From assembly GCA_050014195.1 (NCBI GenBank), contig JBEKDT010000004.1, positions 166,473 through 230,472 on the forward strand: DNA of 64,000 nucleotides, in the 5' to 3' direction. Every line of letters begins with the position of its first letter. Within the stretch, counting starts at the first letter, position 1. Made by a program: the position numbers and the translations under genes. Below are positions 1-64,000 of this stretch, piece after piece. Under the pieces are notes generated by a model that ran no database searches, had not been told where the DNA came from, and worked only from the letters and a program-made list of their open reading frames with translations. Source of the stretch: Desulfomonilia bacterium (GTDB taxonomy: Bacteria > Desulfobacterota > Desulfomonilia > UBA1062).

Positions 1-247
1 TGAAATGCCTCGCACCTTCGGGGCTACCGCTCCCGATGGCAACCAGTGGTATTCCGGCCTCATCCAGTTTTTCCTTGATGCCCATGAGGGCAGCAGCCTG
101 CTGCCGTGCGAACATTCAGCCGAAATGGCGGAGAAAGGCAAGCACGATGCGCCTGCCCGCCCATAGTGACTCAAGCTTGACCTCATTTTGCTCAAGAGAC
201 AGTACAGTTACGCCATCAATACGGGGCTTCAGTTCATCATAGGTCAT
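1..247 (-). CDS. Peroxiredoxin-like (AhpC/TSA, PRXL2-type) protein, probable selenoprotein; runs off the window edge
   Basis: ATG at 247 after a GGAGG RBS; reads MTYDELKP...LAFLRHFG-TGA(116-118)-MFARQQAAALMGIKEKLDEAGIPLVAIGSGSPEGARHF, open to base 1. The TGA occupies the first Cys position of the family RHFGCxxC motif. Confidence 0.85.
89..105 (-). promoter_or_regulatory. Bacterial SECIS-like hairpin
   Basis: Minus strand GGCAGCA-GGC-TGCTGCC, a perfect 7-bp stem with a G-led loop, separated from the in-frame UGA by 10 nt. Confidence 0.7.
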
Positions 248-490
248 CGCTCCCTCCTGTGCATGCATGGTGTGGATCGGGGTTAATGCCAGCGGGGACA
301 ACAGGGCTTTCTCCGCCACGGACAGGACCGCACATCTTGTCTCCTTGTGCCATAAGGTTACCCGGCCGGCCTCCTCTCTCTCTACTGTATAAAGGGGGCA
401 TTTCGATTTTCAAGACTGAGCGGGGAATAACAAGCTCTCTCCCTTCGGTCAAGATGACAATGAAAGAGAAGATACGATGCGCTACCTTAT

Positions 491-533
491 CCCCCTCTAC
501 CTGTCCTTCTCCCGCAGGGGAGAAGGGACTTGG
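491..533. repeat. CCCCTC...GGGGAGA palindromic intergenic repeat, copy 1
   Basis: ccccctctacctgtccttctcccgcaggggagaagggacttgg, nearly identical to 55307-55350. Confidence 0.7.
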
Positions 534-639
534 TTGTGTCATTCCGTGGACATTCCCAGGGACAATATGCTGAATTGCAATGAAAAGGGCCTGAGACGAT
601 TTTCTTTTTGATCGTATCCGACCCCATGTATTCCCCTCC

Positions 640-2604
640 TCACACCTCGATGGCATCCCCTGCGATGAGCTCTTCAACGGTGATCGCCTCGGCCAGGATA
701 GTGCCGATGGTCTTTGAAAAGATTGCCGGGTCGTCCACTTTTGAGCCTTCGGCAATGAGCGCCAGGTCTAAGAGGAGACGGGCATAGTCCTTCAGGAGCG
801 GGTCCTTCCTGTTCTTCTCGAACATGAACTTGATGTTGGACACGGCCGGGTGGTCTATATTGAGCTCGAGGATCCTCTTGGCAGGCTCGGTCTTCTGCCC
901 CGTCGCCTTCATGATCTTCTCCAGATAGGGGCTCATGTCATAGGTCTCGCCGGACAGGCAGGCAAGCGAGTCCTTGAGGTGGGTGGAGGCCTTCACTTCC
1001 TTTACCCTGTCTTTCAGCTCTTCTTTCAGGAATCCGAAGAAGTCGCCAAACTCGTGCTTTTTCTTCTCATCCACCGTGCCGAGGCTGAGGTCGCCCTTTT
1101 CCGCGCTCACGAATTTCTTATTGTCAAATTCCCTCAAGACCTGCACGACAAACTCATCTATGGGGTCTGTCATGAGCACCACCTCAATCCCCTTTTCCTT
1201 GAGGCGCTCCAGATGGGGGCTGTTCAGCAGGGCGGCGGTATTCTCACCGGTGATGTAATAGATTGCATCCTGGTCCGGCTGCATGCGGGAAGTATAATCG
1301 GCCAGCGAGACATATTTTCCATCGGAGTTCGTGGTCTGATACCTCAGGAGCTTCGCAATCCTGTCCCGGTTGTCGTGGTCGGTGGGAATGCCGATCTTCA
1401 TGACGGGTCCGAACTCGGCATAGAATTGGTCATACTTTTCCTTGTCCATGCCCTCGAGGAGGTCGAAGATCCGCTTGATGAGGTTCTTGCGGATGTTGAC
1501 TACCAAGCTGTCCCGCTGGAGGATCTCGCGGCTGATATTGAGGTTCAGGTCAGGGGCATCGACCACGCCCTGAATGAAGCTGAAGTATTCGGGCATGAGT
1601 TCCTTGCAGTCATCCATGATGAACACGCGCTTGCAGTAGAGGTGTATCCCGTGCCTGCGCTCGCGCATGGTAAAGTCGAGCGGCAGCTTGGAGGGGACGT
1701 ACAGCAGGGCATTATATTCAGTCGTGCCTTCGAATTTGATGTGGATGTGCTCCAAGGGCGGGTTCCAGTCATGGCTGATGTGCTTGTAGAACTCGGTGTA
1801 CTCCTCATCGGTGACCTCGACCTTGCTCCTGGCCCAGATGGCCTTCATGGAGTTGAGCGTCTCTTCACGCTTCACCTTCCTGGTCGTCTCGCCGATGGTG
1901 TTCCCGCTGCTATCCTTTAAGAGCTCGGCATCAGGGATCGGCTCGTCGCGCTCCACATCCATAACAATAGGGTAGTTCACAAAGTCGGAATGGCGCTTCA
2001 CCACGCCTCTGATGGTCCATTCGTCGGTATAGTCGGGTTCGTCTTCGAGGCGTTCTTTGAGCTTGAGGGTGACCGACGTGCCCCTACCCTTCTTGGTCGT
2101 CTCTTCGATGGTGTAGGATCCGTCCCCCGTGGATTCCCACTTCGTCGCGCTCGAAGCGCCTGCCGCCTTCGTGATGAGGGTGACGTTCTCCGCCACGATG
2201 AACGAGCTGTAGAACCCCACGCCGAACTGGCCGATGAGCTCGGGCGCGATGCTCTGGCTCTTCTTCATGGTATCGATGGCATCGAGAAAGGCCTTGGTGC
2301 CGCTCTGGGCAATGGTCCCGATGTTTTCCACCACCTCGTCAAAGGTCATGCCGATCCCATTGTCCTCGATAGTGATGGTCCCGGCCTTGCGGTCGGGGAT
2401 AATCCTGATCTTGAATTCGGTGTCTTTCCCTAAGATGTCGGGTTCGGTCTGCGACTTGAACCTAATCTTGTCGATAGCGTCCGAGGCGTTCGAGATGAGC
2501 TCGCGCAAAAAGATCTCGGGATGCGAGTACAGCGAGTTGATGATCAGCTTCAGAACCTTGACGACCTCTGCCTTGAACTGATGTGTCTCTTTCTTATGCT
2601 CCAT
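640..2604 (-). CDS. htpG: Hsp90 chaperone HtpG
   Basis: [35 protein letters not shown] and LNISREILQ motifs; 654 aa. Confidence 0.98.
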
Positions 2605-2840
2605 GGCACCTCTCCGTTTGTTCCAGTATATGAATTATGTCGGATATCATTGGATTACATAGGTATTCATCGCCCAAAAATCAAGGCATAACTATAAACG
2701 GTTCGTGCCGGATTCAAATATGAAGGTGATCGTCTCCGGTTAACATTCCTTGATGGTTCTTGGCAGGGATGATAAGGATGAACATGTTAGGGTTTTTCCG
2801 GATGAAACCCTGTGGTGTGTTCATAATGGAGGGGAAGGCC

Positions 2841-4256
2841 ATGCAAGATGATCTTCGTGAGCTGTTTTTTCCCGGGTCAATAGCGCTTGTCGGCATCCCG
2901 AGAGGGCTCAAGAGCGGCAAGGTGTTTCTGCTGGGGCTCCTCGATCAGGGTTTTGCCGGGCCGATATATCTCATTCACCCTACAGCCGCCGATATCGATG
3001 GCTATAAGGCATACCCAAGCCTGCTCAATGTGCCGGGTCCTGTGGACATGGCTATTGTAATGTCTCCGAAAGAGACGATCTTAGCGGTGCTGGCCGAATG
3101 TTCCCAAAAGAAGGTGAAGGCGGTGATTCTCTACACGTCGGGCTTTTCCGAGCTGGACAGTGAGAGGGGGCGGTCCGATGAAGCACGCATGAAAAACCTC
3201 GCTCGCGATGGGGGCTTTCGCATCCTGGGGCCCAACTGCATGGGTATATATTCCCCGGGCTCGCACCTTGCTCCCTTTCCGGGGATGCCCAAGACCATGG
3301 GAGACCTCGGGTTTCTCAGCCAGAGCGGGTCGCTGGTGAATTTCTTTGTGAATCTGTGCTCCGGGAAAGGCATGTTTTTCAGCCATGTGGTCAGTTATGG
3401 CAACAGTGCGGATGTGGGCCTCTCAGACCTCATCGAGTGGATGGCCAGGGATGATCATACCCGCCTCATCTGCTCCTATTGCGAAGGGATGCAGGACCCG
3501 CGGCGGCTCATTGCCGTACTGAAGGAAGCCACATCAAGAAAGCCTTTGATCATGTGGAAGGTGGGCCTTACCGAGGCAGGCTCCCGGGCAGCGGCATCGC
3601 ACACCGGTTCGCTGACAGGCCGGAAAGATCTGTGGACGAGCATGTTCCGGCAGTTTCACATCCTTGATGTGTATGACATCGAAGAGATGCTCGATCTGGT
3701 CATGGCCTTTTACCACCTGAGGCCGCGAGTTAAAGGAAGGGTGGTCATCGTGTCCGGACCCGGCGGTCCTGCGGTGTCTGCAGCAGATGCCGCTGAAAGG
3801 AACGGGCTTACTATGGCCTCACTTGGGGAAGATGCTGTCCGCAAACTCAAGTCCATGCTCCCGCCCACCGGGACATCCCCGGCCAACCCTATCGATGTGG
3901 GGCTGAGTGCATCATTCGACCTCAGGCTCTACCAGGAGGCCCTCGACATCATCCTGGACGACCCGGGTGTTGATGCAATAGTGATGCTCGGTGGCGGCGC
4001 CTCAACCGAGATGAGCGCTGAATATATTCAGGGACTCATCGCATCAAAGGAGCGCTCTGACAAGCATGTGTTGGCCATCGCCTACCCCGGTTTCGTCCAG
4101 ATCGATCAGGAAGATCTGCTCAAGCCTTTGCACGAGCACGGCATCCCGGTGTACCCGACCCCGGAGCGTGCACTGAAGGCATACGCCAGGATGATCGACT
4201 ATTATCAGTACCAGGCCGGAAGCGAAAAAGAGACAAATTTATTTTTAAAGAGGTAA
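2841..4256 (+). CDS. NDP-forming acyl-CoA synthetase alpha-type (CoA-binding) protein
   Basis: GFSE, RILGPNCMG, SQSG, SYGN and the phospho-His motif AAASHTGSL; no ATP-grasp domain; RBS GGAGG before ATG 2841. Confidence 0.88.
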   Translation: MQDDLRELFFPGSIALVGIPRGLKSGKVFLLGLLDQGFAGPIYLIHPTAADIDGYKAYPSLLNVPGPVDMAIVMSPKETILAVLAECSQKKVKAVILYTSGFSELDSERGRSDEARMKNLARDGGFRILGPNCMGIYSPGSHLAPFPGMPKTMGDLGFLSQSGSLVNFFVNLCSGKGMFFSHVVSYGNSADVGLSDLIEWMARDDHTRLICSYCEGMQDPRRLIAVLKEATSRKPLIMWKVGLTEAGSRAAASHTGSLTGRKDLWTSMFRQFHILDVYDIEEMLDLVMAFYHLRPRVKGRVVIVSGPGGPAVSAADAAERNGLTMASLGEDAVRKLKSMLPPTGTSPANPIDVGLSASFDLRLYQEALDIILDDPGVDAIVMLGGGASTEMSAEYIQGLIASKERSDKHVLAIAYPGFVQIDQEDLLKPLHEHGIPVYPTPERALKAYARMIDYYQYQAGSEKETNLFLKR

Positions 4257-4427
4257 GTGCAAGACTAAAAAACTATAAGCCTGGTAACTACTTACGCGGG
4301 TATACACTCCAGCAGAAATGACACCCTGTTGCTTTTTACGACTATCGCATTAATAATATAGAATCCCAAAAAAATAATCTCAAAAAGCTGCTCCTGAGAC
4401 CAAGAACCAAACCGAGGAGGACAAAAG

Positions 4428-4943
4428 ATGAAAATACTTTGCCTATTCCTTACTTTGGCAGTACTCATGATGGCCCAGACCCAGATCGCTTATTCCGGAT
4501 CTTCTATGAAGGCATCCAGCACTGCAGAACTGATCATACACCTGCAGCCGCACCTTGACCCTGAAATAGCCGCCATCCATGCAAAGTACATTGATAAATA
4601 TGCAAGCAAATGGAATGTGGACCGGCTGAAGGTGATCAGCATAGCCCACCAGGAATCGCAGTTCAGGGCCGATGCACAGAGTTCCGTTGGCTGTATCGGC
4701 GCAATGCAGGTGAATCCGAAGACTCACCAGGACAAGCTGAAGAGGAGGGGGATCACCTGGCATGACCTGTATTTCTTAAGGAACAACTATGATATCGGCT
4801 CGGAGATATTGCATGACTGCCTGAAGTCGTCACGAAACTTTGATGAGGCCCTGAACAAGTACAGCGGGGGGAGCAAAAAATACACGAGTGAGGTAAAAAA
4901 GATCTACGGAATGCTCTATCGATGGAGGTTCATGACAAGCTGA
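4428..4943 (+). CDS. Exported lytic transglycosylase (SLT domain), paralog 1
   Basis: Signal-peptide-like N-terminus; IAHQESQF (catalytic Glu), GCIGAMQV and ALNKYSGG motifs. Confidence 0.88.
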   Translation: MKILCLFLTLAVLMMAQTQIAYSGSSMKASSTAELIIHLQPHLDPEIAAIHAKYIDKYASKWNVDRLKVISIAHQESQFRADAQSSVGCIGAMQVNPKTHQDKLKRRGITWHDLYFLRNNYDIGSEILHDCLKSSRNFDEALNKYSGGSKKYTSEVKKIYGMLYRWRFMTS

Positions 4944-4973
4944 TTTTCCGCGGATAAACAGATGGAAACAGAT

Positions 4974-5012
4974 GGGGTCAGGGTCGATTTATGAAAAATC
5001 GTCTCTGACCCT
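4974..5012. repeat. GGGTCAG...CTGACCC inverted repeat between convergent genes
   Basis: ggggtcagggtcgattt...aaatcgtctctgaccc, flanked by tandem aaacagatgg x2 and aaatttag x2. Confidence 0.55.
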
Positions 5013-5047
5013 AAAATTTAGAAATTTAGGGTGTTTTCCCGCTACGG

Positions 5048-5791
5048 TTATCTGAGAACGGGCCTGATGTCGTGGATGTCAAGGCTCACCAGGGTCGGCC
5101 AGGGAAGAGGCCTGCTGCCGATGAGGAGCGGATATACCCGCCTTTTGACCGGCGCCTTGATACCGCCGAAGTCCTTGTAGTCGTCGCATAGGTGCGCTGC
5201 ATGCGCCCAGGGGCCGACGACCCGGGCGGTATAATCCAGCCGCCTCAGATACCGGTGTTCATCGAAATAAAAGATCTGGGTCTGGCTATGGGTGGGGATG
5301 TCTCGCGGAAACTTCACCTTCAGGCGCGACCACGATGCATGTGCAACTCTGAAGGGTTCAAGCATTTCGAACTCAAAGCCTTTGTGCAGAAAGAGAAACG
5401 GTGCGGTCAGGTAGTTCCACGTGGCATAGCCGCCGAAATAGATGAAATCAAGGTCATCCCATGCAAACTGGCGGCTTATCTTGGTGAATGCAGCCCTGGG
5501 ATTATTCCTCGTTGCAACGAGATTTCCTTGGGGGTCTCTGATGTTCACCTCCTCATTCCCTATGAGTTCGCTGGTGAACCCCTCGCGGGGAAAATCGAAG
5601 AAGATGAACCTGGGCTCATGGGCAAAGGCCCGCATGCGCACGCGGTGAAGAGCCGGCCTTCGCTTTGCCTTGAACAGGAAGCCTGATACAGTGATCACGG
5701 CATCGAGCGCATCGAGGCTGTTCCACAAGGCCTCGCCGCCATGCACATCTATCACTTCCCGAATCAACCGTTCAGGGTCATAGTTATTCAT
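5048..5791 (-). CDS. Hypothetical protein
   Basis: 247-aa ORF with AAAGGA RBS and natural composition (HGG..W, YFGGYATWNYL, RRLDY); no function recognised. Confidence 0.75.
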   Translation of the reverse strand: MNNYDPERLIREVIDVHGGEALWNSLDALDAVITVSGFLFKAKRRPALHRVRMRAFAHEPRFIFFDFPREGFTSELIGNEEVNIRDPQGNLVATRNNPRAAFTKISRQFAWDDLDFIYFGGYATWNYLTAPFLFLHKGFEFEMLEPFRVAHASWSRLKVKFPRDIPTHSQTQIFYFDEHRYLRRLDYTARVVGPWAHAAHLCDDYKDFGGIKAPVKRRVYPLLIGSRPLPWPTLVSLDIHDIRPVLR

Positions 5792-5935
5792 GGCTATTAT
5801 CCTTTCTCTCCATGTAGTAAGGCCACAGAGTCCGGAATCAATACCTGGGGTACTCCTGGGGCACCTTGTTTGATTCAGGATTCGAAGTTTTCGCGGGGAA
5901 TGAGGTTAATCTGTAGATTTTGAAACACTCCACCT

Positions 5936-6030
5936 CCCCCTCATCGCAGTCCTTCTCACGCAAGGGGAGAAGGGACCCGTTTTTGTCATTTCGAACTTCA
6001 GTGAGAAATCTTGGTTTTAAGATCTCTCAC
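5936..6030. repeat. Composite palindromic repeats (CCCCTC-type plus TGTCATTTCGAAC-type)
   Basis: ccccctcatcgcagtccttctcacgcaaggggagaaggga followed by tgtcatttcgaacttcagtgagaaatct...agatctctcac. Confidence 0.6.
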
Positions 6031-6038
6031 CACTGCAT

Positions 6039-7583
6039 CTAGTGGATCGGCAGGGTGGAGACCCCTTCTTTCGGCCGTTTCAGGAAAAAGACGAACGGCA
6101 ATGCGCAGATCACAAAGATTGCAGAGACAAAAAACGTATCCACGAAAGAAGCCAGGGCCGCCTCTCTCACGAGCTGCTGGTAAACAACACCGTGAACGGT
6201 AAGGTCGGATGCAGCACCGGTCTTTACCTGTATAAGCGGCATGATTTTCTGCACTGCCAATCGAAAGCGGGGATCAAAGGGATTGAGGACCTCGGAAAGG
6301 CGGGACTGGTGGAACTGGGTCCGTCTGGAAAAGAGCGTTATCATGAGTGCAGCCCCGGAACTGAGCGAGATGTTTCTCATCAGGGCGAATACGCTGGTGG
6401 CATTCCCTATGTCCTCATTTTCAATAGATGCAAAGGACAGGCTTAAGAGCGGAACCACAAGCATGCCCATGCCTAAGCCCATGACGACCCTCGTCCACGC
6501 GACGGTTTCATAATCAATGTAGAGGTTGATGCTGAGCAGCATATACATGGAGTAGGCCGCGACACAGATGCCGGCAAAGAGAATCAGCTTGGGATTGACC
6601 TTTTCGACCAGCTTCCCCACCACGGCCATTGCCACGAGCATGCCGATCCCGCCAGGCATCAGGGCTAACCCGGCGTGCAGTGCATTATAGCCCATGAGCT
6701 GCTGTAGGAACAGCGGCAGCATGATGAGGCTTCCCATGAACATGCTGAATGCACATGCCTGGATAATGATCCCTGCAGTGAACGAACGATCCCTGAATAC
6801 CCTTAAGTTCACTATGGGGTCACGTGCCTTGAACTCGACTATGACAAAGAGAACCAGGGAGACGACGGTTAGTATCGTAAGCGTTGTGATAAGGTACGAT
6901 GAGAACCAGTCCTCGCGCTGGCCGTGGTCGAGGACGACCTGCAGGCAGCCTATCCCGACAACGATAAGGGCAATGCCCCAGTAATCGATCTTTTCTTTTA
7001 TGCTAGTGAGTTTTTTCAGATAGGGCGGGTCCTGTATGAACAGGTTCATCAAGAAGATGGAGAGGACACCGATGGGGATGTTTATATAGAATATCCACGG
7101 CCACGACCAGTTGTCGGTGATCCAGCCGCCCAGGACCGGTCCTGCGATGGGGCCGACCATCACACCGATGCCGAATACCGCCATGGCTATCCCGTATTCG
7201 GCAGGGGGAAATGCCTCGAGCAGTATCGCCTGTGAAAGGGGCTGCAGACCGCCGCCCGCTATTCCCTGAAGAACCCTGAAAAACACCAGGGCCTCGATAC
7301 TCTTTGAACTCCCGCACAGAAAGGAGCTGATCGTAAAGAGGATGACCGATGCCGTCAGATAGCGTTTCCTGCCGATAAGCCGGCTCAGCCAGCCGGTCAA
7401 AGGGATGATGACGGCGTTGGCCACGAGATACGCGGTGATGGACCAGGTGGCCTCATCCACCCCTGCGGACAGGCTGCCGCGGATATGGTCAAGGGCAACG
7501 TTTACGACGGAGATGTCCAGAACTTCCAGAAGGGTTGGAAGTATGACCGTCAGTGCGACAATCCACTTATTTACCGGATTCAT
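6039..7583 (-). CDS. emrB: DHA2-family MFS multidrug efflux permease (EmrB-like)
   Basis: LEVLDISVVNVAL, WSITAYL, RVLQG, GPVLGGWITDNWSWPWIFYINIP motifs; highly hydrophobic. Confidence 0.93.
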   Translation of the reverse strand: MNPVNKWIVALTVILPTLLEVLDISVVNVALDHIRGSLSAGVDEATWSITAYLVANAVIIPLTGWLSRLIGRKRYLTASVILFTISSFLCGSSKSIEALVFFRVLQGIAGGGLQPLSQAILLEAFPPAEYGIAMAVFGIGVMVGPIAGPVLGGWITDNWSWPWIFYINIPIGVLSIFLMNLFIQDPPYLKKLTSIKEKIDYWGIALIVVGIGCLQVVLDHGQREDWFSSYLITTLTILTVVSLVLFVIVEFKARDPIVNLRVFRDRSFTAGIIIQACAFSMFMGSLIMLPLFLQQLMGYNALHAGLALMPGGIGMLVAMAVVGKLVEKVNPKLILFAGICVAAYSMYMLLSINLYIDYETVAWTRVVMGLGMGMLVVPLLSLSFASIENEDIGNATSVFALMRNISLSSGAALMITLFSRRTQFHQSRLSEVLNPFDPRFRLAVQKIMPLIQVKTGAASDLTVHGVVYQQLVREAALASFVDTFFVSAIFVICALPFVFFLKRPKEGVSTLPIH

Positions 7584-8448
7584 TTTGAGTGAAGATGGTG
7601 GGGATGCACGACATGCCTATATGCATTTTGTGTTTGTCACACGTCCCGTTGTCGAAAACGATCTTGACCGGAATCCGCTGGACGACCTTCACATAATTGC
7701 CGAGGGCGTTCTCGGGGGGAAAGAGAGAAAACGCCGAGCCGGTCCCTGCCATGATGCTTTCCACCTTCCCGGTGAAAATACTACCCGGATAGGTATCCAC
7801 CTTAATCTCTGCACGCTGGCCCACTTTTACATTCTTTAACTGTGTCTCCTTATAATTCGCGGTCACCCACACATCACCCATGTCTACCACTGCCATGAGC
7901 GGCTGGCCCGCTTGTATCTGATTGCCTGATTCAACCGATTTCTTCGTTACATAGCCGTCGGAGGGGGCATATACTTTTGTATATTCCAGGTTGTGCCTGG
8001 CGATCTTCAGCTGTGCCTCGGCCGCATTCACTTGGGCTTTTGCCAGATTATAGGCAGTGCAGGCATTTTCATAGCGCTCTTTGGGTAGAATCTCCTTCAG
8101 GTATAAGGCCTCTGCCCGCACCCTGTCGCGTGAAGCCTGCTCCAGAAGGGCCTTCTTCACATCAAGGCCTGCCTGGGCATCGTTTACCTTCAGCTCATAA
8201 TCCACAGGGTCGATCTCGAAGAGAAGCTCTCCCTTTTTCACACCCTGGTTATCATCGACATGCACCTCTTTGACCGTGCCGCCGACCTTGGCGGCAATGG
8301 TGTAGAACCTGCCATCCACATACGCATCGTCCGTGGTGACCCGGCTGAGACCCTTGATTACGTACAGGGCGAGAAATATGACGGCCGTTATTGCAACGAC
8401 ACCGGCCAGACACATGAATACCTTCTTTTTATTGTTCTTAAGGTTCAT
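7567..8448 (-). CDS. emrA: HlyD-family membrane fusion protein (EmrA-like)
   Basis: N-terminal TM, TDDAYV, ANYKETQL, FSLFPPENALGNYVKVVQRIPVKI. Confidence 0.93.
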   Translation of the reverse strand: MNLKNNKKKVFMCLAGVVAITAVIFLALYVIKGLSRVTTDDAYVDGRFYTIAAKVGGTVKEVHVDDNQGVKKGELLFEIDPVDYELKVNDAQAGLDVKKALLEQASRDRVRAEALYLKEILPKERYENACTAYNLAKAQVNAAEAQLKIARHNLEYTKVYAPSDGYVTKKSVESGNQIQAGQPLMAVVDMGDVWVTANYKETQLKNVKVGQRAEIKVDTYPGSIFTGKVESIMAGTGSAFSLFPPENALGNYVKVVQRIPVKIVFDNGTCDKHKMHIGMSCIPTIFTQNESGK

Positions 8449-9112
8449 TTTTTACCACCGTTCTCTTTTTCAGTTTTTTCTTTTCATCCGGATATATGAT
8501 GATGTTTTCGAAGGTAATCTGCATGATCGTCTCGACGTTCTTTGCATACGGATGCCTCACCGGGTCTTCGAGCCAGAGGAAGAGGAACGCGTTTGTCAGG
8601 CTGTCAACGGCGACGGCAAGATAGTACGGCTCCATCAGTTGTCTGAACAGCCCTCTTTTAATCCCGCTCTCAAACACGTCGGCGAGCTTTTGAAGGAAAT
8701 CTTCATAGATGGCGCGGAGCTCAACATCGAGGCCGGACTTGATGTCGAAGCTGGATTTGCGCGTCTCTGCGAAATAGAGCCTCAGCAAGGACCTGTTGTT
8801 CTCAAAAATCCTTCCCTTGGCCGATACATAGGCGCGGATCCGCTCCACCTCGTCTCCCGGGCTGTCAAGAGCCTTTATCAGCTCACGGTGAAACTCATGG
8901 ACGTAATCGCTGACCAGCGCGCTGTACAGGTCTTCCTTGTCCTTAAAGAAATTATAGAGTGAACCGATGGAGAACCCCGATTCCTCGGCTATCGTGTGCA
9001 TGGAGACATTGTGGTATCCGTAGGCTGAAAAAAGCTCCAGGGCTGTCTTAAGAATCAGAGTGCGATTATACGATCTCAGGTGTGCACGCCTGGATACTGC
9101 CTTGAGATGCAT
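8438..9112 (-). CDS. TetR/AcrR-family regulator
   Basis: ALELFSAYGYHNVSMHTIAEESGFSIGSLYNFFKDKEDL HTH; heads the efflux operon; start chosen from GAAGGGG RBS. Confidence 0.92.
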   Translation of the reverse strand: MHLKAVSRRAHLRSYNRTLILKTALELFSAYGYHNVSMHTIAEESGFSIGSLYNFFKDKEDLYSALVSDYVHEFHRELIKALDSPGDEVERIRAYVSAKGRIFENNRSLLRLYFAETRKSSFDIKSGLDVELRAIYEDFLQKLADVFESGIKRGLFRQLMEPYYLAVAVDSLTNAFLFLWLEDPVRHPYAKNVETIMQITFENIIIYPDEKKKLKKRTVVKNEP

Positions 9113-9159
9113 AGAAACCCCTTCTTCAAATACAAGCAAAAATAAAATCCATTAATTGA

Positions 9160-9193
9160 TGAACATCATGTCATTGTATGAACATAGTGTCAA
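9160..9193. promoter_or_regulatory. Probable TetR operator pair over the tetR promoter
   Basis: Two copies of TGAACATnnTGTCA; the second overlaps a minus-strand TTGACA. Confidence 0.55.
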
Positions 9194-9468
9194 TATTTAT
9201 AATTATATTCTATTGTATCTCGAGATGACATCATTGACAATTGAATTCCAAATAAATTTGGAGAGATTATCAATCTTTAAGGTTCCTGACAAACCCCGGA
9301 CCCACAACTGTTGTTTATTTTCCTGTGAACTTACCTTTTTGTGGCATTTTTATGGAACGTTATATCCCTTAACAAGGTTTCATGAGATAAATTGAAATAC
9401 ATCTATCTATATATTTTAACAGGCGTTTCAGGTGATATGTCTGTTGTTGATGAGGCATATTCCCACCC

Positions 9469-9484
9469 TGGCACGTTTATTGAA
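9469..9484 (+). promoter_or_regulatory. Sigma54-type promoter candidate
   Basis: TGGCACGTTTATTGAA: perfect -24 box, variant -12 box, upstream of ATG 9528. Confidence 0.5.
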
Positions 9485-9527
9485 TAATAATCAAATGTTG
9501 CGGATGAAGTCGAATGGGAGATACGAC

Positions 9528-9761
9528 ATGAAAGAAGCTCATAGAGTGGCTCTTTACGGACATGGCCTCTGCAGGTCAAAATTTTTCACAGAGATCGATG
9601 ATACGATTGCCCATCAGTACAAGGGGAAGTGCCCGAATCCCAGTTGTAATCGCCGGGTGGCACTCTTCCCTGAAAAACTCTTCACATCGACCGACAAGGC
9701 AAGGAGGGAATACATCAAAAAGGCTAGGGATGAACGCAGCTCCATCTATTGGCAGAAGTGA
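9528..9761 (+). CDS. Small hypothetical protein with possible metal-binding motif
   Basis: GGGAG RBS; 77 aa with HGLC and CPNPSC. Confidence 0.65.
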   Translation: MKEAHRVALYGHGLCRSKFFTEIDDTIAHQYKGKCPNPSCNRRVALFPEKLFTSTDKARREYIKKARDERSSIYWQK

Positions 9762-9814
9762 GTCATTGAATCATATCGCTCTTCCTGGGCTCTGCCAGTA
9801 AGTATTTTTTATTG

Positions 9815-10615
9815 TCACTTTTCCAGTAACGAACGCACCAGATTGTACGTGGAGAACTGGTTATTTGTGAGCTGGGCAAAGGGGTGTTCACCCCCGAATT
9901 CCTGCTGCATGATCTCCTCAACAGTCATACCTGAGCGATAGAGCCTTTGAACCTTTGCTGCAAGGTCCGTGAGGTAGCTGATGCACTGCCCCAGGGCCTT
10001 TCTCCCGTCCTGAACGATCTTTCCCACTGCGGTGAACAGGACGAGCCGTTCGGTTGGAAGCTCGATGACCTTGCGCATGGACTCTATAAGCTGCCCGATA
10101 TTCTCCTCGGGCCTGATAAACTTCGGATTTTCTCTGGCAAAGAGGTCGCCCGTGAAGCACCATCCCTCTGAGGGCTCAAGTAGGCAGATGTGACCCGCAC
10201 AGTGGCCAGGGGTCTCCACGACCCGGAAGGCGTAGTGATCCGTGTTCATGATATCAGGGATGGGTTTTATCGTGGTGGGCACCGGGTAGCCCCAGGCGAT
10301 CTCCTGGTAGGGATAGAGATCGAACCTATGAGCGATCAGGGGGATGGATACCGGGTGTGCATAGATATCCACACCGAAGCGCACCATGATGTCATGATTC
10401 CCGCCCATATGGTCTTCATGATAGTGGGTGTTGACCACCTGATCGAGTCCTTTCCCTTCCAGGAAAGAAGCGAGTTCCTGCGAGGTATGGCTGCACCCGG
10501 TGTCTATGAGGAGCCCGTCCACCAGGTGGGCCGCCACCCAGTAGACAGGCTTTCCGTCGAGTTCCCTGCTCATGCGTATCTGGGTTACCTGCTCAAATTC
10601 TGCTGTCTCTATCAC
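9815..10615 (-). CDS. MBL-fold metallo-hydrolase
   Basis: LIDTG, THYHEDH, TPGH, FTGD motifs. Confidence 0.93.
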   Translation of the reverse strand: MIETAEFEQVTQIRMSRELDGKPVYWVAAHLVDGLLIDTGCSHTSQELASFLEGKGLDQVVNTHYHEDHMGGNHDIMVRFGVDIYAHPVSIPLIAHRFDLYPYQEIAWGYPVPTTIKPIPDIMNTDHYAFRVVETPGHCAGHICLLEPSEGWCFTGDLFARENPKFIRPEENIGQLIESMRKVIELPTERLVLFTAVGKIVQDGRKALGQCISYLTDLAAKVQRLYRSGMTVEEIMQQEFGGEHPFAQLTNNQFSTYNLVRSLLEK

Positions 10616-10658
10616 TGCTTCTCCTCTGATTATGGGTGTCTTTCATTGCTTTTCCTAT

Positions 10659-10676
10659 TAGTTTTGTACCCAACCA
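10659..10676. promoter_or_regulatory. Putative MarR operator upstream of the MBL hydrolase
   Basis: tagttttgtacccaacca resembles the palindrome at 11131-11148. Confidence 0.55.
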
Positions 10677-10699
10677 TAAGGGATGAACAAATGTCCTTG

Positions 10700-11128
10700 C
10701 TAAAGGTTCTTGTAAACCTTCTCTATGAGCCTGAACAACGTCTGCTTCTCTTCCTCGCTGAACCCCTCGAACAGCTTTGTATTCATCTTTTTCGATATCT
10801 GAAACAGGACAGGCCTGAGCTTCTTTGCCTTGGCAGTCAGGGTCAGGTACGTGTAGCGTCCGTCGCTCACATCCTTTTCCTTCATGATATAGCCGCCTGA
10901 CTCCAGTTTGTTGATGACCGAAGAAATCGTCGACTTGTCCTTGATGGTATGTTTTGCAACCTCCTGCAGGGTGACGGTACCCTTCCGGTCAAGGACAAAG
11001 AGGATATCCCCGTAGGAAGGCGCAATGCCGTCTATTTTTTTCTTCGAGAGTTCCTTGCTTAGAAACTTGAAGAGCCGCTGGCGGATGTTAGTGATGATGT
11101 AAAGGAAGTTGGTGTCACTAATCTCCAT
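10700..11128 (-). CDS. MarR-family regulator
   Basis: DKSTISSVINKLESGGYI and DGR motifs; 142 aa. Confidence 0.93.
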   Translation of the reverse strand: MEISDTNFLYIITNIRQRLFKFLSKELSKKKIDGIAPSYGDILFVLDRKGTVTLQEVAKHTIKDKSTISSVINKLESGGYIMKEKDVSDGRYTYLTLTAKAKKLRPVLFQISKKMNTKLFEGFSEEEKQTLFRLIEKVYKNL

Positions 11129-11130
11129 AA

Positions 11131-11165
11131 TGGTTTTGTATAAAACTAATTTGGCCCGGTGTCAA
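11131..11165 (-). promoter_or_regulatory. Sigma70 promoter with overlapping operator palindrome for marR
   Basis: TTGACA (11165-11160), 17 nt, TATACA (11142-11137), 8 nt, ATG; palindrome tggttttgtataaaacta. Confidence 0.65.
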
Positions 11166-11303
11166 TTCTCCATTCCCTGACCTTTGCCGCACAGGCACCT
11201 CGATGTACCTTCCGGGGACTTCAATCTAATGTTAAATCAAGGATTTTAAAAAACACGTCTCACCGCGAAGATAACTTTATGACACGAAGGAGGAAATTCT
11301 TTT

Positions 11304-11377
11304 GAACTCTCAAACCCTAGTCATTGGCCGTGCCATCGAGGTACATCGTATTCGTGGCCCTCTCATTGCTGGAATAG
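11304..11377 (+). pseudogene. Frameshifted fragment of a GxxExxY-family gene
   Basis: Reads ELSN / VIGRAIEVHRIRGP / LLE across frameshifts, matching the family N-terminal IGxAIEVHxxLGPGLLE motif. Confidence 0.6.
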
Positions 11378-11534
11378 ACTTTTAAGCCCCGGCAACCTCT
11401 CTTACCCCCTACATGACTGATTCTTAATGTCATATCATATAATAGGCTCTTGAACAGTTCCCGAGCATGGTATAGGAAGGTGCAGAAATAACAGTCTCTC
11501 CATGATGAATAGAGGGATATACTTACCAGGATCT

Positions 11535-13010
11535 ATGGCACATATCGACACTATTTTCCTCGACCATGCCGCCACAACCCCGGTACACCCGGAGGTGCTG
11601 GGTTTGATGCTGCCCTATTTCGGCAATTACTTCGGCACGCCGTCGAACCCGTTTGGCTTCGGCGATGCCCCGAGGGAGGCCCTTGATAAGGCCCGTTTTC
11701 GCGTCGCTCAGCTCATCGGCGCACAAGGGCATGAAATCATCTTCACCTCTTCGGGCACCGAGGCCAATAACCTGGCCATCCTGGGGGTTGCCTCCGCACG
11801 AAGAGGGTTGAAAAATCATATCATCACAAGCACCATCGAGCATGCCTCGGTGCTGAATACCATACATCATCTCACAGGGACCGGTCTCGAGGTGACGGAA
11901 ATCGGGGTAGATGCACAGGGGGTCGTCGATCCTGCCTCCGTTCAAGCGGCCATTAAGGATGACACCATACTCATCAGCATCATGCATGCAAGCAATGAGA
12001 CCGGATCAATCCAGCCTGTCAGGGAAATCGGGCACATTGCCAAAGACAAAGGTATCACATTCCACTGTGATTGCATCCAGAGCGCGGGCAGGATCGAAGT
12101 CGATGTGAACACTCTGAATGCGGACCTGCTCAGTATCTCCTCTCATAAGCTCTACGGCCCCAAGGGTGTAGGGGCATTGTATGTGAGGGAGGGTACGGCC
12201 ATCTCCCCCATCATCTTCGGGTCGGATCAGGAAAGAGGCCTGAGACCGGGCACCCAAAATATACCCGGTATTGTCGGATTCGGCATGGCCTGCGAGAAGG
12301 CACGAATAGATCTGGATAAGAATGCCCGGCACATCGTACATTTAAGGGATATGTTTGAGAAGGCGCTCCATGAGAGGTTACCGGGCGTCCGGATCAATGA
12401 TAAAGATGCACTGCGCCTCCCCCACATATCGAGCATTTCCTTTGAAGGAGTTCAGGCCGATGCCCTGGCTGCCTGGCTCGACCTGATGGGTATCACGGTC
12501 TCCGCCAGGACACTATTCTACTCGAAGAGGTCGTCTCATGCGCTCTCGGCGCTCCATATCCCCCCTGACCTGGCCTCTGGTACCATCCGGTTCAGTCTGG
12601 GCTGGGAAAACACCGTATTAGAGATCGAAAGGGTAGTTAACACCGTTCAGCAAACCGTCATCCGCCTGAGGGAGTTTGTAGGGGGTTTGGACAATGATGA
12701 ATCCTGCATCGTGACCTTTGCAGCCGGAGATGATTTGGCTCACGCCCTTCGATCTCTGGAAAATGAAGGCATCCCCTGTATAGTCACTGCACGGCCGGTA
12801 GAGTTCGCACATCTGACAGGGACTCGGACAGCGCTGGCCATACCCTGCTCAATGCAGGACGAAGCAGGCAGACTCCTGGGCTCACAAGGCATCAGCATCA
12901 CCGGTATGCACCGCATCAAGGGCCTCTGCAGGCTCAGGGCTGAGAAAGAAGAGCAGTTCTGGAAAACTCTTGGCCGGATCAAAGAAGGGAAGAAACCGAA
13001 TAAATGCTGA
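11535..13010 (+). CDS. IscS/NifS-like PLP enzyme lacking the catalytic Cys, with C-terminal DUF3343-like extension
   Basis: FLDHAATTP, FTSSGTEANN, IEHASV, SSHKLYGPKGVG, RPGTQN, IRFSLG present; SxGSAC loop replaced by SARTLFYS; about 110 extra C-terminal residues. Alternative start 11502. Confidence 0.88.
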   Translation: MAHIDTIFLDHAATTPVHPEVLGLMLPYFGNYFGTPSNPFGFGDAPREALDKARFRVAQLIGAQGHEIIFTSSGTEANNLAILGVASARRGLKNHIITSTIEHASVLNTIHHLTGTGLEVTEIGVDAQGVVDPASVQAAIKDDTILISIMHASNETGSIQPVREIGHIAKDKGITFHCDCIQSAGRIEVDVNTLNADLLSISSHKLYGPKGVGALYVREGTAISPIIFGSDQERGLRPGTQNIPGIVGFGMACEKARIDLDKNARHIVHLRDMFEKALHERLPGVRINDKDALRLPHISSISFEGVQADALAAWLDLMGITVSARTLFYSKRSSHALSALHIPPDLASGTIRFSLGWENTVLEIERVVNTVQQTVIRLREFVGGLDNDESCIVTFAAGDDLAHALRSLENEGIPCIVTARPVEFAHLTGTRTALAIPCSMQDEAGRLLGSQGISITGMHRIKGLCRLRAEKEEQFWKTLGRIKEGKKPNKC

Positions 13011-13111
13011 TGGTCGACCATACGCATCCCTTGGCATTTCCGTTCTTGGTCCGAAGTCCGGCTCGGAACTGGTAACGATCCCAAAAAGGAAAGAGGGTAA
13101 TACAAAGCATT

Positions 13112-14701
13112 ATGCAAAAAAAAGACATTGCACTGCTCATTATGGCACCATTACTCATGTTCGTGGGCGTCTTCGACCATTCACTGTGGACGCCGGATGA
13201 GCCTCGGGTGGCCGAGATCGCCCGCACCATGGCAGTAACCGGGGATTACCTTATACCCCACCTCGCAAAAGATCCCTTCCTCGAGCAACCGCCCCTGTAC
13301 TACGCGGTGACCGGTCTTTTCTGGCACATCTTCGGTACAGGGAATGAGGGCTTCGGAAGGCTCTCCTCGGTCTTTTTTGCCTTGGGCTCGCTGCTGGTGG
13401 TGTTCTTCGGGATGCGATCTCTTTACAGCAGCCAGGCGGCGGCCCTGACATCACTCATACTTGCAACCACGGTCGGTTTCTTTACGATCTCTCACCGGAT
13501 CATTGTCGACAATGCCCTTGCCTTTTTCATCACTGCGGCACTTTTCTCATTCCTCCTGGCCTACCAAGGCATACTCAAGAAGGGTTACCCGCTCTTCTGG
13601 TTATGCCTTGCAGGCGCTTTCCTCATCAAGGGCTTCATCGGGCTTGCCCTCCCCGGCCTTGCCGTTATGCTCTTCGTTCTCTGGCAGAGGGATTTTGCTG
13701 TCATAAAAAGGGCATGGGTGATCCCCGGTATCCTTGTCGTGATCGCGGTCATAGCGGCATGGGGGGTTGTCCTCTATCAAAGAGGGGGAACAGCATTCCT
13801 CTACACCTTCTTCCTCTATAATAACCTCGGGAGGTTCTTGAACGTCGGCGGCATTTATAATGGAGGCCATGTCCAGCCGTTCTACCATTATTTAGGCGTG
13901 ATCTTCTCCGACGGACTGCCCTGGTCGCTGATCCTCTTGCCGGCACTCGTCTTCCTGAAAAGACCCGATGAGAGATTACGGATCTTTTACTGCTGGTTCT
14001 TCGGCGGACTCATCCTCTTGAGCCTCTCTTCCACGAAACGCAACCTCTATTTTCTTCCCATGTACCCCGCCCTGGCGGCCATGGTAGCTGTCTGGATCGA
14101 GAGGACGGCGATACAAGGCGCCTCCCTCTGGGAGCGCCGCTGGCTGTTTGGCGTCGCCACGCTGGTAGGGCTTGCAGGTCTTGGCCTGCCGGTGGCTTAT
14201 GTGAAGATAGGCGGATCATGGCCTGCAGCCATTTTCATGTTTCTCCTGTCCATGGTGCTGCTGTGGGGCTTTTTCAGGTCATTGCCCTTCACCCTATCGG
14301 AGCGTATTGTCTGCAGCTGGGCGGTACTGATCATTGCATGGTCGACACTGATCTTTCCCCAGTTGGACACCCTCAAGACCTACAAACCGTTCTTCCGGGA
14401 GGCAGGCAGGATTGCAGGAAAAGACACGGTCATCGGATACAACCTTAACGAGACCATGCAGGCCTTCAGCCCATTCTACGGCGGATTCCCGGTAGAGAAT
14501 ATCTCTGATCGAAATCAGTTTTCGCAGATTGTTACCACAGGCAAGGCACAGTATGTCTTGTTCCAGCCAAAGAAGAATGATATGGATTTGAGTCATCTCC
14601 TGGAATTAAACGGCCAGAGGCTACTGAAAATAGAAAACCAGGAGAAAAGGCCCACCGAGTTCTGGCGCCTTTCAAGACCTTTACCCGCACAGAAAGGATA
14701 A
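13112..14701 (+). CDS. arnT: ArnT-like GT-C membrane glycosyltransferase (L-Ara4N transferase type)
   Basis: LWTPDEPRVAEIAR, EQPPLYY, KG, TKRNLYFLP motifs; multi-TM; first gene of the arn cluster. Confidence 0.85.
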   Translation: MQKKDIALLIMAPLLMFVGVFDHSLWTPDEPRVAEIARTMAVTGDYLIPHLAKDPFLEQPPLYYAVTGLFWHIFGTGNEGFGRLSSVFFALGSLLVVFFGMRSLYSSQAAALTSLILATTVGFFTISHRIIVDNALAFFITAALFSFLLAYQGILKKGYPLFWLCLAGAFLIKGFIGLALPGLAVMLFVLWQRDFAVIKRAWVIPGILVVIAVIAAWGVVLYQRGGTAFLYTFFLYNNLGRFLNVGGIYNGGHVQPFYHYLGVIFSDGLPWSLILLPALVFLKRPDERLRIFYCWFFGGLILLSLSSTKRNLYFLPMYPALAAMVAVWIERTAIQGASLWERRWLFGVATLVGLAGLGLPVAYVKIGGSWPAAIFMFLLSMVLLWGFFRSLPFTLSERIVCSWAVLIIAWSTLIFPQLDTLKTYKPFFREAGRIAGKDTVIGYNLNETMQAFSPFYGGFPVENISDRNQFSQIVTTGKAQYVLFQPKKNDMDLSHLLELNGQRLLKIENQEKRPTEFWRLSRPLPAQKG

Positions 14702-15828
14702 TGACTATGGCAGACTTCATCCCCATGAGCAGACCATATTTTGGTAACGAAGAAGTCGAGGCGGTGACCGAGGTCATCAAGTCAGGCTGGATCACGACCG
14801 GGCCCAAGTGCGCCCGGTTCGAGGAGGATTTCGCACATTACACGGGCTCGGGGCATGCACTGGCGCTGAGTTCGGGCACGGCAGGCATGCACCTCCTGTT
14901 CAAGGCATTGGGCATCGGAGCGGGCGATGAGGTCATCACCCCTTCCATGACCTTTGCATCCACGGTGAACCAGATTGTACTGGCAGGGGCCAGGCCCGTA
15001 TTCGTTGATGTGGACTACGAGACCCTGCTGGTGAAGCCTCAGGAAATCGAGAAGTGCGTCACCAAGAAAACCAAGGCGGTGATCCCTGTGCACTTCGCAG
15101 GCGCGCCTGCGGACATGGACGCCATAGAAGCCGTATGTGGCAATATCCCGATCATCGAGGATGCGGCCCATGCCGTAGGCACCTTTTACAAGGGCAGGCA
15201 CATCGGATATCGCAACCTGGCCGTATTCTCGTTCCACCCCATCAAGAACATCACCACTGCCGAAGGAGGGATGATCACCGGCGGCTCCAAGGATTTGTTG
15301 GAGAAGCTGAAACTGCTGAAATTCCATGGTATCGAGCGGGACGCCTGGAAGCGCTACGGCAAGGCGTCAGACCCCACCTATGATATTGAAGAGCCGGCGT
15401 TCAAGTACAACATGACGGATATCCAGGCGGCGCTGGGCATCGTACAACTGGCCAAAATTGGGGAGATCAACGCTCATCGGACACGCATCGCCGAACGCTA
15501 TCGGGATGCCCTCTCCCGGGTCAAGGGCCTCGACCTGCCGGGTGTGCCCACCTATGATCACGTCCACTCCTGGCACCTCTTTGTCATTAAGACCCGCACC
15601 GTTGACCGGAAGACCCTCATGCAGGAGCTTGCGGAGCGGGGTATCGGCTACGGCCTCCACTTCCCGGCATGCCATACCTTAAAATATGTCAAGAAACTCT
15701 TCGGGAAGATAGACCTGCCTGAGACCGAGACTGCATCGGAGCGTATCTTGAGCATCCCGCTGTATCCTTCCATGGATGATTCCCAGGTGGAGAGAGTTAT
15801 CACTGCACTCAAGGAGATCTTTCTATGA
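14701..15828 (+). CDS. arnB: DegT/DnrJ aminotransferase ArnB
   Basis: SGWITTGPK, IEDAAHA, FSFHPIKNITTAEGG, FKYNMTDIQAALG; context. Confidence 0.92.
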   Translation: MTMADFIPMSRPYFGNEEVEAVTEVIKSGWITTGPKCARFEEDFAHYTGSGHALALSSGTAGMHLLFKALGIGAGDEVITPSMTFASTVNQIVLAGARPVFVDVDYETLLVKPQEIEKCVTKKTKAVIPVHFAGAPADMDAIEAVCGNIPIIEDAAHAVGTFYKGRHIGYRNLAVFSFHPIKNITTAEGGMITGGSKDLLEKLKLLKFHGIERDAWKRYGKASDPTYDIEEPAFKYNMTDIQAALGIVQLAKIGEINAHRTRIAERYRDALSRVKGLDLPGVPTYDHVHSWHLFVIKTRTVDRKTLMQELAERGIGYGLHFPACHTLKYVKKLFGKIDLPETETASERILSIPLYPSMDDSQVERVITALKEIFL

Positions 15829-15862
15829 AAAGGGCAATCTTTCTGCAGGAGGCTACAAGACC

Positions 15863-16792
15863 ATGAGCCAGGCCAAGATCTCGGTCGTCATACCGGTGTA
15901 TAACGAGGAGAAGGGACTGCCAAAACTCTTCGAGCGCCTGCTGCCGGTGATGGAGGGCATGAATAGGGATTACGAGGTTGTCCTGGTGGATGATGGAAGC
16001 GCTGATGAGTCCCTGAAAATCCTTAAGCACCATGCATCGGAAAGGGTAATCGTCGTGGAACTCTCAAGGAACTACGGCCAGCACTCAGCCATATTCGCCG
16101 GCTTTGAGACGAGTACGGGGGAGATCATCGTCACCATGGATGCAGACCTCCAGAACCCGCCCGAGGAGATCCCCCGGCTGGTGGATGTGATGGAAAAAGG
16201 CAACTACGAGGTAGTGGGTACGGTGAGGATGATGAGGCAGGACACGGCCTTCCGCAAGACGGCGAGCCGGATCGTCAATGCCATCACAAGGCGTATCACG
16301 GGCGTGCAGCTGAACGACTGGGGATGCATGCTCAGGGCTTACAAGAGACACGTGGTGGAGTACATGATTTCGAGCCATGAGCACTCCACCTTCATACCTG
16401 CCCTTGCCACCAGCTTTGCCAAGGATATTGCCGAGATCGAGGTGAAGCACGAAGAGCGCTTTGCAGGTGAGACCAAATATTCGCTTTCAAAGCTTATCTC
16501 TCTGCAATTCGACCTGGTGACATCCTTCTCTGATTTTCCCCTGAAGGCAATGCTCTATACCGGCTTTGTCCTGGCCTTTCTCGGCATCGGCTTCGGCACC
16601 TTTCTTGCGGTGGCCAGGCTTGCCTTCGGTGCCGAGTGGGCGGCACAAGGTATATTCACCCTGTTCGCCATCCTGTTCTTCTTCATCGGCGCACAGTTCC
16701 TGGCCTTTGGCGTTATGGGCGAGTATGTAGGCAGGATCTATAAGGAGGTCAAGCAGCGGCCCCCTTATACCATCAGGAGGATATACCGTTGA
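15863..16792 (+). CDS. arnC: Undecaprenyl-phosphate glycosyltransferase ArnC (GT2)
   Basis: VIPVYNEE, DDGS, RNYGQHSA, MDADLQNPPEEIP, two C-terminal TMs. Confidence 0.92.
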   Translation: MSQAKISVVIPVYNEEKGLPKLFERLLPVMEGMNRDYEVVLVDDGSADESLKILKHHASERVIVVELSRNYGQHSAIFAGFETSTGEIIVTMDADLQNPPEEIPRLVDVMEKGNYEVVGTVRMMRQDTAFRKTASRIVNAITRRITGVQLNDWGCMLRAYKRHVVEYMISSHEHSTFIPALATSFAKDIAEIEVKHEERFAGETKYSLSKLISLQFDLVTSFSDFPLKAMLYTGFVLAFLGIGFGTFLAVARLAFGAEWAAQGIFTLFAILFFFIGAQFLAFGVMGEYVGRIYKEVKQRPPYTIRRIYR

Positions 16793-17703
16793 AGGCCCTT
16801 GTGTTTGCCTACCACAACATGGGCATTATCGGCATCAAGAGACTTAAGGAAGCGGGTTTTGAGATACCGCTCGTGTTCTCCCATGAAGACGACCCGAACG
16901 AGAACGTGTGGTTCGGCTCCGTACCGGGGCTCTGCCGGGAGCTTGCCATCCCGTGCGTCTGCCCAAGGGACCCCAACCAGTATGGATGGATCGAGCGGAT
17001 CAAGGCGGCAAAGCCGGACATCATTTTCAGTTTCTATTATCGGTTTATGCTTAAAAGCGCGATCCTTTCCATCCCGCCGCTGGGCGCCTACAACCTTCAC
17101 GGTTCATATCTCCCGCAGTATCGCGGCCGGTGCCCGGTAAACTGGGTCATCATCAACGGGGAGCATACCACCGGTGTGACGCTCCACGAAATGGAGGAAA
17201 AGCCCGATGCCGGCGCCATCGTGACCCAGAAGACGGTCGAGATCTCCCGGGAGGACACGGCCCTGACTCTCTACAAAAAACTCGAACAGGCTGCTGATGT
17301 CATGCTTGCCGAGATCCTCCCGCACATGATTATCGGCGACATTAAAAAGATACCTATGGACCTATCCAAAGGCTCGTACTATGGCGGCAGAAAGCCTGAA
17401 GACGGCCGCATCTTCTGGGACAGGCCCGCCGAGGAGATCTATAACCTTATCCGTGCCGTCACCAGGCCCTACCCCGGCGCCTTCGGCTTTATCGGCGATG
17501 AGATGGTCACCTTCTGGTGGGCTGAGCCGGCGAACGACATTCAACTGGAGCCGGGCAAGATCGTTTTTCAGGAAGATACTATTTTGATAGGCACCGGTTA
17601 CGGATGTATAAGGCCGCTTGAGATAGAGGTAAACGGCAGGGTCCTGAAGGACTTGAGCCTTCATACCTATTTAAAAGACCACGAAGGAGAAATCGTACAA
17701 TGA
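16789..17703 (+). CDS. Stand-alone ArnA formyltransferase domain
   Basis: FAYHNMG, FSFYYR, NLHGSYLPQYRG, DAG, RAVTRPYPGAF; TTG start overlapping arnC stop. Confidence 0.9.
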   Translation: MKALVFAYHNMGIIGIKRLKEAGFEIPLVFSHEDDPNENVWFGSVPGLCRELAIPCVCPRDPNQYGWIERIKAAKPDIIFSFYYRFMLKSAILSIPPLGAYNLHGSYLPQYRGRCPVNWVIINGEHTTGVTLHEMEEKPDAGAIVTQKTVEISREDTALTLYKKLEQAADVMLAEILPHMIIGDIKKIPMDLSKGSYYGGRKPEDGRIFWDRPAEEIYNLIRAVTRPYPGAFGFIGDEMVTFWWAEPANDIQLEPGKIVFQEDTILIGTGYGCIRPLEIEVNGRVLKDLSLHTYLKDHEGEIVQ

Positions 17704-18731
17704 AGGTACTCATTCTGGGCGTGAACGGATTCATCGGCTCGCACCTGAGCGAACGTATCATGAAAGAAACGGACTGGAACGTCTATGGCATGGATCTGGG
17801 CGACAACAAGCTCAGGGCCGTGATCAGCAACGATCGGTTCCACTTCATCGAGGGTGACATCGCGATTAACAAGGAGTGGATCGAGTACCACATCAAAAAG
17901 TGCGACGTGGTCCTGCCGCTCGTGGCCATCGCCACACCAAAGACCTACGTGGAGAGGCCCTTGAGCGTGTTCGAGCTGGACTTTGAGGAGAACTTGCGGA
18001 TCATCCGCCAGTGCGTGAAATACGGCAAGCGGGTGATCTTCCCCTCCACCTCGGAGGTATACGGCATGAGCACAGACGAGGCCTTTGACGAATATTCATC
18101 ACCGCTCGTGCTGGGTCCCATCCCCATGCAGCGGTGGATCTACTCATGCTCGAAACAGCTTTTAGACAGGGTTATCTGGGCCTACGGCTCCCGGGGTGAG
18201 CTTGACTTCACGTTGATAAGGCCCTTCAACTGGATCGGACCACGCCTGGATTCCCTGGAGACGGCTAAAGAGGGTTCCTCCAGGGTCGTCACCCAGTTCA
18301 TTGCATCCCTTGTGTTCAAAACCGCAATCGCCCTGGTGGACGGCGGCATGCAGAGCAGGTCCTTCACCTATATAGACGACGGGATCGCCGCACTCATGAA
18401 GATCCTGCACAACGAAGGCGGCAAGGCGAGCGGCCAGATCTTCAACATCGGCAACCCTGCCAACAACCTCACCATCAAGGACCTGGCCCACAAGCTCCTT
18501 GAGATGTTCAAACAGCACCCCAGCCATAAGAAGGACAAGACCTTTTCCGAGATCATCATCAAGCCTTCAGGGGAATTCTATGGAAAGGGATACCAGGACA
18601 TCCAGACCAGGGTCCCTTCCATTAAGAATGCCATGACCAGGCTCGGCTGGAAACCCGAAGTGAGTCTCGATGAGGCCCTCAAGCGGACGCTTGACAGCTT
18701 CCTTGAAGAGATAGAAAGCAGCAATGACTGA
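17700..18731 (+). CDS. arnA: Stand-alone ArnA UDP-GlcA dehydrogenase/decarboxylase domain
   Basis: GVNGFIG, PLVAIATP, FELDFEENL, STSEVYG, RWIYSCSK, RPFNWIGP. Confidence 0.93.
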   Translation: MKVLILGVNGFIGSHLSERIMKETDWNVYGMDLGDNKLRAVISNDRFHFIEGDIAINKEWIEYHIKKCDVVLPLVAIATPKTYVERPLSVFELDFEENLRIIRQCVKYGKRVIFPSTSEVYGMSTDEAFDEYSSPLVLGPIPMQRWIYSCSKQLLDRVIWAYGSRGELDFTLIRPFNWIGPRLDSLETAKEGSSRVVTQFIASLVFKTAIALVDGGMQSRSFTYIDDGIAALMKILHNEGGKASGQIFNIGNPANNLTIKDLAHKLLEMFKQHPSHKKDKTFSEIIIKPSGEFYGKGYQDIQTRVPSIKNAMTRLGWKPEVSLDEALKRTLDSFLEEIESSND

Positions 18732-19578
18732 TCTGGCCCTCAAGGTGGACGTGGACACCTTCCGGGGCATGAAGGAAGGTGTGCCCGCCTTGGCGGCTAT
18801 TCTAGGCGAATTCAACCTTCAGGCGAGCTTCTTCATCAGCTACGGTCCGGACAGGTCGGGCCTGGCCATGCTGCAGCTCCTCCGGCCCTCATTCTTGAAA
18901 AAGATGATCCGCACGAATGCACCCGGACTCTATGGGTGGAAGACCGCGCTCTACGGCACCCTGCTTCCAGCACCCATGATCGGCACTGCCTTTCCGGAAG
19001 TGATCAGGGGGCTCATGAAGGCCGGCCACGAGATCGCCTGCCATGCCTGGGACCACCGTATCTGGCAGGATTGGCTCTTTCTTATGAGCCGGTCATCCAT
19101 TGAGACATGGTTTCAGAAGATGGTCGATGCACACAAAGGGGTTACAGGCTTGCAGCCCAAGGCCTTCGGCGCGCCCAGCTGGATGATGGACCCTCGATCA
19201 CTGAAGGTCGTTACCGCTTATAATCTTTCATACCTGAGCTGTACCCGTGCCTCAGCGCCGTTTGTCTTTGCGGAGAATTCCATGCTGGAGATCCCTTCGA
19301 ACCTGCCGTGTATCGAGGAAGTCGGCGTTCAGGACGTGACAGCGTCCATCAAAGAGAAGGCCGGAAGCCCTGTTCCCCAGGTCCTGCCCGTCCATGCCGA
19401 GGTGGAGGGCATGGTGTACCAGAGGCAATTCAGAGACATGCTGGAGTCTGCCCTTTCACTGGGATTTACCATACGTCCGTTACAGCATATTGCATCGGAT
19501 CTTGAAAAGGGTAGGCTCCCAATACGCCCTCTCACCATGGGCCTGATCCCCGGCAGGGCCTTCCGCTGCGCGGTGTAA
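18724..19578 (+). CDS. arnD: Deformylase ArnD (polysaccharide deacetylase fold)
   Basis: LKVDVDT, GPDRSG, YGTLLPAP, HAWDH, HAEVEG. Confidence 0.9.
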   Translation: MTDLALKVDVDTFRGMKEGVPALAAILGEFNLQASFFISYGPDRSGLAMLQLLRPSFLKKMIRTNAPGLYGWKTALYGTLLPAPMIGTAFPEVIRGLMKAGHEIACHAWDHRIWQDWLFLMSRSSIETWFQKMVDAHKGVTGLQPKAFGAPSWMMDPRSLKVVTAYNLSYLSCTRASAPFVFAENSMLEIPSNLPCIEEVGVQDVTASIKEKAGSPVPQVLPVHAEVEGMVYQRQFRDMLESALSLGFTIRPLQHIASDLEKGRLPIRPLTMGLIPGRAFRCAV

Positions 19579-19599
19579 TTCCTATAAGAAATAGACGCT

Positions 19600-19674
19600 G
19601 TAGGAGCGGCTTCATCCGCGACCCTGCACAGGCAGGGATACATCGAATCGTGTCGCGCCTAAAGGCGCTCCTAC
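19600..19674. repeat. GTAG-class REP doublet
   Basis: GTAGGAGCGGCTTCATCCGCGA...TCGCGCCTAAAGGCGCTCCTAC; related copies at 41951 and 55172. Confidence 0.85.
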
Positions 19675-19748
19675 TCAAGCCATACCCACCGGCCGGCCGC
19701 TGTTATGGGTGCGTATGCACTATCCGGTTTACATCCGCCCCGCCTTCC

Positions 19749-20360
19749 CTACTCCTCCCGCTTGCGCATCTTTGACACGAAGCGCTCCCACCTGCGCGGA
19801 CCCGGCAGCCGGTAGGGCGTAACCGCCTCGCTTACGAAACGCACATCCTCCACCGAGTAGAAGGCTAAAGGGTTGTGCTGCTTGATGATCTCCACGATAT
19901 GCTCGATGTTGCTGCGCTCCACAATGGACATGATGACCTTCACCGGACCGGTCACCCCTTCGGCATCAATGATGGTAAGCCCGTATCCTGCGGACCTGAG
20001 GAAAGTGATCAGATCATCGGCATCTCTTCTCGTGATGATGCGGATGATCACCTTGCCGATAGAGAGCCTGTTTTCGATGAGAATGCCTACATAATTGCCT
20101 GTAGCAAAGCCCGCGGCATAGGCGATCATGCAGAAGGGGTTGCCCAGGTGCTGAAAGATCTGACGGATGGCCATGAGCCAGATCAGAACCTCGAAGAACC
20201 CGATGACGGTTGCATAATGTTTCAGGTGCCTGTTGATGAAGATAATGCGGATGGTGTCCAGGCTCACATCCATGATACGGGCAATGAAGATGAGGATGGG
20301 AAGTACCACCCAGGTGTACATCGTAGAATCGAAGAATGCAGGCATTGCCATATCCCTCAT
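19749..20360 (-). CDS. DUF2179/UPF0316-type membrane protein
   Basis: ARIMDVSLDTIR, GFFEVLIW, YAAGFATGNYVG, PLAFYSVEDVR. Confidence 0.85.
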   Translation of the reverse strand: MRDMAMPAFFDSTMYTWVVLPILIFIARIMDVSLDTIRIIFINRHLKHYATVIGFFEVLIWLMAIRQIFQHLGNPFCMIAYAAGFATGNYVGILIENRLSIGKVIIRIITRRDADDLITFLRSAGYGLTIIDAEGVTGPVKVIMSIVERSNIEHIVEIIKQHNPLAFYSVEDVRFVSEAVTPYRLPGPRRWERFVSKMRKREE

Positions 20361-20742
20361 GCCCCCTTACGACGGCCAAGAAGAAAGCATATACCTGTTA
20401 TCCTGTACCACCTCTTCATGGGAATGGGAATACCCTGTAGGGTAAAAGTATACGCTCTGTTCAACCAGGACGATAAGAATCAAACTCTATGGTACTGGGC
20501 AACAATTACTATCCGGCTAAAGAGCCGGCCATCCGAAGTCAAACTACAAAAAAAATCTTAAAATTATATTGCCTAGTGCTGGGTTTTCATTATTATTAAA
20601 CTATAGAGGTCATAGTATAGCTCGGTTGTTTAGGTGAAATGAAATACTTGCAGCGGATTTTACCTCCTGGTTTGAGATCGCAAGTATGGCGTTGAAAAAT
20701 TTCTTGCGTGCTCTTCGGGCCAACTGAGATGAAAGGAGCGCT

Positions 20743-21000
20743 TTGATGGCGGAGAGTGAATATCATGTAATCGAGCTCGTCGGAACAAGCTCTGAGTCAT
20801 GGGAGAGGGCGGCGGCGGCCGCAATTGAGACTGCATCGAAACTGTTGAGAGACACACGGATCGCCGAGGTGGTTCAGCTGGACATGAAGACCGATGACAA
20901 CAACAAGCCTGTATACCGGGCGAGGTTAAGGGTGTCTTTCAGGTATCACCTTATCTTTTCCCTTACACCGAAGTTTCATAAACGTTCGAACCACTGGTAG
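20743..21000 (+). CDS. Dodecin-family protein 1 with C-terminal extension
   Basis: YHVIELVGTSSESWERAA, RIAEV, YRARLRVSFRY. Confidence 0.85.
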   Translation: MMAESEYHVIELVGTSSESWERAAAAAIETASKLLRDTRIAEVVQLDMKTDDNNKPVYRARLRVSFRYHLIFSLTPKFHKRSNHW

Positions 21001-21084
21001 CCTTGTCGATTTTGGTGTTGGGTATACACTTTTATATATGGGCGGTTTTATCATGGTGACAGTAAAGATGAAAGGAGAGCATTT

Positions 21085-21300
21085 ATGCCAGAGAGCGTCT
21101 ACAAAGTGATCGAAATCATTGGGACCAGCCCGGTGTCATGGGAGAAGGCGGCTGAAGCGGCAATCAAGACAGCTTCGAAGTCAATAAAGGACCTGCGCAT
21201 CGCCGAGGTGGTTGAACTGGACCTTCAGATCGAGAACGGCAAGGTGAGCAACTACCGCACGAAATTGAGCATCTCTTTCAAATACCAGGGCAAAGAGTAA
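21085..21300 (+). CDS. Dodecin-family protein 2
   Basis: SVYKVIEIIGTSPVSWEKAA, DLRIAEV, YRTKLSISFKY. Confidence 0.9.
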   Translation: MPESVYKVIEIIGTSPVSWEKAAEAAIKTASKSIKDLRIAEVVELDLQIENGKVSNYRTKLSISFKYQGKE

Positions 21301-21564
21301 CCCGGGCCTGCATGTAGGGGGTCATTCCCGGCCGGGCCGCACAAGTGCGGCAGCCCATGCAAGTACGGAGCTCTACAATCGTGTTTCATACATCGCGGAC
21401 TTCGCTCCTCATACGGTTTTTCTCGCTGAGATTGCAGGACTCATGGTAAGGTAAAGTCATAGCTGAAGGCTTTACCATATTAAGTTTGTGCAATCGGCCA
21501 TAGCTATCGCAAATTACTTTGGCGAGGAGAAGGTTTCTTAAGTCATATGCCCAGGGGGATAAAG

Positions 21565-22464
21565 ATGCTCAAAAAAATTTTTCTCTCAGCAATGCTGCTG
21601 ACTTTTACCGTTTCGCTGTCCGCACAGGATTTGAAGCCGATCAAACTCCCGCCGCCGCAGCTCTACGAAGGTAAAACATTGATGCTCTCGTTGAAGGAGA
21701 GAAAATCGACACGATCGTTCAGCACGATCAAATTGCCTCTGAATGTGCTTTCAGATCTGCTCTGGGCCGCCTGCGGGATAAACCGTCCCGAAACCGGGCG
21801 GCGTACCGCGCCGTCCGCCTCGAACTGGCAGGAGATAGACATCTATGTGGCCACATCCGACGGTCTCTTTCTTTATGATGTGAAGGAGCATGCACTAAAC
21901 CCCGTCATTCAACAGGACATCCGATCCCTTACCGGCAAACAGTCTTTTGCAGGCGAGGCACCGGTGGACCTGGTCTATGTTGCCGACTTCTCGAGAATGG
22001 GCGGTGCGAATGCCGAGGAAAGGAATTTTTACTCCGCAGCCGATACGGGTTTCATCAGCCAGAATGTGTATCTCTATTGTGCCTCCGCCGGATTGGTAAC
22101 GGTCGTAAGAGGTTCCGTCGAGAGGGACGAACTGGCGTCAGCCATGAAACTGCGCAACAACCAGAAAATCATCCTGGCTCAGACTGTGGGTTATCCGGCG
22201 GGATTTATCGCCCGGAAGGGCCCCGGTGTGTTCAACCTCAACAAGGTATCGTATGAACAGCTCAAAGCGTTTCCCTTGTTAACCGAGCCGATTGCAAGAA
22301 GAATTGTCGATTATCGGTTCACCTACGGTCACTTTAACAGCATCAATGACCTCATTAAGGTACGGGGCGTAACCTGGAAACTTATCGATAAGATCAAGCC
22401 ATATCTTGTACTCGAAGGGGATACGACTTTCGACCTTACAAGTTTTAGAAATACAGGGAGCTGA
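21565..22464 (+). CDS. Exported nitroreductase/SagB-like protein fused to ComEA-type helix-hairpin-helix domain
   Basis: Signal peptide ending SLSA-Q; ERKSTRSF, RTAPSA, QNVYL, QTVGYP; then NLNKVSYEQL, IARRIVDYR, GHFNSINDLIKVRGV. Confidence 0.85.
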   Translation: MLKKIFLSAMLLTFTVSLSAQDLKPIKLPPPQLYEGKTLMLSLKERKSTRSFSTIKLPLNVLSDLLWAACGINRPETGRRTAPSASNWQEIDIYVATSDGLFLYDVKEHALNPVIQQDIRSLTGKQSFAGEAPVDLVYVADFSRMGGANAEERNFYSAADTGFISQNVYLYCASAGLVTVVRGSVERDELASAMKLRNNQKIILAQTVGYPAGFIARKGPGVFNLNKVSYEQLKAFPLLTEPIARRIVDYRFTYGHFNSINDLIKVRGVTWKLIDKIKPYLVLEGDTTFDLTSFRNTGS

Positions 22465-22495
22465 AAATAGCATTCCTGGAGAGGATTGGTGTGCT

Positions 22496-22801
22496 ATGGT
22501 TATTGTCCATGTCTTTGTCCGTGTAAAGCAAGAGGCAATCGAGGCATTCAAGGACGCATCGAGGGAAAATGCAAGAAACAGCGTATTGGAGCCCGGCGTT
22601 GCGCGATTTGATGTCATGCAACAGAATGATACTCCTGAGAGGTTCCTGCTCGTGGAGGTCTATCGGTCAGAGGTTGCGACATCCCAGCACAAGCAGACTT
22701 CCCACTACGGACAATGGAGGGATACGGTGGATTCCATGATGGCAGAGCCGAGGTACAGCATCAGGTATACAAACGTCTTTCCCGAAGATGCTGCTTGGTG
22801 A
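22496..22801 (+). CDS. ABM-family monooxygenase/isomerase (LsrG-like)
   Basis: NARNSVLEPGVARFDV, FLLVEVY, HKQTSHY. Confidence 0.88.
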   Translation: MVIVHVFVRVKQEAIEAFKDASRENARNSVLEPGVARFDVMQQNDTPERFLLVEVYRSEVATSQHKQTSHYGQWRDTVDSMMAEPRYSIRYTNVFPEDAAW

Positions 22802-22847
22802 TACATGATATCACAAGAAATAATCCATTTTTAAGAGGTCTACTGCC

Positions 22848-24002
22848 ATGCGTTTCGAGTTCGCCACTGCTGAGAGGATCATCTTCGGCCCGGGCAGCAT
22901 CAATGAGATCATCGATGCCGCCTCTTCCATGGGGAAAAGGTGCCTGGTCGTCACCGGAAAGAAGGGGCTCAGGTGGTCGCAACTGCTCGACAGGCTCAGA
23001 AACAGATACGTCACCCCCATTCTCTATTCCGTCCCTAAAGAACCAACGACGCAAACGGTTATGCAGGGGGTTTTGGCTGCACGCGAGAATGCATGCGACT
23101 GCGTCATCGCCATAGGAGGCGGCAGTGTCATAGACTCGGGCAAGGCCATAGCAGCACTTCTAACGAATACGGGTGAGCTCTCTGACTACCTTGAGGTCGT
23201 GGGCAAGGCCATGCCGCTCACAAGGCCGCCGGCACCGTACATTGCAGTTCCAACGACAGCCGGCACCGGCAGCGAGGTGACGAAAAATGCGGTCATCATC
23301 TCCGAAGAGCATGGGGTAAAAGTGAGTTTGCGCTCCGCCTTCTTGCTTCCGCGCCTGGTCATAGTGGACCCTGAACTCACCCATTCACTATCCCCTGAGG
23401 TCACTGCAAGCACCGGCCTTGATGCCCTTACACAACTTCTGGAATCCTATGTCTCAAACAGTGCGAACCCCCTGACCGACAGTATCTGCCGGGAAGGTCT
23501 TGAGCGGGCATCAAGGTCCCTCAAGGCAGCATATGAGGACGGCAGCAATGCAGCGGCCCGGGAAGACATGGCACTGGCGAGCCTCTTCAGCGGGATTGCC
23601 CTGGCCAATGCAAAGCTCGGGGCGGTCCACGGATTTGCAGCGGCAGCAGGAGGCCAGTGCCGGTCACCCCACGGACTCATCTGTGCAAGCCTCCTGCCGC
23701 ACGTGGTGGAGATGAACGTGCAGGCCCTTAAAAATCGCGCCCCCGACGCTTATGCACTCAAGCGCTTTGATGAGGTGGCACAAATCATCACCGGGATAAC
23801 ATACGCCCGGGCGGGAGATGCGATTGACTGGATCCATGAGCTCTGTTCCCATATGAAGGTACCGACGCTTTCATTCATTGGGATCCGTCAGGAGCACTTC
23901 TCGGGAATCGTTGCCAAGGCCCGGCGCGCAAGCAGCATGAAAGGCAACCCCATCGTGCTTACGGATGAGGAGCTTATGGCAATATTGGAAAAGGCGAGTT
24001 GA
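22848..24002 (+). CDS. Iron-containing alcohol dehydrogenase
   Basis: GGGSVIDSGK, PTTAGTGSEVT, GLDAL, LGAVHG, PHG. Confidence 0.93.
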   Translation: MRFEFATAERIIFGPGSINEIIDAASSMGKRCLVVTGKKGLRWSQLLDRLRNRYVTPILYSVPKEPTTQTVMQGVLAARENACDCVIAIGGGSVIDSGKAIAALLTNTGELSDYLEVVGKAMPLTRPPAPYIAVPTTAGTGSEVTKNAVIISEEHGVKVSLRSAFLLPRLVIVDPELTHSLSPEVTASTGLDALTQLLESYVSNSANPLTDSICREGLERASRSLKAAYEDGSNAAAREDMALASLFSGIALANAKLGAVHGFAAAAGGQCRSPHGLICASLLPHVVEMNVQALKNRAPDAYALKRFDEVAQIITGITYARAGDAIDWIHELCSHMKVPTLSFIGIRQEHFSGIVAKARRASSMKGNPIVLTDEELMAILEKAS

Positions 24003-24022
24003 ACGGTTATAAGAATTACGTA

Positions 24023-24094
24023 CCGGGAACAGGATTCCAGGTGCCGGGTTAAAGAAGACTATTCCTCGACCCGGAGCCTGAAGCCTTCCTGGTT
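24023..24094. terminator. Long imperfect hairpin between convergent genes
   Basis: accgggaa...caggtgccgggt pairs with acccggagcctg...ttcctggt. Confidence 0.45.
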
Positions 24095-24154
24095 ACTGAA
24101 AAAGGACACCTTAACCTGACGGCCTAAAAACAAGAATTCAATAGTCTGAAGAAG

Positions 24155-24340
24155 CTACTTCTCAGACTCATCGGCAACAAGCTGATCGGCATTCCGGATA
24201 AGCCTGGCAAGCGAATCGATTTTCTCCTCCAGTCTGTCGATTGTGACCTGCTGCTTGTATATCACGTCATTGAGTTTCTGAATCGTGTCTTCATGATAGG
24301 CCACCATGGTTTCCAGTGCAGTAAATCTCTTATCACTCAT
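24155..24340 (-). CDS. slyX: SlyX-family protein
   Basis: LETMVAYHEDTIQKLNDVIYKQQ coiled coil; the usual C-terminal PPHY is absent. Confidence 0.8.
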   Translation of the reverse strand: MSDKRFTALETMVAYHEDTIQKLNDVIYKQQVTIDRLEEKIDSLARLIRNADQLVADESEK

Positions 24341-24523
24341 ACTTCCCCCAATAGTGCCCTCTCATTCTCTTTCTCTGCCGTTTAGTTAACAATATATGCG
24401 GCTCGCTCAAGGAATCAACCTTTCGGATAGAAAAAATGTATTGATCTCCGATGATCTCTGTGATGCATTTGGGGGCATTCATCCTTCTCGTCTACTCTAG
24501 CAGGAGCGAAGGCCCGCTGAGTA

Positions 24524-25024
24524 TCAATCTTTGTCAGGGGCACCCTTCCCCATATATCCACCCGGCCTTTTCCTGATGCTATGGATAGTATGGGCATGGG
24601 CCACCTTCTCACCCGATTCATTGAAAATATCCGCCTCCAGAACGGCGGAATTCCTGCCCCGTGAAAGAATTCTGCCTTCCGCACGCAATAACCCTTTCGC
24701 AGCAGGCTTCAGATAGCTTACGTCAAGGTGCTGGGTCATGGCATACTCATCCCGATGAAGCGCCACGGTAAGAGATATCCCGCAGGCGGAATCGGCAAGG
24801 GAGGCAATGGCACCGCCATGGGTGTTCCCGTATAGGTTTGTATGCTGATCCTCAGATTTCATTATCATGATACATCCGTGCTGCGTGAACCCTATCACCT
24901 GCATCTGTACATGGCGATAGTAGGGAGAGCTGTTGACAAGCTCTCTCACCTTTTCCATGGAATCGGCTCGTCCCTCGGGTGTATCCATATCCTCATTCAT
25001 CTCTCTCATCAATAAAGTCTCCAT
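24524..25024 (-). CDS. PaaI-family thioesterase
   Basis: NLYGNTHGGAIASLAD hotdog motif, YLKP. Confidence 0.9.
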   Translation of the reverse strand: METLLMREMNEDMDTPEGRADSMEKVRELVNSSPYYRHVQMQVIGFTQHGCIMIMKSEDQHTNLYGNTHGGAIASLADSACGISLTVALHRDEYAMTQHLDVSYLKPAAKGLLRAEGRILSRGRNSAVLEADIFNESGEKVAHAHTIHSIRKRPGGYMGKGAPDKD

Positions 25025-25233
25025 TCATACGTAGATAACCATGTGCGTAAACTTGGCAAGCCTTGACGTGCACCAGGTGTACCTTGCATTGAACCATGGT
25101 TCGATACCTTAATGGCAGGCATCTTTTGGGGGTCCTAAAAAAAATCAAGAACCCTTTGGGGTAAGCACGATACCGGCATAACGGCTCAAGGAGGAAACGC
25201 CATTTATGCAGCAGTCCTTTCAGATGAGAAAGG

Positions 25234-25542
25234 TCAGACGACTACTACCGAATTTTCACTGTTCCCGTAAGGGCTTTTTACGTATTTGTCTGCGCAGTCG
25301 TCATTCTCCCAGGTAGAGCCGTTGAGCAGGTAGCGGTATTGATATTCTCTGCCCTTCTCGAGGTTGATACTCAGATTGAACGAACCGTCCTTTTGGAGTT
25401 TCATAGGGTGCGAGTTGGCATCCCAACCATTAAATTCCCCCACAATATAGACAGAGCCTGCCGATCCGGCAATGTCTTTGGGGAGAGTAAAGGTAACCTT
25501 GCACACCGATTTGGTTTTCAAATACTGTTTCTTAATACTCAT
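25234..25542 (-). CDS. Stand-alone CBM48/isoamylase early-set glycogen-binding protein
   Basis: CKVTF, VGEFNGW, YQYRYL, WEND, ENSV. Confidence 0.9.
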   Translation of the reverse strand: MSIKKQYLKTKSVCKVTFTLPKDIAGSAGSVYIVGEFNGWDANSHPMKLQKDGSFNLSINLEKGREYQYRYLLNGSTWENDDCADKYVKSPYGNSENSVVVV

Positions 25543-25684
25543 CCTCTCCTCCTTGCTGTCCCTTAGCCTATGCAGATATGGCTTATCATGTATTAATATC
25601 CACTTGTCAGGTCAAGTCAATATTTATGACAATCTCATCTTAATCGGATATGAGGTTAAAAAGCCATGTGCATGAATAAAAAAC

Positions 25685-27760
25685 CTACGGGATTTTGATC
25701 CCGCGTATCACCATTACGGCAATGCTGCGTTCCTTCAGCCTGTATCGCGGCCCATTAATGCGAGATGTTTTACCAGGACCGGCATAGTCTTTACCGTCAG
25801 CAAGAGAAGTATCTACAACCCTGTGCCATGCATGTTCGGCGTCAGGCTTGGGGAGCTCGAACGTCAGAGGCTCCCAGTAGGCATTCATCATGATGTAAAC
25901 ATGCTCTCTCTCGATATCGGATTTAAGTTCAAGGGCGATGCTGTGGGACCGATCATTAAAATCAGGCTTGCCGAGACGAACTCCATGCCAGGTTATGCTC
26001 ACGTCTCTATCCGTATAGGGCGGTTTGGGGATATGCCTGAGATTGAAAACGGAATTTGAACGGGAAAACCTGATGAGTCCTTGCACGAACCTCAGCAGCC
26101 CCTCATGCTCTTTCACCGCATCCCAGTCGAACCAGGATAATTCATTGTCCTGGCAGTATGCATTATTGTTTCCCTGCTGAGTTCTGCCCACCTCATCGCC
26201 CATGAGGAGCATGGGTGTTCCCTGGGATACGAACAAGAGGGTAAGAAAATTTTTTATCTGCCTGATTCTGAGCCCATGAATAAGTCTGTTATTGGTCGGG
26301 CCTTCAATACCACAGTTCCAGCTTATGTTGTAATCATTGCCGTCGCGGTTTTGCTCCCTGTTCCTCTCATTATGCTTGTGGTTATAGGATACCAGATCAT
26401 TGAGGGTAAAACCGTCGTGGCAGGTGATGAAATTGATGCTGCGGTTCGATTCGCGCTCAGGCTGAGGATAGATATCCGGGCTCCCCAAAACCCGGTTCGA
26501 AAGCCGGTAGACCATGGAATCTTCACCCTTGAGGAAACGCCTTATATCATCCCTGAACTGGCCGTTCCATTCTGCAAAACGCTCACCGATAAAAGAGCCC
26601 ACCTGGTAGAGTCCGGCAGCATCCCAGGCCTCGGCGATGACTTTGGTGCCTGCCAGCACCGGGTCCGATTCGATGGACCACAGGATAGGAGGCCTTTCTA
26701 AAGGTTCTCCAAATTCACCCCGTGCCATGACCGAGGCAAGGTCGAACCGGAAACCATCCACATGCATATATTCCACCCAATAACGCAGGCTCTCGGTGAT
26801 CATCCTGCGGACGATGGAATGGTTGGTATTTACCGTATTTCCGCAGCCGCTGTAATTCTCATACCGCCGGTGTTCGATGTTGTAAATGTAGTAGGTCGTG
26901 TTTTCCAACCCGCGCAGAGAAAACGTCGGCCCCTCATGGCCCGCCTCGGCAGTGTGGTTGAAAACCACATCCATGATCACCTCGATCCCTGCCCTGTGAA
27001 GCTCCTTTACCATGTCCCTGAATTCATTGATGGGGCTTAAGGGCCCGCCTTTTGAGCAGTAACCGCAATGAGGCGCAAAGAAAGCCATGGGGCTGTAGCC
27101 CCAATAGTTGCTCAAACCGGGCGGGGCGTCCTGCTCGTCGAACTGCTGGACAGGCATGAGTTCCACGGCTGTGATGCCGAGCTCCTTGAGGTAGAGAATC
27201 TTTTCGACAAGACCTGCATAGGTCCCCCTCTTCTCCCGGCTGACGCCCGAATTCGGATGGCGTGTGAAACCGCCTACGTGAAGCTCATATATTACACTGG
27301 TTTTGTAGTCGGTCCTTAAGGGCTCGTCACCCTGCCAGTCATAATCCTCAGGGTCCACCACTATGGATTTTGCAGCATGGGAGCAGTTGTCACCAGGCCT
27401 GCACCCGGCTACCCTGTCATAGTTTTTTCCGATGGCGACCGCCTGTGTATATGGGTCCAGCAGAACCTTCTGTCCGTCATAGTAATGCCCTCTGGCAGGG
27501 TCAAAAGGCCCGAAGACCCTATAGCCATAGATCTGCCCCGCACCGATACCCGGCACGAAGCAGTGCCAGTAGTAGAAGGTCCTATTAACCTTGGAGTCAA
27601 GCCTGATCAGTCGCACATGCCGTGCATCATCAATGTCGTCAAATAACAAGAGCTCTACTGCATAGCAACTCTTTGAGAATAGGGAGAAGTTGACGCCATC
27701 CGGATATACGGTTGCCCCGAGAGGATGACACCTGCCGGGGTGCACATTACCCTTAAGCAC
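25685..27760 (-). CDS. glgX: Glycogen debranching enzyme GlgX
   Basis: NYWGY, DVVFNHTAE, DGFRFDLAS, IAEAWD, HDGFTL. Confidence 0.96.
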   Translation of the reverse strand: MLKGNVHPGRCHPLGATVYPDGVNFSLFSKSCYAVELLLFDDIDDARHVRLIRLDSKVNRTFYYWHCFVPGIGAGQIYGYRVFGPFDPARGHYYDGQKVLLDPYTQAVAIGKNYDRVAGCRPGDNCSHAAKSIVVDPEDYDWQGDEPLRTDYKTSVIYELHVGGFTRHPNSGVSREKRGTYAGLVEKILYLKELGITAVELMPVQQFDEQDAPPGLSNYWGYSPMAFFAPHCGYCSKGGPLSPINEFRDMVKELHRAGIEVIMDVVFNHTAEAGHEGPTFSLRGLENTTYYIYNIEHRRYENYSGCGNTVNTNHSIVRRMITESLRYWVEYMHVDGFRFDLASVMARGEFGEPLERPPILWSIESDPVLAGTKVIAEAWDAAGLYQVGSFIGERFAEWNGQFRDDIRRFLKGEDSMVYRLSNRVLGSPDIYPQPERESNRSINFITCHDGFTLNDLVSYNHKHNERNREQNRDGNDYNISWNCGIEGPTNNRLIHGLRIRQIKNFLTLLFVSQGTPMLLMGDEVGRTQQGNNNAYCQDNELSWFDWDAVKEHEGLLRFVQGLIRFSRSNSVFNLRHIPKPPYTDRDVSITWHGVRLGKPDFNDRSHSIALELKSDIEREHVYIMMNAYWEPLTFELPKPDAEHAWHRVVDTSLADGKDYAGPGKTSRINGPRYRLKERSIAVMVIRGIKIP

Positions 27761-27984
27761 AATTGCATTCCTTTTGTCGTTTCATTATGGAATAAGGCAT
27801 ATAACCATTTTTCATGCTTTGGCCTGAGAGTCAAGAGACACCATGCCTCGGCATCTTCACATACAGTACCCCTTGATTGATTTTGAACCATGGTTATTCC
27901 AATTAATACCTATTATTCCATAATCATATCAATTAATTCTTAACTACAGCTATTGACATCAGAGGGATGATCTATTACTTCTTG

Positions 27985-28011
27985 TTAGCACTCAATATGA
28001 ATGAGTGCTAA
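27985..28011. promoter_or_regulatory. CIRCE element (HrcA operator)
   Basis: Exact TTAGCACTC-N9-GAGTGCTAA upstream of groES; TTGACA at 27953-27958. Confidence 0.97.
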
Positions 28012-28047
28012 TATCACCCAGGCTATCATTTTAACAAAGGAGAGGAT

Positions 28048-28341
28048 ATGATGAAGATACGACCTTTACATGACCGTGTTATTGTCAAGAGGATCGAAGA
28101 AGACCTGAAGACCAAGGGCGGCATAATCATCCCTGATACGGCAAAAGAGAAGCCCCAGATGGGCGAAGTCATCGCCGCAGGTTCCGGCAAGAAGACCGAG
28201 GACGGCAAGCTCCTGCCACTCGATGTAAAGAAAGGTGATAGGGTGCTCTTCTCCAAGTATGCAGGCAACGATATCAAGATCGATGGTGAAGAGCTGCTGA
28301 TCATGAAAGAAGAAGATATCCTCGGAATCATAACCAAGTAA
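28048..28341 (+). CDS. groES: Co-chaperonin GroES
   Basis: [21 protein letters not shown]. Confidence 0.98.
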
Positions 28342-29991
<1,650 letters not shown>

Positions 29992-30003
29992 AATCAGAAC
30001 CCG

Positions 30004-30041
30004 GAAGCGGGGGCGGACCTGGTTCCGTTCCCGCTTCTTTT
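30004..30041 (+). terminator. Rho-independent terminator of groESL
   Basis: gaagcgggggcgga-loop-tccgttcccgcttc followed by a T run. Confidence 0.8.
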
Positions 30042-30291
30042 CATAATACCAGTTAAGATTTTTCTAAAAATAGTTCGATCTGTTCCATGACATATACTGG
30101 CTGCTTCGCATCTTTGTTTGAAAATGCGAGATAAGGAATCACTGCGTAGTGAATATAACAGCCATCTTGGACAATGCAAGGGGGAATAGGGTTCCAATAC
30201 GATGACCGCCTTTTTATGGTATGAACAGTGAAGTGTGCCAGGCTATTATTTTATTGTCACGGCAAAAAATACAACTGGCATGGAGGCTCCT

Positions 30292-31002
30292 ATGAAAACC
30301 AAGCGATCAGGCAAGGATATAAAACACTGGGAAACCCGCCCCGAGAAATCATGGGGGCGATTCCTTTTCAACCAGCCATATGAAGAGGGTTTGACACGGC
30401 TGAAAGAGGAAGTCCTTAAAAAAACCGCATTCGATCCAACAGTACTCTGGCAATGGGGAACCATGCAGGCCCTCGCAGTTATCGAGATCCTGAAGGCCGT
30501 TGAGCACGCGTTCGGCAGAGAGGGCCAGCAAGTCGTCCAAAAAAGCCTCTACCGGGTCGGCTATGACATCGGCAGACAGATCACTAAGGGTACTATCATC
30601 CCTTCCGACATGAGCGATGCGGAGTGGATCAGCTTCTATGCCACCATCATCAACCGGATCGCGTACGCCTCACTGGAATCACCGGAGATCCTTAACGACA
30701 ATAAGGTAATCTTCCATATCGATTGGTGTCCCCACCAGGACCACTACGCCGCCTTCGACTGCAGGGTGCAGCGGTATTTCGTACAGGGGATGATCGATGC
30801 AGCCCAAGATTTCGCCCGCGAGCAGGGACGGGATGTGGTCTGGGATGTGGCCTTCAAGACCACCATCCCCTCGGGCGGCAAGACCTGTCTTTTTGAGATC
30901 TTCCGCGGAGACCCCGATGCCTCCAGGACATGGGCCGAGTACACCCGGATTCTTGAGGAGAGTGCCCTTCAAAAGGGAGGGCAGAAGCCTGATATTGAGT
31001 AA
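30292..31002 (+). CDS. Hypothetical protein, ATC-hydrolase/V4R-like Cys pattern
   Basis: GGAGG RBS; WCP...DC...TIPSGGKTCLF three-Cys pattern. Confidence 0.7.
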   Translation: MKTKRSGKDIKHWETRPEKSWGRFLFNQPYEEGLTRLKEEVLKKTAFDPTVLWQWGTMQALAVIEILKAVEHAFGREGQQVVQKSLYRVGYDIGRQITKGTIIPSDMSDAEWISFYATIINRIAYASLESPEILNDNKVIFHIDWCPHQDHYAAFDCRVQRYFVQGMIDAAQDFAREQGRDVVWDVAFKTTIPSGGKTCLFEIFRGDPDASRTWAEYTRILEESALQKGGQKPDIE

Positions 31003-31163
31003 GACCTTTTGCTTGAAGATTGTGGACCTTTGACTTTTGCAACGCTGTACACTGCATCAACTCGGGCGACGAATGGACAACTACTTGTGAGGAAAGGATA
31101 GGAGAATGTCATACAGATTCGAGACCATCAAAACGGGCATATCCTTCGGAACGGCACTGGCGC

Positions 31164-31910
31164 CTAATCCTTCCTCGCCTTGGCGGCCTCGGGGAAGTAT
31201 TCTTTAAAACACTCGGGACAGAGACCATGGCTGAACACGGCATCCGAGTGCTCCTCCAGGTAGCTCTCTATCTGGTTCCAGTATCCCTTGTCGTCCCTGA
31301 TCTTCTTGCAGGCGGCGCAGATGGGGATGAGCCCGCTTAATGTCTTGATCTGGTTCAGGGCTTCTGTTAATTCCACGTTGAGGCGCTCTTTCTCCTCTTC
31401 CATCAGCTTGAGCACCGTAATGTCCTGCAATGTCTCAACGACGCCTAAGAGCTCGCCATCCTTGTCATAGATGGGCGAAGCATCGAAGATGAGATAACGT
31501 TTTTTACCGCCCACGTTCGGGTACCAGCCTTCGGCGTGCAATCCATGGGGGATAAGCACTGAAGGTCCGTGGACTGAGTAAAGCTCGTCCATCCTTTTAA
31601 GGTCGTTATCAATGATGAGATCGGACAGGGTTGAACGCTGATTATCGTAAAAGGCCTTCCAGTGGTTGGGCGTCCCGAGAACATCGGCAGCCCTGATACC
31701 GGTGAGCTCCTCGCAAGCCCTGTTCCAATGGATTACGCAGTGTCGGGAGTCTATGGCGAAGATGCCCACCGCGCAATTCTGCACCATATTTTCATAGATC
31801 TCGATCTGGGTAACGGCATCTACATCCCTTAAGGGACCGGGCTCACCTTCATGCATCGTAGAGGCTGCATCCTTCAAGAGGCCATCAAATAATTTCGGGT
31901 CATCTCTCAT
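31164..31910 (-). CDS. PAS-domain protein with C-terminal CxxC...CxxC domain
   Basis: WNRACEELTG PAS, ETLQDIT, then IPICAACKKIRDDKGYW...SHGLCPEC. Confidence 0.88.
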   Translation of the reverse strand: MRDDPKLFDGLLKDAASTMHEGEPGPLRDVDAVTQIEIYENMVQNCAVGIFAIDSRHCVIHWNRACEELTGIRAADVLGTPNHWKAFYDNQRSTLSDLIIDNDLKRMDELYSVHGPSVLIPHGLHAEGWYPNVGGKKRYLIFDASPIYDKDGELLGVVETLQDITVLKLMEEEKERLNVELTEALNQIKTLSGLIPICAACKKIRDDKGYWNQIESYLEEHSDAVFSHGLCPECFKEYFPEAAKARKD

Positions 31911-32027
31911 TGCTTACCCATACTCGTAATAATGTTTAGGACATGGGGTTTCAAGCCCCTGTATCGGTAAAACTAGCGTAATACAATGGGTATTAAAGTC
32001 AAGGCAGACTTTATTGATGGGTGATAT

Positions 32028-33002
32028 TCAACAGGCTGCAGCGAAGATATCACATGCCTTTTTCTCATACCAGGCGGGCTTGAAGATCCCTTCCAGAAAT
32101 CCGTTGTGCCCGCCAAAGTCGTTCATGAAGAGTTTGGTGGATGGCCCCAGGACAAGACGAGAGAAATCATCGGAGGGAATAACCGGATCGTCGCGAGAGG
32201 TTATGATGGTGGCGGGAATGCTCAAAGATTTGATCGCTTCACCTGTTACGGCATAGCCCTTGAAATAGTCCTCGGTGTCTGAAAATGTACTGTATTTCTT
32301 AAGGAGGGCATCCGTAACCGCACGAATGTTCCCCAGATCCATGATTCCCCTGAAGTCATAGAGATGCGGATAGAGCCCCTGTTTAACGGCAAGCGACCTC
32401 CGCCATTTTTTCAGGAAGTACCACCTTAAAAGAAAACTGCGGTCTATGGCATCGGTGGCCCGGCTGGGATTGAGCACCGGGCTGACGGCTACGAGGTGGC
32501 GAAGGGTTTCAATCCTTTGATCGTTGCACCTTCTTCCGATTCTGAGGGCAAAATTGCCGCCGAGTGAGAAGCCTATGAGGAACGTACACGATCCCCCGGG
32601 GAGGCGGGAGGCGGTCTTAACCGCATTGAAGACCTCATCCAGCAGGATCGCATAGAACACCCCCTCGTTGAGGTGATGGGTATCCCCATGGTCTCTGAAG
32701 TTAAGGCGGAATATATTGTAGCCCTTCTCATAAAAATATCTGCCCGAATGCAGGATATAAGTCGATTCCGCGCTGCCTTCCCAGCCATGCAGCATGATTA
32801 CCAGGCCAAGGGGCTCCTTTGTGCGTTGGGGTGAAAAAAACCCCTGGAGCCGTATACCGCCGCCCGCATCGATGAGCATCTCGCGGGCGGCCTCTCTCAT
32901 CGGGTTTCTCCCCACGGCACGGATTTTCGCAGATGCGAGTATGGTCTGGGTATAGGCACTACGCAAGAATCGCGGGGGTATAAATCCGTGCTCGGTAGAC
33001 AT
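32028..33002 (-). CDS. YheT-like alpha/beta hydrolase
   Basis: HGWEG, GFSLG, DDPVI, GGHNGF. Confidence 0.9.
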   Translation of the reverse strand: MSTEHGFIPPRFLRSAYTQTILASAKIRAVGRNPMREAAREMLIDAGGGIRLQGFFSPQRTKEPLGLVIMLHGWEGSAESTYILHSGRYFYEKGYNIFRLNFRDHGDTHHLNEGVFYAILLDEVFNAVKTASRLPGGSCTFLIGFSLGGNFALRIGRRCNDQRIETLRHLVAVSPVLNPSRATDAIDRSFLLRWYFLKKWRRSLAVKQGLYPHLYDFRGIMDLGNIRAVTDALLKKYSTFSDTEDYFKGYAVTGEAIKSLSIPATIITSRDDPVIPSDDFSRLVLGPSTKLFMNDFGGHNGFLEGIFKPAWYEKKACDIFAAAC

Positions 33003-33086
33003 GCCTTCTCCTTGCCCGCAGGAACATAAAACGCCTTCGATAGTGAGGCCTCAATCCAACGACAAAAGGGCCTTGCCGCAAAGCCT

Positions 33087-33806
33087 TTACGAGACCATCA
33101 GATTAAGGGGCTCGATATAGGCCGGGTCTTCATTATCGATGGTCTCCACAATGTGCCTGTGGAGGCGCCACTTGTGTTCCTTGAAGATGGTGCGGCCTTT
33201 TGTGAATGTCCGTGCAAAGGCAAGGGCCTCTTTCATGAGTTCCTCTTCACCATCACAGGACTTGAGGACCATGCGGCACTCCTCAAGCTCCTTGCCTGAT
33301 GCCCTCTTACCCGAGTATACGAGTTCTTCGAGCTTGTAATAGGGCATGGCCTTTTTCATCATGGCGAGCATGCCGGGCAGGAAGGGGATGTTGATGTCCA
33401 CCTCGGGGAAGCAGAAATACCCTCTGTCCGACCTCATGAACCTGAAGTCACAGGTACAGACCAGGATGGCCCCGTCACCGAAGGCATGCCCGTTAATGGC
33501 GGCTATCACCGGTATGGGAATAGTCAGGATACGTTTGAAGAGCCTGTTGAGCTCATACATGAAGTCCTTGATGGCCTGAGTCTCGTTGCGGGAAACGTTG
33601 CCCATCATCCAATCAAGGTCAATGCCTAATGACCAGTTCTTCTTGTCGCTGGATGAGAGCACGATCGCCTTGATCTCCTGATCCGCCTCGATCTCGTCAA
33701 GGGCCTTGAGCAGACCGGAAGTGAATGATGGATTATGCCTGTTCTCTGTAGTATTCATGATCAGGATGGCCACGGTCCCATCCTTTTTCCATTCCACAAC
33801 GGCCAT
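33087..33806 (-). CDS. Enoyl-CoA hydratase/isomerase family protein
   Basis: GIDL, PVIAAINGHAFG, CDFR, PEV. Confidence 0.92.
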   Translation of the reverse strand: MAVVEWKKDGTVAILIMNTTENRHNPSFTSGLLKALDEIEADQEIKAIVLSSSDKKNWSLGIDLDWMMGNVSRNETQAIKDFMYELNRLFKRILTIPIPVIAAINGHAFGDGAILVCTCDFRFMRSDRGYFCFPEVDINIPFLPGMLAMMKKAMPYYKLEELVYSGKRASGKELEECRMVLKSCDGEEELMKEALAFARTFTKGRTIFKEHKWRLHRHIVETIDNEDPAYIEPLNLMVS

Positions 33807-34008
33807 TATATCCTCCTGTAGATGTGTTATCAATTCACGTATTCATACCATAGATGCCCTGAATGTGAAAAGTGTTACCCTTTTAAGCTCTGCTGAGGGG
33901 GGGTGTCATAAGTAAGTACCTGAAAACTGTCATAAGTGACTTCCGGAAAGGTTACAAAACGGGAAAATGAGAAAAAAAAAGGCCGAAAATTAAATCAAGT
34001 TTGATTAA

Positions 34009-34611
34009 CTATTTTCGTGGCGAATATTCCTCTGGTATCACGGGATGTCGTTTGTATGGTTTACAGGTATTCCCGACAATAACTAAAGCTTCAAGTGTCC
34101 CTCCCATTGCATTCTGACTTTCATAATTTCCAGCATAATAACCGGCACAGGTAATTGTATGACCTGCATTTATATTAGTGACATCTCCATTAAAAATAAA
34201 ACTGATATTTGTGGCATCCAGGGGGGCATTTCTATTCGGCGTGAGCATGGAAATTTCAGACCAATGTCCGGATAACCCGAAATCTGGAGGAAGTTCTTCA
34301 ACTCGATAGATTTTCCCACTTATCTTAAAGAGTTTTCCGAGTGATGAGTAAGGATTTTTCGTCAAAATAGCGGCAGTTATATCTTCTGCATGTTGCCAGA
34401 CTGTATCAGGTTTCTGGCTAGTGAGTTTCATGGCAGCGACAACTAAATTTCCATTTGATAATGTCATTTTATCTTTAATATTAAAGGTTTTCTGGGTGGG
34501 CTCAGAAATACTATTATTATCATCAATAATTTTTCGAGAAGATTGATCACAACCCCAAAACAGTAAAAACAAGAAAGGTACTATAATAATAAGGATAGAT
34601 TTATTGAGCAT
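34009..34611 (-). CDS. Hypothetical lipoprotein, AT-rich
   Basis: GAGG RBS, hydrophobic leader ending FWGC lipobox-like; possible OB-fold C-terminal half. Confidence 0.75.
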   Translation of the reverse strand: MLNKSILIIIVPFLFLLFWGCDQSSRKIIDDNNSISEPTQKTFNIKDKMTLSNGNLVVAAMKLTSQKPDTVWQHAEDITAAILTKNPYSSLGKLFKISGKIYRVEELPPDFGLSGHWSEISMLTPNRNAPLDATNISFIFNGDVTNINAGHTITCAGYYAGNYESQNAMGGTLEALVIVGNTCKPYKRHPVIPEEYSPRK

Positions 34612-34711
34612 GGATACCTCCTCTCACACCTTAATATATAATAACCTTCATTCTGACTTTCGGAAAGGGGAAGTAGGCTCATGAACCGTAATCCCACTCT
34701 GCACCCAGCGA

Positions 34712-35368
34712 CTATTGCCTGCTCATATCTTCAAGATAAATCTCGATCCTCTCTTTCCCCTTGCCGATGTTGTTGCGCTTGAGCCTGATCCGCCCAACCT
34801 CACCGGTTCGCCTGAGATGAGTGCCGCCGCAGGAGACCTTTGCAAAACCCTCAATCTCCCAGTACCGCTGCTCCTCTCCGCGATCGCTGTATGCACTCCT
34901 GATGGGCAGGTCTGCATCGATGATCTTCCCGGCTCTCTTCAGGAGCATCGGGAATGCATCCGAGATCCTGCCCTCCCAGAGGAAATCGAGCCTCGCCTTA
35001 TCCTCTGAAATGTTCGCCCCGATCTTCATGGGCCTGCCAAAGAGTTGATAAACAAGCTCAAGAACGATCTCTGCTGCAAAGTGGAGCCGCATGAGACAAT
35101 AGCGCCTTGTCCAATCTATCCTGATAAGCACGTCATCACCTTCTTTGAGGTCATGGGGGCCTTTCAGGGTGTAATAAATCTCAATGCCCTTCTTCTCAGC
35201 CCCGAGGACCTTCACCTCGCCGATGGTCCCTGCATCGGATTCCTGCCCACCCGAGGCAGCATAGAAAATGGTCCGGTTAAGGGTAATCGTGTCGCCTTCA
35301 ACACTTGTGACAACAGCTTGCAATTCGACCAGGTAAGGATCTTCCCAGAATATCTTGTCAACAGGCAT
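34712..35368 (-). CDS. AlaX-type alanyl-tRNA editing protein
   Basis: TIFYAASGGQESD, IDWTRRY, MRLHFAAE, CGGTH. Confidence 0.9.
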   Translation of the reverse strand: MPVDKIFWEDPYLVELQAVVTSVEGDTITLNRTIFYAASGGQESDAGTIGEVKVLGAEKKGIEIYYTLKGPHDLKEGDDVLIRIDWTRRYCLMRLHFAAEIVLELVYQLFGRPMKIGANISEDKARLDFLWEGRISDAFPMLLKRAGKIIDADLPIRSAYSDRGEEQRYWEIEGFAKVSCGGTHLRRTGEVGRIRLKRNNIGKGKERIEIYLEDMSRQ

Positions 35369-35498
35369 GATAGCTCAATAATGACAAGCCGCTATCAAAA
35401 ATGTCAAGTGAAGTCATGGAAATCAGAAAATCAACAGGTTGATGTTACGAGTTCAGACACTATTCGATAGGTACCTTTTTCTTAATCACTGATCACTG

Positions 35499-37757
35499 CT
35501 AAGCTGTTGACTTGTCTTTTTCTTTATAGGCCGGAAGCAGTATCGTGAAGATGGCACCCTTGCCGGGTTCGGTACGCAACCGGATGCTGCCGTCGAATTG
35601 TTTTACAATTGAGTATACTGAGGTGAGCCCGAGGCCGCTCCCCTTACTGTCGGCCTTTGTGGTGAAATAGGGCTCGAAGATATGGGAGGCCGTCTCCTCA
35701 TCCATGCCCATCCCCGTGTCATTCATGATCAATTGTACATACTCCCCGGATTTCAGTTCCACATACCTGCCCGTTGACTGATTATCAATGCGCACATGGG
35801 CTGTGGCAATGGTAAATGTGCCGCCCTTGGGCATTGCGTCACTGGCATTGAGCGAGAGGTTCATGACAACCTGCTCGAGCTGGCTCCTGTCACCCAGTAC
35901 AAGGCATTTCTTCTTATCGAGGATGAGCTTGAGATTGATCTTGGACCCTATCACGGGCACCAGGAGCTCCCGCATACCCTCAATCACCTCGTTGAGATCG
36001 ACAGCCGTAGGCTTGGTCGGCTGCTTTTTACTGAAGGAGAGGAGCTGTCTGATGAGTGATGATGCCGAGTTCTTGACATCCCTGATCTTTCCGATGTTCT
36101 TGGTCACGGCCTCGGCATTGCCGATCTTCAACAATACGAGTTCGGAAAAACCTTCGATTGCCGCCAGATAATTATTGAAATCATGGGCGATGCTGCCTGC
36201 AAGCCGGCCCACTGCCTCCATCTTCTGGGCGCGAAGGAGTTCACCTTCAAGGTACTTGTACTCGGTAATATCGCGGCCCAACCCCAGGATGCATTCCTGG
36301 TCTCCCAGGGTGATTGTCACGGCCGACCAGAGGACGGTCCGAAGCCTTCCGGCCTTTGTCCTGAACTTGACCTCTTCGTTTCTTACACGGCCCTGCTCTT
36401 TCAGCTTCCCGATAACCCTTTTACGGTCTTCAGGTCTTTCCCAGATCTCGATCTCCAGTGAGGTATGCCCGACCACTTCATCCCGGCTGTAACCGGACCA
36501 ATAGAGATACCCCTCGTTCACATCAATGTAGATTCCTTTATCCAATGTAGTTATGGACACCCAGTCCGGGCTTGCATGAAAGACCTTGGTAAACTTCTCC
36601 TCGCTTATCTTAAGCTCTTCCTGTGTCCGTTTATGCACAGAGATATCAACAACAAACCCTTCAAGAAAAAGAAGCCCTTCTCCAAGCGTGAACACACCGA
36701 TGCCCTGCTCCCATACCCACTTCAGCTCTGATTTTTCAGTTATAACACGATATACAAGTTGGAAATGATCCCTTTCTTCCAGGGCATTCTGGATCTGGGC
36801 CCACACCGTTTCACGGTCTTCGGGGTGGATGATCTGTCCGTATGAAACCCTTCGGTTACCGATGAGCTCGTCCTGGGTGTACCCCGTAAGCTTATAGCAA
36901 CCCTGGCTCACGGATTCCATGGTCCTTTCGGCATCGTTCCTGCAACGATAAACTATTCCGGGCAGGTTGCTGATAAGGGTGAAAAGCTCCCTTCTATGTT
37001 CCAACAGCTCTTTTTCTGCCTTTACCCGTGCAGTCTGGTCCGAGTAGACCTCGACAAGCTCTCCTGAAGGCAGCTTGTAGACAAAGCTCTCCCTCCACCC
37101 GGATATCCGCCCGTCACGATAGAAGTAAACCGGCAGATATTCGCCCGTGCCCGTCCTCCACACCCGCTGCAAGGCATCATAGAGCCCTGACTCCCGGGAT
37201 CCGGGGAAGGTCTGATGCAAGGTCGTGCCGATAACCTCGTCCTTGCTGATGCCGTCAATCTGTTCCGCAGCCTTGTTGAATTCAAGATATTCGAAGTCTT
37301 CGCCGCCATGAAGCGCCCTGAAGATCGCCACACCGTTGAGCGTATTCTCCACTATGGCACGGTAACGCGATTCAGCTAGGTGAAACGCATCCTCTTTCTT
37401 TTTTCTCTCCGTAATGTCGATGGCCATGGACAGGAGATGAGAAGCGCCTTGATATTCGATGACCTCCATATATACCAGACAATCATGGACTTTGCCCAAG
37501 GCATCCCCAAACTTAAGTTCACGGTTTCTCAGAGGGCCCTTCTCCCGGATCTCTTTGAGTATTTCAGCTCTTTGGACCTTGTTCGACCAGAAACGGTTCT
37601 CTGAGAGAGGTTTACCGATCACCTCATCTCTGCTGTAGCCGGCAAGCTTGAGAAAGGCTTCGTTCACATCCACGACAATGCCCTCTTTGATGGTTGAAAT
37701 GACCGCAGGGATTGGGTTCATGGAGAAACACAGGGAGAAGAGATCGGTTGTATCCAT
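35499..37757 (-). CDS. Multi-PAS sensor histidine kinase
   Basis: Four PAS repeats; [21 protein letters not shown]-box, NASDAM, DTGMGM, GSGLGL. Confidence 0.93.
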
Positions 37758-38040
37758 ACCTCGTTCCTCATCGCGGGGCTGACACTCAGTCCGGTAAAGC
37801 ATCCTTGTGCACAGGAAGGTTCGGTCTGTATCTGATTCTGCAATACCCGGTCTAAGGGCTCATCTTTAATTCATAACCGGATATGCATATCAGTCAATAG
37901 AGATAGAAAGCTTTTTGTCGGATATGAAGCTCCGCGCACCAAACTTAAGCGGAATCATTTCATTGAAGATTGAAGATGGAGCCTTCGATGAAGCGGAGCG
38001 AACCTAAGACATTTGACCCCTGCCTGCGGGGCTCAAAGCA

Positions 38041-39099
38041 TCAGATGGTTGCAGTATGCCTCTGAATAGTATCTATCTCTATTTCACTGGTAACACGGCA
38101 CCTGCCATCTTGTTTTGACTTGTAGAGGGCCTTGTCCGCCCTCTGGACAATACTTTCCAATGATTCTCCCGCCCTGTATTGGGCTACGCCGAAAGACAGA
38201 TGTACCGGTCCGATGAATTGGTCGCTATCTTTGAATCTCCAATTCAAGCTCCTGAAATAGGTACAAATCTTCTCTGCCAGTATCATGGCGCCATTCAATG
38301 GGGTATCGGGAAGCAGGATCACAAATTCTTCACCACCATATCTGGCAACAATATCTTTCCCCTTCACGCTCTCCCTGAGCACCTTAGCAGTAATCCTGAG
38401 TATCTTGTCGCCAATAAGATGCCCATAGGTATCATTGATATTCTTGAAATGATCGATGTCGGCAAAGATCAGGCATAAATCGCTTCCGGCATCATCAGCC
38501 TGTTTGGCCTCCTCGGGGAAGACTGCGGAGAGATATCTCAGGTTCTTGATGCCGGTCAAGAGGTCGGTAGTGGCTTGTTCCCTTATCTGCTCAAGATTCC
38601 TGCTCAGTTTTTCCACTTCGTCGGTTGTTGCCTGCAGGCGGTCTTTAAGCTGCTCTCCAGACAGAACAATGGCCTTGGTTTCGGAAAGAATACCTTCGAC
38701 CACCCTGGATACTGCATCGACATCGAGATCTTCCTTGAGGTCTTGAGCGTATTTTTCGATCACTGCTCCAAAGCTTTTAGCCCGGCCCCCGGCTTCGAAG
38801 ATGTGTACCAGGATCTTATCAAGGATCTTCATGAGCTCTTTGCGTATCTTTTCAACAATCAACTTCTGGTCTATGGCAATATACTTTTCATAGAGGCTGA
38901 TGTTCAGCTCCGGGCTAATACACTGGGCTCTCGCCAGGGCATCATCGATGACAACCCTCAGCTTCTCATTCTTGCCTGAGACATACTCATACCAGACAGA
39001 ATAATTCGCCGGGTCAAAAGGTATCTGAAACCGGCCCATGTGCGATAATGCCAATCGTAGGTATTCGCTTGATTGTTCCATGGTATCCGCATAATGCAT
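38041..39099 (-). CDS. Diguanylate cyclase (GGEEF)
   Basis: DIDHFKNINDTYGH, ARYGGEEF, RADKALY. Confidence 0.93.
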   Translation of the reverse strand: MHYADTMEQSSEYLRLALSHMGRFQIPFDPANYSVWYEYVSGKNEKLRVVIDDALARAQCISPELNISLYEKYIAIDQKLIVEKIRKELMKILDKILVHIFEAGGRAKSFGAVIEKYAQDLKEDLDVDAVSRVVEGILSETKAIVLSGEQLKDRLQATTDEVEKLSRNLEQIREQATTDLLTGIKNLRYLSAVFPEEAKQADDAGSDLCLIFADIDHFKNINDTYGHLIGDKILRITAKVLRESVKGKDIVARYGGEEFVILLPDTPLNGAMILAEKICTYFRSLNWRFKDSDQFIGPVHLSFGVAQYRAGESLESIVQRADKALYKSKQDGRCRVTSEIEIDTIQRHTATI

Positions 39100-39209
39100 T
39101 TTTCTGCCCTCCGATGAGAAAACCATAAAATATCTGATATCTATCGGTAAATGAATCGCTCATCTTGAGTGAATTGAGATAAGGTAAAAATGCCTAATCT
39201 TAATTTGTG

Positions 39210-39285
39210 TGGCTGGGACGGATGGATTCGAACCACCATCAAAGAGATCCAGAATCTCGGGTCCTGCCAGTTAGACGACATCCCA
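39210..39285 (-). tRNA. trnQ: tRNA-Gln (anticodon CTG)
   Basis: Minus strand TGGGATG...CGTCCCA-GCCA acceptor stem, anticodon loop TT-CTG-GA, T-loop TTCGAAT, encoded CCA. Confidence 0.93.
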
Positions 39286-39408
39286 TCATGTATGATAATC
39301 AAGACCATCTAAAGATATAGACAATATGAGACATATATCAAGACTATTATCAGGCAATAGTTTGTAAGAACAAATCCTTATCTCTTTATTAAATGTATCC
39401 CAGGCGCA

Positions 39409-39756
39409 TCATTCCTGGCGACTCCACAACGGACATATCTGTGAGGATCCGGGCTCATAGTTTCTGCACACCCCAGGCCTCGTCTCATAGATGCTGCAGG
39501 CATAGCCGCCCTTTTCCCAAGTGAGGAAAGGGCATCCCGTCAGGGGCCTCCCATCACGGGCCGAGACGAGGTGGTCTCCGGCCCAGAATGCCTGCTCATT
39601 CTCGATGATGTGGAGGATGTCGGACCTGCCCTGGCTTATCCATCGGTCCATATCTTCCTTTGTGACATAGGCGATCATGTCGGCAAGGCAGCACGTACCG
39701 CATCTCCGGCAGGTAATGGTTTCAGGACCGTTCACTTTCAAGGTATATCGTACCAT
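39409..39756 (-). CDS. YkgJ-family Cys-cluster protein
   Basis: CRRCGTCC, CPFL, CSIYETRPGVCRNY. Confidence 0.88.
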   Translation of the reverse strand: MVRYTLKVNGPETITCRRCGTCCLADMIAYVTKEDMDRWISQGRSDILHIIENEQAFWAGDHLVSARDGRPLTGCPFLTWEKGGYACSIYETRPGVCRNYEPGSSQICPLWSRQE

Positions 39757-39789
39757 TGCTCCATGTGCAAGCAGGACGTGAAAGAACTA

Positions 39790-39882
39790 GTTTTAGGTTT
39801 TAAGTTTGAAGTTTTAAGTCGTAAATGTGTGACATTTCGCTTTTTCTTTTTCATAAAACCTAACACTTCAAACTTTAAACTT
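39790..39882. repeat. Inverted heptamer arrays
   Basis: gttttag-gttttaa-gtttgaa-gttttaa facing taaaacc-taacact-tcaaact-ttaaact. Confidence 0.7.
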
Positions 39883-40026
39883 ATCTTAGACCGATCCGCG
39901 GATCAGTTTACACTTTACATGTTCCCTCCTTTCCTTTATAGAATGAATGGTTATTCATTTCTTAAGGCGAATAGCATGCGCCGGTTCCGTATTAGGCGCT
40001 AAATCTAGTCACTAAGGGGGATTCTC

Positions 40027-41280
40027 ATGAAGGATGTAGTCATTGTTTCCGCATGCAGGACAGCTATCGGCACCTTTGGCGGGACACTGAAGGACCTGGG
40101 CGGCTGGAATATCGGCAAGGTCGCCATGAAGGGGGCCATAGACAGGGCGGGGATTGACCCTGCATTGATTGATGATGTTCGTTTCGGGTGCTGCATGGAG
40201 CCGGTGGACACATTGAACGTCACGCGTGTTGCCGCATTGCTGGCTGGCATACCCGAGACCACGACCGCCGTAACCATCAACCGGGTGTGCATCTCCGGCA
40301 TGGAGGCGGTACTCAGCGGCATGGCCATGATCCAGGCAGGCATGGCCGACATCATCCTGGCGGGCGGGGTGGAGCATATGTCCGGGACACCCTTTGTATC
40401 CCTTGATGCCCGGTGGGGATGCAGGCTGAATGACAAGGTCTTTGTCGATGCCATGACCAGAGGTCTGCACTGCGGGTCCCATGTCCAGCCGCTGGGCGAC
40501 GACAGCCCCGCAAAAGGACTCCCCCTCTTCGAGATATATAAGGGCAAACCCTACATCATGGGTCTGACAGCCGAATTCCTGGCCGATCTTTATAAAATCA
40601 CCCGGCAAGACATGGACGAGGTGGCACTCAAGAGTCACAACGGCGCCGAGCGGGCCACAAAAGAAGGCGACTTCAAGGACGAGATCGTGCCGATCGAGCT
40701 CCCCCAGAAGCGAGGCAAGCCGCCCATCATCTTTGACAAGGATGAGCACTTCAGACCGGGCCTGACCATGGACGATCTGGCCAAGCTTCCTGCGGCCTTC
40801 TTGCCCAAGGGAGGCAGGGTCACGGCGGGAAATGCATCCGGACTCAATGACGGGGCATCGGCCATGATCATCATGTCTGCAGACAAGGCCAAAGAGCTCG
40901 GAGCGAAACCCCTGGCGCGGATCGTTACCTCCTCACGGGGCGGATGCCATCCTTCGGTCATGGGCATCAGTCCGGTGCCGGCAGTGAGAAACCTGTTGAA
41001 GAACAACCCCAAGTTCACGGTGGACAGTTTCGATCTCATCGAGGTCAACGAGGCCTTTGCATCCCAGTACATCGCCTGCGAGAAAGACCTCAAGCTCAAC
41101 AGGGACAAGGTAAACGTGAACGGTTCCGGCATTGGCCTTGGCCACCCCGTGGGCAGCACCGGCGCACGTGTCATCCTCACCCTCATGTATGCCTTGAGAA
41201 AACGCGGCAAGACCCTGGGAATGGCAACGCTGTGCGGCGGCGGCGGAGTGTCCATGGCCACGGTTATCGAGATACTCTAA
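40027..41280 (+). CDS. Acetyl-CoA C-acetyltransferase (thiolase)
   Basis: INRVCISG, EVNEAFA, GHPVGSTG, LCGGGG. Confidence 0.96.
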   Translation: MKDVVIVSACRTAIGTFGGTLKDLGGWNIGKVAMKGAIDRAGIDPALIDDVRFGCCMEPVDTLNVTRVAALLAGIPETTTAVTINRVCISGMEAVLSGMAMIQAGMADIILAGGVEHMSGTPFVSLDARWGCRLNDKVFVDAMTRGLHCGSHVQPLGDDSPAKGLPLFEIYKGKPYIMGLTAEFLADLYKITRQDMDEVALKSHNGAERATKEGDFKDEIVPIELPQKRGKPPIIFDKDEHFRPGLTMDDLAKLPAAFLPKGGRVTAGNASGLNDGASAMIIMSADKAKELGAKPLARIVTSSRGGCHPSVMGISPVPAVRNLLKNNPKFTVDSFDLIEVNEAFASQYIACEKDLKLNRDKVNVNGSGIGLGHPVGSTGARVILTLMYALRKRGKTLGMATLCGGGGVSMATVIEIL

Positions 41281-41304
41281 TATTTTTGAATGAACAAAAA
41301 TGAA

Positions 41305-41364
41305 CCCCCTCTCCCCGGCCCTCTCCCCCTGTAAAAAGGGGGGAGAGGGTGTGGGTGAGGGGGC
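41305..41364. repeat. CCCCTC...GGGGAGAGGG palindrome between convergent genes
   Basis: ccccctctccccggccctctccccc...gggggagagggtgtgggtgagggg. Confidence 0.75.
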
Positions 41365-41394
41365 CTTCTGCCTATTAAGAACTACTATGTACTG

Positions 41395-41928
41395 CTAGCT
41401 CTCAATACCTTCCCGGGCATCGACACCTTTGGCATAGTAATGTTTGATCTCTTGCATCTCGGTCACCAGGTCCGCGGCTTCGATCATCCGCTCAGTGGCG
41501 CCCCTGCCGGTGAGCACGAGTTCCATGCCCTCAGGCTTGTCCTTCATGACATCGAGGACATCGTCTTCGGTGATGAGCTTGAACAGGCATGCAGTGACTA
41601 TCTCGTCTGCGATGAGGATGACGCACGCATGGGTCTGCATGAGCTCGTGCATGCGTGCAAGGGCGGAACGGGCTCTTTTGATATCCTTCGGATCAGGGGT
41701 ATCACCGAAATTGCAGAAAGTCGGGTGGCCGAATTGCTCGATGCTGACAAGCCCTCCGGTCATCTTCGCGCCGTCAAGCTCGCCGTAGTGCCGGCCCTTC
41801 ATGAACTGGACCATACAGGTCTTCAGGCCACGTCCGGCTGCGCGCAGCGCCAGACCAAGGGCAGCGCTCGTCTTGCCCTTGCCGTCTCCTGTGTAGATAT
41901 GGACGTAGCCTTTTCCGATGGTCTTCAT
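41395..41928 (-). CDS. cobO: Cob(I)alamin adenosyltransferase CobO/BtuR
   Basis: YTGDGKGKT, QFMKG, DEI, ELVLTGR, ADLVTEM. Confidence 0.94.
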   Translation of the reverse strand: MKTIGKGYVHIYTGDGKGKTSAALGLALRAAGRGLKTCMVQFMKGRHYGELDGAKMTGGLVSIEQFGHPTFCNFGDTPDPKDIKRARSALARMHELMQTHACVILIADEIVTACLFKLITEDDVLDVMKDKPEGMELVLTGRGATERMIEAADLVTEMQEIKHYYAKGVDAREGIES

Positions 41929-41950
41929 GTCTCTTCAAGTTTATGATTTT

Positions 41951-42012
41951 GTAGGAGCGGCTTTAAGCCGCGACTTTTTTTCATACATTGTCGCGCCTGA
42001 AGGCGCTCCTAC
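41951..42012. repeat. GTAG-class REP doublet overlapping the icmF stop codon
   Basis: GTAGGAGCGGCTTTAAGCCGCGA...TCGCGCCTGAAGGCGCTCCTAC. Confidence 0.85.
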
Positions 42013-45000
42013 ATGTTTCTCCGATACTTCCCGCCCACCTCATACAGCGCGTGGGAGATCTGGCCGAGGCTGGCTACGCGAACCGTGTCCATGAGCACCG
42101 CAAAGATGTTTCCACCGTTCATCGCAGTCTCCTTGAGCATCTTCAGGGCGGCATCTGAGTGCTTGGCGTGCCTTTTCTGAAACTTCCGGCAGTTATCGAG
42201 CTGGGCCTGCTTCTCTTCGTACGATGACCGCGTGAGCGCGATACAGCCGCCTGCACTCTGGTACCCGGTACTCCCGGCATTTGGATTCTCAAAGGTATTG
42301 ACGCCGATGATGGGCAGCTTGCCCGAATGCTTGAGATGCTCGTAGTAGAGGGACTCGTCCTGGATCTTGGAGCGCTGGTACTGGGTCTCCATGGCACCGA
42401 GCACGCCCTTGCGGTCGCTGATGCGCTCGAACTCCTTGAGAACCGCTCCTTCCACGGCATCCGTGAGCCAGTCGATAAAGAACGAGCCCTGGAGCTGGTT
42501 CTCGTTCATGGAAGGGCCGAACTCCCGGTTGATGATCATCTGGATGGCCATGGCACGACGTACCGACTCCTCGGTGGGGGTAGTGATGGCCTCGTCATAG
42601 GCGTTGGTGTGCAGCGAGTTGCAGTTATCACCCAGTGCGGTTAATGCCTGCAGGGTTGTGCGTATGTCATTGAACTGGATCTCCATGCTGTGGAGCGACC
42701 TTCCTGATGTCTGGATGTGGTACTTCAGGCGCTGGGACGATTCGTCGGCACCGTAGAGATTCCTCATGGCAACCGCCCAGATCCTGCGCGCCACCCTCCC
42801 GAGCACGCTGTACTCAGGGTCCATGCCGCTCGAGAAGAAGAACGAGAAGTTCTTGGCAAAGTCGTTTATGTTCATACCGCGGGACAGGTAGTACTCCACA
42901 TAGGTGAACCCGTTTGCCAGGGTGAAGGCGAGCTGGCTGATGGGGTTGGCCCCTGCCTCTGCAATGTGGTAGCCGCTGATGCTCACCGAATAGAAGTTCT
43001 CCACGCCCTTAACGATAAAATATTCCTGGATGTCTCCCATCATCTTGAGCGCGAACTCGGTGGAGAAGATGCAGGTGTTCTGGCCCTGATCCTCTTTCAG
43101 GATGTCTGCCTGGACGGTGCCCCGCACCGTCTTGAGCACACGATCTTTGAGGGCATCGAGTTCATCGGGTTTAGGCGACCTGCCCTTTTCTTTCTTGAAT
43201 GCCTCAACTTGCTGGTCAATGGCCGTGTTGAAGAACATGGCGGTCATGATGGGCGCCGGGCCGTTGATGGTCATGGACACGCTCGTGGAGGGCGAGCAGA
43301 GGTCGAAGCCAGCATAGAGCTTCTTCATATCGTCCAATGTGCAGATGCTCACCCCGCTCTCGCCGATCTTGCCGAAGATGTCGGGCTTCTCGTGGGGGTC
43401 CTCGCCGTAGAGCGTCACGCTGTCAAAGGCTGTGCTCAGGCGTTTGGCCTCGTCGTGACGGCATAGGTAATGGAACCGCTTGTTGGTCCGTTCGGGCCCG
43501 CCCTCTCCCGCAAACTGTCTCTTGGGGTCTTCCCAGTCCCGTTTGAAGGGGAACACGCCCGAGGTGTAGGGGAAGAAGCCGGGCAGATTCTCTTTCCGGA
43601 GCCACCTAAAGAGGTCGCCCTTGTCTGTGAAGGTGGGCAGGGCGATCTTCGGGATCTCGAGTCCTGCGAGAGATTCCTTGGTGAGTGACACCTGGATCTT
43701 CTTGTCGCGCACCGTATATGAGTAGGACTTGGACCGGTAACGAGAGTACTGTTTCTCCCAGCCGGCGATCAGCTCCAGTTCGTCCTTGTTGATACCCTTT
43801 TTAAAATCGGAATGCTTCTTGCGCAGGGTGGTTTCGGTCTGCTTGTCCATGGACTCGCCCAGCAGATCCTCGATGGCAAAGACCTTCCTCAGTCTCGCGC
43901 CCACGTCTTCCGTCCGGGTATGGTAGCCCCGGAGGGTCTTGGCGATCTCGCCCAGGTAATGCTGCCTGCCTGAAGGAACGATGCCCTCGCGCGCCTGTTC
44001 CTGATCCGCCTTGGACTCGGGGAGCACCTGCCAATCGATGAACCCCTTATCCGCAAGGGAATCCACGATATGGGCAAAGGCCTTGTCCATCCCTATGTCA
44101 GAGTATCTGCTGGCCACCGTTCCGAAGACGGGCAGCTCTTCTAAGTCCTTGTCGAACAGCTCATGGTTGCGCGCATACTGCTTCCTGACATGCTTGAGTG
44201 CATCCAGGGCCTTTTCCTGCTCGAACTTGTTGATCACCACCATATCGGCGAAGTCGAGCATGTCGATCTTCTCCAGCTGCGTCGGCGCTCCGAACTCCGC
44301 GGTCATGACATAGACGCGGTAGTCGCTCACCCTGGTGATGGCGGTGTCGCCCTGGCCGATACCGCTGGTCTCCACGATGATAAGGTCATAGCCCGCAGCC
44401 TTCACGATGTCCAGCGCGTCATGGATGGCATCCGAAAGCTCATCCTTGGATGCCCTGGTGGCCATGGAGCGCATATAGACCCTCTCGTCATCGATCTGGT
44501 TCATGCGTATCCTGTCGCCCAGCAGTGCACCGCCGCTGCGTGAACGGGTCGGGTCCACCGAGATGACGGCAATGGTTTTATCAGGGTAATGATAGAGCGC
44601 CCTGCGAAGGAGCTCGTCGATAATCGAGCTCTTGCCCGAGCCCCCGGTACCCGTGATGCCCACAATGGGGCTCTTCGATTCCATACCTTTAAGAAAGGCG
44701 CGCATGGGCTCAAAGCCTTTATCCTTGAAAAATCGGGCCCGCTCCGCAGCGCTGATGAGTCTGCCCACGAGCACCGGGCCCTTGGACCGGATGGCCTTCA
44801 TGTCGAGGGCCACCTCGGGAATCTTCACTTCAGCAGCGATAGCCATCATATGCGAGATCATGCCCTTGAGGCCCATGGCCTTGCCGTCATCGGGCGAGTA
44901 GATCTTGGAGACCCCGTATGCCTCGAGCTCCCTGATCTCATCAGGCACAATGACCCCCCCGCCCCCCCCGAAGACCTTCACGTATTCGCATCCTTGCTCC

Positions 45001-45257
45001 CTAAGCAGATCGATGAGGTATTTGAAAAACTCCATATGGCCGCCCTGGTACGAACTCACGGCAACCCCGTGGGCCCCTTCCTGTACGGCGGCATCCACGA
45101 TCTGTGAAACACTCCTATTGTGCCCCAGGTGAACTACCTCTGCGCCGCTGTCCTGCAGGATCCTTCGCATAATATTGATAGACGCGTCGTGCCCGTCAAA
45201 GAGCGACGTTGCGGTGATGAACCGCAGAGGCTCCCTCGATGTATCCTTTTTCTTCAT
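42009..45257 (-). CDS. icmF: Fused isobutyryl-CoA mutase/MeaI GTPase IcmF
   Basis: B12 domain FDGHDASINIMRR, GTPase GTGGSGKSS and NKFE, mutase RQFAGEG, GTVQADILKE, HIQTSGRSLH; 1082 aa. Confidence 0.96.
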   Translation of the reverse strand: MKKKDTSREPLRFITATSLFDGHDASINIMRRILQDSGAEVVHLGHNRSVSQIVDAAVQEGAHGVAVSSYQGGHMEFFKYLIDLLREQGCEYVKVFGGGGGVIVPDEIRELEAYGVSKIYSPDDGKAMGLKGMISHMMAIAAEVKIPEVALDMKAIRSKGPVLVGRLISAAERARFFKDKGFEPMRAFLKGMESKSPIVGITGTGGSGKSSIIDELLRRALYHYPDKTIAVISVDPTRSRSGGALLGDRIRMNQIDDERVYMRSMATRASKDELSDAIHDALDIVKAAGYDLIIVETSGIGQGDTAITRVSDYRVYVMTAEFGAPTQLEKIDMLDFADMVVINKFEQEKALDALKHVRKQYARNHELFDKDLEELPVFGTVASRYSDIGMDKAFAHIVDSLADKGFIDWQVLPESKADQEQAREGIVPSGRQHYLGEIAKTLRGYHTRTEDVGARLRKVFAIEDLLGESMDKQTETTLRKKHSDFKKGINKDELELIAGWEKQYSRYRSKSYSYTVRDKKIQVSLTKESLAGLEIPKIALPTFTDKGDLFRWLRKENLPGFFPYTSGVFPFKRDWEDPKRQFAGEGGPERTNKRFHYLCRHDEAKRLSTAFDSVTLYGEDPHEKPDIFGKIGESGVSICTLDDMKKLYAGFDLCSPSTSVSMTINGPAPIMTAMFFNTAIDQQVEAFKKEKGRSPKPDELDALKDRVLKTVRGTVQADILKEDQGQNTCIFSTEFALKMMGDIQEYFIVKGVENFYSVSISGYHIAEAGANPISQLAFTLANGFTYVEYYLSRGMNINDFAKNFSFFFSSGMDPEYSVLGRVARRIWAVAMRNLYGADESSQRLKYHIQTSGRSLHSMEIQFNDIRTTLQALTALGDNCNSLHTNAYDEAITTPTEESVRRAMAIQMIINREFGPSMNENQLQGSFFIDWLTDAVEGAVLKEFERISDRKGVLGAMETQYQRSKIQDESLYYEHLKHSGKLPIIGVNTFENPNAGSTGYQSAGGCIALTRSSYEEKQAQLDNCRKFQKRHAKHSDAALKMLKETAMNGGNIFAVLMDTVRVASLGQISHALYEVGGKYRRNM

Positions 45258-45551
45258 GTGTCGACTCCCCGGGGTCTACAACTCTTGAGCATACAATAAT
45301 ACAATGTCTGTCCGGACGAAATAGATAGCAGAAAATGAAGAAAAATGCCAATGCCCTTAAGAATAGTATCATAGGGACAGTCCTTGTGCCTGCCCGGCAT
45401 TCCTGTAGGGTGGGTGGAGCGGTTGGGTGGCACGGGCAAAGCCCGTAGATTGATTTTAGGTTAAATTTTATTATGCTCTACCCATTGGGTAACCAGCGCT
45501 TTTCGTACACATTATTACAATTATTGTCACTTTCCTGGCTTCTAAAACTTA

Positions 45552-45598
45552 TAACATATTGATATTACAAAGTCATATTTTCTGGCACAGAGATTGTT
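45552..45598 (+). promoter_or_regulatory. IHF site plus sigma54-type promoter candidate
   Basis: Minus-strand TATCAA-TATG-TTA fits WATCAAN4TTR; TGGCACAGAGATTGTT at 45583-45598. Confidence 0.55.
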
Positions 45599-45725
45599 AG
45601 TTGTTTGGCGATGGTCCAACTACCCAAAATTCACCGGACAGAACTTTGTCAACCTCGATTTATCCATGGTTGCTGGGCCAGATTGAGGCAGGAACTCAAT
45701 TTGTGCAATCCTTCCAGAAGATGGA

Positions 45726-45741
45726 TGGCACCCTCATTGCT
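45726..45741 (+). promoter_or_regulatory. Consensus sigma54 motif
   Basis: TGGCAC-CCTCA-TTGCT. Confidence 0.5.
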
Positions 45742-46073
45742 CAAGAGGCATATCGCTCAGAGCAAAAAACCTTGCCGTGCCCCTGGCAGCTTGATTTTAT
45801 CACCCTCAGGACCAATGACGAGATTGCACGTGCACCCATGTCTGATAATCTATTGCCAAGTAAAGAATGAATCAGGGGAAAATATCAGCAACCATGATAT
45901 GAGGGCTTTCAAAGTACTGAATAGGTAAGATCTTCAACAGAGATCAACAGAGAAGGAGATACACTTCCTAATGTGGTTTGCAGCATAATCGATACTTAAA
46001 CCATATAAATTGGTTTATGGGGTGACTCTTATTAAGTGAAGAGATTCTGGGTATTGGTGAAAGAGGGCATAGA

Positions 46074-46298
46074 ATGATAACAGTGAGGTATTCAGCAAAT
46101 TGTGGTTCATCATACCAGGTTTTCAAAGATAGCGAGCTTATCGGACATGTCCGTATTAAAAGAAGCATGACAAGTGATAAATATCTAGCAGTGATTCAGG
46201 GGGAAGGAGAGGAGGATTGCAGCGCAAAGGAATTTGATACCCCTTATGATGCTATGTATTGGTTAGAGAAGCGTAGAGAGAAAGGTAAAGGGAGTTAA
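46074..46298 (+). CDS. Small hypothetical protein
   Basis: AGAGGG RBS, 74 aa of plausible composition in an AT-rich stretch. Confidence 0.55.
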   Translation: MITVRYSANCGSSYQVFKDSELIGHVRIKRSMTSDKYLAVIQGEGEEDCSAKEFDTPYDAMYWLEKRREKGKGS

Positions 46299-46454
46299 TA
46301 TATAATAAAATGGCAGAGACTGTTAAAAACCTCAAAATTCAAATTTATAGATTTTTAACTGATTGATTTTCATACAAATAAACATGCCCATATCTTGTGA
46401 TTCGGACATTTTCAACAGTCTTGCACGTCATCTATCCTTCTAACGACTAAGTAA

Positions 46455-46970
46455 TTAACTTGTCATAAGTCCGCATCGAGAAAGCCTGCCATAAATCTTT
46501 TTAACATCTCTCGTGTAGTTTTTACTCCCCCCACTATACTTGTAAAGAGCCTCATCAAAAGTTCGTGATGATTGTAGGCAATCACGTAAGATCTCCGAAC
46601 CTATATCATAGTTGTTCTTTAAGTAGAAAAGTTCATGCAGTGTGATTCCCCTCTTTTTCAACTTGTCCTGGTGAACCTGAGGGTTTACCTGCATTGCACC
46701 GATACAGCCTGATGAATTCTTAGCATCAGCCCTAAATTCTGATTCAAGATTAGCTATGCTGATCACCTTCAGGCGATCTACATGCCATTTACTTGAATAT
46801 CTATCAATGTACCTTGCATGGATGGCAGCTATTTCGGGATCAAGGTGTGGCCGCAGGTAAATAATCAAATCCGCGGTTGTAGATGCTTTCACGTAGGGTT
46901 CACAATAAACTCCACGAGTAGGGATAATAAACAATATTGCCAAAGCAAGGATCAGGCAAATTTTTTTCAT
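46455..46970 (-). CDS. Exported lytic transglycosylase (SLT domain), paralog 2
   Basis: IANLESEF, GCIGAMQV, ALYKYSGG; same length as and collinear with 4428-4943. Confidence 0.88.
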   Translation of the reverse strand: MKKICLILALAILFIIPTRGVYCEPYVKASTTADLIIYLRPHLDPEIAAIHARYIDRYSSKWHVDRLKVISIANLESEFRADAKNSSGCIGAMQVNPQVHQDKLKKRGITLHELFYLKNNYDIGSEILRDCLQSSRTFDEALYKYSGGSKNYTRDVKKIYGRLSRCGLMTS

Positions 46971-47388
46971 CTTTTGTCTCCTTGGATTAGTTCTTGGCCT
47001 CAGTTGCGATTAGGCTGAATTATCATGAACAATACTTAATTATCACACGCTATGACTTTTAAAGCAACAATAGAAATGATTATATATTTTTATATATATT
47101 ATTCAATGGGTTATAAGAGATCAAGAAGCTGAACTGCCGGCCTCTTCAGCTTCAAGGTATAGATTCTTACGATTTATAGTACGATTTATAGATGGTCTCG
47201 AAGAGTCTGAGAACCAATGATCTCCGGATGAGATATATGTAAATGGTTACATCATGTCAGAGTGCCGATCATGGCACGCAACTTATCAAAAACAACCTCT
47301 CCCCAGAGTAATGATCACGTGCCATGCACTCCGTATATCAAAAATTGAATATCTCTTGATGAAATATCCGGTTGTACTCCTGATGTGT

Positions 47389-47931
47389 TTATCCGTTCAG
47401 CTCCTCAAGCCCCTCGCGGATGTTGTCCCGGATGAGGTTCAGGACCTCCATGTTGTTCAGAGGGACATCACCGAGCCCTTCACGGAGCTCTCTGGTGTCG
47501 AGGATATAGGTATTACCGTCCCTGCGATGGGTATAGATGATGTCAATATCAGGGTTTCCGAGGATGAGCATGGTTATGACCCCTGCAATATCGCCCAGGG
47601 GCTGCCGGTCGATGTGGGAGTATTTGAACTCGGCATGGACAACCGTACCCTTGCCGACCTCCGACTGAAGGGAGAATCTGCCTTGTGCCGTGTTGGCCGC
47701 CTGCTTGAGCATGGGCAGGCCCAGGCCGATGCGCCTGACCTTCTTGGTGGTGTAAAAGGGGTCCAGTGCCTTCTCCATGGTCTGAGCGTCCATGCCTTGG
47801 CCGTTGTCCTTTATCTCCAGGGAAAAGATATCGCGTTCGAGGTCCTCTGCAATGGTAATCTCGATGAGACTCGCTTGGGCCCGGGATGAGTTTTCCGCGA
47901 TATCGAGCACGTGCAGGGCTAGTTCCAGCAT
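47389..47931 (-). CDS. Stand-alone HATPase_c kinase-like protein
   Basis: ELALHVLDIAENS, DNGQGM, DPFYTT, GLGL, HIDRQPLGD. Confidence 0.9.
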   Translation of the reverse strand: MLELALHVLDIAENSSRAQASLIEITIAEDLERDIFSLEIKDNGQGMDAQTMEKALDPFYTTKKVRRIGLGLPMLKQAANTAQGRFSLQSEVGKGTVVHAEFKYSHIDRQPLGDIAGVITMLILGNPDIDIIYTHRRDGNTYILDTRELREGLGDVPLNNMEVLNLIRDNIREGLEELNG

Positions 47932-47934
47932 GAA

Positions 47935-48672
47935 CTACTCCAGGACATATCTGCCCATCTGTTTGGAGAGCGCCAGCTTTATCTCGGGGAAGGCAGGGCT
48001 CTCAAGAAACATGCGTGTGGATGCCTTACCGATATCGGTCACATAATGGGCATCGGAAGAGGTGATGAACCGGTACCCCTTCAGCTCAGGGTAACGCTGC
48101 CGGGCGTTAGTAATCCCCAGGCCGGCCGAGACCTCCAGGGCATCGAAGGGGACATCTGGGGGGACAAAGCCGAGCTGGCCGATGATGCCGAAGGCGGTTC
48201 TGTCGATGTGGGAAGCTATTGCGAGGCCCCCCAGGGAGTGTATCAGATCCACTGCCGCATTTAAGGAGATCCCCGTGGCCCCGATCAGGAGGTGCTCGTT
48301 GAAGCCCTCCACCTCGCCTGCTTCATTGACAATGGCCTGGATGCCGAAGGCATCCTCATCATTCTTGCCTGTGAGATGCGCATACACGGTCTCCTGCAGA
48401 GATAAAAGCTCGTGCACATACTCGAAGAGCGCAACGATATGTACCTCCTCACGGGTGGACAGCTCCATGCCGGGTATGACGACCAGGTCCGTACCGAGGG
48501 CCGCCTTGAGCACATACTGCACATTTTCCGATGCGTTATGGTCGCAGATAGCGATGATATCAAGCCCCTGCGCAATGCACTCCCTTACAACGGATGCGGG
48601 GTACATATCGAGCTCTGCGCAGGGTGAAAGGCAGGTGTGCATGTGGAGGTTGCAGCGATATACCCTTCCCAT
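47935..48672 (-). CDS. PHP-domain phosphoesterase
   Basis: LHMHTCLSPC, DHN, GME, SHIDR, SSDAH. Confidence 0.92.
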   Translation of the reverse strand: MGRVYRCNLHMHTCLSPCAELDMYPASVVRECIAQGLDIIAICDHNASENVQYVLKAALGTDLVVIPGMELSTREEVHIVALFEYVHELLSLQETVYAHLTGKNDEDAFGIQAIVNEAGEVEGFNEHLLIGATGISLNAAVDLIHSLGGLAIASHIDRTAFGIIGQLGFVPPDVPFDALEVSAGLGITNARQRYPELKGYRFITSSDAHYVTDIGKASTRMFLESPAFPEIKLALSKQMGRYVLE

Positions 48673-48691
48673 TGCCCGGAAATTTAAGCCT

Positions 48692-49039
48692 TCATCCTTG
48701 TGAAGGGTGCAGGAGCTGATAAAGCCTGCCCACCACCTCGAACTCGTTCATGTCGGCCACGAGGATGGGGATACCCTCCTTGGCGGCTTTCTCGATGGTC
48801 TCTTTCTCAGGGGTTGCACCATGGACGATGATGATGGCCGCATGTTCTTTCAGGGCCGCAACGGCCACGATATTCTGATGCACCTGCCGGGTCACCCAGA
48901 TATTACCGGCATTGCTGTTGGCCATGACGTCGCTCAAGAGGTCGCCTGCATATCCTCCGGAGACCTCCCGTGAAAGGTTCTCCCAGCAGCACTTACACTT
49001 CAATGAGAGCCGTTCGGAAATGGTTTCAAGTGTAATCAC
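48692..49039 (-). CDS. DRTGG/HPr-kinase N-terminal-like protein
   Basis: GYAGDLLSDVMA, WVT, NIVAVA. Confidence 0.85.
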   Translation of the reverse strand: MITLETISERLSLKCKCCWENLSREVSGGYAGDLLSDVMANSNAGNIWVTRQVHQNIVAVAALKEHAAIIIVHGATPEKETIEKAAKEGIPILVADMNEFEVVGRLYQLLHPSQG

Positions 49040-49506
49040 GTTATCATTCCTCGCTCAAGTTCTTTTCCATTCAACATGATGATGCTCTTTACACTGGTGC
49101 CCTTGCCCGGTTCCGAGGTTAGGTCTAAATCATCCGAACATTTCTTGATGTTCGAAAGCCCCATACCCGCCCCAAAACCCATCTCACGGATGGCATCGTC
49201 CGCAGTGGAGTAGCCTTCCTGCAGTGCCAGCTCGATGTCTTCGATACCGGGGCCCACATCGATAGCCTCGATAATGATGGAGTCGGGCAGGACATAGTAG
49301 CTGACAGTCCCGTGCTGTGCGTAGGAGATGATGTTCACCTCGGCCTCGAAGGCGATGATGGCCACCCTTCTGATTACATCCTCGGCGATGCCCATGGATT
49401 TCAGGCCCTTCTTGATCTGGCTCGATACGATACCGGCATCGACAAAGTCCCGTCCATGGACCTCGTAGCTGCCCTCAAGATAGTTCTCATAATCATTCAT
49501 GGGCAC
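49036..49506 (-). CDS. Anti-sigma-factor-type Ser/Thr kinase (RsbW/RsbT-like)
   Basis: EAEVN, DVGPGI, GYSTA, GFGAGMGL, GKGT. Confidence 0.9.
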   Translation of the reverse strand: MPMNDYENYLEGSYEVHGRDFVDAGIVSSQIKKGLKSMGIAEDVIRRVAIIAFEAEVNIISYAQHGTVSYYVLPDSIIIEAIDVGPGIEDIELALQEGYSTADDAIREMGFGAGMGLSNIKKCSDDLDLTSEPGKGTSVKSIIMLNGKELERGMIT

Positions 49507-49876
49507 TTTTCATGTCCTCGATGAATATCTCTCTGACGCACCCGGTCAGGCCGGCACGGTATAACAGGCCGCAGGACTCGAACATGATGAAGGTAGTCCA
49601 CAAGACCGGGATTCCGAGTTCGCGGGCGATCTCAACAAACTTGTCGGTCAGGGGTTTGCCCCTGCATATCACGATAGCCGCAATGTCAAGGGCATAGGCG
49701 GTCCTTATGGCCTGAAGGTTTGACAGCCCCGTGATAAGGAGACAGCCGGAACGCGCAAAGGCGAGCACATCGCTCATAAGGTCCGCACCGAATGCGGTGC
49801 GGATCTCGATGCCGAGTTTATCTTCACCAACGATCACTTGGGCTTCCAAAAGATCTCTAACATCTGCAAGTGTCAC
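49493..49876 (-). CDS. DRTGG-domain protein
   Basis: ADLMSDVLAF, LITGL, RGK, MFESCGLLY. Confidence 0.88.
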   Translation of the reverse strand: MTLADVRDLLEAQVIVGEDKLGIEIRTAFGADLMSDVLAFARSGCLLITGLSNLQAIRTAYALDIAAIVICRGKPLTDKFVEIARELGIPVLWTTFIMFESCGLLYRAGLTGCVREIFIEDMKSAHE

Positions 49877-49933
49877 AATAGTACCTATCGCCTCCTCAAG
49901 GATGAAATTGATATCAGTGTCCTCTTATGATGA

Positions 49934-50581
49934 TTATGCCTTCAGGCAGTTATTCAGGTCCAGTCCTTCGAGCTGGGGCAATGCTTTTATCTTCTTGGCC
50001 TCTGTGACGCCGTTTACGTTTGTGATGACCAGGCGGCCATACCCCTTGCCCAAGGCATTTACGAAGTCGTAGACGGCACCCACGACCGTAAGCCTTCCCT
50101 CATCGATGAGTGCTTTGTATCGTATCATGGCCGTGGATACCTGGTGCTCCACATTCTTTTTGATGTTCTTCATCAGTTCTTCATCGAAGCTCTCACAAAC
50201 AGGAACGGTGAGACACGCCTTCAAGTTGTCAAGCTCACATTTGACGGCATCGTTCTCTTTCTCATAACCCTTCATGAAGGCCTTGATGGCGCCGCAATCC
50301 GTATGGCCCATAATGAGCAGGACCGGCGTGTGAAGATGCAGGATTCCATAATCCACTGAACCCTGGGCCGAGGTCATCTGGTTGCCGATGGTCTCGATGG
50401 TGAAGACCTTGTTGATGGGGTCCGGCTCGATGACAATAGGCTGGACCCGCGAGTCGCAACAGGCGACAAGGGTTATCTTCGGATGCTGGGCCGCCATGTG
50501 CGGCTTGAAATATGCTTCACCATGGGAGGCAACGAAAGTACCGTTGTTTTCAATGATGTCTCTGATAATCTCGTTGACCAC
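49934..50581 (-). CDS. Beta-class carbonic anhydrase
   Basis: CCDSRV and HTDCGA zinc ligands, GSVDYG; GTG start after AAGGGGGG. Confidence 0.92.
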   Translation of the reverse strand: MVNEIIRDIIENNGTFVASHGEAYFKPHMAAQHPKITLVACCDSRVQPIVIEPDPINKVFTIETIGNQMTSAQGSVDYGILHLHTPVLLIMGHTDCGAIKAFMKGYEKENDAVKCELDNLKACLTVPVCESFDEELMKNIKKNVEHQVSTAMIRYKALIDEGRLTVVGAVYDFVNALGKGYGRLVITNVNGVTEAKKIKALPQLEGLDLNNCLKA

Positions 50582-50673
50582 GGACCCCCCTTGGTAGTGC
50601 ACTATAGTATAACGTGTATGGAGGAAAACAGCTCAATTGTAAAGGGTGAAGTCTTTTGGATTATCCTTGAGCC

Positions 50674-51354
50674 TTAAGAAAAAGCGCTTATATACCGGTA
50701 CACGGTCCAGAAATGGGCAAGAGTTCCGAGCATCACGAAGATGTGGAATATCTCATGGAAGCCGAAGAAATGCGGGATGAGATTCGGTCTCTTCAGGGCA
50801 TAGATGAGGCCGCCCGTCGTGTAAAGCACCCCTCCTGCAAAGAGCCAGAAGAGCGCACCCGGCTGCAGGGTATGAACCAGCGGCACAACCCCCACAATGG
50901 CGATCCAGCCCATGAAGATGTATATGAGGGCTGTAAGCCACCTGGGGGCATGGATCCAGAAGATCTTGAACACGATGCCCATGAGCGCCACAGCCCAGAC
51001 AGTACCGAAGAGGCTCCACCCCCACGCCCCCCGGAGCGGCACAAGGCAGAAGGGTGTATAGGTGGATGCGATAAGCACGAAGATCATCATGTGATCAATC
51101 TTTCTTAAGCGTGTAGTCCCCTCGGGGGAAAGAGGCAGCCAGTGGTAGAGCGTGCTTGCGGTATAGAGCAGGATCATGCCGATGCCGAATATGCAATAGG
51201 TAGTGAGGTGCCAGGGCTTCAGCGGGCTCGATGCCTTGATGATGAGAGCCACAAGCCCTGCTACGGCAAGCAAGGCCCCTATGAAATGTGTGAAGCCGCT
51301 CACCGGATCACGCAAACTCCGAATCAACCGCGCGATGCCCCTGACTCTCTTCAT
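50674..51354 (-). CDS. Hemolysin III/PAQR-family membrane protein
   Basis: ASTLYH, KIDHMMIF, TYTP, HEIFHIFV. Confidence 0.93.
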   Translation of the reverse strand: MKRVRGIARLIRSLRDPVSGFTHFIGALLAVAGLVALIIKASSPLKPWHLTTYCIFGIGMILLYTASTLYHWLPLSPEGTTRLRKIDHMMIFVLIASTYTPFCLVPLRGAWGWSLFGTVWAVALMGIVFKIFWIHAPRWLTALIYIFMGWIAIVGVVPLVHTLQPGALFWLFAGGVLYTTGGLIYALKRPNLIPHFFGFHEIFHIFVMLGTLAHFWTVYRYISAFS

Positions 51355-51576
51355 GGATGCCGCCCTTTCTTACCTATCAATCAAAAGATGATTGAATATC
51401 TATCAATTACCATAGAGATAGGTTTTTTGTATGTGAAATAAATTTAAAGGAAATGTCTCTGTTCTGTAAAACCTTTTCCAGGAATCATTTGATAAAAATG
51501 ATCGGATTAAGAGTAGACCTTGCACGCACATAACTCTATTATTATAAGGATACATCTCATTTGAAAGAAGGATGCC

Positions 51577-52083
51577 ATGGAACCGATACCTGCAAAGCTT
51601 GTGGATAAAATTTGGCAGGAGATTGCGCTTTATAGTTCGGAGCGTGCAACCGAGAAAATGTTGGAATTCGGGAAAGTGCAGCCGGATCTTCTTTCTTTCA
51701 TTCTGGAATTCACTGAGGATCTTGATGAGCAGGCAGGAGAACTGGGCGTCTATATACTCTTTGTCGTGTATCACATCTTTCTGAAAGGATACGGCAAGAA
51801 GATCAAGAGGGTTACCCCGGAAGAGATTGTTGCGTGTTATGAAAATAACGAGAGACTCATGGAAAGCCTGGAGACGGCCCATGTGAGGTTTTTTGAAAGG
51901 GTAGCCGAGGTACAACTCTCTCCCCAGCCTTATGTGATCAAGTATGTTGTTGATACGTTATTTGAGGTCCCTGATGACGAAGATGATGACTCGAACACAC
52001 CTCTGAGTGAAGAAGATATGGGATATCTCTTCATGTTGCTCAAAACCGTAATTGATGTGTTGAACCAAAAGACGAATGATTAG
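51577..52083 (+). CDS. Hypothetical acidic protein
   Basis: 168-aa ORF with AAGGA RBS; two QP-led helical segments. Confidence 0.7.
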   Translation: MEPIPAKLVDKIWQEIALYSSERATEKMLEFGKVQPDLLSFILEFTEDLDEQAGELGVYILFVVYHIFLKGYGKKIKRVTPEEIVACYENNERLMESLETAHVRFFERVAEVQLSPQPYVIKYVVDTLFEVPDDEDDDSNTPLSEEDMGYLFMLLKTVIDVLNQKTND

Positions 52084-52529
52084 GCCTGGTCACTAGTCAC
52101 TGCATTTTTCAACCTAAATTCCCTGGGTGTCATCCCGGTGTGTTTTTTGAATGTGGTGTTGAACGTGGACTTCTCTAAATAAATATAGTTTTACACCATT
52201 TAAGTTAACTGGATCAATTAAAGCTAGGTACCAATCTCAATAATAACACATAACAAAGAGTATATAATGGACTCATTGCTCATAGAAATCTTCACACAAA
52301 CCTTTCAGTATAGGCAAAGTGTTGGTTATGGCACGGAATCTTCAGTTTGTATCAACCAGAGATTGCCTCAAGAAATACTCAATATGAACTCACCCTAGAT
52401 CGTGGACTGTAAATAAATACTGTATTATGGAAATATATTTCCATTATTTTCTAAAGTCACCCCGAGCTTCAACCTGATCTATCCATCCTGTATAATATAA
52501 TCTATTGTTATTACTTGATTATGTATGTG

Positions 52530-52545
52530 TGGCATTTTAATTGCT
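52530..52545 (+). promoter_or_regulatory. Sigma54 promoter of the PEP-CTERM gene
   Basis: TGGCATTTTAATTGCT with GG-N10-GC spacing, 44 nt before the ATG. Confidence 0.75.
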
Positions 52546-52589
52546 TGATTTAAAAAAACATCATTTGTGGATAAACAACGGAGGATAAA

Positions 52590-53321
52590 ATGAAAAAGTC
52601 GTTTTTGATTATTATTTTGGTTCTAGCAGTATTTGTATACACAACATCTGTGGCTAGGGCTAGCAGTGTGACAATTAATGGTACGGTATACACTGCTCCA
52701 GATCCAACCAAAACTACATCTTATGATAATGGTTTAATAGCGCCATCAGATCAATCATGGGACAGTGGCGTAAACCAAGTCAACATTGTAGACTGGCTAC
52801 TGAATTCTAAAAATGGCGGCAACTACAACTACACACTAGTAAATACTGGAACCTGGCTCTCCAACGGAGCGTCATGTAAAATTCTTGCAGAAATCGCTGG
52901 CAATGCAGGTACCAATACTTTCGGCTATTATATCCCTAACGGAACGAAGCATCCCCCCACTTATGAGCTTTTTACCGGTCCCGATAATAGTAGTACAGCA
53001 GCAAAGTCTTTCACCCTCAACTCACCACAAACTTTTGGGTTTTACCTCGGCGCAGCGAGCGGAAACTTTTATACAGATAGCTCGCTTAATTTCAATAACA
53101 ATACGCAAGCAGTTATCTTCCAGATCGGGAGTACCAACCAATATATCATTGGCTTCGAAGACCTGCCCTATGCTACTAGCGACAAGGACTTTCAGGACAT
53201 GATTGTGTCGGCTACCATCAATAACAACGCCCCCGTCCCCGAACCCACAACCATGCTTCTTTTAGGGTCAGGTTTACTTGGCCTTGCAGGCTTCAGAAAG
53301 AAGATAAGGATAAGTAAATAA
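52590..53321 (+). CDS. PEP-CTERM exosortase substrate with DUF4114-like domain
   Basis: Signal peptide; IGFEDL...DKDFQDMIV; C-terminal VPEPTTMLLLGSGLLGLAGFRKK. Confidence 0.95.
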   Translation: MKKSFLIIILVLAVFVYTTSVARASSVTINGTVYTAPDPTKTTSYDNGLIAPSDQSWDSGVNQVNIVDWLLNSKNGGNYNYTLVNTGTWLSNGASCKILAEIAGNAGTNTFGYYIPNGTKHPPTYELFTGPDNSSTAAKSFTLNSPQTFGFYLGAASGNFYTDSSLNFNNNTQAVIFQIGSTNQYIIGFEDLPYATSDKDFQDMIVSATINNNAPVPEPTTMLLLGSGLLGLAGFRKKIRISK

Positions 53322-53341
53322 CGTTACAGTTTTAAGATTGT

Positions 53342-53375
53342 AAAGAGCAGGGTCAATCTCAGGCCCTGCTCTTTT
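53342..53375 (+). terminator. Rho-independent terminator
   Basis: aaagagcagggtc-loop-ggccctgctctttt. Confidence 0.85.
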
Positions 53376-53392
53376 ATTTCATGCTAAGTAAA

Positions 53393-53458
53393 CTCAAGAG
53401 TGCATATTCTGCGATTTCTTCTCGGTTTTGAGAAGGCTGAAAACTGAACATCTTGTTT
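53393..53458. repeat. About 70-bp hairpin-containing repeat, copy A
   Basis: Aligns with 60804-60876. Confidence 0.75.
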
Positions 53459-53604
53459 GAGGGTGTCGAAAAACCCAAAGGATGAAAAGTGACAAAAAAA
53501 CGACCTCGTAGAATGCCCTACGATGGGGAATCTTTGAGCGGGCTTGTGTTTTGATGTTCCAAATTTGATGGTTATTGAGCTTACCGGAGTTTTTCGACAG
53601 TCTC
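53459..53604. mobile_element. MITE-like non-autonomous IS derivative
   Basis: Terminal inverted repeats GAGGGTGTCGAAAAAC / GTTTTTCGACAGTCTC, 146 bp, no transposase. Confidence 0.7.
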
Positions 53605-53621
53605 AAGACAAGATCTACAAG

Positions 53622-54974
53622 CTATTTCCTTTTCTCCAGCGGCACGTATCCAAACTCCTTGGGCAGGGAGCTCACATATGCCGGCCGTATGAGCTTGGAT
53701 TGGATGATCTGCTCGATCCGGTGAGCCGACCACCCCGCTACGCGGGACATGGCAAAGATCGGGGTAAACAGGTCAATGGGGATGTGGAGCATCTTATAGA
53801 TGAACCCTGAGTAGAAGTCCACGTTCGGTGCCACGACCCGGCCCTTGCGCTCGAAGATAAGCTCACTTGCTACTTCGGCCACGAGCTTCATGAGTTCCAG
53901 CTCGCTCTGGAGCTCCTTCTTCTGGGCTGAAAGCTCCTCTGCCTTTTCCAGGAGGATCTCGGCCCTCGGGTCAGAGACGGTATAGACTGCATGGCCTATG
54001 CCGTAGATCTTGCCCGTACGGTCATGGGCCTTGCCGTCGAGGATCTTGACCAGGTACTTCTTCACCTGGTTGCGATCATCCCATCTCTTTACATGTTTCT
54101 TGATGTCCTTCATCATCATCATGACCGCTTCGTTTGCGCCTCCGTGAAGATGCCCGCTCAGGGAGGCAATGCCCGAGCAGATAGCCATATAGGTGTTGGC
54201 CCCACTGCTGGATACGGTGCGCACCGTGAAGGTGGAGTTGTTTCCGCCGCCGTGCTCGGCATGCAGCATGAGGGACAGATCGAAGAGCATTGCCTCCTCC
54301 CGGTTCGGCCTTGATCCCTTAAGCATATAGAGAAAATTCTCGGCCATGGAGAGGTCCGGGTCCGGGGGTATGATCCTCAGGCTGCCGCCCTGGCGGTAGC
54401 GGGACACCTTGTAGTTGTATGCAACGACCGTGGGTGTCTTGGCAATGAGGTTGATGCATGTCATGATCACATCACTCAGTTCTATGGAGACCGGGTTCGG
54501 GTCGCACCTGCTCAAGTGGGATATGACCGAGTGCAGGGCGAACATCTGGTTCTCGTTCTCCGCTTCCTGCGTGATGATGCTCCGCTCGACCTTGTTGAGG
54601 GACCTTGTTCTTGCCAGGAGATTGGTGAAATTTGCAAGATCCTCGACACCCGGGAGTACTCCGGTGAGCAGGAGGTAGGCCACCTCTTCGAAGCCGAACC
54701 TGCCCTCGGTCTGGATCTTCCTGGCAAGGTTGATGGCGTCATACCCGCAATAGAAGAGCCTCCCGGGTGCAGGCTGGACAATGGTCTCCTGGCCGTTTTG
54801 ACTCTGTATGCTCTTGAAGCCGAATACGATCCCCTTGGAGGTGATGCCCACCACGACGCCTGTGCCGTCCGCATTGCGTAGGCCCAACTTGATGTCCTTT
54901 GCCTTCACAAGTTCCGGAGAGACCTCGTCGTGGTATTGTGCAAGTGCATGGATCTTCTTTATGAAGTCTTCCAT
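53622..54974 (-). CDS. gltA: Citrate synthase family protein (Si-type fold)
   Basis: GLRNADGTGV, HAEHGGGNNST, GHLHGGAN, GIGHAVY, PNVDFYSG, IRP. Confidence 0.9.
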   Translation of the reverse strand: MEDFIKKIHALAQYHDEVSPELVKAKDIKLGLRNADGTGVVVGITSKGIVFGFKSIQSQNGQETIVQPAPGRLFYCGYDAINLARKIQTEGRFGFEEVAYLLLTGVLPGVEDLANFTNLLARTRSLNKVERSIITQEAENENQMFALHSVISHLSRCDPNPVSIELSDVIMTCINLIAKTPTVVAYNYKVSRYRQGGSLRIIPPDPDLSMAENFLYMLKGSRPNREEAMLFDLSLMLHAEHGGGNNSTFTVRTVSSSGANTYMAICSGIASLSGHLHGGANEAVMMMMKDIKKHVKRWDDRNQVKKYLVKILDGKAHDRTGKIYGIGHAVYTVSDPRAEILLEKAEELSAQKKELQSELELMKLVAEVASELIFERKGRVVAPNVDFYSGFIYKMLHIPIDLFTPIFAMSRVAGWSAHRIEQIIQSKLIRPAYVSSLPKEFGYVPLEKRK

Positions 54975-55171
54975 TCCCTTCTCACCTCTGTTCTGTCTGT
55001 ATGTCCTTTTCCTAGTTAAATTCCTCTGCTGAACACCTTTCTTAAGAATATTCTTAAATACCACGGAAAGAGGTATTGGGGCAATGGACTTGCTGTCTGA
55101 CGACCCCCCTCACCGAAGTTTCTCTTCCGCTAGGGTTCATGGGGAGAAGAAGATCAAAGAAAGAATACGTT

Positions 55172-55194
55172 GTAGGAGCGGCTTAAGCCGCGAC
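55172..55194. repeat. Single GTAG-class REP unit
   Basis: GTAGGAGCGGCTTAAGCCGCGAC. Confidence 0.75.
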
Positions 55195-55306
55195 ATCCGG
55201 TGGAGGGTCGGGGTAAAGGGGTGGCCTGGGCGAAGCCGCAGGCTTGCCCAGGAGAGAACAGTCTCATATCATTGTTGGAATCAGAAAATGGTCGAATTCA
55301 GAATTG

Positions 55307-55350
55307 CCCCCTCACCCTGTCCCTCTCCCGCCAGGGGAGAGGGGACTTGG
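55307..55350. repeat. CCCCTC...GGGGAGA palindromic repeat
   Basis: ccccctcaccctgtccctctcccgccaggggagaggggacttgg. Confidence 0.75.
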
Positions 55351-55510
55351 TAGATCCGAACCGGGTACATAGGTAACAACGATAAGGCATAGCGAGGAAG
55401 AGCGCTCTGCCATGGAAGGAGACGGCCCCGGTAAAGGAACGATTCAAGATGGTGTGAAAGAAGGATGAACATTCGTTCTTGTTCAAATACAAAATCAGGG
55501 GTTGAAAACG

Positions 55511-56809
55511 CTACCGAGAAGCCGTCTTGTTCCGGAGCCGCTGCATGCGGTGTTCCAGCGACCGGCGCTCTGCCTCGTCCAGGTGCCGGGATTCTTCGAG
55601 GACCCTGTGCACGATCTTAAGGGCCTGCTCGTATTTGCGGGCATGATGCTCATAGAATTTGGCAAGTTCTTCCACGGCAAACACATCGAGCGGGTCTAAG
55701 CCGATCATTTCCTTCCAGAGCTCGGCGGCATCATCCCACTGATTCGTCTTCTTGTATATCAGCGACAGCGACCGCCGCGCGCCCTTGGCAACCTCCGCCA
55801 GGTGCGATCCTGTCAACGGTGCGAGCATGCGCATGGCTGCCGCGAGATCGCCACGCTCGTGGTGCAGCCTGGCTGCCGACAGGAGATCACCATGGTGGGC
55901 ATGCGCTATCCCGCTGCCTCCTTCCACCAGGTCTGTCAGGTACTTAAGCAGTGATGCCATGGAGACGATATCGAGCCGGTTGTGCCGGAACACGTCTTCC
56001 AGCAGCCTCCCGTCGCGCCTCCGAAGCCAGTCGAAGTAACGCCGGGGGATCTCGTAACCCGGCACATCGCCCTCTCGTCTCACCCCGAGCACGTTTGCCT
56101 CAATGGTTACGAGCCGTGCATTCTCCAGACGGCTGCCGAACATCCTCCTGCTCGGATGGAGCAGGTCTATATGCGGCATACCTGATAACACATCCTCAGA
56201 CCGGTTGAGGATAAACCGGGCCGAAAGGATGTTCAGGTCATAGGCCCTTCCGTTGAATGTCACGAGGAACCTTTTGGCGGATGCAAGATCAGTTAAGCAT
56301 GTAAGCATGGCTTTCTCTTCGGAGAAATCCCGGGCAAAGAGCTGGCAGGTGATGAATGACCCTTCCTCGAACCACCCGAGCCCGATGAGGAAGGGGAAGG
56401 TACCCGTGCCGCCTGCAAGGCCCGTGGTCTCGGTGTCGAGGAACAGGCCGTCTTCTATGGACAGACCCGCAAGCGCCCGGGAACCCGCAAGGATAGCGGC
56501 CAAGTGCATGCCGGAGCAGGCAAAGTCGCGAACCCGTGTGTGCCCGTGAAAATCATCAGCCTTCAAGGTGCTGCGGGAGATGAAAAACCTGCCGTGCTCT
56601 GTGGCCGCCTCCTCCCCTGTCACCACGTGCTCGATTGGTACCGATCGGCCTTGTACCTGTGGCACATGAGGCGAACCCAGGCGCTCCTTACGGTTCATGA
56701 CCTCTTCGATTCTTTTGCGGAGTTCGCTGAGCCTTTCCTGTTTCGGATCAGCCTGGACGGGCTTTACCGGCTCCCCGGTGAGACGGCCCAGTCGGTCCTT
56801 GATGCTCAT
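55511..56809 (-). CDS. mrfB: RNase H-like DEDDh exonuclease with TPR-like tail (MrfB/YprB type)
   Basis: FLDTETTGL, TFNGRAYD, HIDLLH, HNRLDI; ATGA-coupled to the helicase. Confidence 0.85.
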   Translation of the reverse strand: MSIKDRLGRLTGEPVKPVQADPKQERLSELRKRIEEVMNRKERLGSPHVPQVQGRSVPIEHVVTGEEAATEHGRFFISRSTLKADDFHGHTRVRDFACSGMHLAAILAGSRALAGLSIEDGLFLDTETTGLAGGTGTFPFLIGLGWFEEGSFITCQLFARDFSEEKAMLTCLTDLASAKRFLVTFNGRAYDLNILSARFILNRSEDVLSGMPHIDLLHPSRRMFGSRLENARLVTIEANVLGVRREGDVPGYEIPRRYFDWLRRRDGRLLEDVFRHNRLDIVSMASLLKYLTDLVEGGSGIAHAHHGDLLSAARLHHERGDLAAAMRMLAPLTGSHLAEVAKGARRSLSLIYKKTNQWDDAAELWKEMIGLDPLDVFAVEELAKFYEHHARKYEQALKIVHRVLEESRHLDEAERRSLEHRMQRLRNKTASR

Positions 56810-59166
56810 GGCTTGTCCATCAGATTAAGGATGAGCAGGGCGGCGTTCTTGGCCGAAGGCCCCACCTCCAACGACGGCCCTACGCACATGGGGCACCCAT
56901 GCTCGCACGGGCACGAAGAGATGATCGACCGGGCAGCCTGTATCATTTCGTCGTGCCTCTCGAACAGGTTTTCCGAGAAGCCGATGCCCCCGGGGTAGGC
57001 GTCGAAGATGAAGACCGTGGGGTCATAGGCGTTCTCCATGACATTTGTGGGCTGATCCGGGCTTGCGGTGATAACGCGACGGTCTTTACCGTAGCGCACG
57101 AACCACTCGCCGCTCTTGTCGCCGATGCACCGGTCGATGTCGCGGATGTCCGACATCACGAGCATGGCAGAGATGTGGTGAAGGCAGTAGGCGAGCCCCG
57201 CAAGCCCGTCGATGATCTCTTCCCGGGTAAGCCGGAGGAGGTCCAGCAGGTCCCAGGGAATAGTGAACCAGTAGCTTGTCGTGTGCATGTCCTTCTGCGG
57301 CAGGTTCACGTCGCCGTAGCCCACATTCTCGCTTGTGTAGAACTTGATCTTCTTGTATCCCACCACCTTGCGCGACACCTGGACTTCGCCGTGCTCGACG
57401 ATGATGCTCCCTTTCATTTTCTTGTTGAAGTCGTCGATGACACGGACATTGGTATAGGTCATGGCGTCGGTGTAGTAATCAACATCCACCTTCTTCACGT
57501 ATGCCTTCTTGCGCTCCAGATCGAGCTTGTCCACATGGTACTGCTGGGATTCCACCATGTAGACGGCCCCGTCGTGGACCGTGGTGAAGGCGCTGTCCCA
57601 GTCCACCTCGGCAATCACCTTGTGCCCCCCGGTCTCGGTAGTGTCCACGACCACCACGTTCTCGGGATTCACCGTCCTCAGGCTCACCTCGTCTGCCGGG
57701 TAGCTCTCGGCGGCCCAGTGCCAGCGCTGATCCACCCGATGGAGCACGCCCTTCTCTTCCAGGTAGGCGAGCATCTCCATGAGGTCTTCTTTGCCGAAGC
57801 GCTCACCCTCCTCGAATGGCAGCTCGAAGGCGGCGCTCTTGATGTGGTGCAGCAGGATCAGGAGGTTGTCGGGGTTCACGCGGCAGTGCTCGGGCGAGCG
57901 GGTGAAAAAGTATTCCGGGTTCTCCACGATGAACTGGTCCATGGGATTGCTCTTGGCAATGAGGACGGCAAGGCTGTGGCCAGCCCTGCGGCCGGCCCTG
58001 CCCGCCTGCTGCCAGGTGCTGGCGATGGAGCCCGGGTAGCCCGCCATGATGCAGGCCTCCAGGTCGCCGATGTCGATGCCCAGTTCCAGGGCGTTCGTGC
58101 TCACCACGCCCATGACGCTGCGGTCCCTCAGGCCCTTTTCGATATCACGCCTGAGGTGAGGCAGGTAGCCTCCCCGATAGCCGGTCACATAGTGGTCATC
58201 GCCGGGGATCTTTCCCCTGAAGGTATCCTTGAGGTACTTGGTGAGCACCTCCACGTTGAGCCTGCTCGTGGTGAAGACAATGGTCTGGATCTTGTTTCCG
58301 ATGAGATCGCCTGCCATCTTTCTCGCAGGGGTCAGGGCCGACTGGCGGATGCCGAGCTCGCGGTTGACGATGGGAGGGTTGTAAAGGATGAAGGTCTTGG
58401 CCGCCCTCGGCGCCCCGCTCTCATCGATGAGCTCCACCTCACGCTCCAGGAGGTTCTCTGCGTGCTCCTTGGGGTTGGCAACCGTAGCGGTACAGCAGAT
58501 AAATACCGGGTCGGTGCCATAGAAGCGGCAGACCCTCTTCAGACGCCTGAACACATTGGTGAGGTGGCTACCGAACACCCCTCGGTAGACGTGCAGCTCG
58601 TCCACCACCACGTATCTCAGGTTGGCAAAGAGCTTCTGCCACTTGGTGTGGTGGGGCAGGATGCCGGTGTGGAGCATGTCGGGGTTGGTGACCACTACGT
58701 GGCCCTGCTTGCGGATGGCCTGACGCGCGTCATCCGGCGTGTCTCCGTCATAGGTGAAGGTTTTGATGTCGGCCTTGAGCTCGCCGATGAGGCCATGCAC
58801 CTCGTTCATCTGGTCCTGGGCCAGGGCCTTGGTGGGAAAGAGATAGACTGCCCTGGTCTCGGGTTCTTCCAGGATCTTCTGGAGCACCGGGATGTTGTAG
58901 CACAGAGTCTTGCCGCTCGCCGTTGGTGTCACGAGGACCACGTCCCTGCCGTTACGTACAAGGTCGATGGCATGGGCCTGATGGCTGTAGAGCTGGGAAA
59001 TGCCGCGCTTGGCGAGTATTGACCAAAGGCCGGGGTTCACCCATTCGGGATACGGCTTAAAACTGCCCTTGGATGCAGGGATGTGCGTGATGGAGGTTGC
59101 ATTCTCTCTGAATCGCCGATCGTTTTCAAGGCGTGCCAGCCATTCTGTGAGGCTTAAGTCTGCCAT
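56806..59166 (-). CDS. mrfA: DEAH helicase with DUF1998 (MrfA/YprA/Hrq1 type)
   Basis: PTASGKT, PTKALAQDQ, DELH, QQAGRAGR, DAYPGGIG, CPCEHGCPMC. Confidence 0.9.
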   Translation of the reverse strand: MADLSLTEWLARLENDRRFRENATSITHIPASKGSFKPYPEWVNPGLWSILAKRGISQLYSHQAHAIDLVRNGRDVVLVTPTASGKTLCYNIPVLQKILEEPETRAVYLFPTKALAQDQMNEVHGLIGELKADIKTFTYDGDTPDDARQAIRKQGHVVVTNPDMLHTGILPHHTKWQKLFANLRYVVVDELHVYRGVFGSHLTNVFRRLKRVCRFYGTDPVFICCTATVANPKEHAENLLEREVELIDESGAPRAAKTFILYNPPIVNRELGIRQSALTPARKMAGDLIGNKIQTIVFTTSRLNVEVLTKYLKDTFRGKIPGDDHYVTGYRGGYLPHLRRDIEKGLRDRSVMGVVSTNALELGIDIGDLEACIMAGYPGSIASTWQQAGRAGRRAGHSLAVLIAKSNPMDQFIVENPEYFFTRSPEHCRVNPDNLLILLHHIKSAAFELPFEEGERFGKEDLMEMLAYLEEKGVLHRVDQRWHWAAESYPADEVSLRTVNPENVVVVDTTETGGHKVIAEVDWDSAFTTVHDGAVYMVESQQYHVDKLDLERKKAYVKKVDVDYYTDAMTYTNVRVIDDFNKKMKGSIIVEHGEVQVSRKVVGYKKIKFYTSENVGYGDVNLPQKDMHTTSYWFTIPWDLLDLLRLTREEIIDGLAGLAYCLHHISAMLVMSDIRDIDRCIGDKSGEWFVRYGKDRRVITASPDQPTNVMENAYDPTVFIFDAYPGGIGFSENLFERHDEMIQAARSIISSCPCEHGCPMCVGPSLEVGPSAKNAALLILNLMDKP

Positions 59167-59606
59167 GTCCCTGCCTGATGAGTGTGTGATGCACCCGAAA
59201 GTTTTTCTGACTATAGAAACGGGGGTGTCATGTGTCAACCCGGATTTGGAAGACGAATACATTCCCCCTTCCGAGGGGGGCGGGCTACCTTGTTCGAGCT
59301 TGAGGGGTGTTTTGTGGCTTATACCATTTTTATCACCTGAGATTTGGTCTGACAATCCAACTGTCGTGCCGTGATACTCTCCATGAAATATTTGATGGCG
59401 ACCTACCAGAGATCAGCTTAAGAAATATTCATTATGGGCTGAGCGGAGGTGATGGCACGTAAGCTACAGTTTCAAAAACCCTGGGTATCTGTTCGGTCTC
59501 TAGGGCTTCGGGATGGTCTTCCAGGTCAGATTCGCACACTTCGGCCTTTCATGCTGTCGAGTAAAATGAGTAAAAATTATGTATAATGGTGCTTCATATT
59601 CGTATT

Positions 59607-60557
59607 TTAGTACAGATATGTATCGTCCACCTTTGTGACTATGAAACCTGATTTCTTAAGTTTGACTTCCATAACCCAGCTCCTACCTCTCATGCCATCA
59701 GCAAGTAACTTTATTTCCATCATTAGTATTTTGCTAGGATTTCTTATAGTTTTCAAAGTCACATTCAGGTATCCTGCAACATGGTTAAGGCCTCGATGAA
59801 TATTAGAATCAAGTGTTGCGATAAAAACGGTTTTACCTGGATTGACCGAGGATGCATCTTTCAGGCTTTGTGTGGCTGAGATATTCCCGAATGATTTTGG
59901 ATTCATTACTGTGATGATAATGTTTACATCCCTAGCTACACGACTTGATTTGTTTGCAAGTACAATAGGTATCGACCAAGTGCCAGTTTTAGCTATCTTT
60001 AGTATACTTGAATCGAATATTGGTCCTAAGTCTGGAGAATCACTTCCAGCAAACATACGCTTAAGTATATCAAATGGCATTATGTTAAATTCAGCACCTA
60101 CACGTATATAAAATTTACTGTCATCAAGACATTGTACTGGGTCACCTGAAGATTTTGGAATGAACAAGCACACGATACCTTTGGTATCCCCGGTCTTCTC
60201 TCTTAGCACGCGACAAGGGGGGCAGTTTTGTACAGGTGTGACAAGTGTTGGAATAGCACGGTCTATTCGAAGAGCAAGTTGTTCGCAGTGACCTATTGGT
60301 TCTATTTGAGTAAGTATGTCTAGCCCACTATGAAGTTTGTTCGTCGTACTCACACCAATGAGAATTACCCCTCCTCCTGAGTTCGCAAAACCACTAACCG
60401 CGATAGCGAGCTGGTTCTTTAATCCCTTGTCGAGAAGAGGGGAGCTTGGCGCCTTACATTCGAGATATTGGCCTTCTGCTTCACCTGCTGTGATAAGGTC
60501 CATAACCTTCTGATATTTGTCCAAGTCAGCGAACAATCCATCTGCAGGTTCCTTCAC
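59607..60557 (-). CDS. AlbA_2/Schlafen-domain protein with unknown C-terminal domain
   Basis: EGQYLECK, SGFANSGGGVILIGV, FYIRVG; GGAGG RBS; AT-rich. Confidence 0.85.
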   Translation of the reverse strand: MKEPADGLFADLDKYQKVMDLITAGEAEGQYLECKAPSSPLLDKGLKNQLAIAVSGFANSGGGVILIGVSTTNKLHSGLDILTQIEPIGHCEQLALRIDRAIPTLVTPVQNCPPCRVLREKTGDTKGIVCLFIPKSSGDPVQCLDDSKFYIRVGAEFNIMPFDILKRMFAGSDSPDLGPIFDSSILKIAKTGTWSIPIVLANKSSRVARDVNIIITVMNPKSFGNISATQSLKDASSVNPGKTVFIATLDSNIHRGLNHVAGYLNVTLKTIRNPSKILMMEIKLLADGMRGRSWVMEVKLKKSGFIVTKVDDTYLY

Positions 60558-60803
60558 TATACCCTCCTAAATGAACAATATAATTTAAATATATCATCAG
60601 GCTCTGATCATATCTATCATAATATATTGCTCAGCGATTAACCCTAGATAAGTTATCATTGATCTTCATTTGAAACATACTGGGATCACAAGTGCCGTGT
60701 AAGTGCCGTAAGCTATTTGTAAATATAGGCTGGGCCTATATGAGCAGAGTGTTCGATTCCCCCCGCCTTTAGGAATTACAGAAAAGGTTTCATTGTTGAT
60801 TTT

Positions 60804-60876
60804 CTCAAAGTGTATATTACTGCGATTTCTTCTCAGTTTTAGGATGTCTGAAAACTGAAGATCTTGGGTTGAGACA
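60804..60876. repeat. About 70-bp hairpin-containing repeat, copy B
   Basis: ctcaaagtgtatattactgcgatttcttctcagttttaggatgtctgaaaactgaagatcttgggttgagaca. Confidence 0.75.
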
Positions 60877-61140
60877 TACACAGTAAGACACATCATATCA
60901 GACCGTGGCGATTGGCACGAAAGCTACAGGTATAGTCAAACTTCCACTTCACGATATGTTGCTCAAAAGACGGATGGCTCACCATATTATTCTTCACCAT
61001 AATGTCCCCCTACCGTGATTTTACCGCTTATCATCGGTACAGTCCATCAGGGGATCATCCTATACCTATATGTACAAAATAGCCTTTATATTTGTAGCGG
61101 CAGGTTGCTCATTAAGATTTAGGAATTATTATAGATCACT

Positions 61141-62787
61141 ATGATGGGTAGGAATGAGACAGAAGAACAGCTCATAAGGGAATTAGCAGAAGCTCGCCAA
61201 CGATTTTCTGAATTGGAAAGTGCAGTAGTCCACTATAAGCAAGCGGATGAAGAGTTGCAGAAAAGCCACGCACAGATGCAGGCAGTTCTGGATGCATCGC
61301 TGGACGCCATCACATTAACAAACGAGCAAGGCCTATTCCTCGCCTGTAATAAGGCCCTGTTAGAACGATGGGGGAAATCTCGTGATCAACTGCTGGGGCC
61401 TTCTGCCGGCGAGGTATTGCCACCTGCGATCTTTCAGAACCGTATGGATCGAGTACGCCGAGTACTAAAAACCGGAGAGAGCGATCATTTCATTGATGAG
61501 TGGGATGGCCTTTGGTTTGAGAATACCATTGCTCCGATCATAGAAACGGATGGTAGTATCAAAACTGTAGCCCTGTTCTCTCGCGATATCACCGAACGCA
61601 AGAATTCAGAAAAGGCCCTGCTGGAGAGTGAAAGCAAATACCGTGAGCTTGTAGAAAATTCGAACAGCATCATCTTTCACTGGAACCGCCGGGGTGAAAT
61701 AACCTTTATGAATGAGTTCGGTCAGAAGTTTTTCGGCTACTCCGAAGCTGAGGTCCTGGGGCGAAACGTGGTGGGTACTATCATTCCTGAAACCGAGAGT
61801 ACCGGTCGCGATCTACCACCCCTTATGGAAGAAATCTGCCGGGATCCTTTTAAGTTCGAGCGAAACATCAATGAAAATATGCGAAGCAATGGGGAGCGTG
61901 TTTGGATCGATTGGACCAACAAGATGGTTTTGAATGATCAGGGTGAGCTGATCCAGATCTTGAGTATAGGTTCAGACATTACTGATAGAAAACGGGCTGA
62001 GGAAGCCCTTCAAAAGGCTTATGGCGAGCTGGAACAACATGTCCGCGAACGAACTGCCGAACTTACCTCCGCCAACGAGCGATTACTGGAGCTAGACCGG
62101 CTGAAATCAGAGTTCCTCGCAACAATGAGCCATGAACTTCGCACACCCCTTAACTCAATTATAGGTTTTACTGGAATTCTGCGACAAGGCTTTGCCGGTC
62201 CAGTCAATGATGAACAATATAAGCAGCTTGACATGGCCTATAATTCTGCGAGACACCTTCTTTCGCTTATTAATGATCTTCTGGATATATCGGGTATTGA
62301 AGCTGGAAAACTGGAGCTTGAGCACAAGTCGTTCAACTTCGTTGACATAGTGACTGAAGTGGTTGATAATCTTAAACTAAGGATACTCCAGAAGAGGTTG
62401 TCTCTGGTCACTGACCTGCACAGTCAGGCCATCAATATGGTGGGAGACCGCAAACGATGCCTCCAGGTACTGCTGAACCTGGTCAACAACGCCGTGAAAT
62501 TTACAGATACAGGTGAGATTAAAATCGCCACGAGTATCGAAGGTAAAACTCTAAGGGTCTGTGTGTCAGACACCGGTATCGGCATCAAACCAGAAAACAT
62601 CAGGATGCTCTTCGAAGCATTCCGACAAGTTGATGGGTCTGCAAAACGAATTTATGAGGGCACAGGTCTTGGGCTATACCTCTGCCGCACATTGCTCACA
62701 TTGATGGGAGGAAAAATCTCGGTAGAGAGTGAATTTGGTAAGGGATCAAGGTTTACATTCACCGTACCAATGATTTTTGAAACATAA
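61141..62787 (+). CDS. Two-PAS sensor histidine kinase
   Basis: FLATMSHELRTPLNSI, NLVNNAVKFT, DTGIGI, GTGLGL. Confidence 0.95.
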   Translation: MMGRNETEEQLIRELAEARQRFSELESAVVHYKQADEELQKSHAQMQAVLDASLDAITLTNEQGLFLACNKALLERWGKSRDQLLGPSAGEVLPPAIFQNRMDRVRRVLKTGESDHFIDEWDGLWFENTIAPIIETDGSIKTVALFSRDITERKNSEKALLESESKYRELVENSNSIIFHWNRRGEITFMNEFGQKFFGYSEAEVLGRNVVGTIIPETESTGRDLPPLMEEICRDPFKFERNINENMRSNGERVWIDWTNKMVLNDQGELIQILSIGSDITDRKRAEEALQKAYGELEQHVRERTAELTSANERLLELDRLKSEFLATMSHELRTPLNSIIGFTGILRQGFAGPVNDEQYKQLDMAYNSARHLLSLINDLLDISGIEAGKLELEHKSFNFVDIVTEVVDNLKLRILQKRLSLVTDLHSQAINMVGDRKRCLQVLLNLVNNAVKFTDTGEIKIATSIEGKTLRVCVSDTGIGIKPENIRMLFEAFRQVDGSAKRIYEGTGLGLYLCRTLLTLMGGKISVESEFGKGSRFTFTVPMIFET

Positions 62788-62788
62788 T

Positions 62789-63169
62789 ATGGCAAAAATC
62801 TTACTTGTGGAAGACAACGAAAATAATAGATACCTAGAACAATTCTTGCTCGAACGCGAGGGTTTTACTGTTGTTACGGCAACGAACGGATCTCTTGCAC
62901 TTGAAGCAGCGAGCCTTGAGAAACCCGACCTCATTGTGATGGATATCCAGATGCCGGAGATGGACGGTTATGAACTAGCCAAGCGGCTTAAGAGCGACTC
63001 AGGGCTTACCCATATTCCAATTGTCGGGGTCAGTTCTTATGCTATGGCTGGTGACCGTGAAAAAGCTATGAATGTCGGATTTATCGGATATGTTGAGAAG
63101 CCTATCAACCCGGAAACATTCGGGCAGGAGATAAAGCGTTTCTTTAATAAAAAAGGAGAGCAAACATGA
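62789..63169 (+). CDS. Single-domain response regulator (DivK-like)
   Basis: LLVEDN, MDIQMP, KP. Confidence 0.93.
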   Translation: MAKILLVEDNENNRYLEQFLLEREGFTVVTATNGSLALEAASLEKPDLIVMDIQMPEMDGYELAKRLKSDSGLTHIPIVGVSSYAMAGDREKAMNVGFIGYVEKPINPETFGQEIKRFFNKKGEQT

Positions 63170-64000
63170 GAATTCTCAGTGTAGACGATAAAACTGAGAA
63201 CCTATATCTGATGGAGTCCATACTGCGTGGTTACGGTTATGAAGTCGTAGCTGCACACAATGGCATAGAAGCATTGCAGAAGCTTGAAGATCAACAAATC
63301 GACATGATCATCTCCGATATCCTCATGCCGAAGATGGATGGCTTCCAGCTCTGCCGGGAAGTAAAAAAGAATGACAAGTTGAAACAGATTCCCTTTGTTT
63401 TTTACACTGCCACATATACCGACAAAAAAGATGAAGACCTGGCTTTAAGCCTTGGAGCTTCGGGTTTCATCATCAAGCCGACAGAACCGGAAAAGTTTAT
63501 GAAAATCATCGCAACGGTGATCCATGAAAACAAAGAAGGCGGGCTCTCGATTCCCCAGCCGGTGCTTGAGGAAGAGATCTATCTCAAGGCCTACAATGTG
63601 AGCTTGATTCATAAGCTTGAGAATAAATTGGAACAAATCGAGGCTACAAACAGGGAGCTGGAGGTGGCTCTCAATGAAAAAAGCAAAGAAATAGCCAAGC
63701 GCAAGCAGGCTGAGGAGGAACTAAAGAAACACCGTGATGCCCTTGAAGACTTGGTTAAAGAACGCACAGCTGAACTCATGAAGGCAAATGAGCAACTGAA
63801 AAAAGAAATACAAGAGCGCAAACAGGCTGAAGAAGCGCTACGCGAGAGTGAGGAAAGATATCGCATAACCCTTCAGAGCATGCCGGATGCTGTGAGTATC
63901 ATAAAAACTGAGGATGCCAAATATCTCTATGTGAATGATGCCTTCTGCAAGATTACCGGGTATACACTGGAAGAAGTCAAAGGGAAAACACTCTTTGATT
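63166..64000 (+). CDS. Receiver plus PAS signalling protein, truncated by the window end
   Basis: ATGA overlap with the upstream stop, GGAG RBS; MRILSVDD, ISDILMPKMDG, IIKP, coiled coil, PAS start; absent from the ORF track because no stop lies in the window. Confidence 0.9.
   Translation, partial: MRILSVDDKTENLYLMESILRGYGYEVVAAHNGIEALQKLEDQQIDMIISDILMPKMDGFQLCREVKKNDKLKQIPFVFYTATYTDKKDEDLALSLGASGFIIKPTEPEKFMKIIATVIHENKEGGLSIPQPVLEEEIYLKAYNVSLIHKLENKLEQIEATNRELEVALNEKSKEIAKRKQAEEELKKHRDALEDLVKERTAELMKANEQLKKEIQERKQAEEALRESEERYRITLQSMPDAVSIIKTEDAKYLYVNDAFCKITGYTLEEVKGKTLFD

Follow-up and report, generated by a model that had tools for sequence, protein, structure and literature searches.

The fused gene at positions 11535..13010 (plus strand) of the 64,000-nucleotide stretch analysed here (the window) is, judged by its sequence, a rare natural variant of one bacterial family, in which a NifS-type enzyme is joined to a carrier-like domain and both cysteines of a sulfur relay have been lost. 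The encoded protein of 491 aa consists of a NifS-type PLP domain, a DUF3343-like domain and a C-terminal helix with a Phe-Trp pair (FW). DUF3343 is widespread and is suspected of carrying sulfur or selenium; its fusion to a NifS-type PLP enzyme suggests, by the gene-fusion argument, a functional link between the two. The current database name of these genes is 'cysteine desulfurase', an annotation against which the present results counsel caution.

The open reading frame spans 11502..13010 (plus strand, 502 aa) from an in-frame upstream ATG at 11502, and the start at the second Met (11535), giving 491 aa, matches where homologues begin. An AF2 model of the full-length protein reached a pLDDT of 87.7 and a pTM of 0.86. 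The stretch is present in metagenome data from 24 runs of 23 studies; contigs on 11400-13200 from four runs not marked as possible sources show zero differences, one of them covering 11400-12755 and one 11661-13200, and the identical sequence recurs across many peat and wetland assemblies. The gene sequence is real, an assembly artefact being ruled out by the independent metagenome assemblies. No RNA dataset was listed among those containing the stretch, and Rfam at the gathering threshold returned a single tRNA for the window (39213-39285) and nothing upstream of the fused gene.

Active site and carrier-like tail

Residues 7-367 (11553..12635, plus strand) form a class-V aminotransferase PLP domain of NifS/IscS type I, identified by PF00266 (residues 18-378, E 2e-75) and by Foldseek, which matched NFS1, IscS and NifS at a TM of about 0.9 over about 380 residues with 36-40% identity. 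The best NCBIfam match is NifS, under the equivalog cut-off (TIGR03402, 426.8 bits versus 530.75), as is the IscS score (TIGR02006, 340.2 bits versus 643.2); the SclA model NF040779 gives 122.2 bits versus a cut-off of 525, and the group II motif RXGXHCA is absent. The protein has the hallmarks of the type I desulfurase fold, namely the PLP Lys (SxHK) with D179, Q182, H204 and H103, and its Schiff-base Lys, K205, lies at 12147-12149 within SSHKLYGPKG. As far as the alignments indicate, the PLP and substrate site is kept under purifying selection, with T75, H103, D179, Q182, H204, K205 and R352 each retained in at least 59 of the 61 homologues lacking the loop Cys (the Cys-less clade) and a dN/dS of 0.22 between the window gene and its orthologue in the closest relative. 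Two residues close to the cofactor, N154 and T240, are variable within the Cys-less clades, and the active-site-shell positions N35, G73, D78, A105 and G230 changed along with the loss of the Cys. Two clade-specific cysteines surround the PLP-binding Asp as C178-D179-C180 (12066..12074, plus strand), present in 24 (C178) and 17 (C180) of 26 members of the window's clade and both absent from all 15 unfused and all 15 basal fused proteins. A further cysteine, C253 (12291..12293, plus strand), occurs in 76/76 fused proteins versus 3/15 unfused ones.

Of the persulfide loop there remains SARTLFYS (12501..12524, plus strand), with Phe328 in the catalytic Cys column and a two-residue deletion, so that the window reads VSARTLFYS--KRSS where its unfused relatives have SSGSACTS or SAGSAC. 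The loop does not match the group I consensus SSGSAC(T/S), which includes the catalytic Cys (bioRxiv 10.1101/2020.02.07.939272), and the region holds no Cys, TGA or frameshift. Cys fills the loop column in 15/15 unfused and 15/15 basal fused proteins and in 0/61 members of the Cys-less clade. Directly after the catalytic His103 stands Ala104 (11844..11846, plus strand), at the site of D146 in hSCL; by the description in PMC3266904, this position is Lys in non-specific group-I enzymes and tunes the catalytic Cys. Position 104 is His in 15/15 fused proteins with a loop Cys and in 11/15 unfused ones, and His or Lys in none of the 61 Cys-less proteins; three of 26 members of the window's clade have Asp.

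The tail opens at ESCIVTF, with C391 at 12705, and carries a DUF3343 (Se_S_carrier)-like ferredoxin-fold domain at residues of about 389-462 (12699..12920, plus strand), recognised from PF11823, hhalign and a structural model. PF11823 aligned to the window's tail alone over profile positions 2-69 of 69, at E 0.04 and 13.8 bits versus a cut-off of 25, and matched 56 of 71 fused homologues at E<=0.1 (best 1e-8). In hhalign, the tail aligned with stand-alone DUF3343 proteins at 99.1% probability (E 6.5e-19, 81 columns), this set having been collected with the tail profile, and the genome's own member independently scores 65.5 bits on PF11823. On these profile comparisons, the tail is homologous to DUF3343/PF11823 at the family level. 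The Cys of the DUF3343 CG motif (SSDCG, in the beta2-beta3 loop) is present in 16/16 stand-alone members, and the window reads TGTRT instead. DUF3343 proteins are described as stand-alone and of about 80-100 aa (PMC5322559), whereas this tail is fused C-terminal to a 385-residue PLP domain. The original prediction, which took the protein for a NifS/IscS homologue with an intact PLP motif SSHKLYGPKG, a short loop at about 12489-12540 free of Cys, TGA and frameshift, and a DUF3343-like tail from about 12697 that had lost the CG motif and kept other Cys, agrees with these results; of the two domains for which it proposed an HMM scan, PF00266 was recovered directly and DUF3343 at the family level, the window alone falling below the cut-off.

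The predicted order of strands and helices in the tail is beta-alpha-beta-beta-alpha-beta. The domain contains C391, C415 and C438, with C465 just beyond it at 12927-12929, and all four are present in 20 of 26 members of the window's clade. Predicted secondary structure combined with the textbook ferredoxin-like strand order would place these cysteines at one edge of the sheet, opposite the carrier loop, which comprises 12 residues and has lowered pLDDT in the model. The protein ends in a helix with the invariant pair F475-W476 (EKEEQFWKTLGRIKEGKK) followed by the stop codon (12942..13010, plus strand); both residues are invariant in alignments A3 and A4, and the helix spans 470-483 in the models, with low pLDDT in the full-length one. 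Searches of PDB sequences with the tail profile and the genome's own DUF3343 returned nothing under E 0.05, Foldseek of the tail model against the PDB nothing at E<=0.001, and no solved structure of any DUF3343 relative was identified in these sequence and fold searches. The best wide VIA-align hits of the tail model (PmtCD basket domain, YebC, UreE and HMA domains) had a Z of 7.9, in the range graded as a common arrangement. Since the fold searches gave no specific match, the tail can be described only as generically ferredoxin-like. Docking of the tail onto the PLP domain gave an ipSAE of 0.51 versus 0.00 for the best control, a weakly supportive result by a mark that 58 of 80 solved complexes and 2 of 110 mismatched pairs reach, only seven of those complexes and both mismatched pairs doing so at ipSAE <=0.60. 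The docking runs agreed in at least 70% of contacts, with partner pLDDT of 71-72.

Distribution of the fusion and order of the cysteine losses

Beyond the window's own genome, the fusion turned up in 38 of the 51 genomes searched in one GTDB family and was not seen in the other 13; the sister family has it in 0/70. A survey of 401 genomes from the phylum recovered frames of about 490-518 aa from the fusion-bearing family alone, and near-full-length representatives numbered only three among 1.84 billion cluster representatives. Trees were built on the PLP columns, the loop and tail columns having been removed. In the rooted tree, the fused forms with a loop Cys branch at the base, and the 61 of 76 fused sequences without one group in a single clade (support 100/99) with long internal branches. 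The Cys-less loop and the fusion, whose conservation the original prediction had put forward as a point to check, are both conserved, and therefore represent neither decay nor an assembly error. In a quick tree, the deepest three fused branches (G345, G482 and the G465 copy on contig C186), together with P0137, have both the loop Cys and the Cys at the CG position.

The topology indicates that the loop Cys disappeared once, as did the His following the catalytic one, and that the window's clade (clade C) later lost the carrier Cys too and gained four other conserved tail cysteines. The Cys at the carrier CG position is present in 21 of 35 members of the other Cys-less group, clade B, and in 0/28 of the window's clade, and the median number of tail cysteines is one in basal forms, three in clade B and four in clade C. 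Clades B and C have different tail cysteines, which speaks against a single fixed role in catalysis. The deepest members, with the conserved Cys of the fused domain beside a complete desulfurase, make the clearest sequence-level case yet for DUF3343 accepting persulfide or perselenide. The family as a whole offers a living series, from donor and acceptor Cys through acceptor only to neither with new cysteines, which makes it testable how a desulfurase dispenses with its catalytic Cys and which chemistry replaces it.

A number of copies depart from this pattern of conservation. The PLP Lys motif is missing from the distant member P0249, the fused gene copy of the closest relative (G494) has a 1-nt insertion, and in another relative, G492, a TGA stands at the C465 column and the FW pair downstream of it has degraded to FP. 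Selenocysteine at this TGA was considered; the downstream hairpin folds no better than shuffles (z -0.83) and FW reads FP, and we tentatively read the codon as a nonsense mutation. A TGA inside the match in a further genome (G488) is a plain stop codon. The motif loss, the frameshift and the G492 TGA indicate that the gene is dispensable or decaying in some lineages.

Proposed reaction and alternative readings

Our preferred reading, to which we give a probability of roughly 0.4, is that the window encodes a derived, catalytic PLP beta-lyase operating with no persulfide on the enzyme, whose released sulfur or selenium is caught by the Cys-rich fused domain. The ancestor would have been a cysteine desulfurase that carried its DUF3343 acceptor in the same chain, a mobile loop bearing the donor Cys and the carrier loop the acceptor Cys. 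The window's clade would have lost both relay cysteines while keeping the PLP/substrate site, and gained cysteines along one edge of the carrier domain (four) and on either side of the PLP-binding Asp (two). We infer that the protein is catalytic, that it continues to bind an amino acid resembling L-cysteine and cleaves the C-beta-chalcogen bond independently of Cys and with no enzyme persulfide, and that the freed sulfur or selenium species is captured by the tail. Candidate substrates, from which the leaving group could depart without nucleophilic attack, are selenocysteine, cysteine persulfide or cystine-type disulfides, and cysteine sulfinate. The background supply in this genome includes ordinary desulfurases that all have the loop Cys, namely NifS (contig C24), a NifS-like gene (C5) and an IscS-like gene (C1), as well as a SclA-like gene (C21). 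A more specific version, in which C391, C415, C438 and C465, located on four different structural elements and perhaps joined by C253 or C178/C180, make up a putative metal, Fe-S or selenotrisulfide/polysulfide-type site taking the chalcogen from the persulfide-free PLP centre, we regard as distinctly doubtful; if it held, it would constitute a new route of sulfur or selenium mobilisation that arose step by step from a desulfurase fused to its carrier and whose intermediates survive in sister genera.

We consider it unlikely that the protein is the dedicated Sec-recycling enzyme originally predicted, that is, a Sec lyase and selenium carrier in one, whose Cys-less PLP site frees selenide and whose DUF3343-like tail passes it on to SelD. 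The host does use selenium, as had been supposed, decoding Sec with SelA and a SelD that has an in-frame TGA. Mihara et al. reportedly found in 2000 that E. coli NifS homologues retain Sec-lyase activity after Cys-to-Ala mutation, and such activity is chemically possible for the window's enzyme. The Asp at position 104 in some members of its clade recalls the Sec-specific human SCL described in PMC3266904; the window itself, however, has Ala there and no carrier Cys. The selenoprotein said to lie 11 kb away was not located in two TGA read-through scans of the window, in which the one long candidate, at 640-2604 (minus strand) is HtpG. The fused gene was called in 35 of the 39 loci compared, none of which has a selenium gene next to it, and SelD, present in 44/51 genomes of the fusion-bearing family, including genomes without the fusion, and in 66/70 of the fusion-free sister family, is near-universal in the class either way, so that the selD co-occurrence proposed as a check does not discriminate. 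Moreover, the genome owns a separate, unfused SclA-like/YedF/DUF3343 cluster on contig C21, the SclA-like gene of which scores 391.7 bits with the SclA model and, above the cut-off of 377, 478.4 bits with TIGR01977. The basal fused members carry a complete cysteine desulfurase set-up, and the account of Lin et al. (PMC5322559) gives no selenium-specific DUF3343 subfamily and places DUF3343 also in organisms lacking SelD. A selenium-specific function for the window's enzyme thus finds no support in gene neighbours or in SelD co-occurrence. The other option named in the original prediction, a PLP enzyme with a new substrate, may still apply.

It also seems improbable that the protein is still a persulfide-forming cysteine desulfurase, its nucleophile having moved to C180 or C178, to a tail Cys (in its own subunit or its partner's), or to a separate partner protein. 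Clade B would fit an in-cis acceptor taking over, since it has lost the loop Cys and mostly kept the Cys of the carrier loop, whose pLDDT is lower; the rise in tail cysteines as the loop Cys goes, the restriction of C178 and C180 to Cys-less lineages and the invariance of C253 in fused proteins point in the same direction. Against this, the window's clade has no carrier-loop Cys at all, its four tail cysteines would sit at the sheet edge opposite that loop, C180 is found in only 17 of 26 members, and 61/61 have lost the His that would be expected to tune a Cys acting as nucleophile. We know of no case in which a Cys in a separate domain attacks a PLP-cysteine adduct directly.

Gene neighbourhoods were compared by all-against-all BLAST in 39 loci (38 relatives and the window), among which no neighbour was conserved beyond the genus level; apart from this synteny within genera, the neighbours offer no hint of function. 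Recurrent neighbours include an ArnA-type formyltransferase, recC/recB, a flavodoxin-like gene and a PhoU_div gene. In the window, arnT follows the fused gene on the same strand after 101 bp, as it does downstream in the two relatives G494 and G492, and in five more loci of the window's clade an ArnA-type formyltransferase lies directly downstream. Together with the shell changes that accompanied the loss of the Cys, this arrangement could suggest PLP chemistry unrelated to sulfur or selenium and possibly tied to the L-Ara4N (arn) lipid A genes. We judge this very unlikely, given that the association is limited to the window's clade, recC/recB or a flavodoxin-like or PhoU-like gene adjoining in other genera, and that R352 and H103, typical of the binding of cysteine-like amino acids, are retained; to our knowledge, the arn pathway includes no class-V enzyme. 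Least probable of all is the view that the protein is a paralogue in decay or without catalytic activity, be it a pseudoenzyme, a scaffold or a regulator; the loss of both relay cysteines, the damaged G494, G492 and P0249 copies and the 13 family genomes without a copy could speak for it, but it is hard to reconcile with the low dN/dS, the PLP/substrate residues maintained across long internal branches, the conservation of newly gained cysteines and the identical sequence in so many peat and wetland assemblies.

Comparison with known systems

In a literature search on DUF3343 and cysteine desulfurases we found no mention of a fusion, the word occurring in PMC5322559, its supplementary figures apart, solely as a STRING method term, and no report of a cysteine desulfurase described as lacking the catalytic cysteine. 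With the type I desulfurases NifS, IscS and NFS1, the window's protein shares the fold, the PLP Lys motif, the catalytic His, the PLP Asp and the substrate Arg. It differs from them in a loop that is two residues shorter and without Cys, in the loss of the His after the catalytic His, in the extra DUF3343-like domain and FW helix at the C-terminus, and in a NifS score below the cut-off.

The loci in which stand-alone DUF3343 lies beside SclA-type lyases and YedF, as described in PMC5322559, likewise pair a PLP enzyme with DUF3343, to which the tail is homologous. In contrast to these, the window's enzyme is of type I rather than type II and is fused, and its tail has four other conserved cysteines in place of the invariant one. 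Sec lyases (SclA in group II, SCLY in group I) have the class-V PLP fold in common with it, rat and human SCL matching at a TM of about 0.86. Known Sec lyases retain the catalytic Cys, C341 in SclA (bioRxiv 10.1101/2020.02.07.939272) and C388 in hSCL (as given in PMC3266904), whereas the window's protein is without it and falls far below the cut-off of the SclA model.

A precedent for the loss itself is C-DES of Synechocystis, a NifS-like C-S lyase of L-cyst(e)ine that PMC8300815 describes as having no active-site Cys and as releasing sulfur with no persulfide on the enzyme; its products are pyruvate, ammonia and either sulfide or cysteine persulfide, and it is a monomer to which no carrier is fused. 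By that description, both are NifS-like PLP proteins without the conserved Cys (PMC8300815). Unlike C-DES, the window's protein derives from a type I NifS within one bacterial family and carries a fused domain.

Desulfurases are known to work with acceptors, as in the pairs SufS-SufE/SufU, CsdA-CsdE and IscS-IscU/TusA, and in the Moco sulfurase ABA3/MOCOS a NifS-like domain is fused to an acceptor domain. The basal members of the present family resemble such a relay of donor Cys and acceptor Cys in a single chain, with the differences that the acceptor here would be DUF3343 and that the window's clade retains neither relay cysteine.

A fused NifS-type gene without the loop cysteine

The fused gene lies on the forward strand at 11535-13010, within an ORF of 502 aa (11502..13010); homologues start at its second Met (11535), which gives a protein of 491 aa, and residues are numbered throughout on this form. 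A class-V aminotransferase domain (Pfam PF00266, E 2e-75) spans nearly all of the first 370 residues. The top NCBIfam model is NifS (TIGR03402), matched at 426.8 bits and thus below its cut-off of 530.75, and on the SclA selenocysteine-lyase model the protein reaches 122 bits where 525 are required. The original prediction described the gene correctly: the PLP motif SSHKLYGPKG is intact, and the loop of the donor (persulfide) cysteine, SARTLFYS at 12501-12524 compared with SSGSACTS in unfused relatives, is two residues shorter and has Phe in the Cys column, without TGA or frameshift.

The gene sequence is no artefact. A 2.3-kb stretch was found in 24 public runs from 23 studies of peat and wetland metagenomes, and contigs from four runs not flagged as possible sources showed no differing letters and no indels over 11400-13200 (one spans 11400-12755, another 11661-13200). 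The objection of assembly error therefore fails, since these independent contigs are identical and the loop, including its deletion, is common to a whole clade of homologues.

Fused forms (460-514 aa), annotated at source as 'cysteine desulfurase', make up 81 of the best 120 homologues listed by a word-index search, down to 43% identity. A whole-genome search (E<=1e-12) recovered the fusion in 38 of the 51 other genomes of the window's GTDB family and in none of the 70 genomes of its sister family, the sole other family of the class, and frames of ~490-518 aa, looked for in 401 genomes sampled from the phylum, were confined to the window's family. A search of 1.84 billion cluster representatives with the tail profile matched 145 proteins, three of them near-full-length fusions. 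The joining of type I NifS to DUF3343 in one chain is thus lineage-restricted.

Homology of the tail and stepwise loss of both relay cysteines

Residues 391-460 match PF11823 (Se_S_carrier, i.e. DUF3343) weakly (E 0.04, 13.8 bits, cut-off 25) but end to end (profile 2-69 of 69); scanned singly, 56 of 71 fused homologues match at E<=0.1, the best at 1e-8. The tail profile also picks up small stand-alone ORFs in 138 of the 401 genomes, including the window genome's own DUF3343 gene, whose independent PF11823 score is 65.5 bits. Aligned with 16 stand-alone DUF3343 proteins, the tail family gave an hhalign probability of 99.1% (E 6.5e-19, 81 columns), a comparison that is partly circular, as the 16 came from the tail-profile search; the Pfam counts are not circular. 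AlphaFold predicts a beta-alpha-beta-beta-alpha-beta tail domain followed by a helix (full-length model pLDDT 87.7, pTM 0.86; tail alone pLDDT 86.2), and fold searches with the tail model returned nothing beyond generic ferredoxin-like matches. Judged by sequence comparison, the tail is a DUF3343 homologue. It lacks the CG motif, as predicted: the Cys in LSSDCG is invariant in the stand-alone proteins (16/16), and the window reads TGTRT there.

A maximum-likelihood tree of 91 rows, built on PLP-domain columns only (loop and tail columns removed) and rooted on 15 unfused NifS sequences, places the loop-Cys fusions (15 rows) as basal and paraphyletic and every Cys-less fusion in one clade of 61 rows (support 100/99); both the Cys-less loop and the fusion are conserved. 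Nested within it is the window's clade (26 rows, 99/97), which bears the two-residue deletion. In a second, quicker tree of 104 rows with extra genome-derived members and SH-aLRT support only, G345, G482 and G465's second copy form the deepest three fused branches. The loop Cys and a Cys at the CG position of DUF3343 occur together in each of the three and in the fragment P0137. That carrier Cys is present in 21 of 35 members of clade B, in which the loop Cys is also gone, vs 0 of 28 in the window's clade. Both relay cysteines were lost stepwise, in an order whose rooting depends on the outgroup and whose deepest nodes are moderately supported (95*, 88, 93, 96*). On the most economical reading, the ancestor would have been a desulfurase fused to its own acceptor; the acceptor Cys would have been lost in some lineages and the donor Cys in one, after which the window's clade would have lost the acceptor Cys too. 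The genome G465, of the same family, holds two fused copies (L098 and L109), both with the loop Cys, and the carrier-loop Cys is present in one and absent from the other.

Retained sites, new cysteines and the candidate reaction

Residues T75, H103, D179, Q182, H204, K205 and R352 are each retained in at least 59 of the 61 Cys-less members, and dN/dS between the window's gene and its 94% identical orthologue in G494 is 0.22 (dS 0.147, dN 0.033), the PLP and substrate site being kept under purifying selection. Immediately after the catalytic His, 15/15 loop-Cys fusions and 11/15 unfused proteins have a further His, and 0/61 Cys-less ones have His or Lys; the residue of the window's protein there is Ala104, at the position of hSCL D146. 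According to PMC3266904, this position is Lys in non-specific group-I and His in group-II enzymes and is thought to control protonation of the catalytic Cys. We favour, at a probability of about 0.4, a catalytic enzyme whose PLP centre would cleave the C-beta-S/Se bond without an enzyme persulfide and whose Cys-rich tail would take up the released product.

The median number of tail cysteines is one in the basal, loop-Cys fusions, three in clade B and four in the window's clade, where new conserved cysteines occur: C391 (26/26), C465 (25/26), C438 (24/26) and C415 (20/26), all four together in 20/26. The PLP-binding Asp has C178 (24/26) and C180 (17/26) on either side, C253 is found in 76/76 fused vs 3/15 unfused proteins, and seven of the eight cysteines of the window's protein fall in such columns. 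Further fusion-specific invariants are H297, E275, E358 (in GWEN), N263, P421, L448 and the F475-W476 pair; position 32 is mostly His across the fusions and Tyr in the window. In the models C391 sits in the early part of strand 1, C415 immediately precedes strand 2, C438 immediately follows strand 3, and C465 comes three residues past strand 4. The ferredoxin-like fold has the antiparallel strand order 4-1-3-2, and because of this order and the predicted strand positions the four tail cysteines should lie at one sheet edge, opposite the loop of the canonical DUF3343 Cys. When the tail was docked to the PLP domain, the ipSAE came to 0.51 (best control 0.00; at least 70% of contacts agree between runs; partner pLDDT 71-72), graded as weak support: 58 of 80 solved complexes and 2 of 110 mismatched pairs attain the mark, and at <=0.60 just 7 of the 80 solved complexes and both mismatched pairs do. 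A rival reading, a desulfurase with a relocated nucleophile, seems unlikely.

Alternatives and comparison with known systems

A selenium-dedicated version of the enzyme, as originally proposed, is about equally doubtful. Selenocysteine reportedly needs no nucleophile, a chemical argument said to go back to Mihara et al. 2000, and the window's genome is a Sec user, with SelA and a SelD containing an in-frame TGA. It also encodes three loop-Cys type I enzymes and, on contig C21 (L012:3323-5357), a canonical selenium-type cluster of a TIGR01977/SclA-like lyase (478 bits on TIGR01977, which exceeds the cut-off; GLHCAP present), a YedF scoring 215 bits and a separate DUF3343 protein carrying SSDCGVC. 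The proposed check of co-occurrence with selD gave no support: SelD occurs in 111 of the class's 122 genomes, with 66/70 in the fusion-free sister family and 44/51 in the fusion-bearing family, where several genomes have SelD and no fusion; the four genomes with the fusion and no SelD match are 77-91% complete. Across the class almost every SelD gene contains one in-frame TGA, which makes SelD a selenoprotein in both families. Among 39 loci compared, the fused gene was called in 35, and in these it has no selenium or Fe-S assembly gene as a neighbour; an Rfam scan of the window found no upstream riboswitch or other element, its sole match being a single tRNA gene (39213-39285, reverse strand). 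Simple TGA read-through scans located no selenoprotein at the ~11 kb distance claimed; the gene at 640-2604 (reverse strand) encodes HtpG (Hsp90), and its 50-codon upstream in-frame TGA extension looks spurious. These data give selenium specificity no support and leave it a less probable reading.

A different chemistry linked to the arn genes is improbable. Directly downstream, at 13112-19578 on the forward strand, lies a complete arn-like set for L-Ara4N lipid A modification, arnT-B-C-A(N)-A(C)-D, encoding PMT/ArnT-like, DegT/ArnB-like and GT2/ArnC-like proteins, an ArnA-type formyltransferase, an NAD-dependent epimerase/dehydratase and a polysaccharide deacetylase. Genes for arn functions also lie 3' on the same strand in G494 and G492; in five more loci of the window's clade the formyltransferase alone of the set follows, directly 3'. 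Synteny is kept within genera only. The divergent upstream genes (9815-11128, reverse strand) encode a regulator of the MarR family and a protein with the metallo-beta-lactamase fold and weak glyoxalase II likeness; either the MarR gene or the pair recurs in G494, G488 and G115 only.

Signs of dispensability exist among relatives. The closest relative's orthologue (L085:7875-9351, G494 contig C13; 94% nucleotide identity, shared synteny) has a 1-nt insertion, be it a true frameshift or an error of the MAG, that divides it into ORFs of 261 and 241 aa. The G492 orthologue (contig C13) has a TGA precisely at the conserved Cys465 column (L078:1771-1773), with 18 further codons still recognisable as the C-terminal helix and the invariant FW changed to FP; a downstream hairpin is no better than in shuffles (z -0.83), and the TGA is more likely to be a nonsense mutation than a Sec codon. 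P0249, a distant fused-family member of 468 aa, reads SSPQLGGPRG, without the His-Lys of the PLP motif, has neither EH in the catalytic His motif nor the FW helix, and may be a pseudoenzyme or decayed copy. A dead or decaying protein is about as improbable as the arn-linked chemistry.

Neither the fusion nor a Cys-less type I NifS clade was found described in the portions of the literature covered. The fusion provides evidence that DUF3343 partners desulfurases, and through the natural series of three stages persulfide-independent chalcogen mobilisation becomes directly accessible to experiment. The preferred reading, cleavage without an enzyme persulfide, has a likeness in C-DES, which PMC8300815 describes as a Cys-less, NifS-like lyase that performs persulfide-free C-beta-S cleavage on cystine; the window's enzyme, also Cys-less and NifS-like, would cleave in the same way.
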